Shown one piece after another: positions 1 to 64,000 of a DNA stretch of 64,000 bases. A program made the translations under genes and the position numbers. How positions within the stretch are numbered: position 1 is the first letter of the stretch; the number at the start of each line of letters is the position of its first letter. Source of the stretch: Mobula hypostoma (Eukaryota); assembly GCF_963921235.1 (NCBI RefSeq), contig NC_086097.1, forward strand, positions 146,136,001-146,200,000, read 5' to 3'. The notes below the pieces were generated by a model. It was not told where the DNA came from, ran no database searches, and was given only the letters and a program-made list of their open reading frames with translations.

Positions 1-470
1 ACCTCATTCAGAACTCTGGGGTGTGGTGCATCTGGTGCAGGTGACTTATCTACCTTCAGACCTTTTAGCCTCCCAAGCAGCTTCTCTTTATTAATAGCAA
101 CGACACTTAATTTCTGCATTCTGACATTTTGACAGGGTGAATTCTATCATGTTATGATCACTGCCTCCTATAGGTTCATTTACCTCATGCTCATTAATCA
201 AATCTAGTTCAGTATTCAACACCCAATCCAGAATTGTCTTTCCCTTAATGGGCTTGACCACAAGCTGCTCTGGAAACCCATCTTGTAGCATTCTGCAAAT
301 TCCCTTTCATGAGATTACACACCAACCCAATTTTCCCATTCTAGCTACACATTGAAATCCCCCATGACTATCATGACATTGCCCTATTTACATACCTTTT
401 CTATTTTCTCTTTAAATTTATATCCCACATCCTGGCTACTGTTTAGGGGCCTGTATATAACTCATCAGGG
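1..470 (-). mobile_element. CR1-clade LINE ORF2 fragments (endonuclease C-terminus joined by a deletion to the RT N-terminus)
   Basis: Minus-strand translation gives ILDWVL...GGSDHNMIEF (APE endonuclease end). Positions 1-70 give LKGLKVDKSPAPDAPHPRVLNE (CR1 RT lead-in). Confidence 0.8.
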
Positions 471-524
471 TAATGTTTTGTCCATTGAATTGCTGCTCGC
501 TGAATGATTGCATCATTTTCTGTA

Positions 525-660
525 ATATCTAGAGACTGTGGGTGAAAGTCCCAGAAGTTTAGCAGTTTTTGAGATACCTAACTACACCCTCTGGCAACAA
601 TAATCATTCCACAGTCAAAGTCACTTAGATCTCATTTGCTCTTCATTCTGATGTGTGGCT
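525..660 (+). mobile_element. Internal fragment of a Tc1/mariner-like non-autonomous element
   Basis: 'caataatcattccacagtcaaagtcacttagatc' is similar to 28989-29040, which lies inside the TIR-bounded element 25401-29163. Confidence 0.55.
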
Positions 661-767
661 ACGAATCGCTGTTGGTTTATCCCATTGATATACCCTATTA
701 GCATGCTTTGTATTTCATTTTACAAAACCCCCCGCACCACCCATTCATCCTCTTCATAAATTATTTT

Positions 768-1807
768 CAGAATCAGATTTATTATCACTGGCATGTGTCG
801 TGAAATTTATTAACTTAGCAGCAGCAGTACAATGCAATACATAATATAGAAGAAGAAAAAAAAATTAATAAGTAAATTACAGTATACATTGAATAGATTA
901 AAAATTGTGCAAAGAACAGAAGTAATATATATTAAAAGGTGAGGTAGTGTTCATGGGTTCAATGTCCATTTAGGAATCGAATGGCAGAGGGGAAGAAGCT
1001 GTTCCTGAATCGCTGAGTGTGTGTCTTCAGGCTTCTGTACCTCCTACCTGATGGTAACAGTGAGAAAAGGGCATTCCCTGGGTGCTGGAGGTCCTTAATA
1101 ATGGACGCTGCCTTTCTGAGACACCGCTCCTTGAAGATGTCCTGGGTAATTTGTAGGTGAATACCCAAGATGGAGCTGACTAGATTTACAACCTTCTGCA
1201 GCTTCTTTCGGTCCTCTGCAGTAGCCCCTCCATACCAGACAGTGATGCAGCCTGTCAGAATGCTCTCCACAATACATCTATAGAAGTTTTTGAGTGTATT
1301 TGTTGACATGCCAAATCTCTTCAAACTCCTAATGAAGTATAGTCGCTGTTTTGCCTTCTTTATAACTGCATCAATATGTTGAGACCAGGTTAGGTCCTCA
1401 GAAATCTTGACACCCAGGAAGTTGAAACTGCTCACTCTATCCACTTCTGATCTCTCTATGAGGATTGGTATGTGTTCCTTTGTCTTACCCTTCCTGAAGT
1501 CCACAATCAGCTCTTTCATCTTATGAACACTGAGTACAAGGTTGTTGCTCCAACACCACTTCACTAGTTGGCATATCTCTCTCCTGTATGCCCTCTCGTC
1601 TCCATCTGAGATTCTACCAACAATTATTGTATCATCAGCAAATTTATAGATTGTGTTTGAGCTATGCCTAGCCACACAATCGTGGGTATAGAGAGAGTAG
1701 AGCAGTGGACTAAGCACACACCGCTGAGGTGCACCAATGTTGATCGTCAGCGAGGAGGAGACGTTATCACCAATCCACACAGATTGTGATCTTCTGGTTA
1801 GGAAGTC
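768..1807 (-). mobile_element. Rex1/Babar-type LINE, 5'-truncated, young (RT C-terminal half, 3'UTR and (ATTCTG)n tail)
   Basis: ORF 959..1780 contains GAPQRCVLSPLLYSLYTHD, KFADDT, FLGVKISEDLTWS and RFRNSFFPSAIRFLN. The tail reads cagaatcaga on the plus strand. Same family as 29782-30900, 38670-38930 and 48923-49625. Confidence 0.9.
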
Positions 1808-1956
1808 CCCAGCATCTATAATGACAATTGTAGAGCTAATGGATTTTCATAAAAACACCCCGGGTTTCCTTCAAGGAAATAAATCTGTCTTCCTTAATTA
1901 GGCTGCTTCTCTCATTTTTTTTAAAAATAGCATTACCATCTGATATTACTACTTTT

Positions 1957-2273
1957 TCATGTGCCTTGCGCGTTACACACTTGGGCGATCATGGCTCTCG
2001 ACGTCGAACAATCCCTCGCAGCGTCAATGATATCTCACACACTTAGATCTGTTAGTTCTTTCACAGTGTCCATATATTTTCTTCTTTGCCTTCCTCTTCC
2101 GCGTTTCCCAGGCATGCAACTTTGTAATGTAAGGCATTCTATTTCTCCCTTTCTGATGACATGGCCCAGGAATTTAATGTTCTCATAAAAGATCTTTTTG
2201 TGTGGGCACGTTAGAGTACTGTCTCATTAGTTACCCTATCTCTATATGATATTTTCAGCAATCTTCTAAGAAA
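1957..2273 (-). mobile_element. RTE-clade LINE, 3' end of the ORF (decayed)
   Basis: My translation is FLRRLLKISYRDRVTNETVL* ... KFLGHVIRKGEIECLTLQSCMPGKRGRGRQRRKYMD, a typical RTE C-terminus with stops and a frameshift. Confidence 0.8.
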
Positions 2274-3030
2274 TATTACTACCATCTGTCTATTTTGTAT
2301 TTGCATAAAGCTATTCTTGATAACACTTTGAATCTAACTGATTGAGAACTTACTTCAGTGATGAATAGAGCCTTGGGAAGATGCTAATATCATTACATAT
2401 TGAGCTGAAGATTGTTGCAAAACATTCTGCTTAACCTGTCGCATTTCTGTGCTGGATTACACCATTGCTCTATGACAGTTGTCACAGTATCTGTCATGAA
2501 CCTGGCCCTGACACACAGAGAAAAGCAGAATGCTTGTGTCAGAATGTTGTGTCTGGATTTCAGTTCAGCATTCATTACTGTTGTCCCACAGATCCTGGTG
2601 AACTAACTCCTACTCCTCAGTCTAAATACACCACTGTGCAACTGGCTGCTGGACTTCCTAACGAACAGACCTCAGATGGTCAGCATGGGTGCCCCCCCAG
2701 GGCTGTGGGATGAGCCCGTTGCTGTAAACTGCTCACACAGGTCTGCATGACCAAACACCTGAGTAATCACATTGTTAAGTTCACTGATGACACAACAGTG
2801 GTGGTACTCATCACCAACAATGACCAGACAGTCTACAAGGGAGGAGGTGGAAGAGCTCAAGGCCTGGTGACAGGCAGATACCCTCCTTAATGACAACAAG
2901 GCAAAGAAGGTGGTTATCAATTTCAGGAGAACTTGTGCCACGCACACTCCTTTTATATGGGTGACACAGCTGTGGAAACTGCAAGCAGTTTCAAACTCCT
3001 CGGAATGCATGTCTCATACAACCTCTCATC

Positions 3031-4207
3031 AGATTAGATTGAGGACACTCAGTCTTCGTTTATTGTCATTTAGAAATGCATGCATTAAAAAATGATACAA
3101 AGTTCTTCCGGTATGATATCACAGAAACACAAGACAGACCAAGACCAAATCTGACAAAAAACACATAATTATAACATATAGAAACATAGAAAATAGGTGT
3201 AGGAGTAGGCCATTTGGCCCTTCGAGCCTGCACTGCCATTTATTGTGATCATGGCTGATCATCCAACTCAGAACCCTGTACCAGCCTTCCCTCCATACTC
3301 CCTGATCCCTTTAGCCACAAGGGCCATATCTAACTCCCTCTTAAATATAGCCAATGAACTGGCCTCACCTGTTTCCCGTGGCAGAGAATTCCACAGATTC
3401 ACCACTCTCTGTGTGAAGAAGTTTTCCCTAATCTCGGTCCTAAAAGGCTTCTCCTTTATCCTCAAACTGTGACCCCTCATTCTGGACTTCCCCAACATCG
3501 GGAACAATCTTCCTGCATCTAGCCTGTCCAATCCCTTTAGAATTTTATACGTTTCAATAAGATCCCCCCTCAACCTTCTAAATTCCAACGAGTATAAGCT
3601 TAGTCGATCCAGTCTTTCATCACATGAAAGTCCTGCTATCCCAGGAATCAATCTGGTGAACCTTCTTTGTACTCCCTCTATGGCAAGAATAGTTACAACA
3701 GTGCAAAGCAATATCGTAATTTGATAAGAGCAGATCATGGACACGGTAAAAAAAGTCTCAAGGTCCCGATAGTCCCAACATCTCACGCAGACGGTAGAAG
3801 GAAGAAACTCTCCCTGCCATGAGCTTCCAGCGCCGCAAAGTTGCCGATGCTGCATCCTGGAAGCACCCGACCACAGTCCCTCTCTGAGTCCGTCCGAAAA
3901 CTTTGAGCATCCGACCAGCCCTCCGACACCGAGCACCATCCCTGCCGAGCGCTTCAACCCCGACCCCGGCCACCAAGCAACAGACAAAGCCGAGGATTCG
4001 GGGCCTCCCCCTCCAGAGATTTCGAATCACACAGTAGCAGCGGCAGTGAAGCAGGCATTTCAGAAGTTTCACCAGATGTTCCTCCATGCTGTCACGTCTG
4101 CCTCCATCAAATCAGAATTGTGCACAGCCTCCTACTTGACAGATTACAGATGTTCATCACCGGAGAGGCCGCGCGCGCTGCGTCGCGTCGCCATCTTCTC
4201 CTCCTCC
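3031..4207 (-). mobile_element. Non-autonomous retroposon (no RT), CpG-rich 5' end and (AATCT)n tail
   Basis: Interrupts the Rex1 ORF. The 5' end is ggaggagaagatggcgacgcgacgc and the 3' end is aatgacaataaa...aatctaatct. Itself interrupted by a CR1 fragment. Confidence 0.6.
3178..3690 (-). mobile_element. CR1 LINE 3' end (young)
   Basis: Translates as AIEGVQRRFTRLIPG...RGDLIETYKIL...TQRVVNLWNSLP...GKAGTGF, followed by a (TTTCTATG)n tail. Confidence 0.92.
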
Positions 4208-5464
4208 CAACAATTGTCCCAGAACACAGCCTACGCGGTCATTGAAGCTGACCAATGCCTCTACTTTATGCGGAGGCTGTAAAGAGTTGGGCTATGTACA
4301 TCCATACTTGTGTCATTTTACAGTTGTGCAGTTGAGAGGATCCTAACAAGCTTACTGCTCGGTGCAGTAACTGCACTGCTACAGGTGGGAAGGCTCTACA
4401 ACGGGTAGTCAAAGCTGTCCAACACATCGCTGGCAGCAGCCTACCCACCATCAAGGACACGTATACAAAAAGATGCCGGCAAAGGGCTAGAAACATCATG
4501 AAGGATCCCACCCACCCTACTCATGGACTGTTTGTCCCACTCCCGTCAAGGAGGAGGCTCCATAACATCCACACCAGGGCCACCAGACTCAAAAACAGTT
4601 ACTTTCCCCAAGCAGTAAAGCTGATCAATACTTCCACCCACTAACCCACCCCTCCACTCCCTTAACCACCACTACTTTATTTCCTGTCAGCTCCCTTATA
4701 TACAGACACTTCTGTGCCTAATATCACTTTATGGATGGCCAAACAATCAATCTATGTTTATAAGCTTTCTTCTGTATTTATATCTATTGTTTTTAATTAT
4801 TATTGTGTTCTTTATCTTGTTTTTTGCTGCTGCATCAGCTCTGGAGTAACAACTAATTTGTTCTCCTTTACACTTGTGTACAAGACATGACATTAAACAA
4901 TCTTTAACCTTGAATCTTGCTGAGGCTGGAAACTGTGGGGTGCTTGATTGTTTTTCATTGCTCATGAGTGAATGTGGCAGGTATGTAGAGCTTTGGTCAC
5001 GTCTCTGGTAGGATTGCTTAGCTCTTCTGCTTTTGTAACACATTTTCATTTATTTCGGACTCTGCAACTGGGACAACCTTCTGCGTTCTTTCCTGAATCA
5101 GGACTGGTCTGCTGATTTGATGGGGGTAGTTGTGATGTGAAGAATGAGCTACACTATGGGATTATAGATCATGGGGGAGTACAGTTCTATTCCAGCTACA
5201 GCTGAACCATGTTCATCTTTGGGTTGTTCATCTTGTTCTAAATCCATCCCGTGGATAACAAAGTAAAGCAGTATATGTATGGTGTTGATCAGTCCACCTT
5301 TTTCTACTGCATCATGCCAGACTTTGATCTCCTTACCCAAACAAAAGTACATTGGGCCCACCTTTTATTCAAATTCCTCTGTCTTTCCATGAGCATTTGC
5401 CTGTCACAAAAGGCATCTTCAGCTTTAAATAGTGGGACTACCCTTGTGCCAGAATTCTTTTGGG

Positions 5465-5944
5465 ATAGAAACATAGAAAATAGGTGCAGGAGTAGGTCAT
5501 TCGGCCCTTCGAGCCTGCACCGCCAGTCAGTATGATCATGGCTGATCATCCAACTCAGAACCCTGTACCAGCCTTCCCTCCATACCCCCGATCCCTTTAG
5601 CCTCAAGGGCCATATCTAACTCCCTCTTAAGTATAGCCAATGAACTGGCCTCAACTGTTTCCTGTGGCAGAGAATTCCACAGATTCACTACTCTCTGTGT
5701 GAAGAAGTTTTTCTTAATCTCGGTCCTAAAAGGCTTCCCCTTTGTCCTCAAACTGTGACCCCTTGTTCTGGACTTCCCCAACTTCGGGAACAATCTCCCT
5801 GCATTTAGCCTGTCCAATCCTTTTAGGATTTTATAGGTTTCAATAAGTTCCCCCCTCAATCTTCTAAATTCCAGCGAGTATAAGCCTAGTCAATCCAGTC
5901 TTTCATCATATGAAAGTCCTACCATCCCAGGAATGCAATCTGGT
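5465..5944 (-). mobile_element. CR1 LINE 3' end (young)
   Basis: ORF 5536..5859 and the same 3'UTR and tail as 3178-3690. Confidence 0.92.
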
Positions 5945-6210
5945 TGCATCTCTTTCTACTCGTTCACACAGCTTTGGGACCTGTCCAACTCTAAGCTCAG
6001 CCCTAAGCCTCAGAACAGCACAGTTGGCATGACCACTCACTTCCCACTGTTGCAACATCATCTGTATTCATTATATCTTCAGCAACCATTCATCAGTGCG
6101 TTCTTCACCTCACAAAGCTGGCTTTTGTTGGCTTGCCGACGTGGAATAGGCAAAAGAACTGATTCCAAAGTAAATTTCAAACTAGCCCAGTCTTAGTCCT
6201 TTTTCTTCTG

Positions 6211-6575
6211 TTCAAAGTTTAAATTAAATTTATTATCAAAGTACATGTATGTCACCATATATAACCCTGAGATTCATTCTATTTTCTTGCAAGCATTTAT
6301 AGTAAATACGAAGAAACACAACAGAATCAATGAAAAATAAAATGCACACAAACAAAGAATGGACAAACAACCAATCTGCAAAAGATACCAAATTGTGCAA
6401 GTACAAAAAGAAATAATGTTTAAATAAATAAATAAACCATATTGAGGACTTGAGCTGTAGAGTCCCTTGAAAATGAGTCTATAGTTTATGGAATCAGGTC
6501 AGTGTCGAGGTGAGTGAAGTTATCCACTCTAGTTTAGGAGCCCGAGGGTTGATGGGTATTTACTGTTCCTGAACA
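6211..6575 (-). mobile_element. Rex1/Babar-type 3'UTR fragment
   Basis: 'tttattatcaaagtacatgtatgtcaccatatataaccctgagattc' resembles the tails at 16285-16750 and 18085-18530. Confidence 0.6.
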
Positions 6576-7172
6576 GTATTAGACCTGGTTACATATGTAA
6601 TTTTAAAAAAATTGATCGTATCACTTCTTCCTCATGGCAGTATGAACTAAAATAGTAAGGAAATCTGTAGAAACATATTAATACTCTGATCCAGCATTTT
6701 AATAGAAGATTGAATTGAAAGGATTAATGAATGTTTATGAAACAGATTCCAAACTTCAATCCATAGGCAGTTGTATGTTAACTTTTGCTCGGCATGAATC
6801 TGAAGACTGCTGTTTTATGAATTAGCTGCTCAACAGGAAGCTTATGAAGAAAAGACCTAACTATGGAAAAGTTGAAACTAAAGTGTATTTGCTGATGCAT
6901 TTATTCCACAGAACAATGGAAGCCTCAGAGCTACGAAAGGTGGGAACTCACACAGGATCACCCTTTGCTTTTCTTTTGCAGAGAACAATAATTTCCTGGT
7001 TGTAATTGCTCAGCAAGAGAAATCAGAGGAAGTTTCTTGTGTGTAAGGTTCAATTATTTCTAGCCATGTTCAGTACACTTGAGATTAGATTGTGGTAATG
7101 GAGGAAAGCAATCTATGTGCCTCTGTCACTGATGCACTGCCTTGGCACCAAACTCAAGTCCAAGTTTAAGTT

Positions 7173-8023
7173 CATTCTTTTTCAATCTTTTTTATTGAGT
7201 TTCAAATTGATAAACATAACAATGATAATGATACAAAGAGATCGGGATTACATTAATAACGGTTAACGTATACAGACACAGACTCCGAGTAACATATTTA
7301 ATTTAAACCTCCCAATCTCTTAATAACTGAACATGAAAAAGATTCAAAAAGAAGTTTTTACCCCCTACGCTAAAAAACAAAACAGAAACTGGGCTGCCAT
7401 ATTTCATTGTTAAGATCATTATTTGTCATTAACTCCACTCCTCTAAACACAAACAAAAATTTATTAAAAAGGATTCGGAAAAGGTCAACTTACATCATAT
7501 GAAAATGTTGAATAAGTGGCCTCCAAGTATCTTCAAATTTAACTGAAGGATCAGTGGTACCACTCCTAATTTTTTTCCAAATTTAAACATGTTATAGTTT
7601 GGGAAAACCATTGAAATGTAGTAGGGGGATTAGAATCTTTCCATTTAAATAAAATGGATCTTCTGGCTATTAATGTAACAAATGCAATCAAACGACAAGC
7701 TGAAGGGGATACATGAATAAAGTCTATCATTGGTAATCCAAAAATTGCAGTAATGGAATGAGGTTGTAAATCAATATGTGAAACTAAAATAATATCAAAA
7801 ATGCCTTTCCAATATTTTTCCAAAAGAGGGCAAGACCAGAACATATGTGTCAAGGAAGCTACCTCAGAATTACATCTGTCACAGACAGGATTTATATGAC
7901 CATAAAAACGAGCTAACTTATCCTTAGACATACAGGCCCTATGAACCACCTTAAATTGTATCAAAGCGTGTCTAGCACACATTGAAGAAGCGTTAACTAG
8001 TTGGAGAATTTTCTCCCATTTCT
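7173..8023 (-). mobile_element. L1-clade LINE 3' end (ORF2 C-terminal zinc finger and 3'UTR)
   Basis: Translates as CARHALIQFKVVHR...CDRCNSEVASLTHMFWSC. Has a minus-strand AATAAA and A-rich end. Flanked by the direct repeat caagtttaagtt (7161-7172 and 8024-8035). Confidence 0.9.
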
Positions 8024-8712
8024 CAAGTTTAAGTTTAATTGCCATTCATCCATACATACATAACCATGACTATAGCCAAACGAAACAAAGTCAAACACAG
8101 TGCCAACAGTCATACACAGTACAAGGCACATATAACACATATAGGACAGCAATAAAACAGAGTCACACAAAAAAATGTCCAGGTCCCTGAGTCCATGAAT
8201 GTTGCAGCAGTCTGCAGTCAAACACAATACAGCTTGTTTTCTGCCAAGTGAATCTGGGGGCAACACTGATTCCAGCATGGATACCGCACCACACTGCCTC
8301 TGATATTCTGATGGAGCACCCAACTCCAATGCCCACCCACCACCCACCACCCCCCACCCCAGCATCTGCAAACAAGTGTCACTGCGGCTTGAGGCCCGGT
8401 TCTCGCTATGTCAAGGCCACGTAGCTCCCCACCATTCACCAATAAACAATGAATTGGACATGCAGTATTCCACACCACCAATGTCCAAAAGGGGTCTTTC
8501 GATCACAAGGGAAGCGACTAAGCGGACCACTCACTTGTTAGACTGCAAACCTCCTTTGCACATCGACGCCTCCCTGACGCAGGCAGCAGCACAATCCATA
8601 CCAAATCCAGCTCCTCCACTTTCTCCACCAACAAGCAACTCGCTGATGAGGTTGACCTGCAGTACTTTAAATTATTAATGTCCAGCAGGGTCCTGCGATC
8701 ATAAAAAAACAA
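8024..8712 (-). mobile_element. Non-autonomous retroposon, same family as 25555-26310
   Basis: Shares 'gactgcagactgctgcaacatt(c)atggactca(g)ggac' and other blocks with the 25.6-26.3 kb copy. Has an (AACTT)-type tail and no RT motif. Confidence 0.65.
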
Positions 8713-9164
8713 AATACATTTAACTGAAGTCTATTTGGGTATTATCCATAACTCAACGCAACAATGTCTTTGAGTCAGAAGATTCTGGGCTGAAGTCCCA
8801 CTCCAGAAATTTGTGCAAGTAATTCGAGCTAATATTTGGTGCAGTCCTGAATGTTAGTTTCACTGTCAGAGGTGCCATTTTTCAGATAAAATATTGAGCC
8901 ATGATTTCCATCAATCTCCACAATATTGCATAGCTCTAGTTTGGTCAAATGAATAAAATATGAGAAGGTGCCTGAGATTTATGTTAAAAAACGTGGAGGA
9001 ATAAATACTTTAAACAGTAATTACTTGATGGAGGTTGGTAACGAGGAACTCCAGAAAAAATATTGACTTCATCAGCTAGATAAGTATTGTGACTTATGGA
9101 TTAATGCATTAATCATAAAACTTTGTCAGATGAAATTCTCTCCTATTTACATAAACAGAGATGG

Positions 9165-9450
9165 AACTACCAGCAGGCTCAAGGACAGCTTCTATTTCAC
9201 TGTTATAAAGTGAGATTGTCGAATTGTTCCCTAGTATGATAGGGTGGACCCTTGACCTCTCAATCTTCCTGGTTATGGTCTCTACCTTATTGTTTACCTG
9301 CACTACACTTTCTTTGTGACTGTTACACTCCATTCTGCATTCTGTTATTGTTCACGGCACCGTGTAAAATTCAATCTGTATGAAATGCATGGAAGACAAG
9401 CTTTTCACTGTACCTCAGTACACGTGACGATAATAAACCAATTTCATTTC
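9165..9450 (+). mobile_element. Rex1/Babar-type 3' end fragment
   Basis: Translates as TSRLKDSFY, followed by a 3'UTR ending gtgacgataataaaccaatt. Confidence 0.6.
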
Positions 9451-10024
9451 AGTTTCCAGTTCCAATTCAGCTTGCGTGCATCTGTATGTAGATGGTGGAG
9501 AAATGACATACGGAGGGCAGAAAAAGGCCATTGTTTTCAGGAGGTCACAAACAGCAAAGGAAGTGGCAGGAAATAGTTCTAACAACAAAGATGATTCTAA
9601 AAAGTAAGCATGTAGGTGGATGAGAAAGCTTGGATGTATTATATCAATGGACAAGGCCAACGAGTGCACCTGCTCAGCTGTGGCAATGACATCACACATA
9701 CACAGTACAGACTTCATTAGTATACCTCTGTCTCTCTTGCAGAGCACTGTGATATGCATTTGCAGAAGGTTTGGTACAGAAATAACTGCATCTCTTACTC
9801 CTGTGGAGGAACCAGTGTTGATCACAATTGGATTGGTGATTCCCAGAACCATAGCAGGGGTGAAATTCTATTACTGACATCACACTTGTCGTCTTCACAC
9901 TGCCTGATGCAGGATTTTGACCAAAACCATTGACAATTCATTTTCCCTACAAATACTGAGTTCATTCAGCAGTTTGTTGCCAGAATACTAGAGTTTAATA
10001 TTCTAATGTATGCTATCTCTTACC

Positions 10025-10915
10025 TTAGTTTAAACTAGGATTGCTGGGTGGGTGGGACCCAAACTGAAGAGACGGAGGAACAGGCGGTTGGCTCACAAAT
10101 AGAGAAAGCTTGGAAAGAGTGTCTGAGGGAGGATAGGCAGGTGATAGAGAAGGGATGCGCTCAGACCGATGGTTTGAGATGTGTCTATTTTAATACAAGG
10201 AGTATTATGAACAAAGCAGATGAGCTTAGAGTGTGGATAGGTACTTGGGGTTATAATGTTGTGGCCATTACAGAGACTTGGATGGCTCGGGGCAGGAATG
10301 GTTACTTCGAGTGCCAGGCTTTAGATGTTTCAGAAAGGACAGGGAGGGAAGCAAAAGAGGTGGGGGCGTGGCACTGTTGATCAGAGATAGTGTCACGGCT
10401 GCAGAAAAGGAGGAAGTCGTGGAGGGGTTATCTACTGAGTCTCTGTGGGCGGAAGTTAGGAACAGGAAGGGGTCAATAACTCTACTGGGTGTTTTTTTTT
10501 ACAGACTACCCAATAGTAACAGGGACATCGAGGAGCAGAAAGGGAGACAGATTCTGGAAAGGAGTAATAATAACAGGGTTGTCGTGGTGGGAGATTTTAA
10601 TTTCCCGAGTATTGATTGACATCTCCCTAGAGCAAGGGGTTTAGATGGGGTGGAGTTTAAGTGTGTTCAGGAAGGTTTCTTGACACAATATGTAGATGAG
10701 CCTACAAGAGGAGAGGCTGTACTTGATCTGGTATTTGGAAAATGAACCTGGTCAAGTGCCAGATCTCTCAGTGGGAGAGCATTTTGGAGATAGTGATCAC
10801 AATTCTATCTCCTTTACCATAGCATTGGAGAGGGATAGGAACAAACAAGTTAGGAAAGTATTTAATTGGAGTAAGGGGAAATATGAGGCTATCAGGCAGA
10901 AACTTGGAAGCAGGA
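10025..10915 (+). mobile_element. CR1 LINE, ORF2 APE endonuclease domain (frameshifted)
   Basis: Motifs LRCVYFNTRSIMNKADEL, VVAITETW, RGGGVALLIR, VVVGDFNFP and GDSDHNSISF. Confidence 0.9.
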
Positions 10916-11525
10916 AAATGGGGTCTCATATGCCAGGCTGCTATTTGTAGATTTTGGCACAGTACTTAACACCATCATAACGGTGGGGAAACTATCCTCA
11001 CTGGGTCTTAACACTTCCCTCTGTAACAGGATCCTGGATTTCTTCACAGAAAGGCCATAGGCAGACCTCGTGGTCTTTCGTCCCTTTACGCTCCCCAGGT
11101 CTGTGGACTCAGTCTACTGCTGTTTACGGTGCTGATGCATGACTGTATCACAGGATTCAGTTCAACCCGTGTCATCAGGTATCCCACCCATCCATCCAGC
11201 ATCCTCTTTGACTTTCTACCATCAGGCAGGAGACTCCGATATATAAAATCAACAACGGTCAGGATGAGAAGAAGTTTCTTCCTTCAGGCTATTAGGCTTC
11301 TGAAATCCCTGCCGCATCGCATTCAAAATGTCACTGGTTAATCTCTTCCATACCTGACAATATTTAATTTATGCACTTTACTTTTTTTTATGTGTAATTC
11401 ATCTGTAGATTTTATCCTTGCTTTCCTATGTTATTGTGTGTTATGTGTACTACTCTGCTTTATACCCTGGTTTGGAGAAACAGACGGTCTGCACATATAT
11501 AGTTACAGTAAATGACAATAGACTT
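10916..11525 (+). mobile_element. Internally deleted Rex1/Babar LINE
   Basis: YARLLFVDF...NTII jumps to PTHPSSILFDFLPSGRRLR. The 3'UTR matches 42000-42367. Confidence 0.75.
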
Positions 11526-12061
11526 TTAGCTGCAGCTGTAAATACAGCACTAGATTCTGCATTCTATTTTTTGTTTTTCCAATTAACTTTTGTTTAAAAA
11601 AAATGTTTATGGATTGCTTGCAAAACTAAGTTTTTCTCTGTATCTCGGTGCATGTGACAGTAGCACACCAATGCCAATTCTAATTCTCCATTCCCTCTCA
11701 TAGCTCACTATATTACAGGATCACTCAGTGCTCCACAGAATTTTCTTTCCACTGAAAGTGCATTGGAAGGCTGCATTCAGCTCCAAAGATCGTGAGTTGA
11801 CTCAGACAAGCCATGTCAGCCATGGAAATATTCATCCATGCCAAGTATACACAAGTATACATGATCAAGGCAAGTATACTCATTATGTGTGTTTGGAGTT
11901 CAGAGAGCAGGTAAATGAAACTGCAGCAAGACAAGCTGCACATGGGATGTGAAAAAAGTGAGCCAGTAAGCAAGTTTATTTTTTAATCCATGAATCGGGT
12001 AGAGCAATAGTTTCTTACGCAAATTTTCTATGTGAATGGCTTAAACAGCAAGCCACTAATC

Positions 12062-12195
12062 GTTAGTCCTGACGAAGGGTCTCGGCCCAAAATGTCGACT
12101 GTACTTCTTCCTAGAGATGCTGCCTCGCCTGCTGCACTCACCAGCTACTTTGTGTGTTGCTTGAATTTCCAGCATCTGCAGAATTCCTCGTGTTT
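12062..12195 (+). mobile_element. Penelope-like element terminal repeat (pLTR) with a mutated hammerhead
   Basis: Motif reads agtc-CTGACGA-agggtctcggccc-aAAA-tgtc-gact. TSD aagccact(a/g)atc at 12050-12061 and 12196-12207. Confidence 0.85.
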
Positions 12196-12558
12196 AAGCC
12201 ACTGATCAGTGGTTGTTACCATAAGTAAAATTCATTTAAAAAAAACCTTTTTGGTTCTACTAACCAAGACAGCAAACTAACATTACAATACAATACACCT
12301 CCACCCTCAAATGTATCAACAGCTATTGTTTATCAAACAAAAAAGCAAGAAATTGCTTTAAAATAAATTTAATCAGGCTAGCGTCTGGCAAATGTTTTGT
12401 ACTACAAAATGTGAAGGATTTTGAGTGGAAGCTGGAGACCAATATGATACTCAGATCAGCACTGTTTTGGGTACAGCTTGTGCCTCCAATGATTAGATTA
12501 AAAACAATGTCTTCACTTTTGTTGGTAATATTTGAAGGCTCCACAGCAACAATGTGAT

Positions 12559-12672
12559 CTCTTACTAGCTCTTCTTTGAGTTAGTCCTGACGAAGGGTCT
12601 CGGCCCGAAACGTCGATGTACCTCTTCCTAGAGATGTTGCCTGGCCTGCTGCATTCACCAGCAACTTTTATG
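12559..12672 (+). mobile_element. Penelope-like pLTR fragment
   Basis: Matches 22698-22766 and 12062-12150. Possible TSD aa(t/c)gtgat at 12551-12558 and 12673-12680. Confidence 0.8.
12583..12618 (+). ncRNA. Minimal type I hammerhead ribozyme motif (core intact, stem I weakened)
   Basis: Reads agtc CTGACGA agggtctcggccc GAAA c GTC gatg, with the CUGANGA and GAAA boxes, a ggg/ccc stem II and a GUC triplet. Confidence 0.7.
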
Positions 12673-13811
12673 AACGTGATGCCAGTGATACATTCATATG
12701 CTTTTTCTCATGGGGTATTTTAATATTATTATTCATGTATTTGGCTTATTCTCGCAATGGCTTTGTCCTGCCTCACCGTTCACTGTTCCCTCATACACCA
12801 CTCACCACTTTACCCTCTACAGTTTACAGGCCAGGAGTATTTACTAGTATTTGATGGAAAGTGAGGTAAAAGTAGTAAAGAGAAATAAACAGGCATGAGT
12901 GATTCAGGCTACTGACAGCAAAAAATGAGCCAGCAATCCACTCCCAGAGACCTACTTTGAGTTGGAACTTCGGATGACAGGGTGGAGACTGGAAGAGGCT
13001 CCATAGTGATGCCCTCCAGAACTGACTCAGATGATGGATATTCTTTCACAAAAGAACAATGAATTATTGGAGGAGTGCCAGAAGTCCAGGAGAAGCTGGT
13101 CCCCTCAGGGTAGTAGCATGAAATGGGGAAAGCTGGAAAACAGAACAAAAGGGATCTAGAACTTTTCCATCACCATGGTGAGAACCACAATACTGCAACG
13201 ACAAATGGTCCAATTTACACAGAAACTCAGTGTTTTTACTAACATCTTTCAGGCATAATTCTCAGCAGGAGAGAAAAAATGTCATGGCAACCCAGGTGGC
13301 CTACATAAGTGACCATATGACTGTTCTGAAGAGTGAAATATGAAACAGCTGTAAAACAGTTTAGAGAATGGAGCATGGGGTTTAGGTTTACACTAGATTG
13401 TGTGTATTTAAATTCATTGCATATTTCAATTATTTGCAAACTACAGTTTTATACACATTTTATTTCAACATAAAGCGGCACTGCCCTGTGTAAACAAATT
13501 TTTTGAATTCAGATTTGGAAAAAGAGATTCAGTCACCAACCTGATAGATTTCATTGTTTATAAGTAAGGTTAATATAGTTAATCTCATGAAATGAAAAGC
13601 ATCAAAGGGGAGTACTTAATATGTGAGGGCAGAAACTTACTCTAAAATGGGAAGTAAGCTAGGGGTGGTGGAGTGCGGCTGAGTGGCTGTGTTTACTTTG
13701 AGAGATAATTTAGAATGGATTTCTCTTAGTTAATTGGTTTGAATGGATTATTTGCTTATCAGCCTTTTGTCTCAGATCATCGCCAGGGAGTGACAAGGAG
13801 GAAGATTTAAG

Positions 13812-15060
13812 ATTCCAGATTCAAGATTGTTTAATGTCATTTCTAGTAGACAAGTGTAAAGGAGAACAAAATCTGATGCAGCACCAAAAAAAAAACACAA
13901 TAACTATAAATACATGAGATAGCTTATATATATATTGATTGTATGCACGAAGTGCCAGTACAGGAGTGTCTGTACATAAGGTGACTTTGACAGGAAATGG
14001 AAAAATTAGTGGTGATGGGAGGGGTGTTGTGGGGTGGATAAGTGGGTCGAGGTGTTGATCAGTCTTACTTCTTGGGGAAATAAACTCTTTTGAGTCTCGT
14101 GGTCCTGATGTGGCTGCTACCATAGCATCCTCCCTGATGGCAGTGGAGCAACTTCCATGAAGAATACCAGCCTGCTTCCTCATGATGTTATTGGTCTTTT
14201 TCCAGCACCTTTCTGTATAGAGAGCTTTGATGGTGGGTAGGGTTGTGCCAATGATGCTTTTGGCAGCTTTGACTATCTGTTGTAGAGCCTTTTTGTCCAC
14301 TGCCTTGCAGTTTCCATACCATGAGATAATACAGCATGTTAGGATGCTCTCTACTGCACATCTGTAGAAAGGCATGAGAATGGATGTGTATAGTCCAGCT
14401 CTCTGCAGCCTCTTCAGGAAGAAGAGGCATTGGTGAACTTTTCTGACTGTGTAGGACATATTTTGGGATCATGAGTGTTTGTATGAGATGTACACTCTCT
14501 GGAGTTTGAAAATGCCCGTAGTTTCCACTGAGCCACTAATGTAAAGAGGTGTGAGTTCGCAAGTCAATAACCATTGCCTTTATCTTATTGACATAGAGGA
14601 TGAGGCTTTTTGATTGGCGCCAGGTCTTGAGCTCTTCCACCTCCTCTCTGTGGGGCATCTCATCATTGCTGCCGATGTGCCCTATCACTGTTGTGTCATG
14701 GGGAAATTTGACGATGTGATTACTCTGGTGTTAGGCTGTGCAGTTGTGTGTGAGCAGAGTGTACGGCAATGGGCTCAGCACACAGCCCGGGGGGGGGCAC
14801 TCATGTTGAGGTTGAGGAGGGAGGAGTGGTTGTGCTTCCTGACTATCTGAGGTCTGTGGTTAGGAAGTCCAACACCTAGTGGCACAGCGGGGTATTTACT
14901 CCAAGGAGTAGGAGTTTGTTCACCAAGGTCTGTGGGACAGTAGCGTTGGATGCCAAACTGCATTCTGACATGAATCCTTGTTTCCTCGGTGTGTCAGGGG
15001 CCAATGCCTGATGGATGCTGTGGCATCTGTCTGCAAGGATATCGGTGAGTGCCAGTGAGG
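13812..15060 (-). mobile_element. Older Rex1/Babar LINE (same family as 2470-4919)
   Basis: Translates as VRKVHQCLFFLKRL...FYRCAVESILTCCIISWYG. The tail reads ttcaagattgtttaatgtcatt. Confidence 0.8.
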
Positions 15061-16284
15061 CAGAAATTGAGTTTTTGATGTGTGCCTCTTCATGATGCTT
15101 GACGGGCAGTAGTTGTTCAGTTCTGAACTAAGTTCTGAAGGAAGGCATTGGAACATATGGGAATAGATCTGAAGAGGAGAGCAAAAGGACAGAAAATCTG
15201 GTAAATCCAAACAGTCATGGAAGAAATAGAAAAGGAGTTGTGAGAGTTTGGGGGTTGATATTAGAATAGTCAAATAGAGGAGCTTGAAAGGATTGTTTTG
15301 GTTGATCAGGGTGTGTGATCAAGGGGCAAGGATTGTGATAGTGATAGTACTCCAGTTGAAACAGATAAACTGTGACCAACATACGGACATACAGTGTGTG
15401 TGGAAGGACACTAAGTCCAACAGCCTCTGAATCTTGATAAATCTCTCCATATTTTCAGAAGCTTCCCAATCAGTACCACAAGTCCCTCCCCCACCATCAC
15501 CACCACCAACAATTTAACATTTGAGCAGTAGCTCTAACTATTGGTTATCACTTGTGAAGTAGTTGTTTCTTGTTTCACAGATACTAACTCATTCCACAGG
15601 TGCTGAGTATTTATCTTTTGTTTTTATCAGATATTTATCCAACTTTATTTTTAAAGGGCAATTTGTCTGGATTTCAGTTACTTTTATTGTGAAGTTTACA
15701 CCCAATATCTAGCCTGCACAAAAAGTATCAAACATATCTTGGTGAATTCAGTAAGTAAATTGTGGTTCCTGACATACTGATCCAACTCTGTGTTTATACA
15801 ATAATGAAAGACCAGGTATGGAGACGAGATAAACTTTCTTCCTTTTTATGCATTAGTTTTCTTTAGTAATTTTAGACCAGTTCGTTTAGTTTGGTGCTCA
15901 AAAATGGCTTGTTCCCAAATTTCACAGTTGGCTGACGTTGTCCTTCAAACTTCTTTGCGATGATAACAAGTCCAACTTTATGAGTGTCTACTCATGAGTT
16001 ACATCCCCGGTTTAGAGTCATTCTTGTCTTCTTTTCTCAATATCCTTCCCCATGAGGTTGGCATTCCTGAACTTGCAGTCACACTTTCCAAGTCTGACTT
16101 CACTGATAAGGCTGGAACAAATCCTTCTGACCCACACTCAAAGCCTATCCAATGGCCCAAAACACTTGGTTACTAGAAGTCAACAAGTATCCTTTCAGCC
16201 CATAAAATTCCTTCCAAATTATAAACAAAACATCCCATTCACTTATTCTTCATTGTCCAGATTAAAAGGGAGTGGATTTGGGCC

Positions 16285-16750
16285 GGTACATCATGGGTAA
16301 AGCCCTCCCAATCACTAAGCACATCTACATGAAACGTTGCCGTAGAGAAGCAGCATCCATCATCAAATATCCTCACCATCTAGGACTTGCTCTTTTCTTA
16401 CTGCTGCCATCTGGTACAGGAGCCTCAGCACTCACACCACCAGGTTCAAAAGCAGTTACTACCCCTCAACCATTAGGCTGTTGAATAAAAGGGGATAACT
16501 AACTACGCTCATTCTATTTCTGGTGTTCCCACAACTAATAATCTCACTTTGAGGACCCTATCTTGTTATTTCATGCTGTCATTATTTATTTCTATGTACT
16601 TGTATTTGCATGTGTACAGTTTGTTTTTCATTGATCCTGTTTACAGTTACTGTTCTATAGATTTGCTAAGTATACCCACAGGAAAAATAATCACAGGTTG
16701 TATGTGGTGACATGTATGTACTCCCATAATAAATTTTACTTTGAACTTTT
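16285..16750 (+). mobile_element. Rex1/Babar 3' end
   Basis: Translates as RCRREAASIIKYPHHLGLALFLLLPSG, then a 3'UTR ending ataataaattttactttgaacttt. Confidence 0.8.
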
Positions 16751-18084
16751 TTCTTAAGCCCATCACTCTTAATGGAGCATAGACTATTGACAGATCCTTC
16801 CTCTCACAGGGATGGGGTCTTTGGAAGGTCTGGTGTTTCGTAGCCCTGGGTTTTTACAGAGAAATATTTTCTCAAACTCAAGGATATCCAGAATATATAT
16901 CTATTTAGTCTGCCTCATACACTGCAATCTCACTTTCAAACCAAATATTCTCTAAACAAAGGTTATTCTCAATTTCACAACAAAGATTCAGTTAATTGCA
17001 AGGGCGGTTTGTCAATTTCCAGAGTAGTTCTGTGACCACTGCTTGTATACTTCTATGACTAAATGACAGATGTTGCCAATCAAGTTGAGTTGCCCAAATG
17101 GTCATTTTTCCCTTTCTCATAACAATCTTACACCAGAACATTTCACATCCAGTATATCAATAACCAAAATCCCTAAAGTGTTATTGATAGAATGTGCATT
17201 GTTTCTTTGCTCTTTTCACATTTATTCACCCTTTCCCTCCCTCATTTGTTATATTTGTTCTCTGATATTTCCTTCAGTTACTTTTACTGCATGTAGTTTC
17301 TCCTTTTCTTATTCTTCTTCCTTCATTTTTCAGTTCCATATTCCAGATCCCTCTCTTTTATTCTCTATTTCTCTTTCATCTCTCACACATTCATTCTCAC
17401 TGCCTGCAATCCTTATGTTAAATCTCTTTCATCTTCCACTCCTCACTGATTTTCTTTCAAGCCCTTCTCTATTACCCTCTCCCTCTTTCCTTTTGCCTTA
17501 CCAAGTCTGCTGTTGATTCTGAAGTACGTAAGCTTCAGGGTGGTTTACAACATGTTATATTACTTGGGAGACCCACCCATTGCTTGGCAGAATGTCTGTG
17601 CAGCTGTTGGAAAGCCTTGGCAGGATTCCATATCACAACTCGCATCTACAGGAACTCAAGCAATCTGTTAAAGGAATTGTGCATCAGGGGTTCCCAATGG
17701 AGAACATGTCAGTTTTAAAGAGTGTTTATTGCTCCATTCATTGCAAAACAGCAACTGATTAGGTTACTGGACTAGTAATCTAAAACCTCTACTAAAGATC
17801 CAGGGAGATAAATTCAAACTCTGTCCTAGCAGTGCTGGAAATTAATTTCAATGAGTATATAAATAAAGAATTATTTTAAATATTACTGGCTTGGGCCAGT
17901 AATAGTGTCCATGTACCTGGATGAGTGACAAAAAGGCCTCCTGGTTTGCTAATGCCATTTGTGGAAGGAAACTTCTGTTCAGTTTAGCTTATATGAGATA
18001 CTAGTCCTACAGATTTTTAACAGCCCTCTAAAATGGTCCAATGAAATGAGGGATGACCAATAAACATTGCAATCTTCAACAATA

Positions 18085-18530
18085 AAGTTCAAAAAGTTTA
18101 AAGTAAATGTTATTATCAGAGTACATGCATGTCACTACATGCAACCCTGAGATTTATTTTTGTGTGGACATACTCGGCAATCAATAGAATATTAACTATT
18201 ATTAGAATATTGACTATTATAGGGTCAATGAAAGATTAACTAGAGTGCAGAACATAACAATCCGTGCAAATGCAAGTATAAATAAATGCCAATAAATAAC
18301 AAGAACATGAAATAACAAGATAAAGAATCCTTAAGGTAAGATTATTGGTTGTGGGAACAGATAGTTGTTGGGTAGTAACCGTTCTTGAACCTTTTGGTGC
18401 AAGTCCTGAGGCTGTTGTACCTTCAGCCTGATGGCAGCAGTGAGAAAAAACCATGGCCTTGGCAGTGATGATCTCTGATGATGGATGCTGCTTTACTACG
18501 TCAACATTTCATATAGATGTACTCAATAGT
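18085..18530 (-). mobile_element. Rex1/Babar 3' end
   Basis: Reverse-complement similarity to 16285-16750. Confidence 0.7.
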
Positions 18531-19262
18531 TGTGCTCAATACCTTCATCTCATGAATAAATTAAAGAAAAACTACTTTCTGCTTTACTTCTCTTTACTTT
18601 TGTTAAGTTTGATAATGGTACTCTCTTTTGCAACTCAGATAGATTCTCCTTACTTATAACACAAGATAAGGTCATAGCATCACTTCTTCGTGCAGAAGAC
18701 ACAGTTGATTTAATGAGACAAACAGCAAATGAACTATTGATTAACTCATTGTGGAACCCATAGTCATTGACTTGTGTATTAAATTCTTTGGCCTAGAATG
18801 TGACAGAATATTGAACACATACCATACCAAATGGATTGTTCCTCCAAATAGGGTTTGGGGATGAAACTCCAAATAGAAATAACTGCTTCAACACAAATAT
18901 GACAATATCACATCCCTAAACTAAGCACTCCCAATCAAATCTAGACTCTCTCTCTCTTAACTTGGAGAGCACCTTTAACCCTCATGGGGAAAAAAATGTT
19001 CAGAAGTGCACCTTTAACCACATTTGTACATAATGGAAAGGGAGAAGCTGGGTTCTGTTGGATGGTTGCACAAATTGTCAAAATTATTTAGCAGAATGCA
19101 TGATCTCCAGAACTTCTAAACAAACTCCTTGGTGGTGAGGAAACCCATTTCAGGGCCAGCCAACGCTGTGATGGCATTATGTCCATGTCTTCATTCTGCA
19201 ATGTCTGCCAAGCTAGAATGTCTGTGTTGCAGCAAGTGTCCAGCTTACCTGGTTATTGAAAG

Positions 19263-19410
19263 CCACACCCACACCCACGCTAGCTAGGGACTGGTCCATA
19301 TAAGGAGCGAGCATTGCAGTACTCCCATTGGCTGCCATTTAGTACCTGCCATCATCAGCTGTTGCAAGGCACAGTTAGAGTATAAATCTAGCTCACTGAA
19401 AGCACCTGCT
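19263..19410 (+). promoter_or_regulatory. Candidate muscle-type promoter or enhancer
   Basis: Tandem CACCC boxes 19263-19276, perfect CArG CCATATAAGG 19296-19305, inverted CCAAT 19327-19331, E-box CAGCTG 19356-19361, TATAAA 19381-19386 and E-box CACCTG 19403-19408, all in non-repeat DNA. Confidence 0.45.
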
Positions 19411-19545
19411 CTCATTTGCTCTTTGGACAACGTCAAAGATGGTACTGGAACAGTGAAATTGGGTTGCAGCAAGAGAAGGCCCAAATACACACTTTAGATA
19501 AGTATTTGTAAATGAGTGTAATTGAATGTTTAGTATCCTGTAAAA

Positions 19546-19880
19546 AGAAACATAGAAATCTATAGCACATTACAGGCCCTTCAGTCCACGATGTTGTGTT
19601 GACCATGTAACCTACTCTAGAAACTGCCTAGAATTTCCCTACTGCATAGCCTTCTAATTTTCTAAGCTCCATGTACCTATGTAAGAGTCTCTTTTTGAAA
19701 AAAAAACCCTGTTGTATCCACCTCTACCACCGTCGCTGGCAGTGCCTTCCACGGACCCACCACTATCTGTGTGGAAAAACTTACCTCTGACATTCCCCTT
19801 GTGCCTACTTAAAACTATGCCCCCCTGTGTTAGCTATTTCAGCCCGGGAAAAGTCTCTGGTTATCCACATGATCAAGCCA
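19546..19880 (-). mobile_element. CR1 3' end fragment
   Basis: Tail aaacatagaaatctatagcac, plus an FSTQIVVGPWKALP motif homologous to FFTQRVV..WN.LP. Confidence 0.7.
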
Positions 19881-20707
19881 CATGATAAATGGGTAACTTA
19901 CTTTCCAGTAGTGTCTTTTGTCCCCACGCATCAAACATGTGAACCTAATTTCACGCAACAACCTGGGGAGGTGATGCAATGTCCTTTTTTAGGACTTAAA
20001 CTCTGGTCTACACTTACAGCGTGTTTTGCAGGCTGTTCCCACGCATGTATATGAGTCAATCATCAACTTTTGCTGGAATATTGTCAAATTAATGAGTTAC
20101 TTGGTTCTGCCAGTCTTCTAGTGTCAGGAGCTTTTCTTGACTGAATGGTATATCATGACACTTTCTGACATCTAATGCCACACGCTGAGGGGTGCTCTGA
20201 ATCTAATGCCACAGGGACTCCATGGGGAAATCTCACAGTTCACGTCCCTCCTGTTAAATACAGAGGAGCCAGAATTGCTCAGATGAATCATGCTTCTCAT
20301 GTATGTGAAAGAAAAATTGATGTCATGCTGATATAATTGGTATCAAATGGAATGATGTCATGTATTGTGAATAACATATGAGAAGGCTGTATTGTATATT
20401 TTCAGATTTTATGATTGAAGTACATTGTTAGGAAAAATGTTTTGTCCACTTGCCATTTTCTGATCTGCCTTCCCAATGTTTGAGATCAATTCATCCCGCA
20501 TGTTAACTAGCCACATGACTTTTATGTAATTCTGCATTTGCTGAGCTCATTTCTAAGTTATGCAGATAAATCATCAGCAATCTCACCTGTTTTTTGTCTC
20601 AGGATGTGGAATTGATTTCAGTTTAAGGCCTATACCAAATTTTTCAGAATCACTTTCACTCTTTTTACACATGTCCAAATGATTGGGGGGTAAATATCTG
20701 ATCTTAC

Positions 20708-20849
20708 ATCTCCTGTCCACAAAGGGATGCTGCTATTTTTTTTGTTACTTGACTTTCAGAAAACTGCTGAATGCTATTTCGCATTTTGGTTAAATTTTCT
20801 GAAAGCTGCTTCAATGTTTTGATTTCTTTATTCATTTTGGGCTGAAATT
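20708..20849 (-). other. Candidate coding exon of an unidentified gene
   Basis: Minus-strand acceptor ttttttattccctccAG and donor GAT/GTAAGA. Open frame FQPKMNKEIKTLKQLSENLTKMRNSIQQFSESQVTKKIAASLCGQE, with no recognised homology. Confidence 0.3.
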
Positions 20850-22119
20850 CTGGAGGGAATAAAAAATTTTGACAGACACGAACATTAAAGAGAAACGAGT
20901 ACTTTATTTCATATTCAGTATGACATCTTTGTACATAAATGTGCCACCCTATTAACTCATTGCTTTCCAAAGCACAGTTTGTAACAATTTGTAAGTTCTC
21001 CACAAATGGGCTAGAAACCAATAATGTTGGAAATACTCACAGGTTAGACAACATATGTGGCAAGAGCAGCAGTTCTAATATTTTAGATTGATGATGATCA
21101 TGTTACCAGCCTGTTCTTCTTTTCATGTTGGTATAACTAAAATTTTTGGTTCATTGTAAAAATACTTATTGTACCCTCTTTTTGAGTATACTTCTAATCC
21201 AGTGCTTCAGGGTCATGTTTCAAGTCATTAACTTTAAGTAACAAACCATCTGCTGGTGGAACTCAATGAGTCAAGTAGCTGGTGACCTTTTTTCACTGAT
21301 AGAGGAATTTCAGTCAGTATCCTCTGGGACTGGAGGGACATAACTGAAATAGTAAAGTCACCACCAAATGCTATAATCCAGTAAGCATGTTAAAGGCGAC
21401 TTGACAAATCATAGATTCTAATGGGCCCTAATTTATTTCAGGCAAGTACTTGTAAAATTCTATTCATAAATCTTTTTTTTTGTGTGAACCCCCAGATTAA
21501 AAGGCAACTACTGTATCTTTCTTAGAGGACCTCCAAAGTGTTGTGTATTTAATATTTCAATAATATTTGAGTAATATTGTAAATATATTTGATTAAGCAT
21601 TTTTCCTTTAAATAATTCATTACGGGTTATGTATTTTTAAAAAAATGTGAATTGCATAAGTCATGACACTATCATGTCAGACACGCGTGTCTCACTAAAT
21701 GTAAAACAGAGAATATATACAAGTTATCCCAGATTCATGATTTTCTTGCAATTAGTTTTATGTTTTATGCTGTGGAGTTGCAAAACATAACACTGGTGAC
21801 AGGATATTTTAAAAATGAACCAAAGGTGATTAACCACCTGTTAAAGCGCAATGAGGTATTCGAGTTTGAAAAAAACACACAGTATGCTTTTTTCGTAAGA
21901 GGAGTCATTCGAGTTTAAAAAAAAAAGGCAGGAAACAGACAAATTCGTGGGTTCATAAACAGTGAGTACTGGGTGATAGTAATGATTTTTTGAAAAGCAG
22001 AAATGTCTGGCTACGTCAAAAATAGATGCATTCCATTCCACAATGGATAACTGGCTCATGTATACTGAACAAATTGAGCAGCATTTTGAAGCAAATGAAA
22101 TGGCCAATGAGAAGATAGT

Positions 22120-22766
22120 AAACACAAGGAAATCTGCAGATGCTGGAATTTCAAGCAACACACATAAAAGTGGCTGGTGAATGCAGCAGGCGAGGCAGCA
22201 TCTCTAGGAAAAGGTACAGTCGACGTTTCAGGCTGAGACCCTTCGTCAGGACTAACTGAAAGAAGAGCTAGTAAGAGATTTGAAAGTGGGAGGGGGAGAT
22301 CCAAAATGATAGGAGAAGACAGGAGGGGAACAACACCTCATATTCCGTCGGGGGAACAACACCTTATATTCCGTTTGGGTAGCCTCCAACCTGATAGCAT
22401 GAACATTGACTTCTCAAACTTCGGCTAATGCCCCACCTCCCCCTCGTACCCCATCTGTTATTTATTTTTATACACACATTCTTTTTCTCTCTCTCCTTTT
22501 TCTCCCTCTGTCCCTCTCACTATACCCCTTGCCCATCCTCTGGGTTTTCCCCCCCGCCCCCTTTCTCCCTAGGCTTCCTGTCCAATGATCCTCTCATATC
22601 CCTTTTGCCTATCACCTGTCCAGCTCTTGGCTCCATCCCTCCCCCTCCTGTCTTCTCCTATCATTTTGGATCTCCCCCTCCCCCTCCCACTTTGAAATCT
22701 CTTACTAGCTCTTCTTTCAGTTACCCCGACAAAGGGTCTCAGCCCAAAACGTTGACTGTACCTCTT
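22120..22766. mobile_element. Penelope-like element, 5'-truncated with an inverted pLTR
   Basis: Minus-strand pLTR 22120-22328, then plus-strand EQHLIFRLGSLQPDSMNIDFSNFG* (GIY-YIG end) and a pLTR. Perfect 15-bp TSD caatgagaagatagt (22105-22119 and 22767-22781). Confidence 0.92.
22218..22253 (-). ncRNA. Minimal type I hammerhead ribozyme motif (core intact)
   Basis: Minus strand reads agtc CTGACGA agggtctcagcct GAAA c GTC gact, with stem I agtc/gact. Confidence 0.75.
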
Positions 22767-22837
22767 CAATGAGAAGATAGTTCCAGTTTTGCTGAGTGCC
22801 TTGGATTTAAAGGCACAGTTTGCTTAAAAGTCTGAGC

Positions 22838-22925
22838 AATACACATAAAACGCTGGAGGAACTCAGCAGACCGGGCAGCATCTATGGAAAAAGGGACAGT
22901 CGACGTTTCAGGCTGAAACCCATTC
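22838..22925 (-). mobile_element. Second short pLTR fragment inside Gypsy gag
   Basis: Reads acgctggaggaactcagcag...cagtcgacgtttcaggctgaaaccc and is truncated within hammerhead stem II. Confidence 0.7.
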
Positions 22926-23698
22926 CTACCAAAGGGTTTCGAACCAAACTGAGTTGAAAGTGAGTATGAATTGCAACATCTAAACAGAAACCAGCCTGGC
23001 CAAACAAATTGTGTTACCATTGTGGCAGGGGCTCGTATGCATCAGACCAATGCAGATTTAAAGTTGAAACTTGCAGAAAATGCAACAAAGTAGGACACAT
23101 GCCAAGAGCATGTTGAGTAGACAAAAATAAATGGATGCACGGGGAAGAGAGAAAGATAAAAAGGCACGTTGCAGTCTCAGGAAGAGCATTAATCTGCATG
23201 CTGTTGATGAAAAATCTGATGATGGGAGTGACACAGGACTGAGTAGCATTGAGGTTTACAATACGAAAACTAACAACAGACAAGCAAATATGGCTTACAT
23301 CTGGAGTGAGTGACAAATTATTCAAAATTTAATTGGAAGCTGGCTCGGCTGTTTAATTTTATTCCGCAAGATGAGTTTCAATGACATTTCAAGATACTGA
23401 ACTGAAGCCTGCGGATATCCAACTAAGAACGTGTACTGGAGAAAAGTTATCTCTTGTGGGAATGACATTTGTAACAGTGAAATACAACAATCACCAAGCC
23501 ACGTTGGGCTTGGATGTGGTAAAAATAGAAGGACCAGCGTTGTGGGGACTGACTGACTGACTGAGACAACTACAGCTTGATTGGAGATCCATCCACAGTT
23601 GCACATCACATCCCCTGCAATACGATCAACTGAAAGTGAATGCCACAGCTGTCTCCATGCTGTACACCGTGAACAGTTGCCCAAAAGAGGGCAAACGG

Positions 23699-24630
23699 GT
23701 GTTGGTGCTGACTTCTGTGCCTATGGTTGGAAAGCATATTGGACCAAGGAAGGACCATGCTGCTCAGAGGATCATGAAAGTGACAAAAAGCAGTGGTCTG
23801 GCTATAACAATTTTTTTTTAAAAAGACAATATAGCTGAGAAAGCTCCTGATATTTTAATCAGGCAGTTACTGAGAAATGTGACTTGGTTTTAAGCTAGAA
23901 GAGTCTTCCAGGAGCTTCCCGAAAGTTGCAAGCATTCTGCTTTTGTGAGTGTAGCGAATCAAAATCTACTCTGTGTGAATTTATTGCATGAACTTCAAGT
24001 GGGTGACAAAAAAGCTATTTGTAACAGTAGATGCAAAGACCGAAGTCCAGCTGGATGAATGGAAGGTCAAAAAGATGCAAAAATTCTGGATCTGTCAGAT
24101 GATGTGGTGGATGAGGAAACCAAGAGAAGAGTTCGGATCGTAAAAGGAGCAATAGAGGTATTAATAAGAGAATACTCCAGTGAACTAAATGCACCTTTAA
24201 AAGATCAAGATGCAAAAACTAGAAAGACAAAAAAAACAAAGAGAAAGAAGAGGGTGATATAAGTGCTATGGAAATGGAAGAAGATAAACAACAACTAATT
24301 TCTCTAAAATTAGCAAGTTCAGAGATACTCTCAAGTAACTAGATGTAGAAAATGGAAGGCAAGGAAAAAGGAAGACAAAGTTGAAAAGGAGAGAAGAGAC
24401 AGAATGTGAACGAGAGAGAATGGTGTGAAAGGGAGAAGGAATGCAAGAAAGAAAAACACTTGGAATGAATCGTGAGCCGAATCAGAACAGAGAGCAAGAC
24501 TGCGATGGGGATTGTGAGAGAACCAAGGATAAGGAAAGGGGATGCTACTGAGAAAGGAATCGAGAGCGGGATAAAGAGAAAGAAAGCAGCCAGGACTGGG
24601 AGAGAAGCAAGGATCAAAGCAGATCCGGAG
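23699..24630 (+). pseudogene. RBM25: Processed (intronless) partial pseudogene of RNA-binding protein 25: RRM and RE/RD-rich region
   Basis: Across frames: VLVLTSVPMVGKHIGPRKDH, NIAEKAPDILIRQLL, KCDLVLS*, KLQAFCFCEC, LLHELQVGDKKLFVTVDAKTEVQLDEWK, DEETKRRVRIVKGAIEVLIREYSSELNAP, DISAMEMEEDK, ISKFRDT, and an R/E/D-rich run ending RSKDQSRS. These are colinear with vertebrate RBM25 as I recall it, with many stops and frameshifts. Confidence 0.92.
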
Positions 24631-25554
24631 AAGAAAGGAGAAGGAAGGCGTGCAGAGTTGTCAGAACCACTTCCTGCAGTCTCTGAGTCAACTCCAACAA
24701 CCACCATGGAAGAAGCCCCAGAACCTGAGATTGTTTTCACAGCCACAAGTCTCACCTGTCAAGCAGAGTGATCCCCCTTGTCAGGAAAAACATTATCTCA
24801 CAAGAGTAAGAAAGTCTCCATTGCAATTAAACCTTTAAACCTCAATGGGACAATTTAAAGTTAACTATGACATGAATGTCTATGTAGTAGTTGTATTATA
24901 TAGTATGCTGTATGCATTACATATGTCACGATACTACTTTCGTGTCTTGCTAAAAGTAAAACTAAGAACGTACACGAACTATTCTGGCTCCAGGTGTTTT
25001 TCTTGCAATTAGTTTTATGTTTTGGAGTTACAAAACCTAACAGGTAGGTGAAAAGGAATTGCCCAAGTTTCAGGCTGAAACTCTGCATCAGGACTGCATC
25101 TTATGCTGCTCCAGATTCCAACACCTGCAAACTTCTGTGCCTTTGACTTGAAATGCTGACTGTTTCTTTCCTCGCTGCTGTTGCCTGACTGCTGAATATT
25201 CCTAGCATTTTCTGTTTTTATTTCAGATACACAGCAACTTCAGATTTTTGCTTGTCAACTACAAAATAGTATTTGTAAACTTAGCAATATATTTTGTATT
25301 ATTTCTTACAAATTATAACTGCCTTAAGCTGCTTTCTGTTTGCTTATTTTATTAAGTTAAGAAGCAATCTAAAATGGTTCAAAATGGCATACAGTATATA
25401 CACACAGTGGCCACATTATTAGGTAGTTTCTGTATCTTAAAAAAATGGCCACTGAGTGTATGTTCGAGGTCTTCTGCTGCTGTAGCAGATCCACTTCAAG
25501 TTTTAGCCTGTTTCACATTCAATGATGCTCTTCTACACACCTCTGCTTACCTTA

Positions 25555-26310
25555 CAGTAAGACGGCAGCATGCTCAGATGCAGTGGCTTCAATGGGGAGA
25601 ACCAAAGGTGTTACTGTGTTTTATAAATGTACTTCTTATGATCTTGGGTCCCTGCTGGACATTAAGAACTTAAAGTGATTCAGGTCTACCTCATCAACGA
25701 ATTTCTTGTAGGCAGAGAAACTGGAGGAGCTGGACTTGGTGTGGACCATGCTGCTGCCTGAAACAGAGGAGTGGGTGTGCAAAGGAGGTGTGCAAGACTA
25801 ACAGCGAGTGATCATCTTAATCACTTTTGTTGTGATCGTACAATTGGTGGTGTGGAATTTTGCAGGTCCAATTCATTGGATATTGATGACCGTCAGGGGC
25901 GGACAACAGGGGAGCTGGGTGGCCTCGGTGGTAGGGAGAACTAGGCCCTCAAACTGTGGTGTTGTCTATTTGCAGCTGCCCCGGGTGAGGCACTGGAGTC
26001 AGGTGCTCCACCAGAGTGCTTTAGGTGGTGGGGCATGGCGTACAGTACTGGGGGTCAGTGCAGACCGCCAGTGTTTACGCAGCCAAAGACAAGCTGGATT
26101 GTGTTCGACTGCAGACTGCTGCAACATTCGTGGACTCAAGGACTTGGACAACATTTTTTGTGTGTGACTGTATTTCACTGTTATCTTGTACAGTATGTAC
26201 AATATCAGATATTTTATATCTGCTATATGTGCCTTGAGCTGTGTATGACTGTTGGTACTACGTTTCGCACCTTGGCTCCTGAGTAACGCTGTTTCATTTG
26301 GTTGTATTAA
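25555..26310 (+). mobile_element. Non-autonomous retroposon (same family as 8024-8712)
   Basis: In-window similarity to the reverse complement of 8040-8712. Confidence 0.65.
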
Positions 26311-28850
26311 GACTATAAGACTTTAAGACCGAGACTGAATGTCATAATTCTGCTCCTATCAAGTCTGCTACACCATTTCCCTCTCGACCCCATTCTCCTC
26401 CCTTCTCCCCATAACCTCTCATATCCTGACTAATCAAGAACCTATCAACTTCCGCCTTAAATACTTCCAGTGACCTGGCCTTCACAGCCACCCATGGCAA
26501 TGAATTCCATTGATACAACACACTCTGGATAAAGAAATTATTTCTCATCTCTGTCCTAAAGCACTGCCCCTCTAATCTGAGGCTGTGCCCTCTGGTCCTA
26601 GAGTCCCCCACCAAAGAAACATCCTTTCCACATCCACTCTATACAGGCCTTTCAACATTCGATAGGTTTCAATGGGGATCCCTCCCACATTCTTCTAAAT
26701 TCCAGTGAGTGAAGGCCCAGAGCCATCAATTGCTTCTCCAATGAAAAATCTTTCATTCCTGGGATCATTCAAGTGAACCTACTCTGAACCTCCGCTAATG
26801 TCAGCACATCCTTCCTTAAATAAGGGGCCCAAAGCTGCTCACAATACCCCTATTGAGGCCTCACCAGTGCCTTATAAAGCCTGAGCTTTACATCCTTGTG
26901 TTTATACCCTAGTCTTCTTGAAATGAATACTAACATTGCATTTGCCTTGCTCACCACTGACTTAACCTGCAAATTAATCTTTTGGGAACCCTGCGTGAGG
27001 ACTCCAAAGTCCCTTTGCACCTCAGATTTTTGAATTTTCTCCCCATTTAGAAAATATTCTATCCTTTTATTCCTTCTACCAAACTGAGTTAGGTTTTTAT
27101 AAATAAACAAAGAAATTTATTAACCTCTACTCAAAAACAGAAAAATAAACAAACGACTAACTTAACTGGAAGTTAACAGATAGGCGGCTATATCGAACAA
27201 ACAGTCAAACTTACAAACTTTTCTCATCCAAGCACAGACTTAAAGTGATAAATTCAAAAGTCCAAGTGATTTATACAGTCAATAAGGAGATACTTCCCCA
27301 AAACAACAATTCCATCGAAGTAATGACGAATCTGCCAATCACAGCCGAGAGATGCCTTGTCCAAAGAAATCACGAAGAAATAAAGTGGCCTAAAGGAACT
27401 GACCTTTTGGCTGGATGGTGGTCACTGCATAAACCTTCCCAACCTTGCAGGGGTTTAACTCAAATATGCATGCCACAATTCCAGAATGAAAATTCAAAAA
27501 AGTCGATCATTCCCAAGACGCCAAATGACGTTAACTTTACCCAATCCTTTGGGTTCGGATAATGCTGGTAATGTCTTCACTCTCTGATACTGGATTGTAA
27601 GGGGAAAATAAACGTGCAACAAACAAAACCGGTGGCATCTCCAAAGCATCTGACCAGCAACAAAAACATTGCACTAAAAATAAAAATGAGAACTGTGTCA
27701 CAGTGGCGGTCTTTTCTTTTAGACCATGCCATCACGTGACATCACATCACTCTGCTATCATGAGACCATTACATCAGGACCATCATGAGATAATGACATA
27801 ATGCTCACAAGATAATTACATCACGCTCACAAAATAATTACATCATGCTCACGGGATGTAATACAGTCCCAACACCAACCCCAGTGGAACACCACCAGTC
27901 GTCAGTGACCAAACAGAAGAGGCTCCCTTTATTTCCACTCTCTGCCTCCTGACAATCAGCCAATGCTCTATCCATGCTAGACTATATAATACCATGGTCT
28001 CTCATCTGTTAAGTAACCTCATATCTGGAATCTTGTCAAAGGCCTACTGAAAATCCAAGTACACGATCTCCATCAATTCTCCTTTGTCCATCCAACTTGT
28101 TATTTCTTCAAAGAGTTGTCAGGCAAGATATTCTCTTAAAGAAACCATGCTGACTTTAGCCAATTTTATCATGTGGCTCTAAGTACCCCAAAACCACATC
28201 CTTAACAATCGACTGCAAGACCTTCCCAATCTCTGAGGTCAGACTAACTGGCCTATAATTTCCTTTTCTCTGCTCCCTCCCCCCAACCCCTTGAAAAATG
28301 GAATGCTATTTGCAATTTCGGGTCGTCTGAAACAATTACGGAATCAAGTGATTCTTGAAAGATCATTCCTAATGCCTCCACAATCTCTTCAAGCTACCTC
28401 TTTCACAACCCTGGTGTGTAGTCCATCTGCTTGAGATGACTCATCTTCCTTCAGACCTTTCAGATTCTCAAGCACCTTCTTCCTAGTAATAGCAATTGCA
28501 TTCACCTCTGCCTCTTGATACTTTCGAACTTCCAGCCTATTGCTAGTGTCTTCCCCAATGAAGACTGATGCAAAATACTTATTCAGTTTGTCTATTATTT
28601 CCTTATCCTGCATTACTACATCTGGAGTCATATTCCAGTGGTTCAATATCAATTGTCTCTCTTTTACTCTTTATATATCTGGAAAAAAAATTGGTATCCT
28701 TTTTGATATTTTTGGCTAGCTTAACTTCATATTTCATCTTTTCCCACCTTGTGGCTTTTTTTAGATGTCTTCTGTTGGTTTTTCAAAGTTTCATAATCCT
28801 CTAACTTCCCGCTAACTTTTGCTCTATTATATGCTCTCTCTTTTGCTTTA
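26308..28850 (-). mobile_element. Decayed CR1 LINE ORF2 and 3' end, interrupted at 27085-27874
   Basis: Motifs SRTRGHSLRL, LRLYKALVRP and LNKYFASVF...LKGLK, with a (TCTTA..)n tail at 26308. Confidence 0.85.
27085..27874 (-). mobile_element. Possible solo LTR
   Basis: About 790 bp of non-CR1 sequence bounded by TG...CA, with a minus-strand AATAAA near 27116 and a 22-bp tandem repeat at about 27806-27852. No exact TSD. Confidence 0.35.
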
Positions 28851-29921
28851 TGCAATACACACAAAATGGTAGCGGAGCTCAGCAGGCCAGGCAGCATCTA
28901 TGGAAAAGTGTAAACAGTCGATGTTCTAGGCCAAGGCCCTTCATGACTCCAGAACTTCTGCACACTATGAATCATCCTGTCTGGTACCAACAATCATTCC
29001 ACTGTCCAAATCACTTGGATCATATTTCTTCCTGATTCTGACATTTTGGTCTGAACAACAGCTGAACCTCTGCATGCTTTTAAGTATTGAGTTGCTGCCA
29101 CATGATTAGCTGATTAGATATTTGCATTAACAAGCAGTAGTACAGGTGAGTGGCCACTGAGTGTACATTGCCAGCAAAGAAATATGGATTCTGGTTAATT
29201 GGGCCATCAGTTAACCAGGGCAGCCACTTAAAGTACAAGACTAATTAAGAACATAGCTGGGATTCCCCTCATTTATTTGGGACACTATGCTGCTTAATTG
29301 GGACAGGAATCTGTTTCAGAACAGTTTCGAATTAACTTCAATTACACATTCTTGTGTGGCTGTTAGACACGACATCGTGCATAGAGCAATCAGTTTTTAA
29401 ATAGTGTCAATTGTGTGTGATTGTGCTCAAAACAATGATTTTTGTTACTGATAGTTGGCAAGAAATAAGCATTAAGACAATTCAGAACCGTTTTGCTCAC
29501 TGTGGTTTCAAGCGTTCAGGCTTGGAGATGCCAGAAATTGCAGGAAGTGAAAGTGAAATGCTTCAAAAAGTTAGGACCTATGAAGAATTTGAAGGTATTG
29601 ACAATCATCTTGAATGTTATTATGAAAATGAAGCTTTGGAGGATGCAATCATAGAAAGCATTGTATGAAGGCAGTCCATTATCTGCACTGATTTTGTTCA
29701 TTTACAGTCAATCAAAAGAACACAGCAGCGTACACTAGATAAATTCCTCCATCAGTAACCATTAGGAACCAATACATAGTTCAGAATCAGAATCAGGTTT
29801 ATTATCACCAGCACATGTCATGAAATTTGTTAACGTAGCAGCAGCAGATCAATGCAATACATAATATAGAAGAAGAGAAAAAATAATAAATAAATAAGAA
29901 AATCAATTACAGTATAGGTAT

Positions 29922-30843
29922 TTAAACGCAAACAACAGGAATTCTGCAGATGCTGGAAATTCAAGCAACATACATCAAAGTTGCTGGTGAACGCAGCAGG
30001 CCAAGCAGCATCTGTAGGAAGAGGTGCAGTCGACGTTTCAGGCCGAGACCCTTCGTCAGGACCTTTTTTTTTGGTGAAAATAAAGCGGTGGGGGCCAGGG
30101 AACTTAAAATCATCGAAAAGTTTAAGAGCGTGAGAAGTGTCACGAACATAGGTCGGAAGGGATTGAACAAGGTGTGATAAAACAGTGTCGAGGTATGCAG
30201 AAATGAGTTCGGTGGGGCAGGAGCAAGCTGAGACAATAGGTCGGCCAGGACAGGCAGGTTTGTGGATCTTGGGTAGGAGGTAGAAACGGGAAGTGCGGGG
30301 TGTGGGAACTATAAGGTTGGTAGCAGTGGATGGGAGATCCCCTGAGCGGATAAAGTCGGTGATGGTGTGGGAGACAATGGCCTGGTGCTCCTTAGTGGGG
30401 TCACGATTGAGGGGTAAATAAGAGGAGGTATCCGCGAGTTGTCGCTGTGCCTCGGCAAGGTAGAGGTCAGTACGCCAGACTACAACAGCACCCCCCTTAT
30501 CGGTGGGTTTAATAATAAGGTTAGGATTAGTGCGGAGGGAGTGGAGAGCAGAGCGTTCCGAAGGAGTGAGGTTGGAATGGGGACAAGGTGCGGTGAAGTC
30601 GAGACAGTTGATGTCCCGTTGGCAGTTAGCAATAAAGAGATCCAGAGCAGGCAGAAGACCAGAGCGGGGTGTCCATGAAGAAGAGGAGGGTTGAAGACGG
30701 GAGAAGGGGTCATCGGTGGGGGTGGAAGAGTCCTTGCCGAAGAAGTAGGCTCGGAGACGGAGACGGCGGAAGAAAAGAAAAGGAAAAAAATCTTCCTACA
30801 GATTCTGCTTGGCCTGCTGCGTTCACCAGCAACTTTGATGTAT
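29922..30843 (-). mobile_element. Penelope-like element: RT N-terminal fragment, pLTR and inverted pLTR piece
   Basis: Stop-free frame 30777 to 30073: LFFRRLRLRAYF...IKPTDKGGAVVVW...FYLLPKIHKPACPGRPIVS...FIFT. Perfect 16-bp TSD attacagtataggtat (29906-29921 and 30844-30859). Confidence 0.95.
30028..30063 (-). ncRNA. Minimal type I hammerhead ribozyme motif (core intact)
   Basis: Minus strand reads ggtc CTGACGA agggtctcggcct GAAA c GTC gact. Confidence 0.75.
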
Positions 30844-31099
30844 ATTACAGTATAGGTATGTTGAATTTAAAAATCGTGTAAAAACAAATAATATATATTA
30901 GTACTGTATTAGTATTGGCAGAGTTCTAATTTGTTACTCAGCTAAATGGCAGTTTGTTTTTTATATCTTTTTAACTATTTTCCATGTACTTCGGCTAATT
31001 GGAGTAGCTGCTTAATTGGCCCAAAATGTACTAGTCTCAATATGTCCCAATTAACCAGAATCCACTGTATTTGGTGAAGGTAGATAAGATAATTACTGA

Positions 31100-31145
31100 A
31101 GCAACAGGAATTCTGCAGATGCTGGAAATTCAAGCAACTTTGATG
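31100..31145. mobile_element. 46-bp Penelope pLTR mini-insertion
   Basis: pLTR end sequence flanked by the perfect 15-bp TSD taagataattactga (31085-31099 and 31146-31160). Confidence 0.85.
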
Positions 31146-32111
31146 TAAGATAATTACTGATTTTAAGTTATATGATTGTCGTCCCTAATTAATGAGTTGA
31201 ATCACTGAATCAATCTCCAAAATGTTAAGAAAACACCATGAAATAAAATTTGGGAATTAATTTTGAAAAACCACAGGTATGGCTCAGATATAAAATGGTT
31301 ACTATATGGAACTGTTTTCTAAAGGAAACATAACATTAAAGGGGAAATTTGATAAGCACCTCAGGGAGAAAGAATATGAGGAAATGTTGATGGGCATACA
31401 CAAAAAGTATATAAATTCTTAATCAGATCTATTTACTGAATAAACTGTTCCTATGCTTTTCAATGCATCGCAATACTTCATAAGGCCAATGGGAAAGGAA
31501 AAGGAATTGTGGAATGTAATTCCCACATTACAATCAGAGGACAGTCCACAGTCAGCAGAGTTAAATTCCTTCTCAGTAACTCTTCAGAATTTTATTTCAA
31601 ACATAAAAATGTTATCAAGGAATATCAACATTTTACAGTTTGCCTCTGCTGTTTGCTCAATGGTTACTTAGCAACACTCATAAATTTGTTTAAGTACAAC
31701 AGATATTGCAGTCATAATATTTGGGATATTTGTGGTCTGTGGGAGAAGCTTCCATTATGTCTGGATACTTCCATTTTTTAAATTAAAAGAAAAGTAGTCT
31801 GTTACTGTAAAGGCTCTTTCTAATTCTGTAATTACGTCATTTATTCTATTAAACTTCACCCTAATGAAGCTACAGGTTTGTAGAAACTCTGTGGTTGACA
31901 AATTTCGGCATTGGGAGAGAAACCTGTAATTTTATTCAGCAGCCCAGTTTAAGATTGTACATCATCACTTTATTCAGCTAAATGTCTCAAGGTGAGACAG
32001 GCATCATTATTATTTCATTACTACATTGGAACATTAACCTGAATTTTATGTTTATGTCGCTAGAAGGGAGTAGAACACACAACCGTCCACTTCAGAGAAA
32101 TAGGTGGGTTG

Positions 32112-32282
32112 AAATAAATACAAAGAAATCTTCACATCTTTTTTTCCAATCCAAAAGAAGGATCTCAGCCCAAAATGTTGACTGTTTACTCTTTTCCATG
32201 GATGCTGCTTGGCCTGTTGAACTCCTCCAGCATTTTGTGTGTGGTGCTTGGATTTCCAGCATCTGCGGATTTTCTTGTTTTA
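32112..32282 (+). mobile_element. Degenerate Penelope pLTR
   Basis: Reads gaaggatctcagcccaaaatgttgact...gatgctgcttggcctg...ccagcatctgc. Confidence 0.7.
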
Positions 32283-32414
32283 ATGGGCTCTTTGGTATCT
32301 TTCCGACGCTCAGTGGCAGAAATGTTTTCATTTTGGATGTATGCAGTGGTAAACTATGGCAAATTAACACATGCTAGTGGCCATGGCAGATATATTTTAA
32401 ATTTTTCATAGCTG

Positions 32415-33290
32415 CCAGGAACATTTTCCCCTCCAATCCATTCCTCCCTCCCTTCCCCTCCCCTCTCCTTTCCATAAGGATTGTTCTCTTTGTCACCCTC
32501 TTGTCCACTCATTCCTGCTCACTGAACTCCTCCGGGTACTTAACCCTACAACCATGATGCCCCTACATCTCCTCCGTCACCACTGTTCAGGACCCCAAGC
32601 AGTCCTTCCAGGTGAAGCACTCTTTCAATGCAGAATGAGGGATCACTACATTAAGCATTTTCACTCCATCTGCCATAACAGTCAAGATCTCTTGGTGACC
32701 AGTCATTTTAATTGATCTCCCCAACTCCACACCAATACAGTATGTCTCTCTATGGCTTCCTTTCTTACCAAATTAAGAATAAACACAGATTAGAGGAACA
32801 GCACCTCATATTTCACCTTGGCATTTACCAACCTGACAGACTGAACATCAATTTATCTAACTTCCAGTAACCACTGCCCTCTGTCTCATCACACTGGTCC
32901 TATCACAGCTTCTCTTGCCCCATCTGTCTCTAGTTCCCCTCCCCACCTCCTTAACTGTATTCCATGATTCACTGTCCTATCCTATCAGGTTCTATCTTCT
33001 TCAGTCGTTTGCCACTTCAACCTATCACCTCCCAGCTTGTTACATCCTCCCACTCCCCCCTCCCTCATCCTCCTCACATGGATCCACCTAACATCTGTCA
33101 GCACTTGCTCCACCCCTTCCCTCCATCTCTTTATACTAGCTATCTCCCCTCTTTCTTTCCAGTCCCGATAAGGGTCTTGGCCCGAAATGATAACTGTACA
33201 ATTCTATCTGTAGATGCTGCCTGTCCTGTTGAACTCCTTCAGCTTTTTGCTGCTCCAGATTTCAACATCTGCAGTCTCTCACGTGTCTGC
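32415..33290 (+). mobile_element. Old Penelope-like element, 3' part (GIY-YIG and pLTR)
   Basis: Translates as RLEEQHLIFHLGIYQPDRLNINLSNFQ*. Pyrimidine-rich UTR and a decayed hammerhead at about 33161-33196. Confidence 0.8.
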
Positions 33291-34917
33291 CTTGCAGATT
33301 CTGAACAGTTTGATCAACGTGGCTGTCACTTTGATCTCCACATGGATGGGCTGAAGTAGACTGACACAGAACAGGTTCAACTACAGTCAGGAGGAACTGG
33401 ACTTTGATCAATCTGGAGCAAATGCTTTCTGTAGATCCAGCCCAAAGAGGAGCATGCCTTATTTCTCAAATTTTCAAACCATTATTCAACGTATAAACCT
33501 ACACAAAGTTGCTTCAAAGTAAGTGACATACTACTTGTCATGTAAATGTGATTTAATGTAACTGAGATAGTGTGTTGAATGCTTTCTCTCTGCCTTAATC
33601 TTCGGAGGGCTTTTAGTTCTTGATTGATTATTTTTTACCCATCTCGTTGCATGCAGCCTTTAAAATCACCTCTGAACCTAATTAGTCTTCTGCATTTCCA
33701 CTTTAACACAAACCTTGTTTTAGTAAATTAAGGCAGCTATTTGGATGAGGCAGCTGCCTCAGTAATTCTTGAAAATCAGTGTCCTCTGAAATTATATTAT
33801 TTTCAGATTAAGATGGACTCCTCTAATAGACAGAATTCCAATTACAGGGCCAGGAGATGCAAACAGCTAAAGTACTGCTATAGCTGACCAACGTAAGTAA
33901 AGTCCTGAAGTTAGTGTTAGTGTAGATTCAGAGGGTTTATGCTTTGTCCAGTAACACCTGACTAGATAAAATTCTCGCTTCCAATCCTCAACTCGCCCCA
34001 TTGCACAACCAAATCTGCACCTTCCACATCATAATCAGATGAGTAATGGGCAATCACAAGGGCCGATGTCTGATTTTCAAAGCTCCGAGAGATTAATGGA
34101 CAGTGTCTATGTCGTGATATTCCATCAGTAACTGTCCATGAATCATCTCAGTATCAGGATTTAATGTGGAAGATCATGTGCCTGATCTGAAGTCACAGCC
34201 GTTTCACTCAACGATTACAGCCATGTCAGTAGTTATAATGGTAATTTGCAAATAATCTAGTGCCCTTAACAAAGGAAAATAAAGAAAAATAGTGCCTGTT
34301 TTGTAGGGGCAAATAGTACTGAAAAGCGATTTAACCCAAGCTACAGCATATTAATGATTCTTTTAGGTGAAAATGTGCCTTCCAAGAATTTCCTTGTACA
34401 ATTCACTTTAACATATCTGATCTTTATCAAACATCAGATGCACACCTACTGTTATTTGCAGTTTTTTTTTCCTCCATCAATGTTCGAATATGAAGCTTTT
34501 GGGTACAAACTACAATCTTCATTGAAACCAACATACAGTCAGAAGCAGACTGCACGACTTTGTTTTATTTAAAGACACGGGTCTCAGTGCGAGATTTGAC
34601 TGGCTGTTTCAGAAAATATTTCAGGCTGCTCAAACACCTTCCATTGTTTGAAGAATGAGTTTAAAATAACAGGAAAACTATTTTAACTGCAGAGACATCA
34701 GCAGACACTGCTGACACCACTCCATAAACAACTACTCAGGGTGAAACATGTGCAACACTACTGTCACTTACTTCTGCATAATGAAGTACAGGCCATCCCT
34801 GAGTAGCAAAGAGGTTCTGCCTTTGCATACATCCATAAGTCAATTTTGTCTATTAAGTCCAAAATTATGCAAGAACACTTTGTTAATCTGTCTCCAAAGT
34901 ACAGTATGAAAGGCATC

Positions 34918-37900
34918 TCTTTCAATATTTTTATTAATATTACATAAATTGCATGAATACAAATACAGAATTCATAAGGATACAAGTAAGTAATACGAAT
35001 TACATTACTTTTAAATCACAGTAATATGGTCTCAATATCCCATATTCCAAATCAATCATGTAGGGAAAAAAGATTGAATTATGGCATGAAATAAAATAAA
35101 ATAATTTTATTATTAAAAAAAAATCTACCCCCACTACCAAAATGAGCTGGTTGGTTTAAAAAAAAGAGAAGAAAAAAATACCTTACCATATAATAATATT
35201 ATTATAATAATGGCTCAGATCCATACTTTAATAATAGTTCAAAGATTATGAAAATAACTCTGAAAGGGTCCCCATTACATTAGAAAATCGTGTTTAGAAT
35301 CAGAAATCGAACAACGAATCTCCTCTAGATCTAGGCATAATATAACATCAGATAGCCATTGAACAGGAGTAGGCGGGGCAGCCTCCTTCCACGTGAGCAA
35401 GATCGCCCTCCTGACCGTAAGAGACATAAAGGCCAATACCCACAAATTAGATGGCTTCAATTTTGTAGCACTATCCTCAACAACACCAAACAAGGCAGTC
35501 AAAGGATTGGGCTTAAAGCTGACATTGAAAAGTGCAGAAAAAGTTTGAAGTACATCTTTCCAAAAATTTTCAAGGCTTGGACATGTCCAAAACATATGAA
35601 TTAGTGTGGCCACTCAATTAGTACATCTATCACAGTAAGGGGAAATATCTGCGCAGAAACGAGAGCTTGTCTTTAGACATATGAACTCTATGTACCACTT
35701 TGAATTGTAATAAAGAATGACGAGCTCATAATGATGAAGAATTAGTCAATTCTAAAATAATCTTCCAGCTCTCTTCAGATATGAAAATCTGGAAGTCTTT
35801 TTCCCAGTCTCCTTTAATTTTAGCTAAAGAAGCCTTTTTCAGTTCCAACAGCAGACCGTAAGTGTAAGATATTGAACCGTTGTCAAAGGGTTTCAGATTA
35901 AAAGTTGTATATTATATTCTTATCTGGACTTGCAGGAAATGTATGTAATTGAGATCTTAAAAAGTCTGTAATCTGTAAGTAACGAAAAAAGTGGGTACTG
36001 GAAGGGTTAAATTTCATTGAAAGTTGCACAAAAGAAGAGAGAGTCCCTCTATCAAACAAATTCTGAAATCATTTAATACCCAATCTATCCTATTCTTTAA
36101 AAGATAAGTCAATTATAGATGGTTTAAAAAAAAACTAGAGAAGATGGGATTCGAGAGGGAGAATCTCAATAAACCGAAATGTTTTCTAAATTGTAACCAA
36201 ATCCTCAAAGTATGTTTGACCACCACATTGTCAATTAGTTTATTTAAAGATAAAGGAAGTGAGGATCCAAGTAAAGAAATAATGGAAAATTTCATAAGAG
36301 TTGACTTCCAAAGAGACCCATATAGGATAATTCTCATGGTTAATGCAATATGTCCAGAACGTAATATTTCGTATATTAACTGCCCAATAACATAACCTAA
36401 AATTGGGTAAGGCAAAGCCTCCATGCTGTTTGGTTTTTGAAGGTGAGTTTTATTTATTTGAGGCTTTATTTATTCTGCCATATATAGGAAGAAGTAATTG
36501 AATCCAAAGAGTCAAAGAAAAAAGATTTAGGAATTAAAACAGGCACAGCTTGAAAAAGGTATATAAATTTAGGTAAGATATTCATTTTAATGGAATTAAT
36601 TCCGCCAATCAGTGATAAAGAGAGAGGCGACCAATTAGGAAGTGTTTTTTTTAACATAATTCATTAAAGTTAAAAAATTTTCCTTAAATAAATCTTTATA
36701 ATTCTTAGTAATTGTTACTCCTAAATATGTAAATTGTTTTCTTAGAATTTTAAAAGGAAGGTTAATATCAGTTGGTATTAAATTGTTTAAAGGAAACAGT
36801 TCACTCTTATATAAATTTAATTTATATCCTGAGAACTGACTAAAATTAGTCAGTAAACAGAACACAGATGGTAAAAAGGTTCTAACATTAGATATAAAAA
36901 GCAATAAGTCATCAGCATATAGCGACATTTTATGAATAGTACCTCTTCTTAAAATACCAGTGATCTCTTCAGACTCTCGAAAAGCAATTGCTAAGGGTTC
37001 TAATACCAAATCAAAAAGCAGAGGGCTCAAAGGACAAACTTGTCTAGTCCCACGTTGGAGTTTAAATGATTTAGAATTCTGAAGATTAGTAAGAACTTGA
37101 GCGGAGGGAAATAAATGAAGTAATTTAATCTAATGAATAAAATTAGGTGCAAAATTAAATTGTTCTAAGGATGTAAAAGGATAATTCTATTCAACTCTGT
37201 CAAAGGCCTTCTCCACATGCAAAGATATCACACATTCCGATATTTCCTTAGATGGAGAATGCATAACATTTAACAAACATCATATATTAAAATGGGAATA
37301 TTGATTTTTAATAAATCCTGTCTGATCATCCAAAACTATAGAAGATGTAATATTTTCAAGTCTGTGAGCCAACACTTTAGATAAAATTTTAGTATCAAAA
37401 TTGAGTAAAGAGATAGGTCTGTACAAAGAACATTCAGTAGGATTCTTATTCTTTTTAAGAATAAGCGAAATAGAAGCTTCGTAAAAAGACTACGGTAACC
37501 TTCCTACATTAAAGGAATCTGTAAGGGTAGAACATAAATGTGGTATAAGCAAGGAGGAAAAAGCCTTATAAAACCCGCCAGAGAATCCATCGGGTCCTGG
37601 GGATTTCCCAGAATGCAATTCTCAAATAGCCCGAGCGATTTCCTCCTGGGAAATAGGTTGATCCAATTGCCTAGGATCATCTGTCGAAAGATTAGGAATA
37701 TTTAATTGATCTAAAAAATTATTCATTGCAATATTATCGTTAACAGTCAGAACTATACAATTTGGGATAAAATTCCCTAAAAGTGTCAGTAATTTCAAAG
37801 TGGTCAGTTGTCACGTCCCCATTAATTTTATGTATTTCTTTAATTTGCCGCTTGGCTATAACTGGCTTCAATTGATTAGCCAGTAGCTTACCAGTTTTAT

Positions 37901-38120
37901 CTCCGTGAATATAAAATTGACTTCTATCTTTTAAAAGCTGGCTTTCAATTGGATACGTTAAAAGAAGATCATGTTTAGTTTTGGTTTCAATACGTCTCTT
38001 GTATGTTTCAGGATCGGGTACCGAAGCATATTTATGGTCCAGTTGTTTTAACTGATTGGCTAGTTCATTTCTCTCTTTGTTAGCTTTTTTGATGATGTTT
38101 TCAGTATAAGAAATAATTTG
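34918..38120 (-). mobile_element. L1-clade LINE, 5'-truncated ORF2 (RT and C-terminal zinc finger), decayed
   Basis: Motifs SPLLFDLVLEPLA, SLYADDLLL, FTYLGV, NILPKFIYLFQ and HMFWTCP. Perfect 17-bp TSD acagtatgaaaggcatc (34901-34917 and 38121-38137). Confidence 0.95.
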
Positions 38121-38203
38121 ACAGTATGAAAGGCATCAAAAGCATAGAATGCTGATAAGAAAGAACAGCGAATAAAAATGGAGGGGGAGGAAACTAAAGA
38201 ATA

Positions 38204-38507
38204 AAGATTAGCTTTGTTTGTCAGATATACATCGAAACATCAAAACATACAGTGAAATGCATCAATGACCAGTACAGTGGGAGGATTCTGAGGGCAGCCG
38301 CCAAGTGTCGCCATGCTTCCAGCGCAAACAACTCACAAACGCTAACTAACCCGTATGATTGTTTACGTGTGAAGAAAGCAGAGCACCTAGTGGAAGCCCA
38401 TGTAGTCATGGGGAGAATGAACAAACTCTTTACAAACAGTGGAAGGAACTAAACCCCGATCGTTGGTGCTGTAAAGCATTATACTAGCCACAATGCTACT
38501 GTGCTGT
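38204..38507 (-). mobile_element. tRNA-derived V-SINE-like element
   Basis: Minus strand has a tRNA-like head with A/B-box remnants, a gagtttg..ttctccccatgact..tgggcttcc V-type core and a tail. Confidence 0.65.
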
Positions 38508-38669
38508 TTGCAGGAACAAACATTTGTACATGCATTAGACTTTTTGAATTAAATAATATTATGCGACCATTAATAAGGGTGTCCACAAATCACGAATTTA
38601 TAACCCAGGGTTGGACTGTAGGTAATTTATCTTAAATAAGGAGGTATTTCAACAGTACCAATTTGTGCT

Positions 38670-38930
38670 CAGTCAGCTTCATCATTGGAACTAGCCTCGC
38701 CAGCATCCAGGACATCTTCAAGGAGAGAAGCCTCAAATAGTGGCATCCATCGTTAAGGACCCCCATCACACAGGACATGCCCTCTCCTCATTGCTGCCAA
38801 CAGGGAGGAGGTACAGAAGCCTGAAGGCACACATTCAGCAATTCAAGAGTAGCTTCTTCCCCTCTGCCATCAGATTTCTGAGTGGACATTGAACCCATGA
38901 ACACTACCTCACTACTTCTTTTCTCTTTTT
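38670..38930 (+). mobile_element. Rex1/Babar 3' fragment
   Basis: Matches the reverse complement of 940-1180. Confidence 0.8.
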
Positions 38931-39395
38931 GCCAGTGATATTAAACCTGTTTTTGATTCTATGCCATGGACACAATGCATGTTATCAACACAGAAATTAA
39001 CAATATTTCTTATAGACACTTCTATCTTCAGTACCTTTTGTAGATTTTCAAGACCCAGCAAAATGATTTGATGACCCACAAGAAAGAAACACTTGCTGCA
39101 GAAGAGCCAGTCCAAAGCCGAGAGGTAGACAAGTTTGGGACGGTTGGCTGCAATGCACTGATGAGTTTTATGTCAGAGGAGCCATAGTGGGAGGTGACTT
39201 GTTACTCTCGCAAAAGGGATATCTATGTCCTGAATCGACACACCAGAAAACCTCTTAAGTAACTGTACTGATAATGGGCCAGCAATCCACTGGCACTCAA
39301 ACTGCTTTACCAGTATTTCACTCTAGAGCCAGAGTTGAGAGATCCTGATTTGCAGGTGTCTGGTCCCTGTCACCTTCAGAGGCCAGGCACAGTCA

Positions 39396-39477
39396 GAGTG
39401 GGATTCTGCTCATGACGGTCGGAGTGGGATTCAGATTCTGCTCACGACCATCGGAGTGGGATTCGGTTCATGATGGG
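39396..39477. repeat. Short imperfect tandem repeat (three copies of the gagtgggattc core)
   Basis: Cores at 39396, 39422 and 39454, with related intervening sequence. Confidence 0.7.
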
Positions 39478-41071
39478 ATGGTTTGTGAGTAGGTAGTGTA
39501 GGGCACCAAATCAGGGCACATCAACATCTTTTTGCTCCACGGACAAGCTGCTTATGGCTTGACATCCCTGCATCTATCAACAACAGCAATCTGCTCTTGA
39601 ATGCATCTCTGTTCTATAAGGGACACCCAGCTGCTCCTCACTAGTAATTCACTTTGATTTAGACTTCCTGCGTGGGAGAAAACAGGCCTCTTGATGTTTG
39701 AAAGCAACACATTTTTGTTTTGCTTGATCTGCCTCTAAATTGTAGCTGTTAACTGAACAGATCATTTCCACTTTCAGACAGGAGATCCTGACACCATGCA
39801 AAGCATCTGACTATTTCAGCCTTGTCCTGAAAGCAGATGAAATGTAATGCTCACCTGCTTTTTCCGAGGCTGTCCTGATGCACACACCTCCCTCTGGTGA
39901 CCCCTGCACTGAATTTCCCAAGCTGACTAGTGTCCTATCTGTCTCGCTGTGACACGTCCCTCGCACCTAATGTGCTGACCCTTCATAATGCCAGTGAGTG
40001 AGTTAGTGGGAATAAGGTGTCAACCACAATAATAGATTTTGTTCTTCATCATCACCAGCCCCTGTCTTTTCGCCTCTATCTTGTGTCGCCTCCTGCTACC
40101 CCAGCCCTGTCTCCTCCTCTTCTGCAAAGGGGAAATGTGTCCTATCTTGATAACTTGTAAATGCACAAGTTGATTCGATTTGTAAGCTGAAGGCAAAACA
40201 CCTTTCTGTAGCTGTAGCAGCAAGATAGTATTGAGAGTTTCTGCTAGTGTTCAAATCCACTGGTGAATAATGAAATTTGATGACTGTTGAGAAAATACCA
40301 GGTAGACTAAATGTCGCACTTGTCTTTGAGCTGGTCTATGCCTTTCTACCAATAAGAAGCTGGATGGTCTCAGCGATCTGGCTCAACTGCTTGTGTATGT
40401 GGCCCCTCTTCTACCTTGCTGTCTTTGGGTCAATAGAAGAGATGAACATTATTAAGTAATATTTTCAATATTGTCCTAATATAAACTTCAGATCATGGTG
40501 TGCATGTGAACTTGTGTTTGTGTGCCTGAATAAATGTTAGAATTTTGTTCTGTTGATGTATAGTTCAACTTGGCATATCATGTGAAATTATTAAGTTCCT
40601 TGCAAGCTTATGGGGCATCTCACTCCTGGAATAGTTATTGTAGCTTCTTCCTGGCAGGGCCTTCCTTGAAGATATTGTCTCCCATTCCCTGCTCCTTCCC
40701 CACCACCTCTCATTATTAGCATTATTAGCTCTGCATGATATTGGAGATTAATATATTATCATGGTTAGAGATTTAACTAACTAACAAGAAATGCAATGGA
40801 TTGGTGATAGGTAACCATTTGGGATCAGTGCAGAGAAGGGAACTGAAGAATGTAACAAAACTTGTGAATGATAAATGGATAGGAAAGCAAACTGTGAGTA
40901 GGAGAAAGCTTGCAGAGAAATATCGATAGGTTAAATGAGAGGGCAAAAAGTTGATAAATGGAGTATATGTGGGCTAATATGAAGTTGTTCACTTGGAAGG
41001 AAGAATGATAAAGTGGAGAAAGATTGCAGGAGCTGTAGCACAAAGGGTTTTGAATGACCTTGTATATGAAC

Positions 41072-41455
41072 GGTTCAAAGGTCAAATTTAATGTCAGAGA
41101 AATGTATACAGTGTACATCTTGAAATGCTTTTTCTCCGCAAACATCCATGAAAACCAAGAAGTGCCCCAAAGAATGAACGACAGTTAAACATGAGAACCC
41201 CAAAGTCCCCCCCCTGCTCCCCCCTCCTGTGTGTAAGCAGCAGCGAGCAACAATCCCCCCCGCCCCCACCAGCGAAAACAAGTGCGCATTGGTACCATCA
41301 CCAAGCCCAAGCATGTGCTAAACAATAGCAAAGACGCAGACCAAAGTTACCCCTAAAGCTTCACATTTCATCTGAAATTCGACAAACCACAGGTTCTCTC
41401 CCTCCCTGGCAAGGGAGAGGGATGTGTCCCCCATTTTCACAGAAAGTTAGCATAC
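41072..41455 (-). mobile_element. Non-autonomous retroposon 3' part with a (TTTGAACC)-type tail
   Basis: Minus strand ends ctgacattaaatttgacctttgaacc, and the element interrupts the CR1. Confidence 0.5.
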
Positions 41456-41599
41456 AGGTATATCAGATAATTAGGAACCTAATGAAATGCCTCTCTTGGA
41501 ACCATCCTCCTCATGTAATGTCACCCCTTGAAAATATCGTTCCCCATTCCATGCTCCTTCCCCTTTACCTCTCAGTGGAAACAAAACTAATGAACTGCT

Positions 41600-42367
41600 T
41601 CCTTTGAACCATCCCCATCTGTGAATACATGACTCCTTGGTAGAGAGAGTTAAGTACACCAAGATCCTGGGAGTTCACATCATGGATAACCTCACCTGGT
41701 CCCTTAATATCACATCCCTAAATAAGAAGGCACAGCAGCATCTCCACTTCCTAAGGAGATTGAGGCAATCAAAGCTCCCCACCCCACCACCCCACATCTT
41801 AACTGAATTTTGTTGGAGCACCATTGAGAGCGTCCTGACGAGTTGCATCTCCATCTGGTATTGGAGCAGCCGAATGTTGGATCAGAAGTCACTAGAAAGT
41901 TCTGTGAGAGGAAAATAGTGAAAGGAACACAGGGGTCTCCTTACCATCCAACAGGGACCTTTATCAGATGCACTGTGTACACAGGGCCCTTAGTATTATT
42001 AAGGATCCCACCCACCCATCCAGCATCCTCTCTGAGTTTCTACCATCAGGTAGGAGATTCCGATGCATAAAACAAGAAAGAAAAGGATGGGAAATAGTTT
42101 CTACCCTCGGGGCATTAGGCTTCTGAACTCTCAGCCACATCAATTTCCAAGTGTCATTGGTTAATCTGTTCTGTACCTGACAATATTTAATTTATGCACT
42201 TTCCTTTGTTTATTTATGCATAATTCTTCTGTAGATTTTTATTCTTACTATTCTAAGATACTGTGTGTTTTATGTGTGTTATGTGTACTACACCCTGGTT
42301 CAGCGAAACATTGTCTTGTTTGACAGTATACATGTATATAGTTAAAAGACAATAAACTTGACTTGTA
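41600..42367 (+). mobile_element. Rex1/Babar LINE 3' part
   Basis: Translates as VERVKYTKILGVHIMDNLTWS...KKAQQHLHFLRRL, with tail caataaacttgacttg. Confidence 0.85.
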
Positions 42368-44084
42368 TTTCAAGGGAGCTGGTGAGGAAGTGAGGAAGCC
42401 TTACTCCAGTTTTCCAAGTACTAGTGAGAGCTCTTCAAAAGTATTGTGAAGTTTTGACCTGCTTATTTAAGGAACAATATATTTTCACTGGAGATAGTTC
42501 AGAGAATGTTCACCCGGATGATTACAGTTATGGAGGGATGGTCTTGTAAGGAAAGATTGAAGAAGTTGGATCTATACTCAGGGAGTATAGACATATGAGA
42601 GGTGATCATGTTGAAACAAGAATTTTAGAGGGCTTGACAAGGTTAAAGTTCAAGCTTATTGTCATTGATATACTGTACATACCCTTGGGTATAAATGCCG
42701 TGAAAATTATACTTTTACAGGAGCTAATGCTGGACAGTTAATTTCCCTTGTTGGAGAGTTTAGGATCTGAGCACATAATCTTAGACTGAGGTGTGGTTAA
42801 CCTTTGCCTCTCAAAAGCTTGTGAATATTTGGAATTTCTTGCCACAGAGAACTGTAGTGGCTAATTCCTTGAATATATTCAAAGCTGAGATAAGGTAGAT
42901 TTTTGATCAGCATGGGAATTGATTGCTGAGGGAAGGTGTAGGACATGATGGAAGTTGGTTCAGCCTCGTTCTTATTGAACGCTGAAAACGACAGAGGGTC
43001 GAATGTCCTGCTCTTGCTTTTCAGATAATCTAGGACTGCTATATCTCACTGTGCTAACCATGTGCTCTTTCCCCAGTCCCCTTCTTCCCAGTCAGTTTAC
43101 TTTGTGTTGCTGCTGACTGGGTTCTGTGGGGAGTGTGCTTTTAAGGGTTAACACACTTGTGTCAATACTGTGTAGCAAATGTTTCCAGATGTGAGTGAAG
43201 TCACATTGAGAACCACCCAGGTCCCACTTACTCATGCTCCAGCATGCAAACTACCAAATCAATATCTTTAAATCATGTTTATATTGCACGCATTGCAATT
43301 AAGCACTGCCACTCTATGCAGCTGTGATTAGTGCAAAAAAAATGAGTGAAGTTGTTTTTGGGAAGAAAAATTTCCAAGTGACACTTCATGATCTTCAACT
43401 TTGTATTTATAATTTATTCAGAGAAAGTCAGTTATTTCAGTATTTAAATCATATATTTTATTAGACAGTAAGGAGCTAAAAATCAACAGGATGTGACAAC
43501 AGTACTATCAGAAGTCCTTAGTCCCAGGACTAAACTTTGAATTTTAACTCTACCTATTCATTGCTAACTTCAGCAAAAACATTGTACCAGAAAACTTAGG
43601 AAGCATGCAGAAGGTCAGAAACCATCTGTAACTTATTTGATTGTAATCTCTGGTGAAGAATCCCACAAATAGTTTCAACATTTCCCTTCTCTTTCTGATG
43701 TTGACCAAACTATTTGCAATGTTAATTGAATTTGGACTATCAGTATGTGCATGAGAGTATTTTGCAGAACTAAGTTGTGAGTGGTATTCATCATATCTTC
43801 ATGATGGTGCAAAGTCAATTAAAGGGCAAGTACACAGGGTCATCAAGGGCCTTTCATTATGTAGATCAGGTTATTTTACACTTAGTTTAAACAAGGCATC
43901 AAAGGATACAGTTCTAACACAGGCAAATAAGGTTCCTGTAGAGGAGCAAAAGGTCAGCATAGACATGGTTAACCACAGAGCCCGTTTCTGTGCTAAACAG
44001 CTCCATGGCTCTAAAACCAACCCAATATTTTGCACAATCCTTTACCTAGAGATTACCCGTACTACCAAATTTGCTGAACTCAGT

Positions 44085-44790
44085 TTCACAATGTGCAATA
44101 GCGGTCCCAGAACAGATCCTTGCGGAACACCGCTGGTCACCAACCTCCAGGTAGAATACATTCCATCTACAACTACCCTCTAGCTTCTCTGGGCAAGCAA
44201 ATTCTGAATCTACACAGCCAAGTTTCTGGATCCCATACCTCCTGTCTTTCTGAAGGAAACCTTGGGGAACCTTGTTGAATGTTTTACTAAAGTCCATATA
44301 CTCCACATCCACTGCTTGTTCTTCATCAATTTGTCTGGTCACTGCCTCAAAGAATTCAGTCAGGCTCATGAGGCATGACCAGCCTCTCACAAGGATATTC
44401 TAGCAATCCCTAATCAGACGATGCTTCCCCAAATGCTTGTAAATTGTTTCTAAGAATCCTCTCCAATAGTTTTCCCACCACTGAAGTATGACTCACTGAT
44501 CTATAATTCTGAGGATTATCGCTATTACTTTTCTTGAACAAAGGAATAACTTTTGGTACTCTCCAATCTTCTGGCACTGCTCCTGTGGATAGTGAGAATG
44601 CAAAAATCATCACCAAAGGTGTAGCAAACTCCTTACCTCTTCTAGTAACTGGAGTATCTCATCTGGGCCCAGGGACTTACCTATCTTAGTGTTTTATAAA
44701 AGTTCTACTATGTCCTCTTCCTTAACATCGGCATGTTCCAGCACATTCTACACTGCCCTCACATTCATCAAAGTCGCTCTCACTGGAATG
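44085..44790 (-). mobile_element. CR1 RT fragment
   Basis: Motifs VPEDWRVPKVIPLFKK, NYRSVSHTSVVGKLLE and VDVEYMDFSKTFNKVP. Confidence 0.85.
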
Positions 44791-45417
44791 CCTCACTAAT
44801 AAAAAAAGAAGAAAAAAGAAACTAAATAAGCAAGTATTCCAGCTCCTGTTTTTCTGTTTTTCTTTCAATTAGTTTCTGGAGTTACAAAACATAACAGTAG
44901 CAATGAGGAAGGTTTAAAATGAACCTGAGACGACTACCTACCTATTGAAGTGTAGCATGTTTTTCTTTGGAAGGGGAGAGAAATGTTTGAGTTAAAAAAA
45001 AAGGGCAGAAAATTAACAAGCCATGAGTACTATCATGTATTCATAAATAGTATCAGTTGATAATGATACATTTTTTAAAAAGCAGAAATGTCTGGCTATA
45101 TCGGAAAAATAGACATGTTCAATTGCAAAACAGGTAACTGGATGATGTATACTGAATGAATTGAGCAGTACCTTGAAGCAAATGAAATAGCCGATTAAAA
45201 ACGAGTGCCAGTGTTGCTGAGTGCAATGTGTGGAAAAGCACACAGTTTGCATAGAAGTTTAACTTCTCCAAGCAATTCAGCGGAAATCAGCTTTGCTGGT
45301 ATCATAATCATATTGCAGGAACATTTAGAACCAAAGCCATTGCTGATTGCAGGGCACTTTAGGTTTCATAAACATAATCAAAAGAAAGGGGGGCTTACAT
45401 TGCTGAATTGAAGAAAT

Positions 45418-45889
45418 TAGAAACATAGAAACATAGAAAATAGGTGCAGGAGTAGGCCATTCGGCCCTTCGAGCCTGCACCGCCATTTATTATGATCATG
45501 GCTGATCATCCAACTCAGAACCCAGCCTTCCCTCCATACCCCCTGACCCCTGTAGCCACAAGGGCCATATCTAACTTCCTTTTAAACATAGCTAATGAAC
45601 TGGCCTCAACAGTTTGCTGTGGCAGAGAATTCCACAGATTCACCACTCTCTGTGTGAAGAAGTTTTTCCTAACCTCGGTCCTAAAAGGCTTCCCCTCTAT
45701 CCTCAAACTGTGACCCCTCGTTCTAGACCTCCCCAACATCGGGAACAATCTTCCTGCATCTAGCCTGTCCAATCCCTTTAGGATCTTATACGTTTCAATC
45801 AGATCCCCCCTCAATCTTCTAAATTCCAACGAGTACAAGCCCAGTTCATCCAGTCTTTCTTCATATGAAAGACCTGCCATCCCAGGAAT
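45418..45889 (-). mobile_element. CR1 3' end (very young) inserted in Gypsy gag
   Basis: ORF 45515..45880 differs at only 2 aa from the end of ORF 54057..55553. Confidence 0.93.
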
Positions 45890-46380
45890 TGTCTGAGTAT
45901 TATCAGTTCAGTGGTGGGATTAAGGATACATTGAGAGATTGGTTAGATTATGAAATCTTGCAAGAAAGCATCAACAACGGCTCCTAACTGAAGCACAACT
46001 GTCATTCAAACAAGCCATTGATATCACTGTATCAATGGAAACAGCAACCAGAGAGTTGCAGTCAGGAAGAAAGTGAACATGAAAAAATTGCAATGTTTAA
46101 ATAAAATCTGACTGGCTGATCAAATTGTGCTACCATTGTGGCAGGGGCTCACATATTCAGACCAATGCAAGCTTAAAGGAGAAAGTTACAGAAAAAGCAC
46201 AAATAGAACACATACGAAGAGTATATTTGGCAGACAAAAATAAAGGGACTCCACAGGGAAGAGAGAAAGATAAAAAAAAAGTTAAGGTGCAGCTTCAAAA
46301 AGAGCACTAATCTGCATGCTGTTGATGAAAAATCTGATAATGATGAGAGAGACACAGGAATGAGCAGCCTTGAGATTTGA

Positions 46381-46505
46381 CGAAGGGTCTCGGCCTGAAA
46401 CGTCGACTGCGCCTCTTCCTATAGATGCTGTTTGGCCTGCTGCGTTCACCAGCAACTTTGATGTGTGTTGCTTGAATTTCCAGCATCTGCAGAATTCCTG
46501 TTGTT
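46381..46505 (+). mobile_element. Penelope pLTR truncated inside the hammerhead core
   Basis: Reads (tga)cgaagggtctcggcctgaaacgtcgact. Direct repeat agccttgagatttga at 46366-46380 and 46506-46520. Confidence 0.88.
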
Positions 46506-46861
46506 AGCCTTGAGATTTGATTTGTTAAAACTAACAACACACAAGCAAAATGGCTTACACCAGAAGTGAACGGTTAGTTAATTAAAATGGAATTGGTCAT
46601 TGGCTTGACTGTTTCAGTCTTTCCACAAAATGAGTTTGAATGGCATTTCAACCATACTAGACTGAAGCCTGCAGATATCCAACTAAGAACTTATACTAGA
46701 GAAAAGATAACTCCTGTGGGAATGACATTTGTAGCTGTGAAATACAACAACCAACAAGCCACATTGAGCATGTGTGTAGTAAAAACAGAAGGACCAGCAT
46801 TGAGGGGACATAATTGGCTGAGACAATTATAACTTGACTGGAGAGCCATCCTTCAATTATG

Positions 46862-48103
46862 TGACCAATTTTATCGAGCTTTACAAGGATGTTACCAGGA
46901 AAGTTGATGAAGACAAGGCAGTGGATTTTACCTACCAGGACTTCAGGGCATTTGACAACGTCCCACATGGTTAAGAAGGTTCAGTTACTTGGCATTCAAG
47001 ATTGCTTGTAAGTTAGATTAGACATTGGCTTGTGAGAGAAGCCAGAGAGTGGTAGTAGATGCTTGCCTCTCTGACTGGAGTCCTGTGACTAGTGGTGTGC
47101 TGCAGTGATTGGTGCTGGGTCTGTTGTAGTTTGTCATCCAAATCAACAATCTGGATGTTAATGCGGTTAATTGGATCAGCAAGTTTGCAGATGACACCAA
47201 GACAGGGAGTGTGCTGGACAGCGAGGAAGACTATCAAAGCTTGCAATAGAATCTGGACTAGCTGGATAAATGAGCTAAAAAATGGAAGATGGAATTTAAT
47301 GCAGACAAGTATGATGTGCTGCGCTTTGGGCGGACCTACCAGGGTAGGTCTTACACAGTGAGTGGTAGGTCTCTGAGGAGTAATGTAGAACAAAGGAATC
47401 GGGGAATACAGGTCCATATTTCATTGAAAGAGACATCACCAATAGGGTTGTTAAGAAAGCTTTTGACATATTGGCCTTATAGATAGAAGTATTGAGTACA
47501 GGTGTTGGGATGTTATGTTGAAGTTATATAAGACATTGGTGAGGACTAATTTGGATATTGTGTGTGGTTTTGGTCATCTATCTACAGGAAAGATGTAAAT
47601 AAGATTGACATTTTGAAAATGTCATTTTTGAAAATTAGTGAGGATGTAAGGAGGTTGCTGGGACTGGAGGACCTGAGTTATAAGATAAGATGGAATAAGT
47701 TAAAACTTTATTTTCTAGAACATAGATTGAGGGGAGATTTTCTAGAGATACACAAAATTATGAAGGGAATGGATAGGGCAAATGCAAACAGGCTTTTTCC
47801 ACTGAGGTTGGGTGAGACTATGACTAGAGGTCATGGGTTAAGGGTGAAAGGTGCAATGTTTTCAGGGAACATGAGGAGAAGCTTCTTAACTCAGAAAATG
47901 GCGAGAGTGGAACGAGCTCCCAGTGCAAGTGATGGATGCGATCTCAATTTCAATGTTCAAGAGAAATTTGGATAGGTGCATGGATGGGACAGGTTATGGT
48001 CCAGGTGCAGTCTGATGGGACAGGGCAGTTGAAACGATTTGGCGTGGACCGGAGGGGTCAAAGAGCCTGTTTCTGTGTTGTACTTTTCTAGGTCTCCATG
48101 ACT
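46862..48103 (+). mobile_element. Older CR1 LINE 3' part
   Basis: Motifs ISKFADDTK, MEFNADKYDVLRFG and TRGHGLRVKG. The 3'UTR is of the same type as the element at 63248. Confidence 0.88.
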
Positions 48104-48244
48104 AATAGGTGGGATAAGCAATCCTAACCTTAATCCTATCTGGAAACTCATAGAATCATAGCAATATGGAACACTAATGTACTGTAATCCTACATTAATC
48201 CCAATTTTTATACCCCCACTCTCTCATCAACTCCCTCAGATTCT

Positions 48245-48445
48245 ACCACTCACCTGCACACTAGAAGCAATTTTCATTACCCAGTTAAATTACCAAACGT
48301 CTATAGGACATGGGAGGAACTGAAGCACACAGAAAAACACCAGATGGTCATAGTGTGAAAATTTAAACTCTATAGGACAGTGACTGAGGTTGGGATTGAA
48401 CACACATCTCTGGTGTTGCATAGCAGCGGCTCCACTGTGCCCACG
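48245..48445 (-). mobile_element. Degenerate V-SINE-like element
   Basis: Minus-strand B-box-like gtgttcaatcc followed by V-core remnants. Confidence 0.45.
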
Positions 48446-48922
48446 GCGGTCGTATTGTATTCCTTGATTACGATGTTCCTGTTACAAATATCCGTCACTT
48501 TCCTCTCCTTTCACACTTTGCCTTCATGATTACTACCACACCCATTCATGGAATAGAAGCAATTGCATTACAGCAGTAGCTGCTAACTGAAAACCTGATA
48601 AAAAATGCAGACTTGCCATGCCCTTTATTTTCTCATAAACCACCAGCAGAGGGAGAGATCACACCACAGTTCTGTTAATTTTGAAATGCACAGGAATCCA
48701 TCACACTTTGGAATTTCTTCCTTCCCCGCTCCTTTGGAAAAGGCCGGTGATAACAGACAGGAACGCACCACCGATCCTGACCTGTGCTTTGTGCTCACTG
48801 CCAACTGTTCCTAAGAGCCTGACAGCTCTGCTGCCGCCTGTGCATGACCCAGCTGGCTGCAGTTAGCAAGCATTCACAGGTTAAAGAAAGTAAGGCTCTA
48901 CCAGTAAACAGCCCAGTAATCC

Positions 48923-49625
48923 AGAATCAGAATCAGGTTTATTATCACCGGCAAGTGACGTGAAATTTGTTAACTTAGCAGCAGTTCAATGCAATGCATA
49001 ATCTAACAGAAAAAATAATAAATAAAATAAAACATAATAATAAGCAAGTAAATCAATTATGTATATTGAATAGATTTTTAAAAGTGCAGAAACAGAAATT
49101 CTGTATATTTAAAAAAAAAAGTGAGGTACTGTCCAACTCTTCAATGTCCATTTAGGAATCAGATGGCAGAGGGGAAGAAGCTGTTCCTGAATCGCTGCGT
49201 ATGTGCCTTTAGGCTTCTGTACCTCCTGCCTGATGGTAACAGTGAGAAAAGGGCATGCCCTGGATGCTGGAGGTCCTTAATAATGGACACTGGTTTTCTG
49301 AGACACTGCTCCCTAAAGATGTCCTGGGAACTTTGTAGGCTAGGACCCAAGATGGAGTTGATTAGATTTACAACCTTCTGCAGCTTCTTTTGGTCCTGTG
49401 CAGTAGCCCCTCCATACTAGACAGTGATGCAGCCTGTCAGAATGCTCTCCACGGTACAACTATAGAAGTTTTTGAGTGTATTTGTTGACATGCCAAATCT
49501 CTTCAAACTCCTAATAAAGTATAGCTGCTGTCTTGCCTTCTTTATAACTACATCGATATATTGGGACCAGGATAGATCCTCAGAGATCTTGACACCCAGG
49601 AACTTGAAGCTGTTTACTCTCTCCA
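48923..49625 (-). mobile_element. Rex1/Babar 3' part (same family as 768-1807)
   Basis: Near-colinear with 768-1440, with an (ATTCTG)n tail. Confidence 0.9.
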
Positions 49626-50024
49626 AGACAGCTAAATGATTAAATAACTCAAAACATTCAAAAAAAGCATTCACGATAATGTTTTAATTCAAAGATTCTT
49701 TTTTCAAACACATGAAACTGCAGTTAATTAATTAAAACTGCAAAAGTGCTTCAAAATATAGAAAAATAAACAAAAATAAACCTTGCTAGCCCCTCAGCTC
49801 AGAACTTATGGAAAGCCCCTAATCTTAGTGTTAGCTGAAGCAGCAGAGTTTAGATGCACCAGTTCCTAACTATGATCGTAGAAGTCTGAAACCTTTAGCA
49901 GATACACTGTATTACATCTGCTGGTTCACAATGGGCCCACCAGCAAGCCATTAACATGATTTAGCCCTTTGTTTAAAAGTCTGAAGTATCAAAACATGGG
50001 AACAGAGAAATAAAGACAGTAGTA

Positions 50025-50525
50025 TGTCACAGGGCTCTTCAAGCCCATCATGCTATTGAACGAGGTCATGTCTGATCACCTTGTTCACCACTATGTTCCT
50101 ATGCCATCATTGAATTATTTCATTCCCTTAATATCAATAAATGCACCTATTTCTGTTTTGAATAAACTCAATGACTAAGCCTTCAGAGACCACTAGGGCT
50201 GACAATTTCTTAAAAAAAAATTCACTGCCCTCTGAATAAAGAAGTATCTCATTCCTATTGACACTACCCCTTATTCTGAGACTGTGACCTTTGACTCTTG
50301 ACCCTTCATCCAAGGATATTATCCTATTCACGCCCAGCTTGTTGATCCCACTGAATATTTTGTATATTTCAATAAAGTCACATCTCAATCCTCTAACCAA
50401 CAAAGAATAGAGGCGTTGACTCTATTCAGTCTTTCTTCCTGTGCAGTTTACCATTCCAGGAACTTTACTTGTAATTTTTTTGTTGGTAGGAGACCAAGCT
50501 TTTATGCAATACTGCAAGTATTCTC
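50025..50525 (-). mobile_element. Old CR1 3' end
   Basis: Translates as LRCDFIEIYKIF...SRVKGHSLRIRG. Confidence 0.7.
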
Positions 50526-50569
50526 TCATTCCTCTACCAAACTGCCTCCACTGTACATAATCAACCTTT

Positions 50570-51065
50570 CACAATAGAGATTCAGGTGAAACCCTGAAAA
50601 ATATAGTCGATATTTATGTGGCTCTCGTACCCCCAAAGACACCTCTTGACAAAGGCAGACGTCAATGATAAAATTCACCACTGTCTTCAATGTCCTAGGA
50701 CAACGTTTGATCAATTGGAGAAAAAGATGCTTGAAGATCAAAATCTCAAACTGAGCTCAAAGCTCGTGGGCTACTGGTAAGCAATAATGCTTGCTGTCCA
50801 TGCATTTCTTTGGCATTGATTACCTAGTGCGGACACCTCAAGGCATCGAGAAGGTACTACAGAAGATGTCTCCACAGTGTCTTCCGAATACACTGAAGGG
50901 ATAAAAATCCTTTCCTGACCAACATCCTGAGCATTGAGGCTTTTATTATTCCTTTAGGTTCCACAATTCACGTGCCTGACATCAGACTTCCAAAACCAAG
51001 ACTCTGTTCCAAGCTCTGTCAGAGGAGGAGGTTACCAAGAGGATGGAGGAGATGAAGAGCTAAAG
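50570..51065 (+). mobile_element. Decayed RTE (BovB-like) LINE fragment
   Basis: Motifs ADVNDKIHHCLQC, QLEKKMLEDQNLKLSSKL, HVPDIRLPK and RRRLPRG resemble the RTE RT C-terminal region. Confidence 0.6.
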
Positions 51066-52199
51066 AAGGTGATGTTTGCTACCTTCTCCAATTTTATAGT
51101 CTATGTGATGAAGGTATTCCTAGGCATACAATAGTTTCTACCTGATGTTGCCCCTATTGGAAGTAACTTTGTATATATATGAGATTTGCGATTTTCATGA
51201 TCAATACAGCTGGGATAACATGTACAAAACATAGATCAGGCAACCCTCCACACTTGTCCGCAGCTTGCAGACTACCACACAGCAGAGACAGTAGCAGGTC
51301 CAAAGCCAGTTCCAGTTGCTTCATGATCTGTGTGAAGATGAGGTGAAGTGAAGTTTGCATCATCCCTCATGATAGAATGAGAGATTGGAGGGAGATCTCT
51401 TGTGCCTCCTGACAGGAAGTGTACAACTCCTTGCTGGAATCACTTGATGTTTGATCTTCTCTCTGGTTATGACTGATTGTAACTGAACTGTGCTTGGCTT
51501 GTTCTTAGAGATATCAAAGTAAAATGAACCTAAGAAGCCAAGAATCAGAAGAAAGATGGGCAGTGAGTAATTATTCTAGATGGTTTACACATTGGGATAG
51601 TCATTGCATTAATTGACATGGAATATTACTTGGCTACAGAAATAAAAACAGAATCTACCAGAGAAAAAAAACAGTGGGTCAGGCAACATCTACAGAATAT
51701 GAGAAAAAGTTAACACTTCATGTCTGAGACCCTTGAAGCTGTCTTTCTGCAAATATTTGATCATTTTTATTTTCTGCTTTTGTATTCTGGATCCTTATAT
51801 GTAATATATCTGAATAAGACTTAAGACGCGTGAAGACTTTGTTTACCTAAAGAGATGATCAAAAGTTATGTTTATCATTAACATATAATTTTAAATGTTA
51901 ATTTTCTAATTGTTTACTTCACTTCAAAAAGATTTTTACCTGTCAGAGATTCAATAATTAATTAAAAAAATTCTTTATCCTTGACAATTGTCAAAACTAT
52001 GGTTATGTCATATCTAGTTATCAAAGGTATTAGAGATAATTTGTGCGTAGGACTTCTATATTGTGATGTCACTTTCCTGATGTAATTCTGGGAACTATCT
52101 CCAAGCTAAAAAAGAAGCTAGCTAATGACTTATAGGACAAGAAAGCATCAACAATTGTTGATAATCCAATATATTTGGCCTGCTGGGATTGTGAAGGCT

Positions 52200-52650
52200 C
52201 AATATTCAGATAGCATTCCAACATTGATTGATATTGTACAGATGTGAGATATAACATCAGGAGTAGTTTCCTGATTACCGTTTCCCTGAATGTCAAAAAA
52301 GAAGGGGGGAAGATGGGTTGCAGTAATTTGAGTCTTTGCAACAGAAAATATAACCCCCCACCAACATCTCCATTCCTCTATTTCATTAATAGCTGCCTGC
52401 ATTTTCCTAACTATATAATTTACATTCCTGCCTCTCTTCCACACTGCACCATCATCAGTATTTAACAGTTTGGAAATGTCTGAGCCAACATTAAAGAAAA
52501 TATCATAAATCATAGTATTAAAAAGGAATGGGCAACACTCTCCCCTGTGGAGTCCCATTCTCTATCTTAACCTCAGAGAATGTTGTTCCCACCATAATCT
52601 GTATCTTCCCTTCATATGAAAAATATTGAAAGCTCAAAACGGTCCAATCA
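52200..52650 (-). mobile_element. I/Nimb-clade LINE RT fragment
   Basis: IENGTPQG followed by PFLFNTMIYDIFFNVGSDISKLLNTDDGAVWKRGRNVNYIVRKMQAAINEIEEW...FSVAKT. Confidence 0.65.
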
Positions 52651-52969
52651 AATAACATAATAACTGATAAAAGTCCCAGAATTCCAAGCTTAAAGCTATC
52701 CCAGTGCAGGATGAATGAAGGAAGACACAGGCATTTGCCCTAAGGAGCTGGAGGAAGCTGAGAACAAGCCATTTAGTATAACTGATCCTAAAAGTACTGT
52801 CAATAAGATAAGTCAGAATTCACTTCAGTAATTCTGATCATTTATTACAACACAGCTTGAAAGGCTCGACAGCTAATGTAGAAGTGGATGTTAATGGCTC
52901 CACCTAGTGATGGTTTAAATATTGCATTTGGCCCTTTATACACCACAGAATCCAATAATGAGGAAAGCG

Positions 52970-53270
52970 GGGCACCTCTGTAGCATCGCACCTCTGTAGC
53001 ATCGCATTTTAGCACAGCGCTATTAGAGCTTGGAGTTCAATTCTGGCACTGTTCTGTAGGGAGTATCTGTATGCCCTACCTATGGAATGTGTGTGCTTTT
53101 TTCTGGATCCTCGAGATTTTCCCCCACCGTCCAAAGAAACGGGTAGATTAATTGGTCATTGTAAATTTTCCCGTGAATAGAATGGTGATAATTGGGTTGG
53201 TCAGGCATTGCTGGGGCAGCATAGTTCAAAGAGCCAGGAGGCTGTATTGCTAAATAAAAAGTAAATAAAT
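52970..53270 (+). mobile_element. V-SINE-like element with a 16-bp tandem duplication in the head
   Basis: B-box ggagttcaattc, V-core remnants and an A-rich tail. gcacctctgtagcatc occurs twice (52972-53003). Confidence 0.6.
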
Positions 53271-53329
53271 TTCTAGTTTTAACAAATACATGCTTATTTT
53301 TGCAAACTAACTAACCTTCCAATACTTTA

Positions 53330-55645
53330 TAGCGATCTTGTCATGAGAGGCCCCTTGGGTAAGAGTGACCATAATATGGTGGAATTCTTCATTAACATGG
53401 AGAGTGACGTAGTTAATTCAGAAACAAAGGTTCTGAACTTAAAGAGGGGTAACTTTGAAGGTATGAGACGTGAATTAGCTAAGATAGACTGGCAAATGAC
53501 ACTTCAAGGATTGACGGTGGATATGCAATGGCAGGCATTTAAAGGTTGCATGGATGAACTACAACAATTGTTCATCCCAGTTTGGCAAAAGAATAAATCA
53601 AGGAAGGTAGTGCACCCGTGGCTGACAAGAGAAATTAGGGATAGTATCAATTCCAAAGAAGTAGCATACAAATTAGCCAGAGAAAGTGGCTCACCTGAGG
53701 ACTGGGAGAAATTCAGAGTTCAGCAGAGGAGGACAAAGGGCTTAATTAGGAAGGGGAAAAAATTATGAGAGAAAACTGGCAGAGAACATAAAAACGGACT
53801 GTAAAAGCTTTTATAGATATGTAAAAAGGAAAAGACTGATAAAGACAAATGTAGGTCCCCTGCAAACAGAAACAGGTGAATTGATTATGGGGAGCAAGGA
53901 CATGGCAGACCAATTGAATAATTACTTTGGTTCTGTCTTCACTAAGGAGGACATAAATAATCTTCCAGAAATAGTAAGGGACAGAGGGTCCAGTGAGATG
54001 GAGGAACTGAGCGAAATACATGTTAGTAGGGAAGTGGTGTTAGGTAAATTGAAGGATTGAAGGCAGATAAATCCCCAGGGCCAGATGGTCTGCATCCCAG
54101 AGTGCTTAAGGAAGTGGCCCAAGAAATAGTGGATGCATTAGTGATAATTTTTCAAAACTCGTTAGATTCTGGACTAGTTCCTGAGGATTGGAGGGTGGCT
54201 AATGTAACCCCACTTTTTAAAAAAGGAGGGAGAGAGAAACCGGGGAATTATAGGCCGGTTAGCCTAACGTCGGTGGTGGGGAAACTGCTGGAGTCAGTTA
54301 TCAAGGATGTGATAACAGCACATTTGGAAAGCGGTGAAATGATCGGACAAAGTCAGCATGGATTTGTGAAAGGAAAATCATGTCTGACGAATCTCATAGA
54401 ATTTTTTGAGGATGTAACTAGTAGAGTGGATAGGGGAGAACCAGTGGATGTGGTATATTTGGATTTTCAAAAGGCTTTTGACAAGGTCCCACACAGGAGA
54501 TTAGTGTGCAAACTTAAAGCACACGGTATTGGGGGTAAGGTATTGGTGTGGGTGGAGAATTGGTTAGCAGACAGGAAGCAAAGAGTGGGAATAAACGGGA
54601 CCTTTTCAGAATGGCAGGCGGTGACTAGTGGGGTACCGCAAGGCTCAGTGCTGGGACCCCAGTTGTTTACAATATATATTAATGACTTGGATGAGGGAAT
54701 TAAATGCAGCATCTCCAAGTTTGCGGATGACACAAAGCTGGGTGGCAGTGTTAGCAGTGAGGAGGATGCTAAGAGGATGCAGGGTGACTTGGATAGGTTG
54801 GGTGAGTGGGCAAACTCATGGCAGATGCAATTTAATGTGGATAAATGTGAAGTTATCCACTTTGGTGGCAAAAATAGGAAAACAGATTATTATCTGAATG
54901 GTGGCCGATTAGGAAAAGGGGAGGTGCAACGAGACCTGGGTGTCATTATACACCAGTCATTGAAAGTGGGCATGCAGGTACAGCAGGCGGTGAAAAAGGC
55001 GAACGGTATGCTGGCATTTATAGCGAGAGGATTCGAGTACAGGAGCAGGGAGGTACTACTGCAGTTGTACAAGGCCTTGGTGAGACCACACCTGGAGTAT
55101 TGTGTGCAGTTTTGGTCCCCTAATCTGAGGAAAGACATCTTTGCCATAGAGGGAGTACAAAGAAGGTTCACCAGATTGATTCCTGGGATGGCAGGTCTTT
55201 CATATGAAGAAAGACTGGATGAACTGGGCTTGTACTCGTTGGAATTTAGAAGATTGAGGGGGAATCTGATTGAAACGTATAAGATCCTAAAGGGATTGGA
55301 CAGGCTAGATGCGGGAAGATTGTTCCCGATGTTGGGGAGGTCTAGAACGAGGGGTCACAGTTTGAGGATAGAGGGGAAGCCTTTTAGGACCGAGGTTAGG
55401 AAAAACTTCTTCACACAGAGAGTGGTGAATCTGTGGAATTCTCTGCCACAGCAAACTGTTGAGGCCAGTTCATTGGCTGTGTTTAAAAGGAAGTTAGATA
55501 TGGCCCTTGTGGCTACAGGGGTCAGGGGGTATGGAGGGAAGGCTGGGTTCTGAGTTGGATGATCAGCCATGATCATAATAAATGGCGGTGCAGGCTCGAA
55601 GGGCCGAATGGCCTACTCCTGCACCTATTTTCTATGTTTCTATGT
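53330..55645 (+). mobile_element. Young CR1 LINE, 5'-truncated, near-intact ORF2 with two frameshifts
   Basis: ORF 53343..53768 (GKSDHN), an intermediate frame 53764-54054 (YERKLAENIK...LGKLK) and ORF 54057..55553. Tail (TTTCTATG)n. Confidence 0.97.
54057..55553 (+). CDS. CR1 reverse transcriptase domain (open part of ORF2, not a true start)
   Basis: Motifs KSPGPDG, NYRPVSLTS, QHGF, YLDFQKAFDKV, GVPQGSVLGP and KFADDTK. Confidence 0.92.
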   Translation: MKADKSPGPDGLHPRVLKEVAQEIVDALVIIFQNSLDSGLVPEDWRVANVTPLFKKGGREKPGNYRPVSLTSVVGKLLESVIKDVITAHLESGEMIGQSQHGFVKGKSCLTNLIEFFEDVTSRVDRGEPVDVVYLDFQKAFDKVPHRRLVCKLKAHGIGGKVLVWVENWLADRKQRVGINGTFSEWQAVTSGVPQGSVLGPQLFTIYINDLDEGIKCSISKFADDTKLGGSVSSEEDAKRMQGDLDRLGEWANSWQMQFNVDKCEVIHFGGKNRKTDYYLNGGRLGKGEVQRDLGVIIHQSLKVGMQVQQAVKKANGMLAFIARGFEYRSREVLLQLYKALVRPHLEYCVQFWSPNLRKDIFAIEGVQRRFTRLIPGMAGLSYEERLDELGLYSLEFRRLRGNLIETYKILKGLDRLDAGRLFPMLGRSRTRGHSLRIEGKPFRTEVRKNFFTQRVVNLWNSLPQQTVEASSLAVFKRKLDMALVATGVRGYGGKAGF

Positions 55646-55799
55646 TTATCGAAGTCATTTAAATTTGGTCAGATTGAAGCAACTCCTCATCTTAGGGCTT
55701 TCCTCTAACTCTGTATCCTACTGTAACCGTGATATTCATCAGACCATTGCCTCTGTGTCAAATGCATCGTCACAAGCCAACTGATTTTACTTTGAGCTG

Positions 55800-56772
55800 C
55801 AATGGATTTGCATGGGCTTCACTGTGATTGCTTCAGCTTGGATATAGAGAGAGGCTGAAGGGGTGATAGATAGGACAAATAGAGAGGTGGCTACACCCAA
55901 TGTGCAGGACACAGGAGACTGGGGTGACAGTCAGACAGAGGAAAGGGGTTAAGGAGCCAGTGCAGAGTATCCCTGTGGCCATCCACCTCAACAACAGGTA
56001 TACCACTTTGGATACTATTGCGGGGATTGGCCTAACAGAGCAAAGTCACAGTAGGCGGATCTCTAGCTCTGAGTCTGGCTCTATGACTCAGGAGGGAAGG
56101 GGGAAGAAAAGACACATTTTGGTGATAGGGGATTCGTTAGTTAGGAGAACAGTCAGGAGGTTCTGTGGGCAAGAATGAGATTCCCAGATGGTATGTTGCC
56201 TCCCAGCTGCCACGGCCCAGAACATCTCGGATTGAGACCTCAGCATTCTTACGTGTAAGAGTGAACAGCCAGAGGTCGTGCTCCATGTAGGTACCAATGA
56301 TGTGGGTAGGATGAGTGACAAATTCTGCATAGGGAGTTCAGGGAGTTAGGTGCTTATTTAATGGGCAATACCTCCAGGGTTGTCATCTCTGGATTGTTGC
56401 CTGTGCCACGTGCTAGTGAGGCTGGAACTAGGAAGACTATACAGTTTAATACATGGCTAAGGAGATGGTGCAGGAGGGAGTGCTTTGGCTCTCTTCCAGA
56501 GAAGGTGGGGCATGTACAGAAGGGACAGTTTGCACGTGAACTGGAGGGGAACTAATATCCTAGTGGGACCGTTTGCTGTACAGTGGGGTGGGTTTAAACT
56601 TGAGATGCAGGAGGATGGGAACCAGAATGCCAGAACATTTCGTGGAGAGGTTGTGGAAGCAGATGTTGGTAAGACCTCAGACAGTTGGGAATCAAAAGGT
56701 TGAGCATTGTGTGACTATGTCTTGAGCTGCATATATTTCAGTGCAGGAAGTATCATAGGTAAGGTGGATGAT
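55800..56772 (+). mobile_element. CR1 ORF1 (SGNH/GDSL esterase-like) remnant and start of ORF2
   Basis: Motifs VIGDSLVR, VVLHVGTND, VVISGLLPVPR and DSLHVNWRGTNIL, then LSCIYFSAGSIIGKVD. Confidence 0.85.
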
Positions 56773-57084
56773 AGTGTTGAAGATGAGGTTCCTGAGCTGC
56801 TGAAAAGTGTAGTCAGTAGCTCTGGATGAAGAGAAAGCATTCCATCTGGGCCCCCAAGTGAGTGAAAGGCATCCAGGGGGTGAGCCCGGGCCGCCGGGAT
56901 TCACTGCTGAATCTTCTGGAGGTGTCGAGGGCCTATCAGCGAAAAACAGAGGAAAGAGGGAGCCCACTTGATAACCCAGAAAATGCCACCACTCACTTGG
57001 CCACCCCACAGAATCTAGGCAGCATGTCTCAGGAGTGCAAATAAGGGATATTAACATCTAGTCCTACATAACATACCTGAAGTG

Positions 57085-58866
57085 ATATGTAGTGAGGAGA
57101 GGCTGTTGATAGGGCAACAGATGAGTTGCAATGTAAAAGGTGGTCAAAATTGAAAAGGGTGAATACAGGACTGAAATGTTATACTTCAGTGTGTGCAGTA
57201 TATGGAATAAGGTAGATGAGCTTGTAGTACAGTTACAAATTGGCATGTATGATGTTGTGGGCATCACTGACTCATGGCTGAAAGAAAATTATAGCTAGGA
57301 GCTTAATGTCCAAGGATACATATTGTATTAAAAAAACAGACAGGAAGGCAGAGGGGTTGACATTGCTCTGTTGGTAAAAAATAAAATCCTTAGAAAGATG
57401 TGGCATAGGGTCGGAAGGTGTTGAATCATTGTGGATACAGCTAAGGAACTGCAAGGATAAAAAGCTCTGATGGGAGTTGTATTTAGAACCCAAACAGTAG
57501 TAAGGATGTAGTCTAGAAATTACAGTAGAAATAGAAAATACATGCCAAAAGGGCAATGTTACAGTAGTCATGAGGGATTTCAAAATGCAGATAGATTGGG
57601 AAACTTAGGTTGGTGCTGAATTCTAAGAGGGTGAGTTCCTAGAATGCCTATGAGATGGCTTTTTAAGAACAGGTTGTGGTTAAGCCCACTAGGGGATCAG
57701 CTATTCTGGATTGGGTGTTGTACAATGAACCAGAATTGATTAAAGAATTTAAGGTAAAAGAACCCTTAGGGCCAAACAATCATTATATGATCGAATTCAT
57801 CCTGAAATTTGAGAAAGAGAAGCCTAAGTCAGATGTATCAGTACTATAGTGGAGTAAAGAGAATTACAGAGGTATGAGAGAAGAGTTGGCCAGAATTGAT
57901 TGGAAAAGAACACTGGCAGGGATGATGGCAGAGCAGCAATGGCTGGAACTTCTGGAAGTAATTCGGAAGGCACAGGATATATACATCCCAAAGAAGAAGT
58001 ATTCTAAAGACAAGATGACACAACCATGACTAACAAGAGAAGTCAAAGCCAACATAAAAGCCAAAGAGAAGGCATATAATAGAGCAAATATTAGTGGAAA
58101 GTTAGAGGACTGGGAAGCTTTTAAAAACCAACAGAAGGCAAGTAGAAAAGTCTTTAAGAAGGCAAAGATTGAATACAAAAGTAAGTTAGCCAATAATATT
58201 AAAGAAGATACCAAAAGTTTCTTCAGATACATAAAGTGTAAAGGAGAGGCAAGAGTGAATATCAGACCGCTGGAAAATGATACTGGAGAGGTAGTAAAGG
58301 ACAACACAAAATGGCGGACAAACTGAATAAATATTTTCCATGAGTCTTCACAGTGGAAGACACTGGCAGTCTGGTGGAAGTTCCGGGTGTCTGGGGTTAT
58401 GAACTGTGTGAAGTTACCATAACTAGAAAGAAGGTTTTTGAGAAATTAAAAGGTCTGAAGGTAGATACGTCACCTGGACCAGATGGTGTATTCCTCAGGG
58501 TTCTGAAAGAGGTGGCTGAAGAGATTGTGGAGGCATTAGTAATGATCTTACAAGAATCACTAGATTCAGGAATGGTTCCAGAAAACTGGAAAATTGCAAA
58601 TGTCACTCCATTCTTCAAGAAGGGAGAGAGGCAGAAGAAAGGAAAATATAGACCAGTTAGTCTGACCTCAGTGGCTGGGCAGCTGTGGAGGCCGAGTCTT
58701 GTGTATATTTAAGGCAGAGGATGATAGATTCTTGATTGGTCAGGACATGAAGGGTTAAGGGGAGAAGGCAGGAGATTGGGGCTGAGAGGAAAATTGGACC
58801 AGCCATGATGAAATAGTGGACCAGACTTGATGGACCAAACAGCCGAATTCTACTCCTATATCTTAG
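57085..58866 (+). mobile_element. Decayed CR1 ORF2 (endonuclease to RT start) with a large internal deletion at about 58680 joined to the 3' end
   Basis: Motifs YDVVGITDSW, ILDWVL, SPGPDG and KYRPVSLTSVAG, then directly AVEAES.. and the 3'UTR. Confidence 0.85.
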
Positions 58867-59759
58867 ATTTCAAGGAAATCTCCGGAAATCTGGTGGCATC
58901 TGTCTACATAACTCTTTGTAACTGAATACTATCTCTACATTTAGGCTGAAGCCTTAGCCTGATATTTCTGTTTGTTTTTCTGACTACACTCCATGGCTGT
59001 GCCTCATGAAATCCAGTGACGGGTCCTCGACCATTGACAGTGGGGAATCCACTTGAGAATCCTGTGTCAGGATGCATTACTGGATGCTTGGCTAGAACCC
59101 TGTTCCCGCAACCCTGCTCCCATTAATTTCAATTAAAGGGACCAACTGCAATCAACTAAATTGTGGATAATCTATTTTTTAAATTGCTTGATCAAATGTA
59201 TTTGCTTTTTAATACACTTAAGTGTGATAGTTTTTGTCAGCATAATGTTGTATTTTAACAGTTTGAATATGTTTTATTAGCCTTTACATATACGATAATT
59301 GGCTTTCTAAACGAACCACAACATCAGCTGGTTTCCCGATTGAATCGGTCTCTCTGGAAATTTGACTATGCACTAACATTGCGGATCAAGCTTGCGCACA
59401 TGAGCTGGGTTCTTTATCGGATGTGCATGTAACAGTGCTATTCCTAGTGTCATGCACCAGAAATAGAGCATCGTCAGGATATAATTAGGGCATATTCCAG
59501 AATGCAAGTATCACTGGGCACTCATAAACATGATTTCATAGCACTGTGCTCATCAAGGGTGCATTTTAAAGCAGCCATCTATGAGCAGATCCCAGTTTGG
59601 TGTTGAAAGGCCAAATCCAGAAATTGACCTATTACTTTCCTGACACTCGCCAAGGTACTGATTCCCCAATCCCGTAACTCCATTCACCTTCCCACTCCAC
59701 AGATGTAGCATTGAGAACCTTGCCCTGCCTCTTCCAGCCACTGATTCACTGATAAGGAC

Positions 59760-60110
59760 CCATTCACCCACCCCTCTTGACCTCCAGTCACATACCTATG
59801 ACCTACTGAAGTCTAATTCATGGATCTAACCCTACCCCACAACCCACTGATCTGCAATCCTGACCAGTGACCCTATCTCACCAATATTAGCCACACACCC
59901 CCAACCCCACAGCCTTGACCAGCTATCACATGATCCTGACTCGCTCTCTCAAACCCTGTCCTGACTCATTGAAGGCCATCACCAACCCTGACTAGTGTTC
60001 AGAAGACCCCAACTCTAACCTTCCACATCAACTATCCTGACTGATAGTCACAGGACCCTGACTCATCTATAATACACATCACCCTCAACACCGAGGAACA
60101 ACAACAAGAC
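59760..60110. repeat. C/A-rich low-complexity tract with recurring (c)ctgac motifs
   Basis: Strong G depletion on the plus strand, with repeated cctgac/ccctgact. Confidence 0.4.
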
Positions 60111-60368
60111 TCTAAATTGATGTTACTCATTAACAACAAATCACTTTCTCACCAGTTCACAACTATCCCCCTAACTCTGGATTTCCTTAATGTCCAGGAC
60201 ACATTGACTGAGACTCCACAGACAAAGAGAATTTTCAATATTCATTTCTCCATGAGTGAAGAAACTGCTCGTTTCAGCCCTAAATTATTCTCAAACTATG
60301 TCCCCTAGTTCTTAGCTCCTGAGCCAGAGGAAACATTTTGGTCATTTAAACAATCTGGCCCTTTAAGA

Positions 60369-60545
60369 AAACACAAGAGAGACTTTAGGCACTGGAAATC
60401 TGCAGTAACACACACACACAAAACACTGGAGGAATTTAGCAAGTCAAGAATCCTGATAAAGGGTCTTCACCTGAAACATCAACTGTTCATTTCCCTCCAT
60501 GGATGCTGCTTGATCTGCTGAGTTCATCTAATATTTTATGTGTGC
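60369..60545. mobile_element. Degenerate inverted Penelope pLTR pair
   Basis: Minus arm 60369-60448. The plus arm starts aatcctgataaagggtcttcacctgaaacatc. Confidence 0.7.
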
Positions 60546-60684
60546 GACCTTTTACAAATTTAAGCTGTGATGGGACCACTTCCTGTGGTCTTCATTGATT
60601 TGTATACAAACATACTTAAGTCCTTTGCAGAGGCCATTGCACCGATACTTTTACCATTTAACAAATACTCTGCATTTTTACATG

Positions 60685-61845
60685 AATTGAATTGACTTTA
60701 TTTCTTCCATCTTCACATACACGAGGAGTAAAAAATCTTTACATTACGTCTCCGACAGAATGTCACAGATGGTAGCAGCTGGAGCAGTTTGTGGTTGGGG
60801 TGACTCGGGTCCCCAATTGTCCTTCAGGCCCTTTTTACGCACCTGTCCTGAATAGTGGGAAGTTCACATCCACAGATGTGCTGGGCTGTCGGCACCACTC
60901 TCCGCAGAGTCCTGTGATTGAGGTAAGTACAGTTCCCATACCAGGTAGTGATGCAGCCAGTCCGGATGTGCCCTGTAGGAAGCCTTTAGGATTTGGGGAC
61001 CCCTGCTAAACTTATTCAACTGTCTGAGATGAAAGAGGCACTGATTTGCTTTTTTCACCACACAGCCGGTATATACAGACCACGTGAGGTCCTTGGTGAT
61101 GTGGATGCCGAGGAACTTAAAGCTGTTCACCCTCTCAACCCCAGATCCATTGATGTCAATAGCAGTTAGCCTGTCTCCGTTCCTCCCGTAGTCCACAACC
61201 AGCTGTGGGTCATGGGTCTACAGAGAGTAAAGGAGGGGGCTTAGGACATAGCCCTGAGGGGCTCCTGTGTTGAGGGTCAGAGGGGCAGAGGTGAGGGAGC
61301 CCACTCTTACCACCTGCTGGTGATCTGACAGGAAGTCCAGGATCCAGCTGCACAAGGCAGAGTGAAGGCCGAGGTCTCTGAGCTTCTTCTCAAGCCTAGA
61401 GGGAGTTATAGTGTTGAATGCTGAACTGTAGTCCAAGAATAGTATTCTCACATAAGCATCCCTCTTCTCCGGGTGTGTAAGGACAGTATGCTGAGCTGTG
61501 GCTATTCTGTCATCTGCTGATCGGTTGTGTCAGTAAGCGAATTGTAGGGGGTCCAGTGTGGGTGGCAGCATGTTGTAGATGTAATCCTTGACCAGCCTCT
61601 CAAAGCATTTGCTTATTATTGAGGTGAGTGCAACAGGATGCCAGTCATTCAGACATGTTATCTTGGTCTTTATAGGTACAGGGACAATGGTGGATGTTTT
61701 GAAGCAGGAGGGCACTCTATGCTGGGAGAGGGAGGGATTAAAAATGTCTTTAAACACACCTGCCAGATGTGCTGAGCACATCCTGAGTACCTGCCCTGGG
61801 ATGCCGTCCGGTCCCGCAGCCTTGCGACTGTCCACTCATTGGAAA
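60685..61845 (-). mobile_element. Rex1/Babar LINE with internal deletions
   Basis: Motifs [47 protein letters not shown] and FKFLGIHITKDLTWS. Confidence 0.9.
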
Positions 61846-61849
61846 CACC

Positions 61850-63020
61850 ATCCACATATTTTCACCTACTCGTTCCACTTGTCAATAAATATCTTTTGAA
61901 TCATCACAATCCCATCAAGTTTAAAATCATCAGCAGTATGATGTTCAGTTGCTTTTGCCAAGTTATTTATATAGTGTGAAAAGCTGGGGCCCAAGCATCC
62001 ATCACAACAGTATCCAATTAGTCACAGCCAGCCAACTTGATTAACCAACGAGGATAACTTCAATCACTGCTACTCTGAACTGACTTACTTTCAAAGTCTC
62101 TTTACAACTCATGTTCGCAGTGTGATTGTTATTATTTGCAGCGTTTATCCTCTTTTCCACATTAGTTGTTTGTCAGCCATGTCTTTTTAGGTACAGTATA
62201 GCCTTTTGTACAATAAATTTTTATTGTTCTTTTCCTATAAATGCCTGCAAGAAAATGAATCTCAAGATAACATACAGTAAAGCATATATGTACCTTAATA
62301 ATAAATATACTTTGAACTTGAAAATAACATGTTTACTCTCACTTTTTGTTCTTGATTGAAAACCAGTTCTCAATCTGTGACAGGATGTTACTCCTGTCTC
62401 CATGTGCTTGAACATTATAGATCAATCTACTGTGCAGGCCATTGAGAATCCTTTTCAAAAATCCAAATACACCATCTCCACTGTTTTTCCTTTATTTATT
62501 GTACTAGCTCTATCATCAAAGAATTCCAGTACATTAGTCAAACATAATTTTTCTCTTTTTAGTCCATTTTGGCACTGTTCAGTCCTATTCTTCTTCTTCA
62601 AGAGTTAATTACATCCTCCATTACAAATTGACCTTTGTTTTTACATAACAGGATCACATTTCTACCATTGGAACAACTCTGGGATCTATAAAACTTTGGA
62701 ATGTGATAACAGAAGCATCTAACATTCCTGCAGTCAAAACTCTGAGAAGCAACTCATCCGACCCCTTGGATTTATTGGTTTTCAAGCAGACCAACTTCCC
62801 TAGTATTATTTTCCTCACTCTCATTAAATCCTCTCTTCTCTAACTTACCTGGAAAGTTTATCATGTCTTCTGGAAGGACAGATACAAAGCAATTGTTTAA
62901 ATCCTCTGCCATTTTCTTATTCACCATAACAAATTCTCTGTTCTGTTGAAAAGTGCCTTGCACTTTGCCCCACTTATCTTTTCCTCTTACGTACCTGTAA
63001 AAACATTTTTCTCTTTTTGT
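61850..63020 (-). mobile_element. Old CR1 fragments, with a plus-strand Rex1-type tail at about 62050-62322
   Basis: Translates as CFYRYVRGK...MAEDLNNCFVSV, with further degenerate RT blocks. Confidence 0.6.
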
Positions 63021-63061
63021 CAGTTCACTCATATATTCTACGTTGTCTTAGATTACTCCAC

Positions 63062-63245
63062 AGGTCTCCCTTGTCCATTCATCCATTCCCAGTAATCTCC
63101 CTACTGGCAGTTAACCTTGGAAGCCAAACAAATGCTACACCTTCCCATAACACCACCTCCTCACCACCATTCAGGGCCCCAAAAAGTCCTTCCTGGTGAG
63201 GTGCACTTTGCCTCCAGTCTGTCAGGGTCATCTACTTATATCCGG
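63062..63245 (+). mobile_element. Penelope-like fragment (zinc-knuckle/GIY-YIG start)
   Basis: Translates as LVHSSIP...KCYT...TTIQGPKKSF and is similar to 32500-32630. Confidence 0.6.
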
Positions 63246-63247
63246 TA

Positions 63248-64000
63248 CCATAGAAACTACAGTACAGAAACAGGCCCTTTGGCCCTTCTTGGCTGTGCCG
63301 AACCATTTTCTGCCTAGTCCCACTGACCTGCACATGGACCATATCCCTCCATACACCTCCCATCCATGTATCTGTCCAATTTATTCTTAAATGTTAAAAA
63401 AGAACCCGCATTTACCACTTCGTCTGGCAGCTCATTCCACACTCCCACCACTCTCTGTGTGAAGAAGCCCCCTCTAATGTTCCCTTTAAACTTTTCCCCC
63501 CTCACCCTTAACCCATGTCCTCTTAGATTACTCCACTTTTTCTCCCCTTGCCTCAGTGGAAAAAGCCTGCTTGCATTCACTCTATCTATACCCATCATAA
63601 TTTTATATACCTCTATCAAATCTCCCCTCATTCTTCTACGCTCCAGGGAATAAAGTCCTAACCTATTCAACCTTTCTCTGTAACTGAGTTTCTCAAGTCC
63701 CGGCAACATCCTTGTAAACCTTCTCTGCACTCTTTCAACCTTATTTATATCCTTCCTGTAATTTGGTGACCAAAACTGAACACAATACTCCAGATTCGGC
63801 CTCACCAATGCCTTATACAACCTCATCATAACATTCCAGCTCTTATACTCAATACTACGATTAATAAAGGCCAATGTACCAAAAGCTCTCTTTATGACCC
63901 TATCTACCTGTGACGACACTTTTAGGGAATTTTGTATCTGTACTCCCAGATCCCTCTGTTCCACTGCACTCCTCAGTGCCTTACCATTAACCCTGTATGT
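63248..64000 (-). mobile_element. CR1 LINE 3' part, continuing past the window end
   Basis: ORF 63314..63964 reads QRDLGV...LYKALVRPNLEYCVQFWSP...RGDLIEVYK...WNELP. Confidence 0.95.

What the first reader, a model, noticed from the sequence alone, without database searches (positions are those of the whole stretch)
21539..25042. RBM25 mRNA fragment captured inside a Gypsy LTR element in place of pol
Seen in the sequence: LTR, PBS, gag and protease, then about 1 kb of intronless RBM25 coding sequence in the same orientation, then the pol tail and 3' LTR. RT, RNase H and the integrase core are absent. The retrocopy is an internal piece with no poly(A) and no TSD that I could find, and its right junction lies in a purine-rich run (gagaagaaaggagaagg). 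Established: LTR elements can capture host mRNA by template switching during reverse transcription. Inference: this is such a chimera and may have spread as a non-autonomous family. The copy is now non-functional (stops and frameshifts).
Basis: partly seen in the sequence, partly recalled or inferred. Interest (0 to 1): 0.8.

Follow-up and report, generated by a model that had tools for sequence, protein, structure and literature searches.

The report
Retrotransposon family carrying spliced RBM25 exons
This is one dead copy of a jumping-gene family whose copying enzymes are replaced by an intron-free piece of the host splicing-factor gene RBM25, likely picked up by a copying slip, and the hybrid now sits at more than a thousand places in the genome.

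Summary
Observation confirmed, with two corrections: the 3' LTR is only a remnant (polypurine tract and first ~140 nt deleted) and gag is partly deleted. Window 23641-24646 is spliced RBM25 mRNA: 85% identical to the host gene's exons, crossing eight splice junctions, replacing ~2.5 kb of RT/RNase H/integrase of a Gypsy element. Each end lies in a short word shared by mRNA and pol (7 and 9 nt), the template-switch signature. The chimera transposed: its left junction occurs at 1,153 places (control 1), copies have their own LTR pairs and 5-bp target duplications, and nested deletion subfamilies show repeated rounds. Contigs of six other organism labels bridge a junction. Copies decay neutrally; no selection on the captured, in-frame RRM was shown. 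The mechanism is published (Tan 2016; Chong 2014; Bs1); the scale exceeds the animal cases I read (up to nine copies). This scan already reported the same family from six other places in this genome. Added here: exact switch points, the selection test, stepwise shortening of the insert, a reused landing site, and a captured 48-nt exon absent from 31 RBM25-search hits.

The parts
21539..21792 (+). 5' LTR (254 nt, TG...CA)
   Evidence: matches both LTRs of two-LTR relatives L116, L140, L178; contigs of other organisms end their likeness at 21539 (loose ends)
21794..21806 (+). primer-binding-site-like stretch (TGG...)
   Evidence: seen in the sequence; same position in 13 two-LTR copies; the tRNA was not identified
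22003..22113 (+). gag N-terminus
   Evidence: tblastn to fish Gypsy polyprotein P0045 aa 6-57
22114..22766 (.). later repeat insertion(s) with internal inverted arms; SINE/LINE-type by recall, not tested
   Evidence: absent from family copies, dispersed in the window, inverted pairs I1-I3
22767..22834 (+). gag remnant; ~340 nt of gag missing beyond it
22835..22954 (.). second short repeat piece
22955..23640 (+). gag C-terminus with two CCHC knuckles, protease, first codons of pol; broken by stops and frameshifts
   Evidence: tblastn E 8e-32; Pfam RVP on the same region of relative L112; no Pfam hit on the window copy itself
23641..23647 (+). left switch point: 7-nt word TGCCACA shared by pol and the end of an RBM25 exon; joins pol and RBM25 in frame
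   Evidence: loose ends at the same base in four runs
23641..24646 (+). spliced RBM25 mRNA piece: last 10 nt of one exon, seven whole exons (48-nt exon, RRM exons, RE/RD repeat exon), start of the next; 8 splice junctions at 23650/1, 23698/9, 23874/5, 23932/3, 24073/4, 24252/3, 24335/6, 24628/9
24638..24646 (+). right switch point: 9-nt word GAGAAGAAA shared by an RBM25 exon and the pol tail (8 of 9 kept in this copy); out of frame with pol
24647..24911 (+). pol C-terminal tail and 3' untranslated stretch
   Evidence: 84% to pol-type copy L116
24941..25042 (+). 3' LTR remnant (3' ~100 nt only); no TSD

Best explanation
This is a decayed copy of a Gypsy LTR family in which about 2.5 kb of pol (RT, RNase H, integrase) is replaced by about 1 kb of spliced host RBM25 mRNA, likely through two template switches of reverse transcriptase, and the hybrid was then likely copied by enzymes of intact relatives to more than a thousand sites. 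Shown: intron loss, replacement instead of insertion, shared words at both ends, identical left junction in all copies examined, dispersed sites with LTR pairs and 5-bp target duplications, nested subfamilies, neutral decay. Inferred: an RBM25 mRNA was co-packaged in the particle; RT left the element RNA at the purine-rich word in the pol tail, copied the mRNA, and returned at the second word just behind the protease; one such product kept LTRs, primer site and polypurine tract and so could be mobilised in trans in an old, short burst; shorter derivatives that lost the RE-repeat exon spread further. The captured piece most likely was a passenger.
For: Host gene on the same contig ~46 Mb away (C1:99.79-99.84 Mb, minus strand) has these exons separated by ~28 kb of introns with AG/GT ends. 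Left word 7 nt, right word 9 nt; random switch pairs reach these lengths in 6.6e-4 and 6e-5 of 200,000 draws. Junction 21-mer, up to 2 mismatches: 591+562 hits, reversed control 1+0; 0 of 19 pol-type loci match it within 2 mismatches, 34 of 67 chimeric loci not chosen by it do, which gives a rough 2,300 copies. Perfect 5-bp TSD in 4 of 21 chimeric copies with both ends called, 4 of 5 in two more; chance rate 0.0014 per copy. LTR-LTR identity 75-89% in 13 copies, like the 81.3% mean identity between copies. Insert-length classes long 42, middle 21, short 36 of 99; a derived 2-base marker in 29 of 36 short (0 host-type, 7 other), 14 of 21 middle, 9 of 42 long (25 host-type). Private substitutions 9.3/8.6/8.3% at codon positions 1/2/3; 104 of 126 copies hold an in-frame stop. 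Pol-type relatives have PR-RT-RH-IN order.
Against: No TSD and a truncated 3' LTR in this copy; 15 of 21 two-ended chimeric copies show no convincing TSD (3 of 5 or fewer; age and end-calling errors can explain this). Trans-mobilisation is inferred, not observed, and no intact helper was found among 20 pol-type loci fetched. Copy counts are floors or rough: the pol-side motif hit 2,404 places but matched only 2 of 19 sampled pol-type loci, so the chimera's share of the family is not pinned down (10 of 29 by protease anchor; 19 of 29 by tail anchor; both ranked by likeness to a chimeric query). The 19 synonymous against 1 non-synonymous near-fixed differences to the host gene could not be assigned to a lineage.
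Confidence: 0.93

Rival explanations
1. Same origin, but the captured RRM was translated as a Gag-protease-RRM fusion and helped the element spread (packaging, export or splicing control), so it was kept by selection during the burst.
For: Left junction is in frame. All length classes keep the RRM exons while the RE repeat is trimmed. The 7 non-CpG non-synonymous variants at 15% or more (about 5 events) all lie outside the RRM (chance about 0.09 by my hand calculation). Near-fixed differences are 19 synonymous to 1. Position-2 divergence is 8.5% in the RRM against 10.0% elsewhere (significance not tested).
Against: In-frame fusion arises by chance one time in three. The 19 synonymous differences fit host-side change since capture (14 expected at the copies' own rate, P=0.11); three further differences sit at CpG sites that look lost on the host side. 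Linked subfamily markers are non-synonymous. Loss of the RE exon is what slippage in a purine repeat gives. 322 of 398 small deletions shift the frame.
Confidence: 0.1
2. A LINE-made RBM25 processed pseudogene inserted into a Gypsy copy, followed by a deletion that removed pol, the poly(A) and the TSD; the product was then amplified.
For: The genome is rich in LINE-type sequence (RT and endonuclease domains in an insertion in L120), and internal deletions are common in this family.
Against: Needs two deletions that end exactly in words shared by mRNA and pol on both sides; no poly(A), TSD or 3' exons in any of 54 protein-level hits, which span only aa 60-413 of 836.
Confidence: 0.03
3. Capture by splicing or read-through from a Gypsy copy inside the RBM25 gene, or from a circular RNA.
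For: Both ends lie close to exon borders (10 nt before one, ~30 nt after another).
Against: Neither end is at a splice site: both lie inside exons, within the shared words. The window's protease-to-tail stretch found only exon matches in the 160 kb around the host gene.
Confidence: 0.03
4. The copies come from segmental duplication or assembly error.
For: None found.
Against: Copies are 75-89% alike pairwise, lie on many contigs in both orientations with different TSDs, and occur in independent runs of other organisms.
Confidence: 0.01

Closest known systems
LTR-mediated retrocopies of animals (Tan et al. 2016, Genome Res, PMC5131818; passages and section 5 read; supplements not read)
   Same: Partial spliced mRNA replaces part of the internal ORFs; microsimilarity at both switch points (their median 6 bp); no poly(A) or TSD at the insert; same strand; re-transposition as a non-autonomous element; a reused switch-back site (their BLASTOPIA case).
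   Different: They report 18 insertion sites for nine fly retrocopies, two with more than one site; here one capture stands at 1,153 or more sites with nested subfamilies, is old (~10% decay per copy) and is shared by several organisms.
Crocodilian ERVs with captured KIT-ligand and nectin3 mRNA (Chong et al. 2014, Retrovirology, PMC4299795; passages read)
   Same: Old vertebrate LTR lineage carrying a host mRNA, amplified after capture and shared between species; nectin3 replaces a viral gene.
   Different: Retroviruses, nine and six copies, ORFs kept with reported purifying selection; here a Gypsy element, pol replaced, over a hundred times more copies, no selection shown.
Maize Bs1 (through the review PMC13317346, passages read, and Tan 2016; primary papers not read)
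   Same: LTR element whose internal region carries transduced host gene segments.
   Different: Three donor genes and a transcribed, translated chimeric gene; here one donor and dead copies.
Fish Gypsy elements annotated 'K02A2.6-like'; 'Mag-like clade' is my recalled label, not tested
   Same: RT of pol-type relative L113 is 48-68% identical to these polyproteins; two CCHC knuckles; PR-RT-RH-IN order.
   Different: The chimera lacks RT, RNase H and integrase.

Membership tests
LTR-mediated retrocopy (template-switch type) | Intron-less copy of a spliced host mRNA | tested here: met
   8 exon junctions, ~28 kb of introns absent
LTR-mediated retrocopy (template-switch type) | Replaces part of the element's internal ORFs rather than interrupting a continuous element | tested here: met
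   ~2.5 kb between the two switch points in pol-type L116; RT, RNase H, integrase domains there in L112/L115
LTR-mediated retrocopy (template-switch type) | Microsimilarity at the switch points | tested here: met
   7 and 9 nt; null 6.6e-4 and 6e-5
LTR-mediated retrocopy (template-switch type) | No poly(A) or TSD around the insert | tested here: met
LTR-mediated retrocopy (template-switch type) | Co-transcription with the flanking element | tested here: inconclusive
   6 of 8 listed contigs of run X5 clearly bridge the left junction, but the run is only guessed to be RNA
Non-autonomous LTR retrotransposon family | Many dispersed copies with one shared structure | tested here: met
   1,153 junction hits; 48 of 60 with protease-RBM25-tail
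Non-autonomous LTR retrotransposon family | Two LTRs, primer site, polypurine tract and integrase-type TSD | tested here: met
   13 copies with full LTR pairs, PBS-like and PPT-like stretches; 4 of 21 perfect 5-bp TSDs. This window's copy lacks PPT and TSD.
Non-autonomous LTR retrotransposon family | Mobilisation in trans by an autonomous partner | not testable with these tools
   partner family with the same LTR, gag and tail exists; all sampled copies are broken
Ty3/Gypsy superfamily (parent element) | PR-RT-RNase H-integrase order, no env | tested here: met
   Pfam order in L112 and L115; LTR follows the pol tail within ~100 nt
Mag clade of Gypsy | RT phylogeny with named Mag references | not tested
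   only likeness to 'K02A2.6-like' proteins; clade label recalled
LINE-made processed pseudogene | 3' poly(A), flanking TSD, 3' end of the mRNA present | tested here: not met
Functional retrogene / selected captured gene | Open frame and purifying selection | tested here: not met
   equal divergence at three codon positions, stops in 104 of 126 copies; selection during the burst itself remains inconclusive

The most novel reading that the evidence does not exclude
The captured RBM25 piece was not a passenger: fused in frame behind Gag and protease, its RRM (or the RNA's likeness to an essential host mRNA) gave the hybrid a replication advantage, which let one captured spliced mRNA grow into a thousands-copy family rivalling its autonomous parent while it trimmed everything but the RRM-bearing part.
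Probability: 0.12. Interest if true: 0.8.

Novelty: new variant of a known kind. Interest (0 to 1): 0.5.

Why it matters
It shows that one LTR-mediated capture of a host mRNA can become a mass repeat family in a vertebrate, far beyond the handful of copies in the animal cases I read. That gives a large natural sample for questions usually studied on single events: where RT switches templates (one landing site is reused by RBM25-free deletions), how non-autonomous elements shrink, and how a host copes with over a thousand partial copies of an essential splicing-factor gene (small-RNA cross-silencing is untested). The family is also a fossil of an old RBM25 splice form and coding sequence, a likely source of false RBM25-like gene calls, and a set of shared insertion markers for the related species.

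Tried and rejected
Pfam and PDB on the window's frames read with X at stops: no informative hit, the copy is too decayed. Pfam PWI search of the genome found two other genes, not RBM25; the C-terminus of a fish RBM25 found the host gene. A 10-nt search for the priming tRNA was uninformative, so the tRNA is not named. Rfam: only sub-threshold microRNA-model matches, taken as chance or repeat hairpins. No RNA holder listed for the stretch; run X5 is a guess. Protease-region comparison of 24 pol-type and 119 chimeric copies gave one differentiated column, too little for a tree-based test; no tree was built. Ratio of chimera to parent from motif counts rejected as unreliable. Exon-bounded capture (splicing, circular RNA) rejected since both ends lie inside exons. 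One search computed the TSD probability (3e-8) with n=23; the correct n is 21, which does not weaken it. Two duplicate fetches of the window's own copy were dropped (128 to 126); 27 of 126 copies lacked an anchor and were not length-classed. Literature: 7 searches (listings only unless named); none of the listed papers holds 'RBM25' together with the other terms; no report of this family was seen, but most subscription journals, Repbase and Dfam were not searchable, and Tan 2016's supplementary tables, which could hold larger copy numbers, were not read. PMC5753468 (passages) served only as the pointer to Chong 2014. 'Cartilaginous fish' rests on recalled repeat types and earlier notes, not on a test here.
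Full report
Observation. The window is G000:C1:146136001-146200000 of a 3.48-Gb genome. Between 21539 and 25042 lie a 254-nt LTR, a primer-site-like stretch, gag and protease remnants, about 1 kb of foreign sequence, a pol tail and an LTR remnant. Three fish Gypsy polyproteins hit the window only in gag and protease; none hits RT, RNase H or integrase. The foreign stretch, read with X at stops, hits 31 proteins, most of the named ones RBM25 (best E 2e-17). Two corrections: the 3' LTR has lost its polypurine tract and first ~140 nt, and gag has lost ~340 nt and gained two repeat insertions. No TSD flanks this copy.

The donor gene. The C-terminus of a fish RBM25 gave three exon hits at one locus, C1 ~99.8 Mb. 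In 160 kb fetched there the insert matches seven separate exons at 72-92%, with AG/GT ends (one exon end corrected by a base, which gives an open host frame). The window insert aligns to the joined host exons at 845 of 991 columns and crosses eight junctions, so about 28 kb of introns are absent. It starts 10 nt before the end of one exon and ends about 30 nt into another: it holds the RRM and the RE/RD repeat, but not the start or the PWI end.

The junctions. Of 29 other loci found with the protease, 10 continue into RBM25 and 19 into pol. The two kinds part at the word TGCCACA, which is also the end of the RBM25 exon. Of 29 other loci found with the pol tail, 19 are preceded by RBM25 and 10 by pol; they part at GAGAAGAAA, present in both the pol tail and the RBM25 exon. 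Random switch pairs between the mRNA and a pol-type copy share 7 nt in 6.6e-4 and 9 nt in 6e-5 of 200,000 draws. The replaced segment is about 2.5 kb in two-LTR copy L116 and carries RT, RNase H and integrase domains in Gypsy order in L112 and L115; RT is 48-68% identical to 'K02A2.6-like' Gypsy proteins, mostly of fish. The left joint keeps the reading frame, the right one does not. There is no poly(A) or TSD at the insert. This is the signature that Tan et al. 2016 describe for template switching (PMC5131818, passages and section 5).

The family. The insert's DNA search gave 2,931 first-look candidates, 40 scored. A 21-nt junction motif with up to 2 mismatches matches 1,153 places, its reversed control one; 0 of 19 pol-type loci and 34 of 67 independently chosen chimeric loci match it, which suggests roughly 2,300 copies. 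Of the 60 perfect-match sites fetched (of 100 listed), 60 continue in RBM25, 59 have protease upstream, 49 the tail downstream and 48 all three. Of 21 with both ends called, 4 have perfect 5-bp TSDs and 2 have 4 of 5; 13 have full LTR pairs at 75-89% identity; 2 of 4 pol-type copies have perfect 5-bp TSDs too. So the chimera itself was integrated, many times. Mean identity between copies is 81.3% and to the host exons 86.4% (126 copies), about the same as LTR-pair identity: an old, short burst (inference). Shared deletions of the RE-repeat exon define long, middle and short classes (42, 21, 36 of 99), and a derived two-base marker is in 29 of 36 short and 9 of 42 long copies: later rounds started from shortened templates. 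The pol-side motif matches 2,404 places, but it covers the parent family poorly, so the ratio stays open.

Other organisms. Listed contigs bridge the left junction in runs of organisms G, H and I (7, 8 and 8 of the 8 listed pieces each), with loose ends of the pol type at the same base. Single contigs bridge the right junction in D and F, and the short-form joint appears in B, D, E and F. The family is older than these splits. Names are coded; 'cartilaginous fish' is recalled and taken from earlier notes, not tested.

Selection. Private substitutions are equal over codon positions (9.3, 8.6, 8.3%), 104 of 126 copies have a stop and 322 of 398 small deletions shift the frame: the copies are dead. 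Near-fixed differences from today's host gene are 19 synonymous and 1 non-synonymous, against 14 synonymous expected if the host changed at the copies' own rate (P=0.11), so they need no selection on the element. Linked subfamily markers are non-synonymous. Weakly for the other reading: the in-frame left joint, retention of the RRM in all classes, and frequent non-CpG amino-acid variants only outside the RRM. I put a selected role at about one in ten.

Comparison. It is a member of the LTR-mediated retrocopies and a non-autonomous LTR family; it fails the tests for a LINE pseudogene and for a functional retrogene. Precedents read: Tan 2016 (18 sites for nine fly retrocopies), Chong 2014 (nine and six copies of ERVs with captured mRNAs) and Bs1 through a review. 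Seven literature searches showed no report of this family or of a captured mRNA at this copy number in an animal; the library is incomplete and repeat databases were not searchable. The scan's index holds six earlier notes on the same family in this genome and two on other captures in other genomes; I looked only after my own reading was set, and they are not independent support.

Verdict. Real, well explained, known mechanism, unusual scale: new variant of a known kind, interest 0.5.

Noticed in passing
L077, L079, L093, L108 (and L110), against L115: Four RBM25-free copies share a deletion from the start of RNase H to the same purine-rich word in the pol tail at which the RBM25 insert ends; L110 also resumes there from another left point. 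The word looks like a reused template-switch site.
   Followed up: partly
window 23651-23698; host gene G000:C1 ~99,832,586-99,832,633: The captured mRNA includes a 48-nt in-frame exon with AG/GT ends in the host gene; 109 of 113 copies that cover the next exon's start carry it, while none of the 31 hits holds the peptide (16 show the two neighbouring exons joined directly). Likely a lineage-specific or alternative exon, preserved as a fossil splice form.
   Followed up: partly
window ~44855-46859: A second copy of the same Gypsy family (LTR end, gag, protease) that breaks off just before the left switch point, so its type cannot be told.
   Followed up: partly
window 22201-22328 and 22642-22774: Inverted arms (98% over 44-46 nt) inside the insertion in gag, enclosing a short tandem duplication at 22325-22376; L020 holds a similar piece.
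   Followed up: no
window 21305-21583, run X11: A contig of organism D runs from the unique 5' flank 45 letters into the LTR with 26 differences and 11 gaps, so this very insertion seems older than that split; contigs of organisms B and E reach under 31 letters into the LTR.
   Followed up: partly
L011, L150, L181: Copies in which an LTR lies directly beside the junction or early RBM25 part, i.e. further internal deletion derivatives of the chimera.
   Followed up: no
G000:C91:57053834, C59:28260903, C18:168619643, C2:224750744: Four of 54 protein-level hits have no stop inside the matched RBM25 stretch; fetched as L183-L186, they are as diverged as the rest (86-89% to the host).
   Followed up: partly
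window 25396-25463: A near-palindromic stretch scores below threshold to a microRNA model on both strands; probably a small inverted-repeat element.
   Followed up: no
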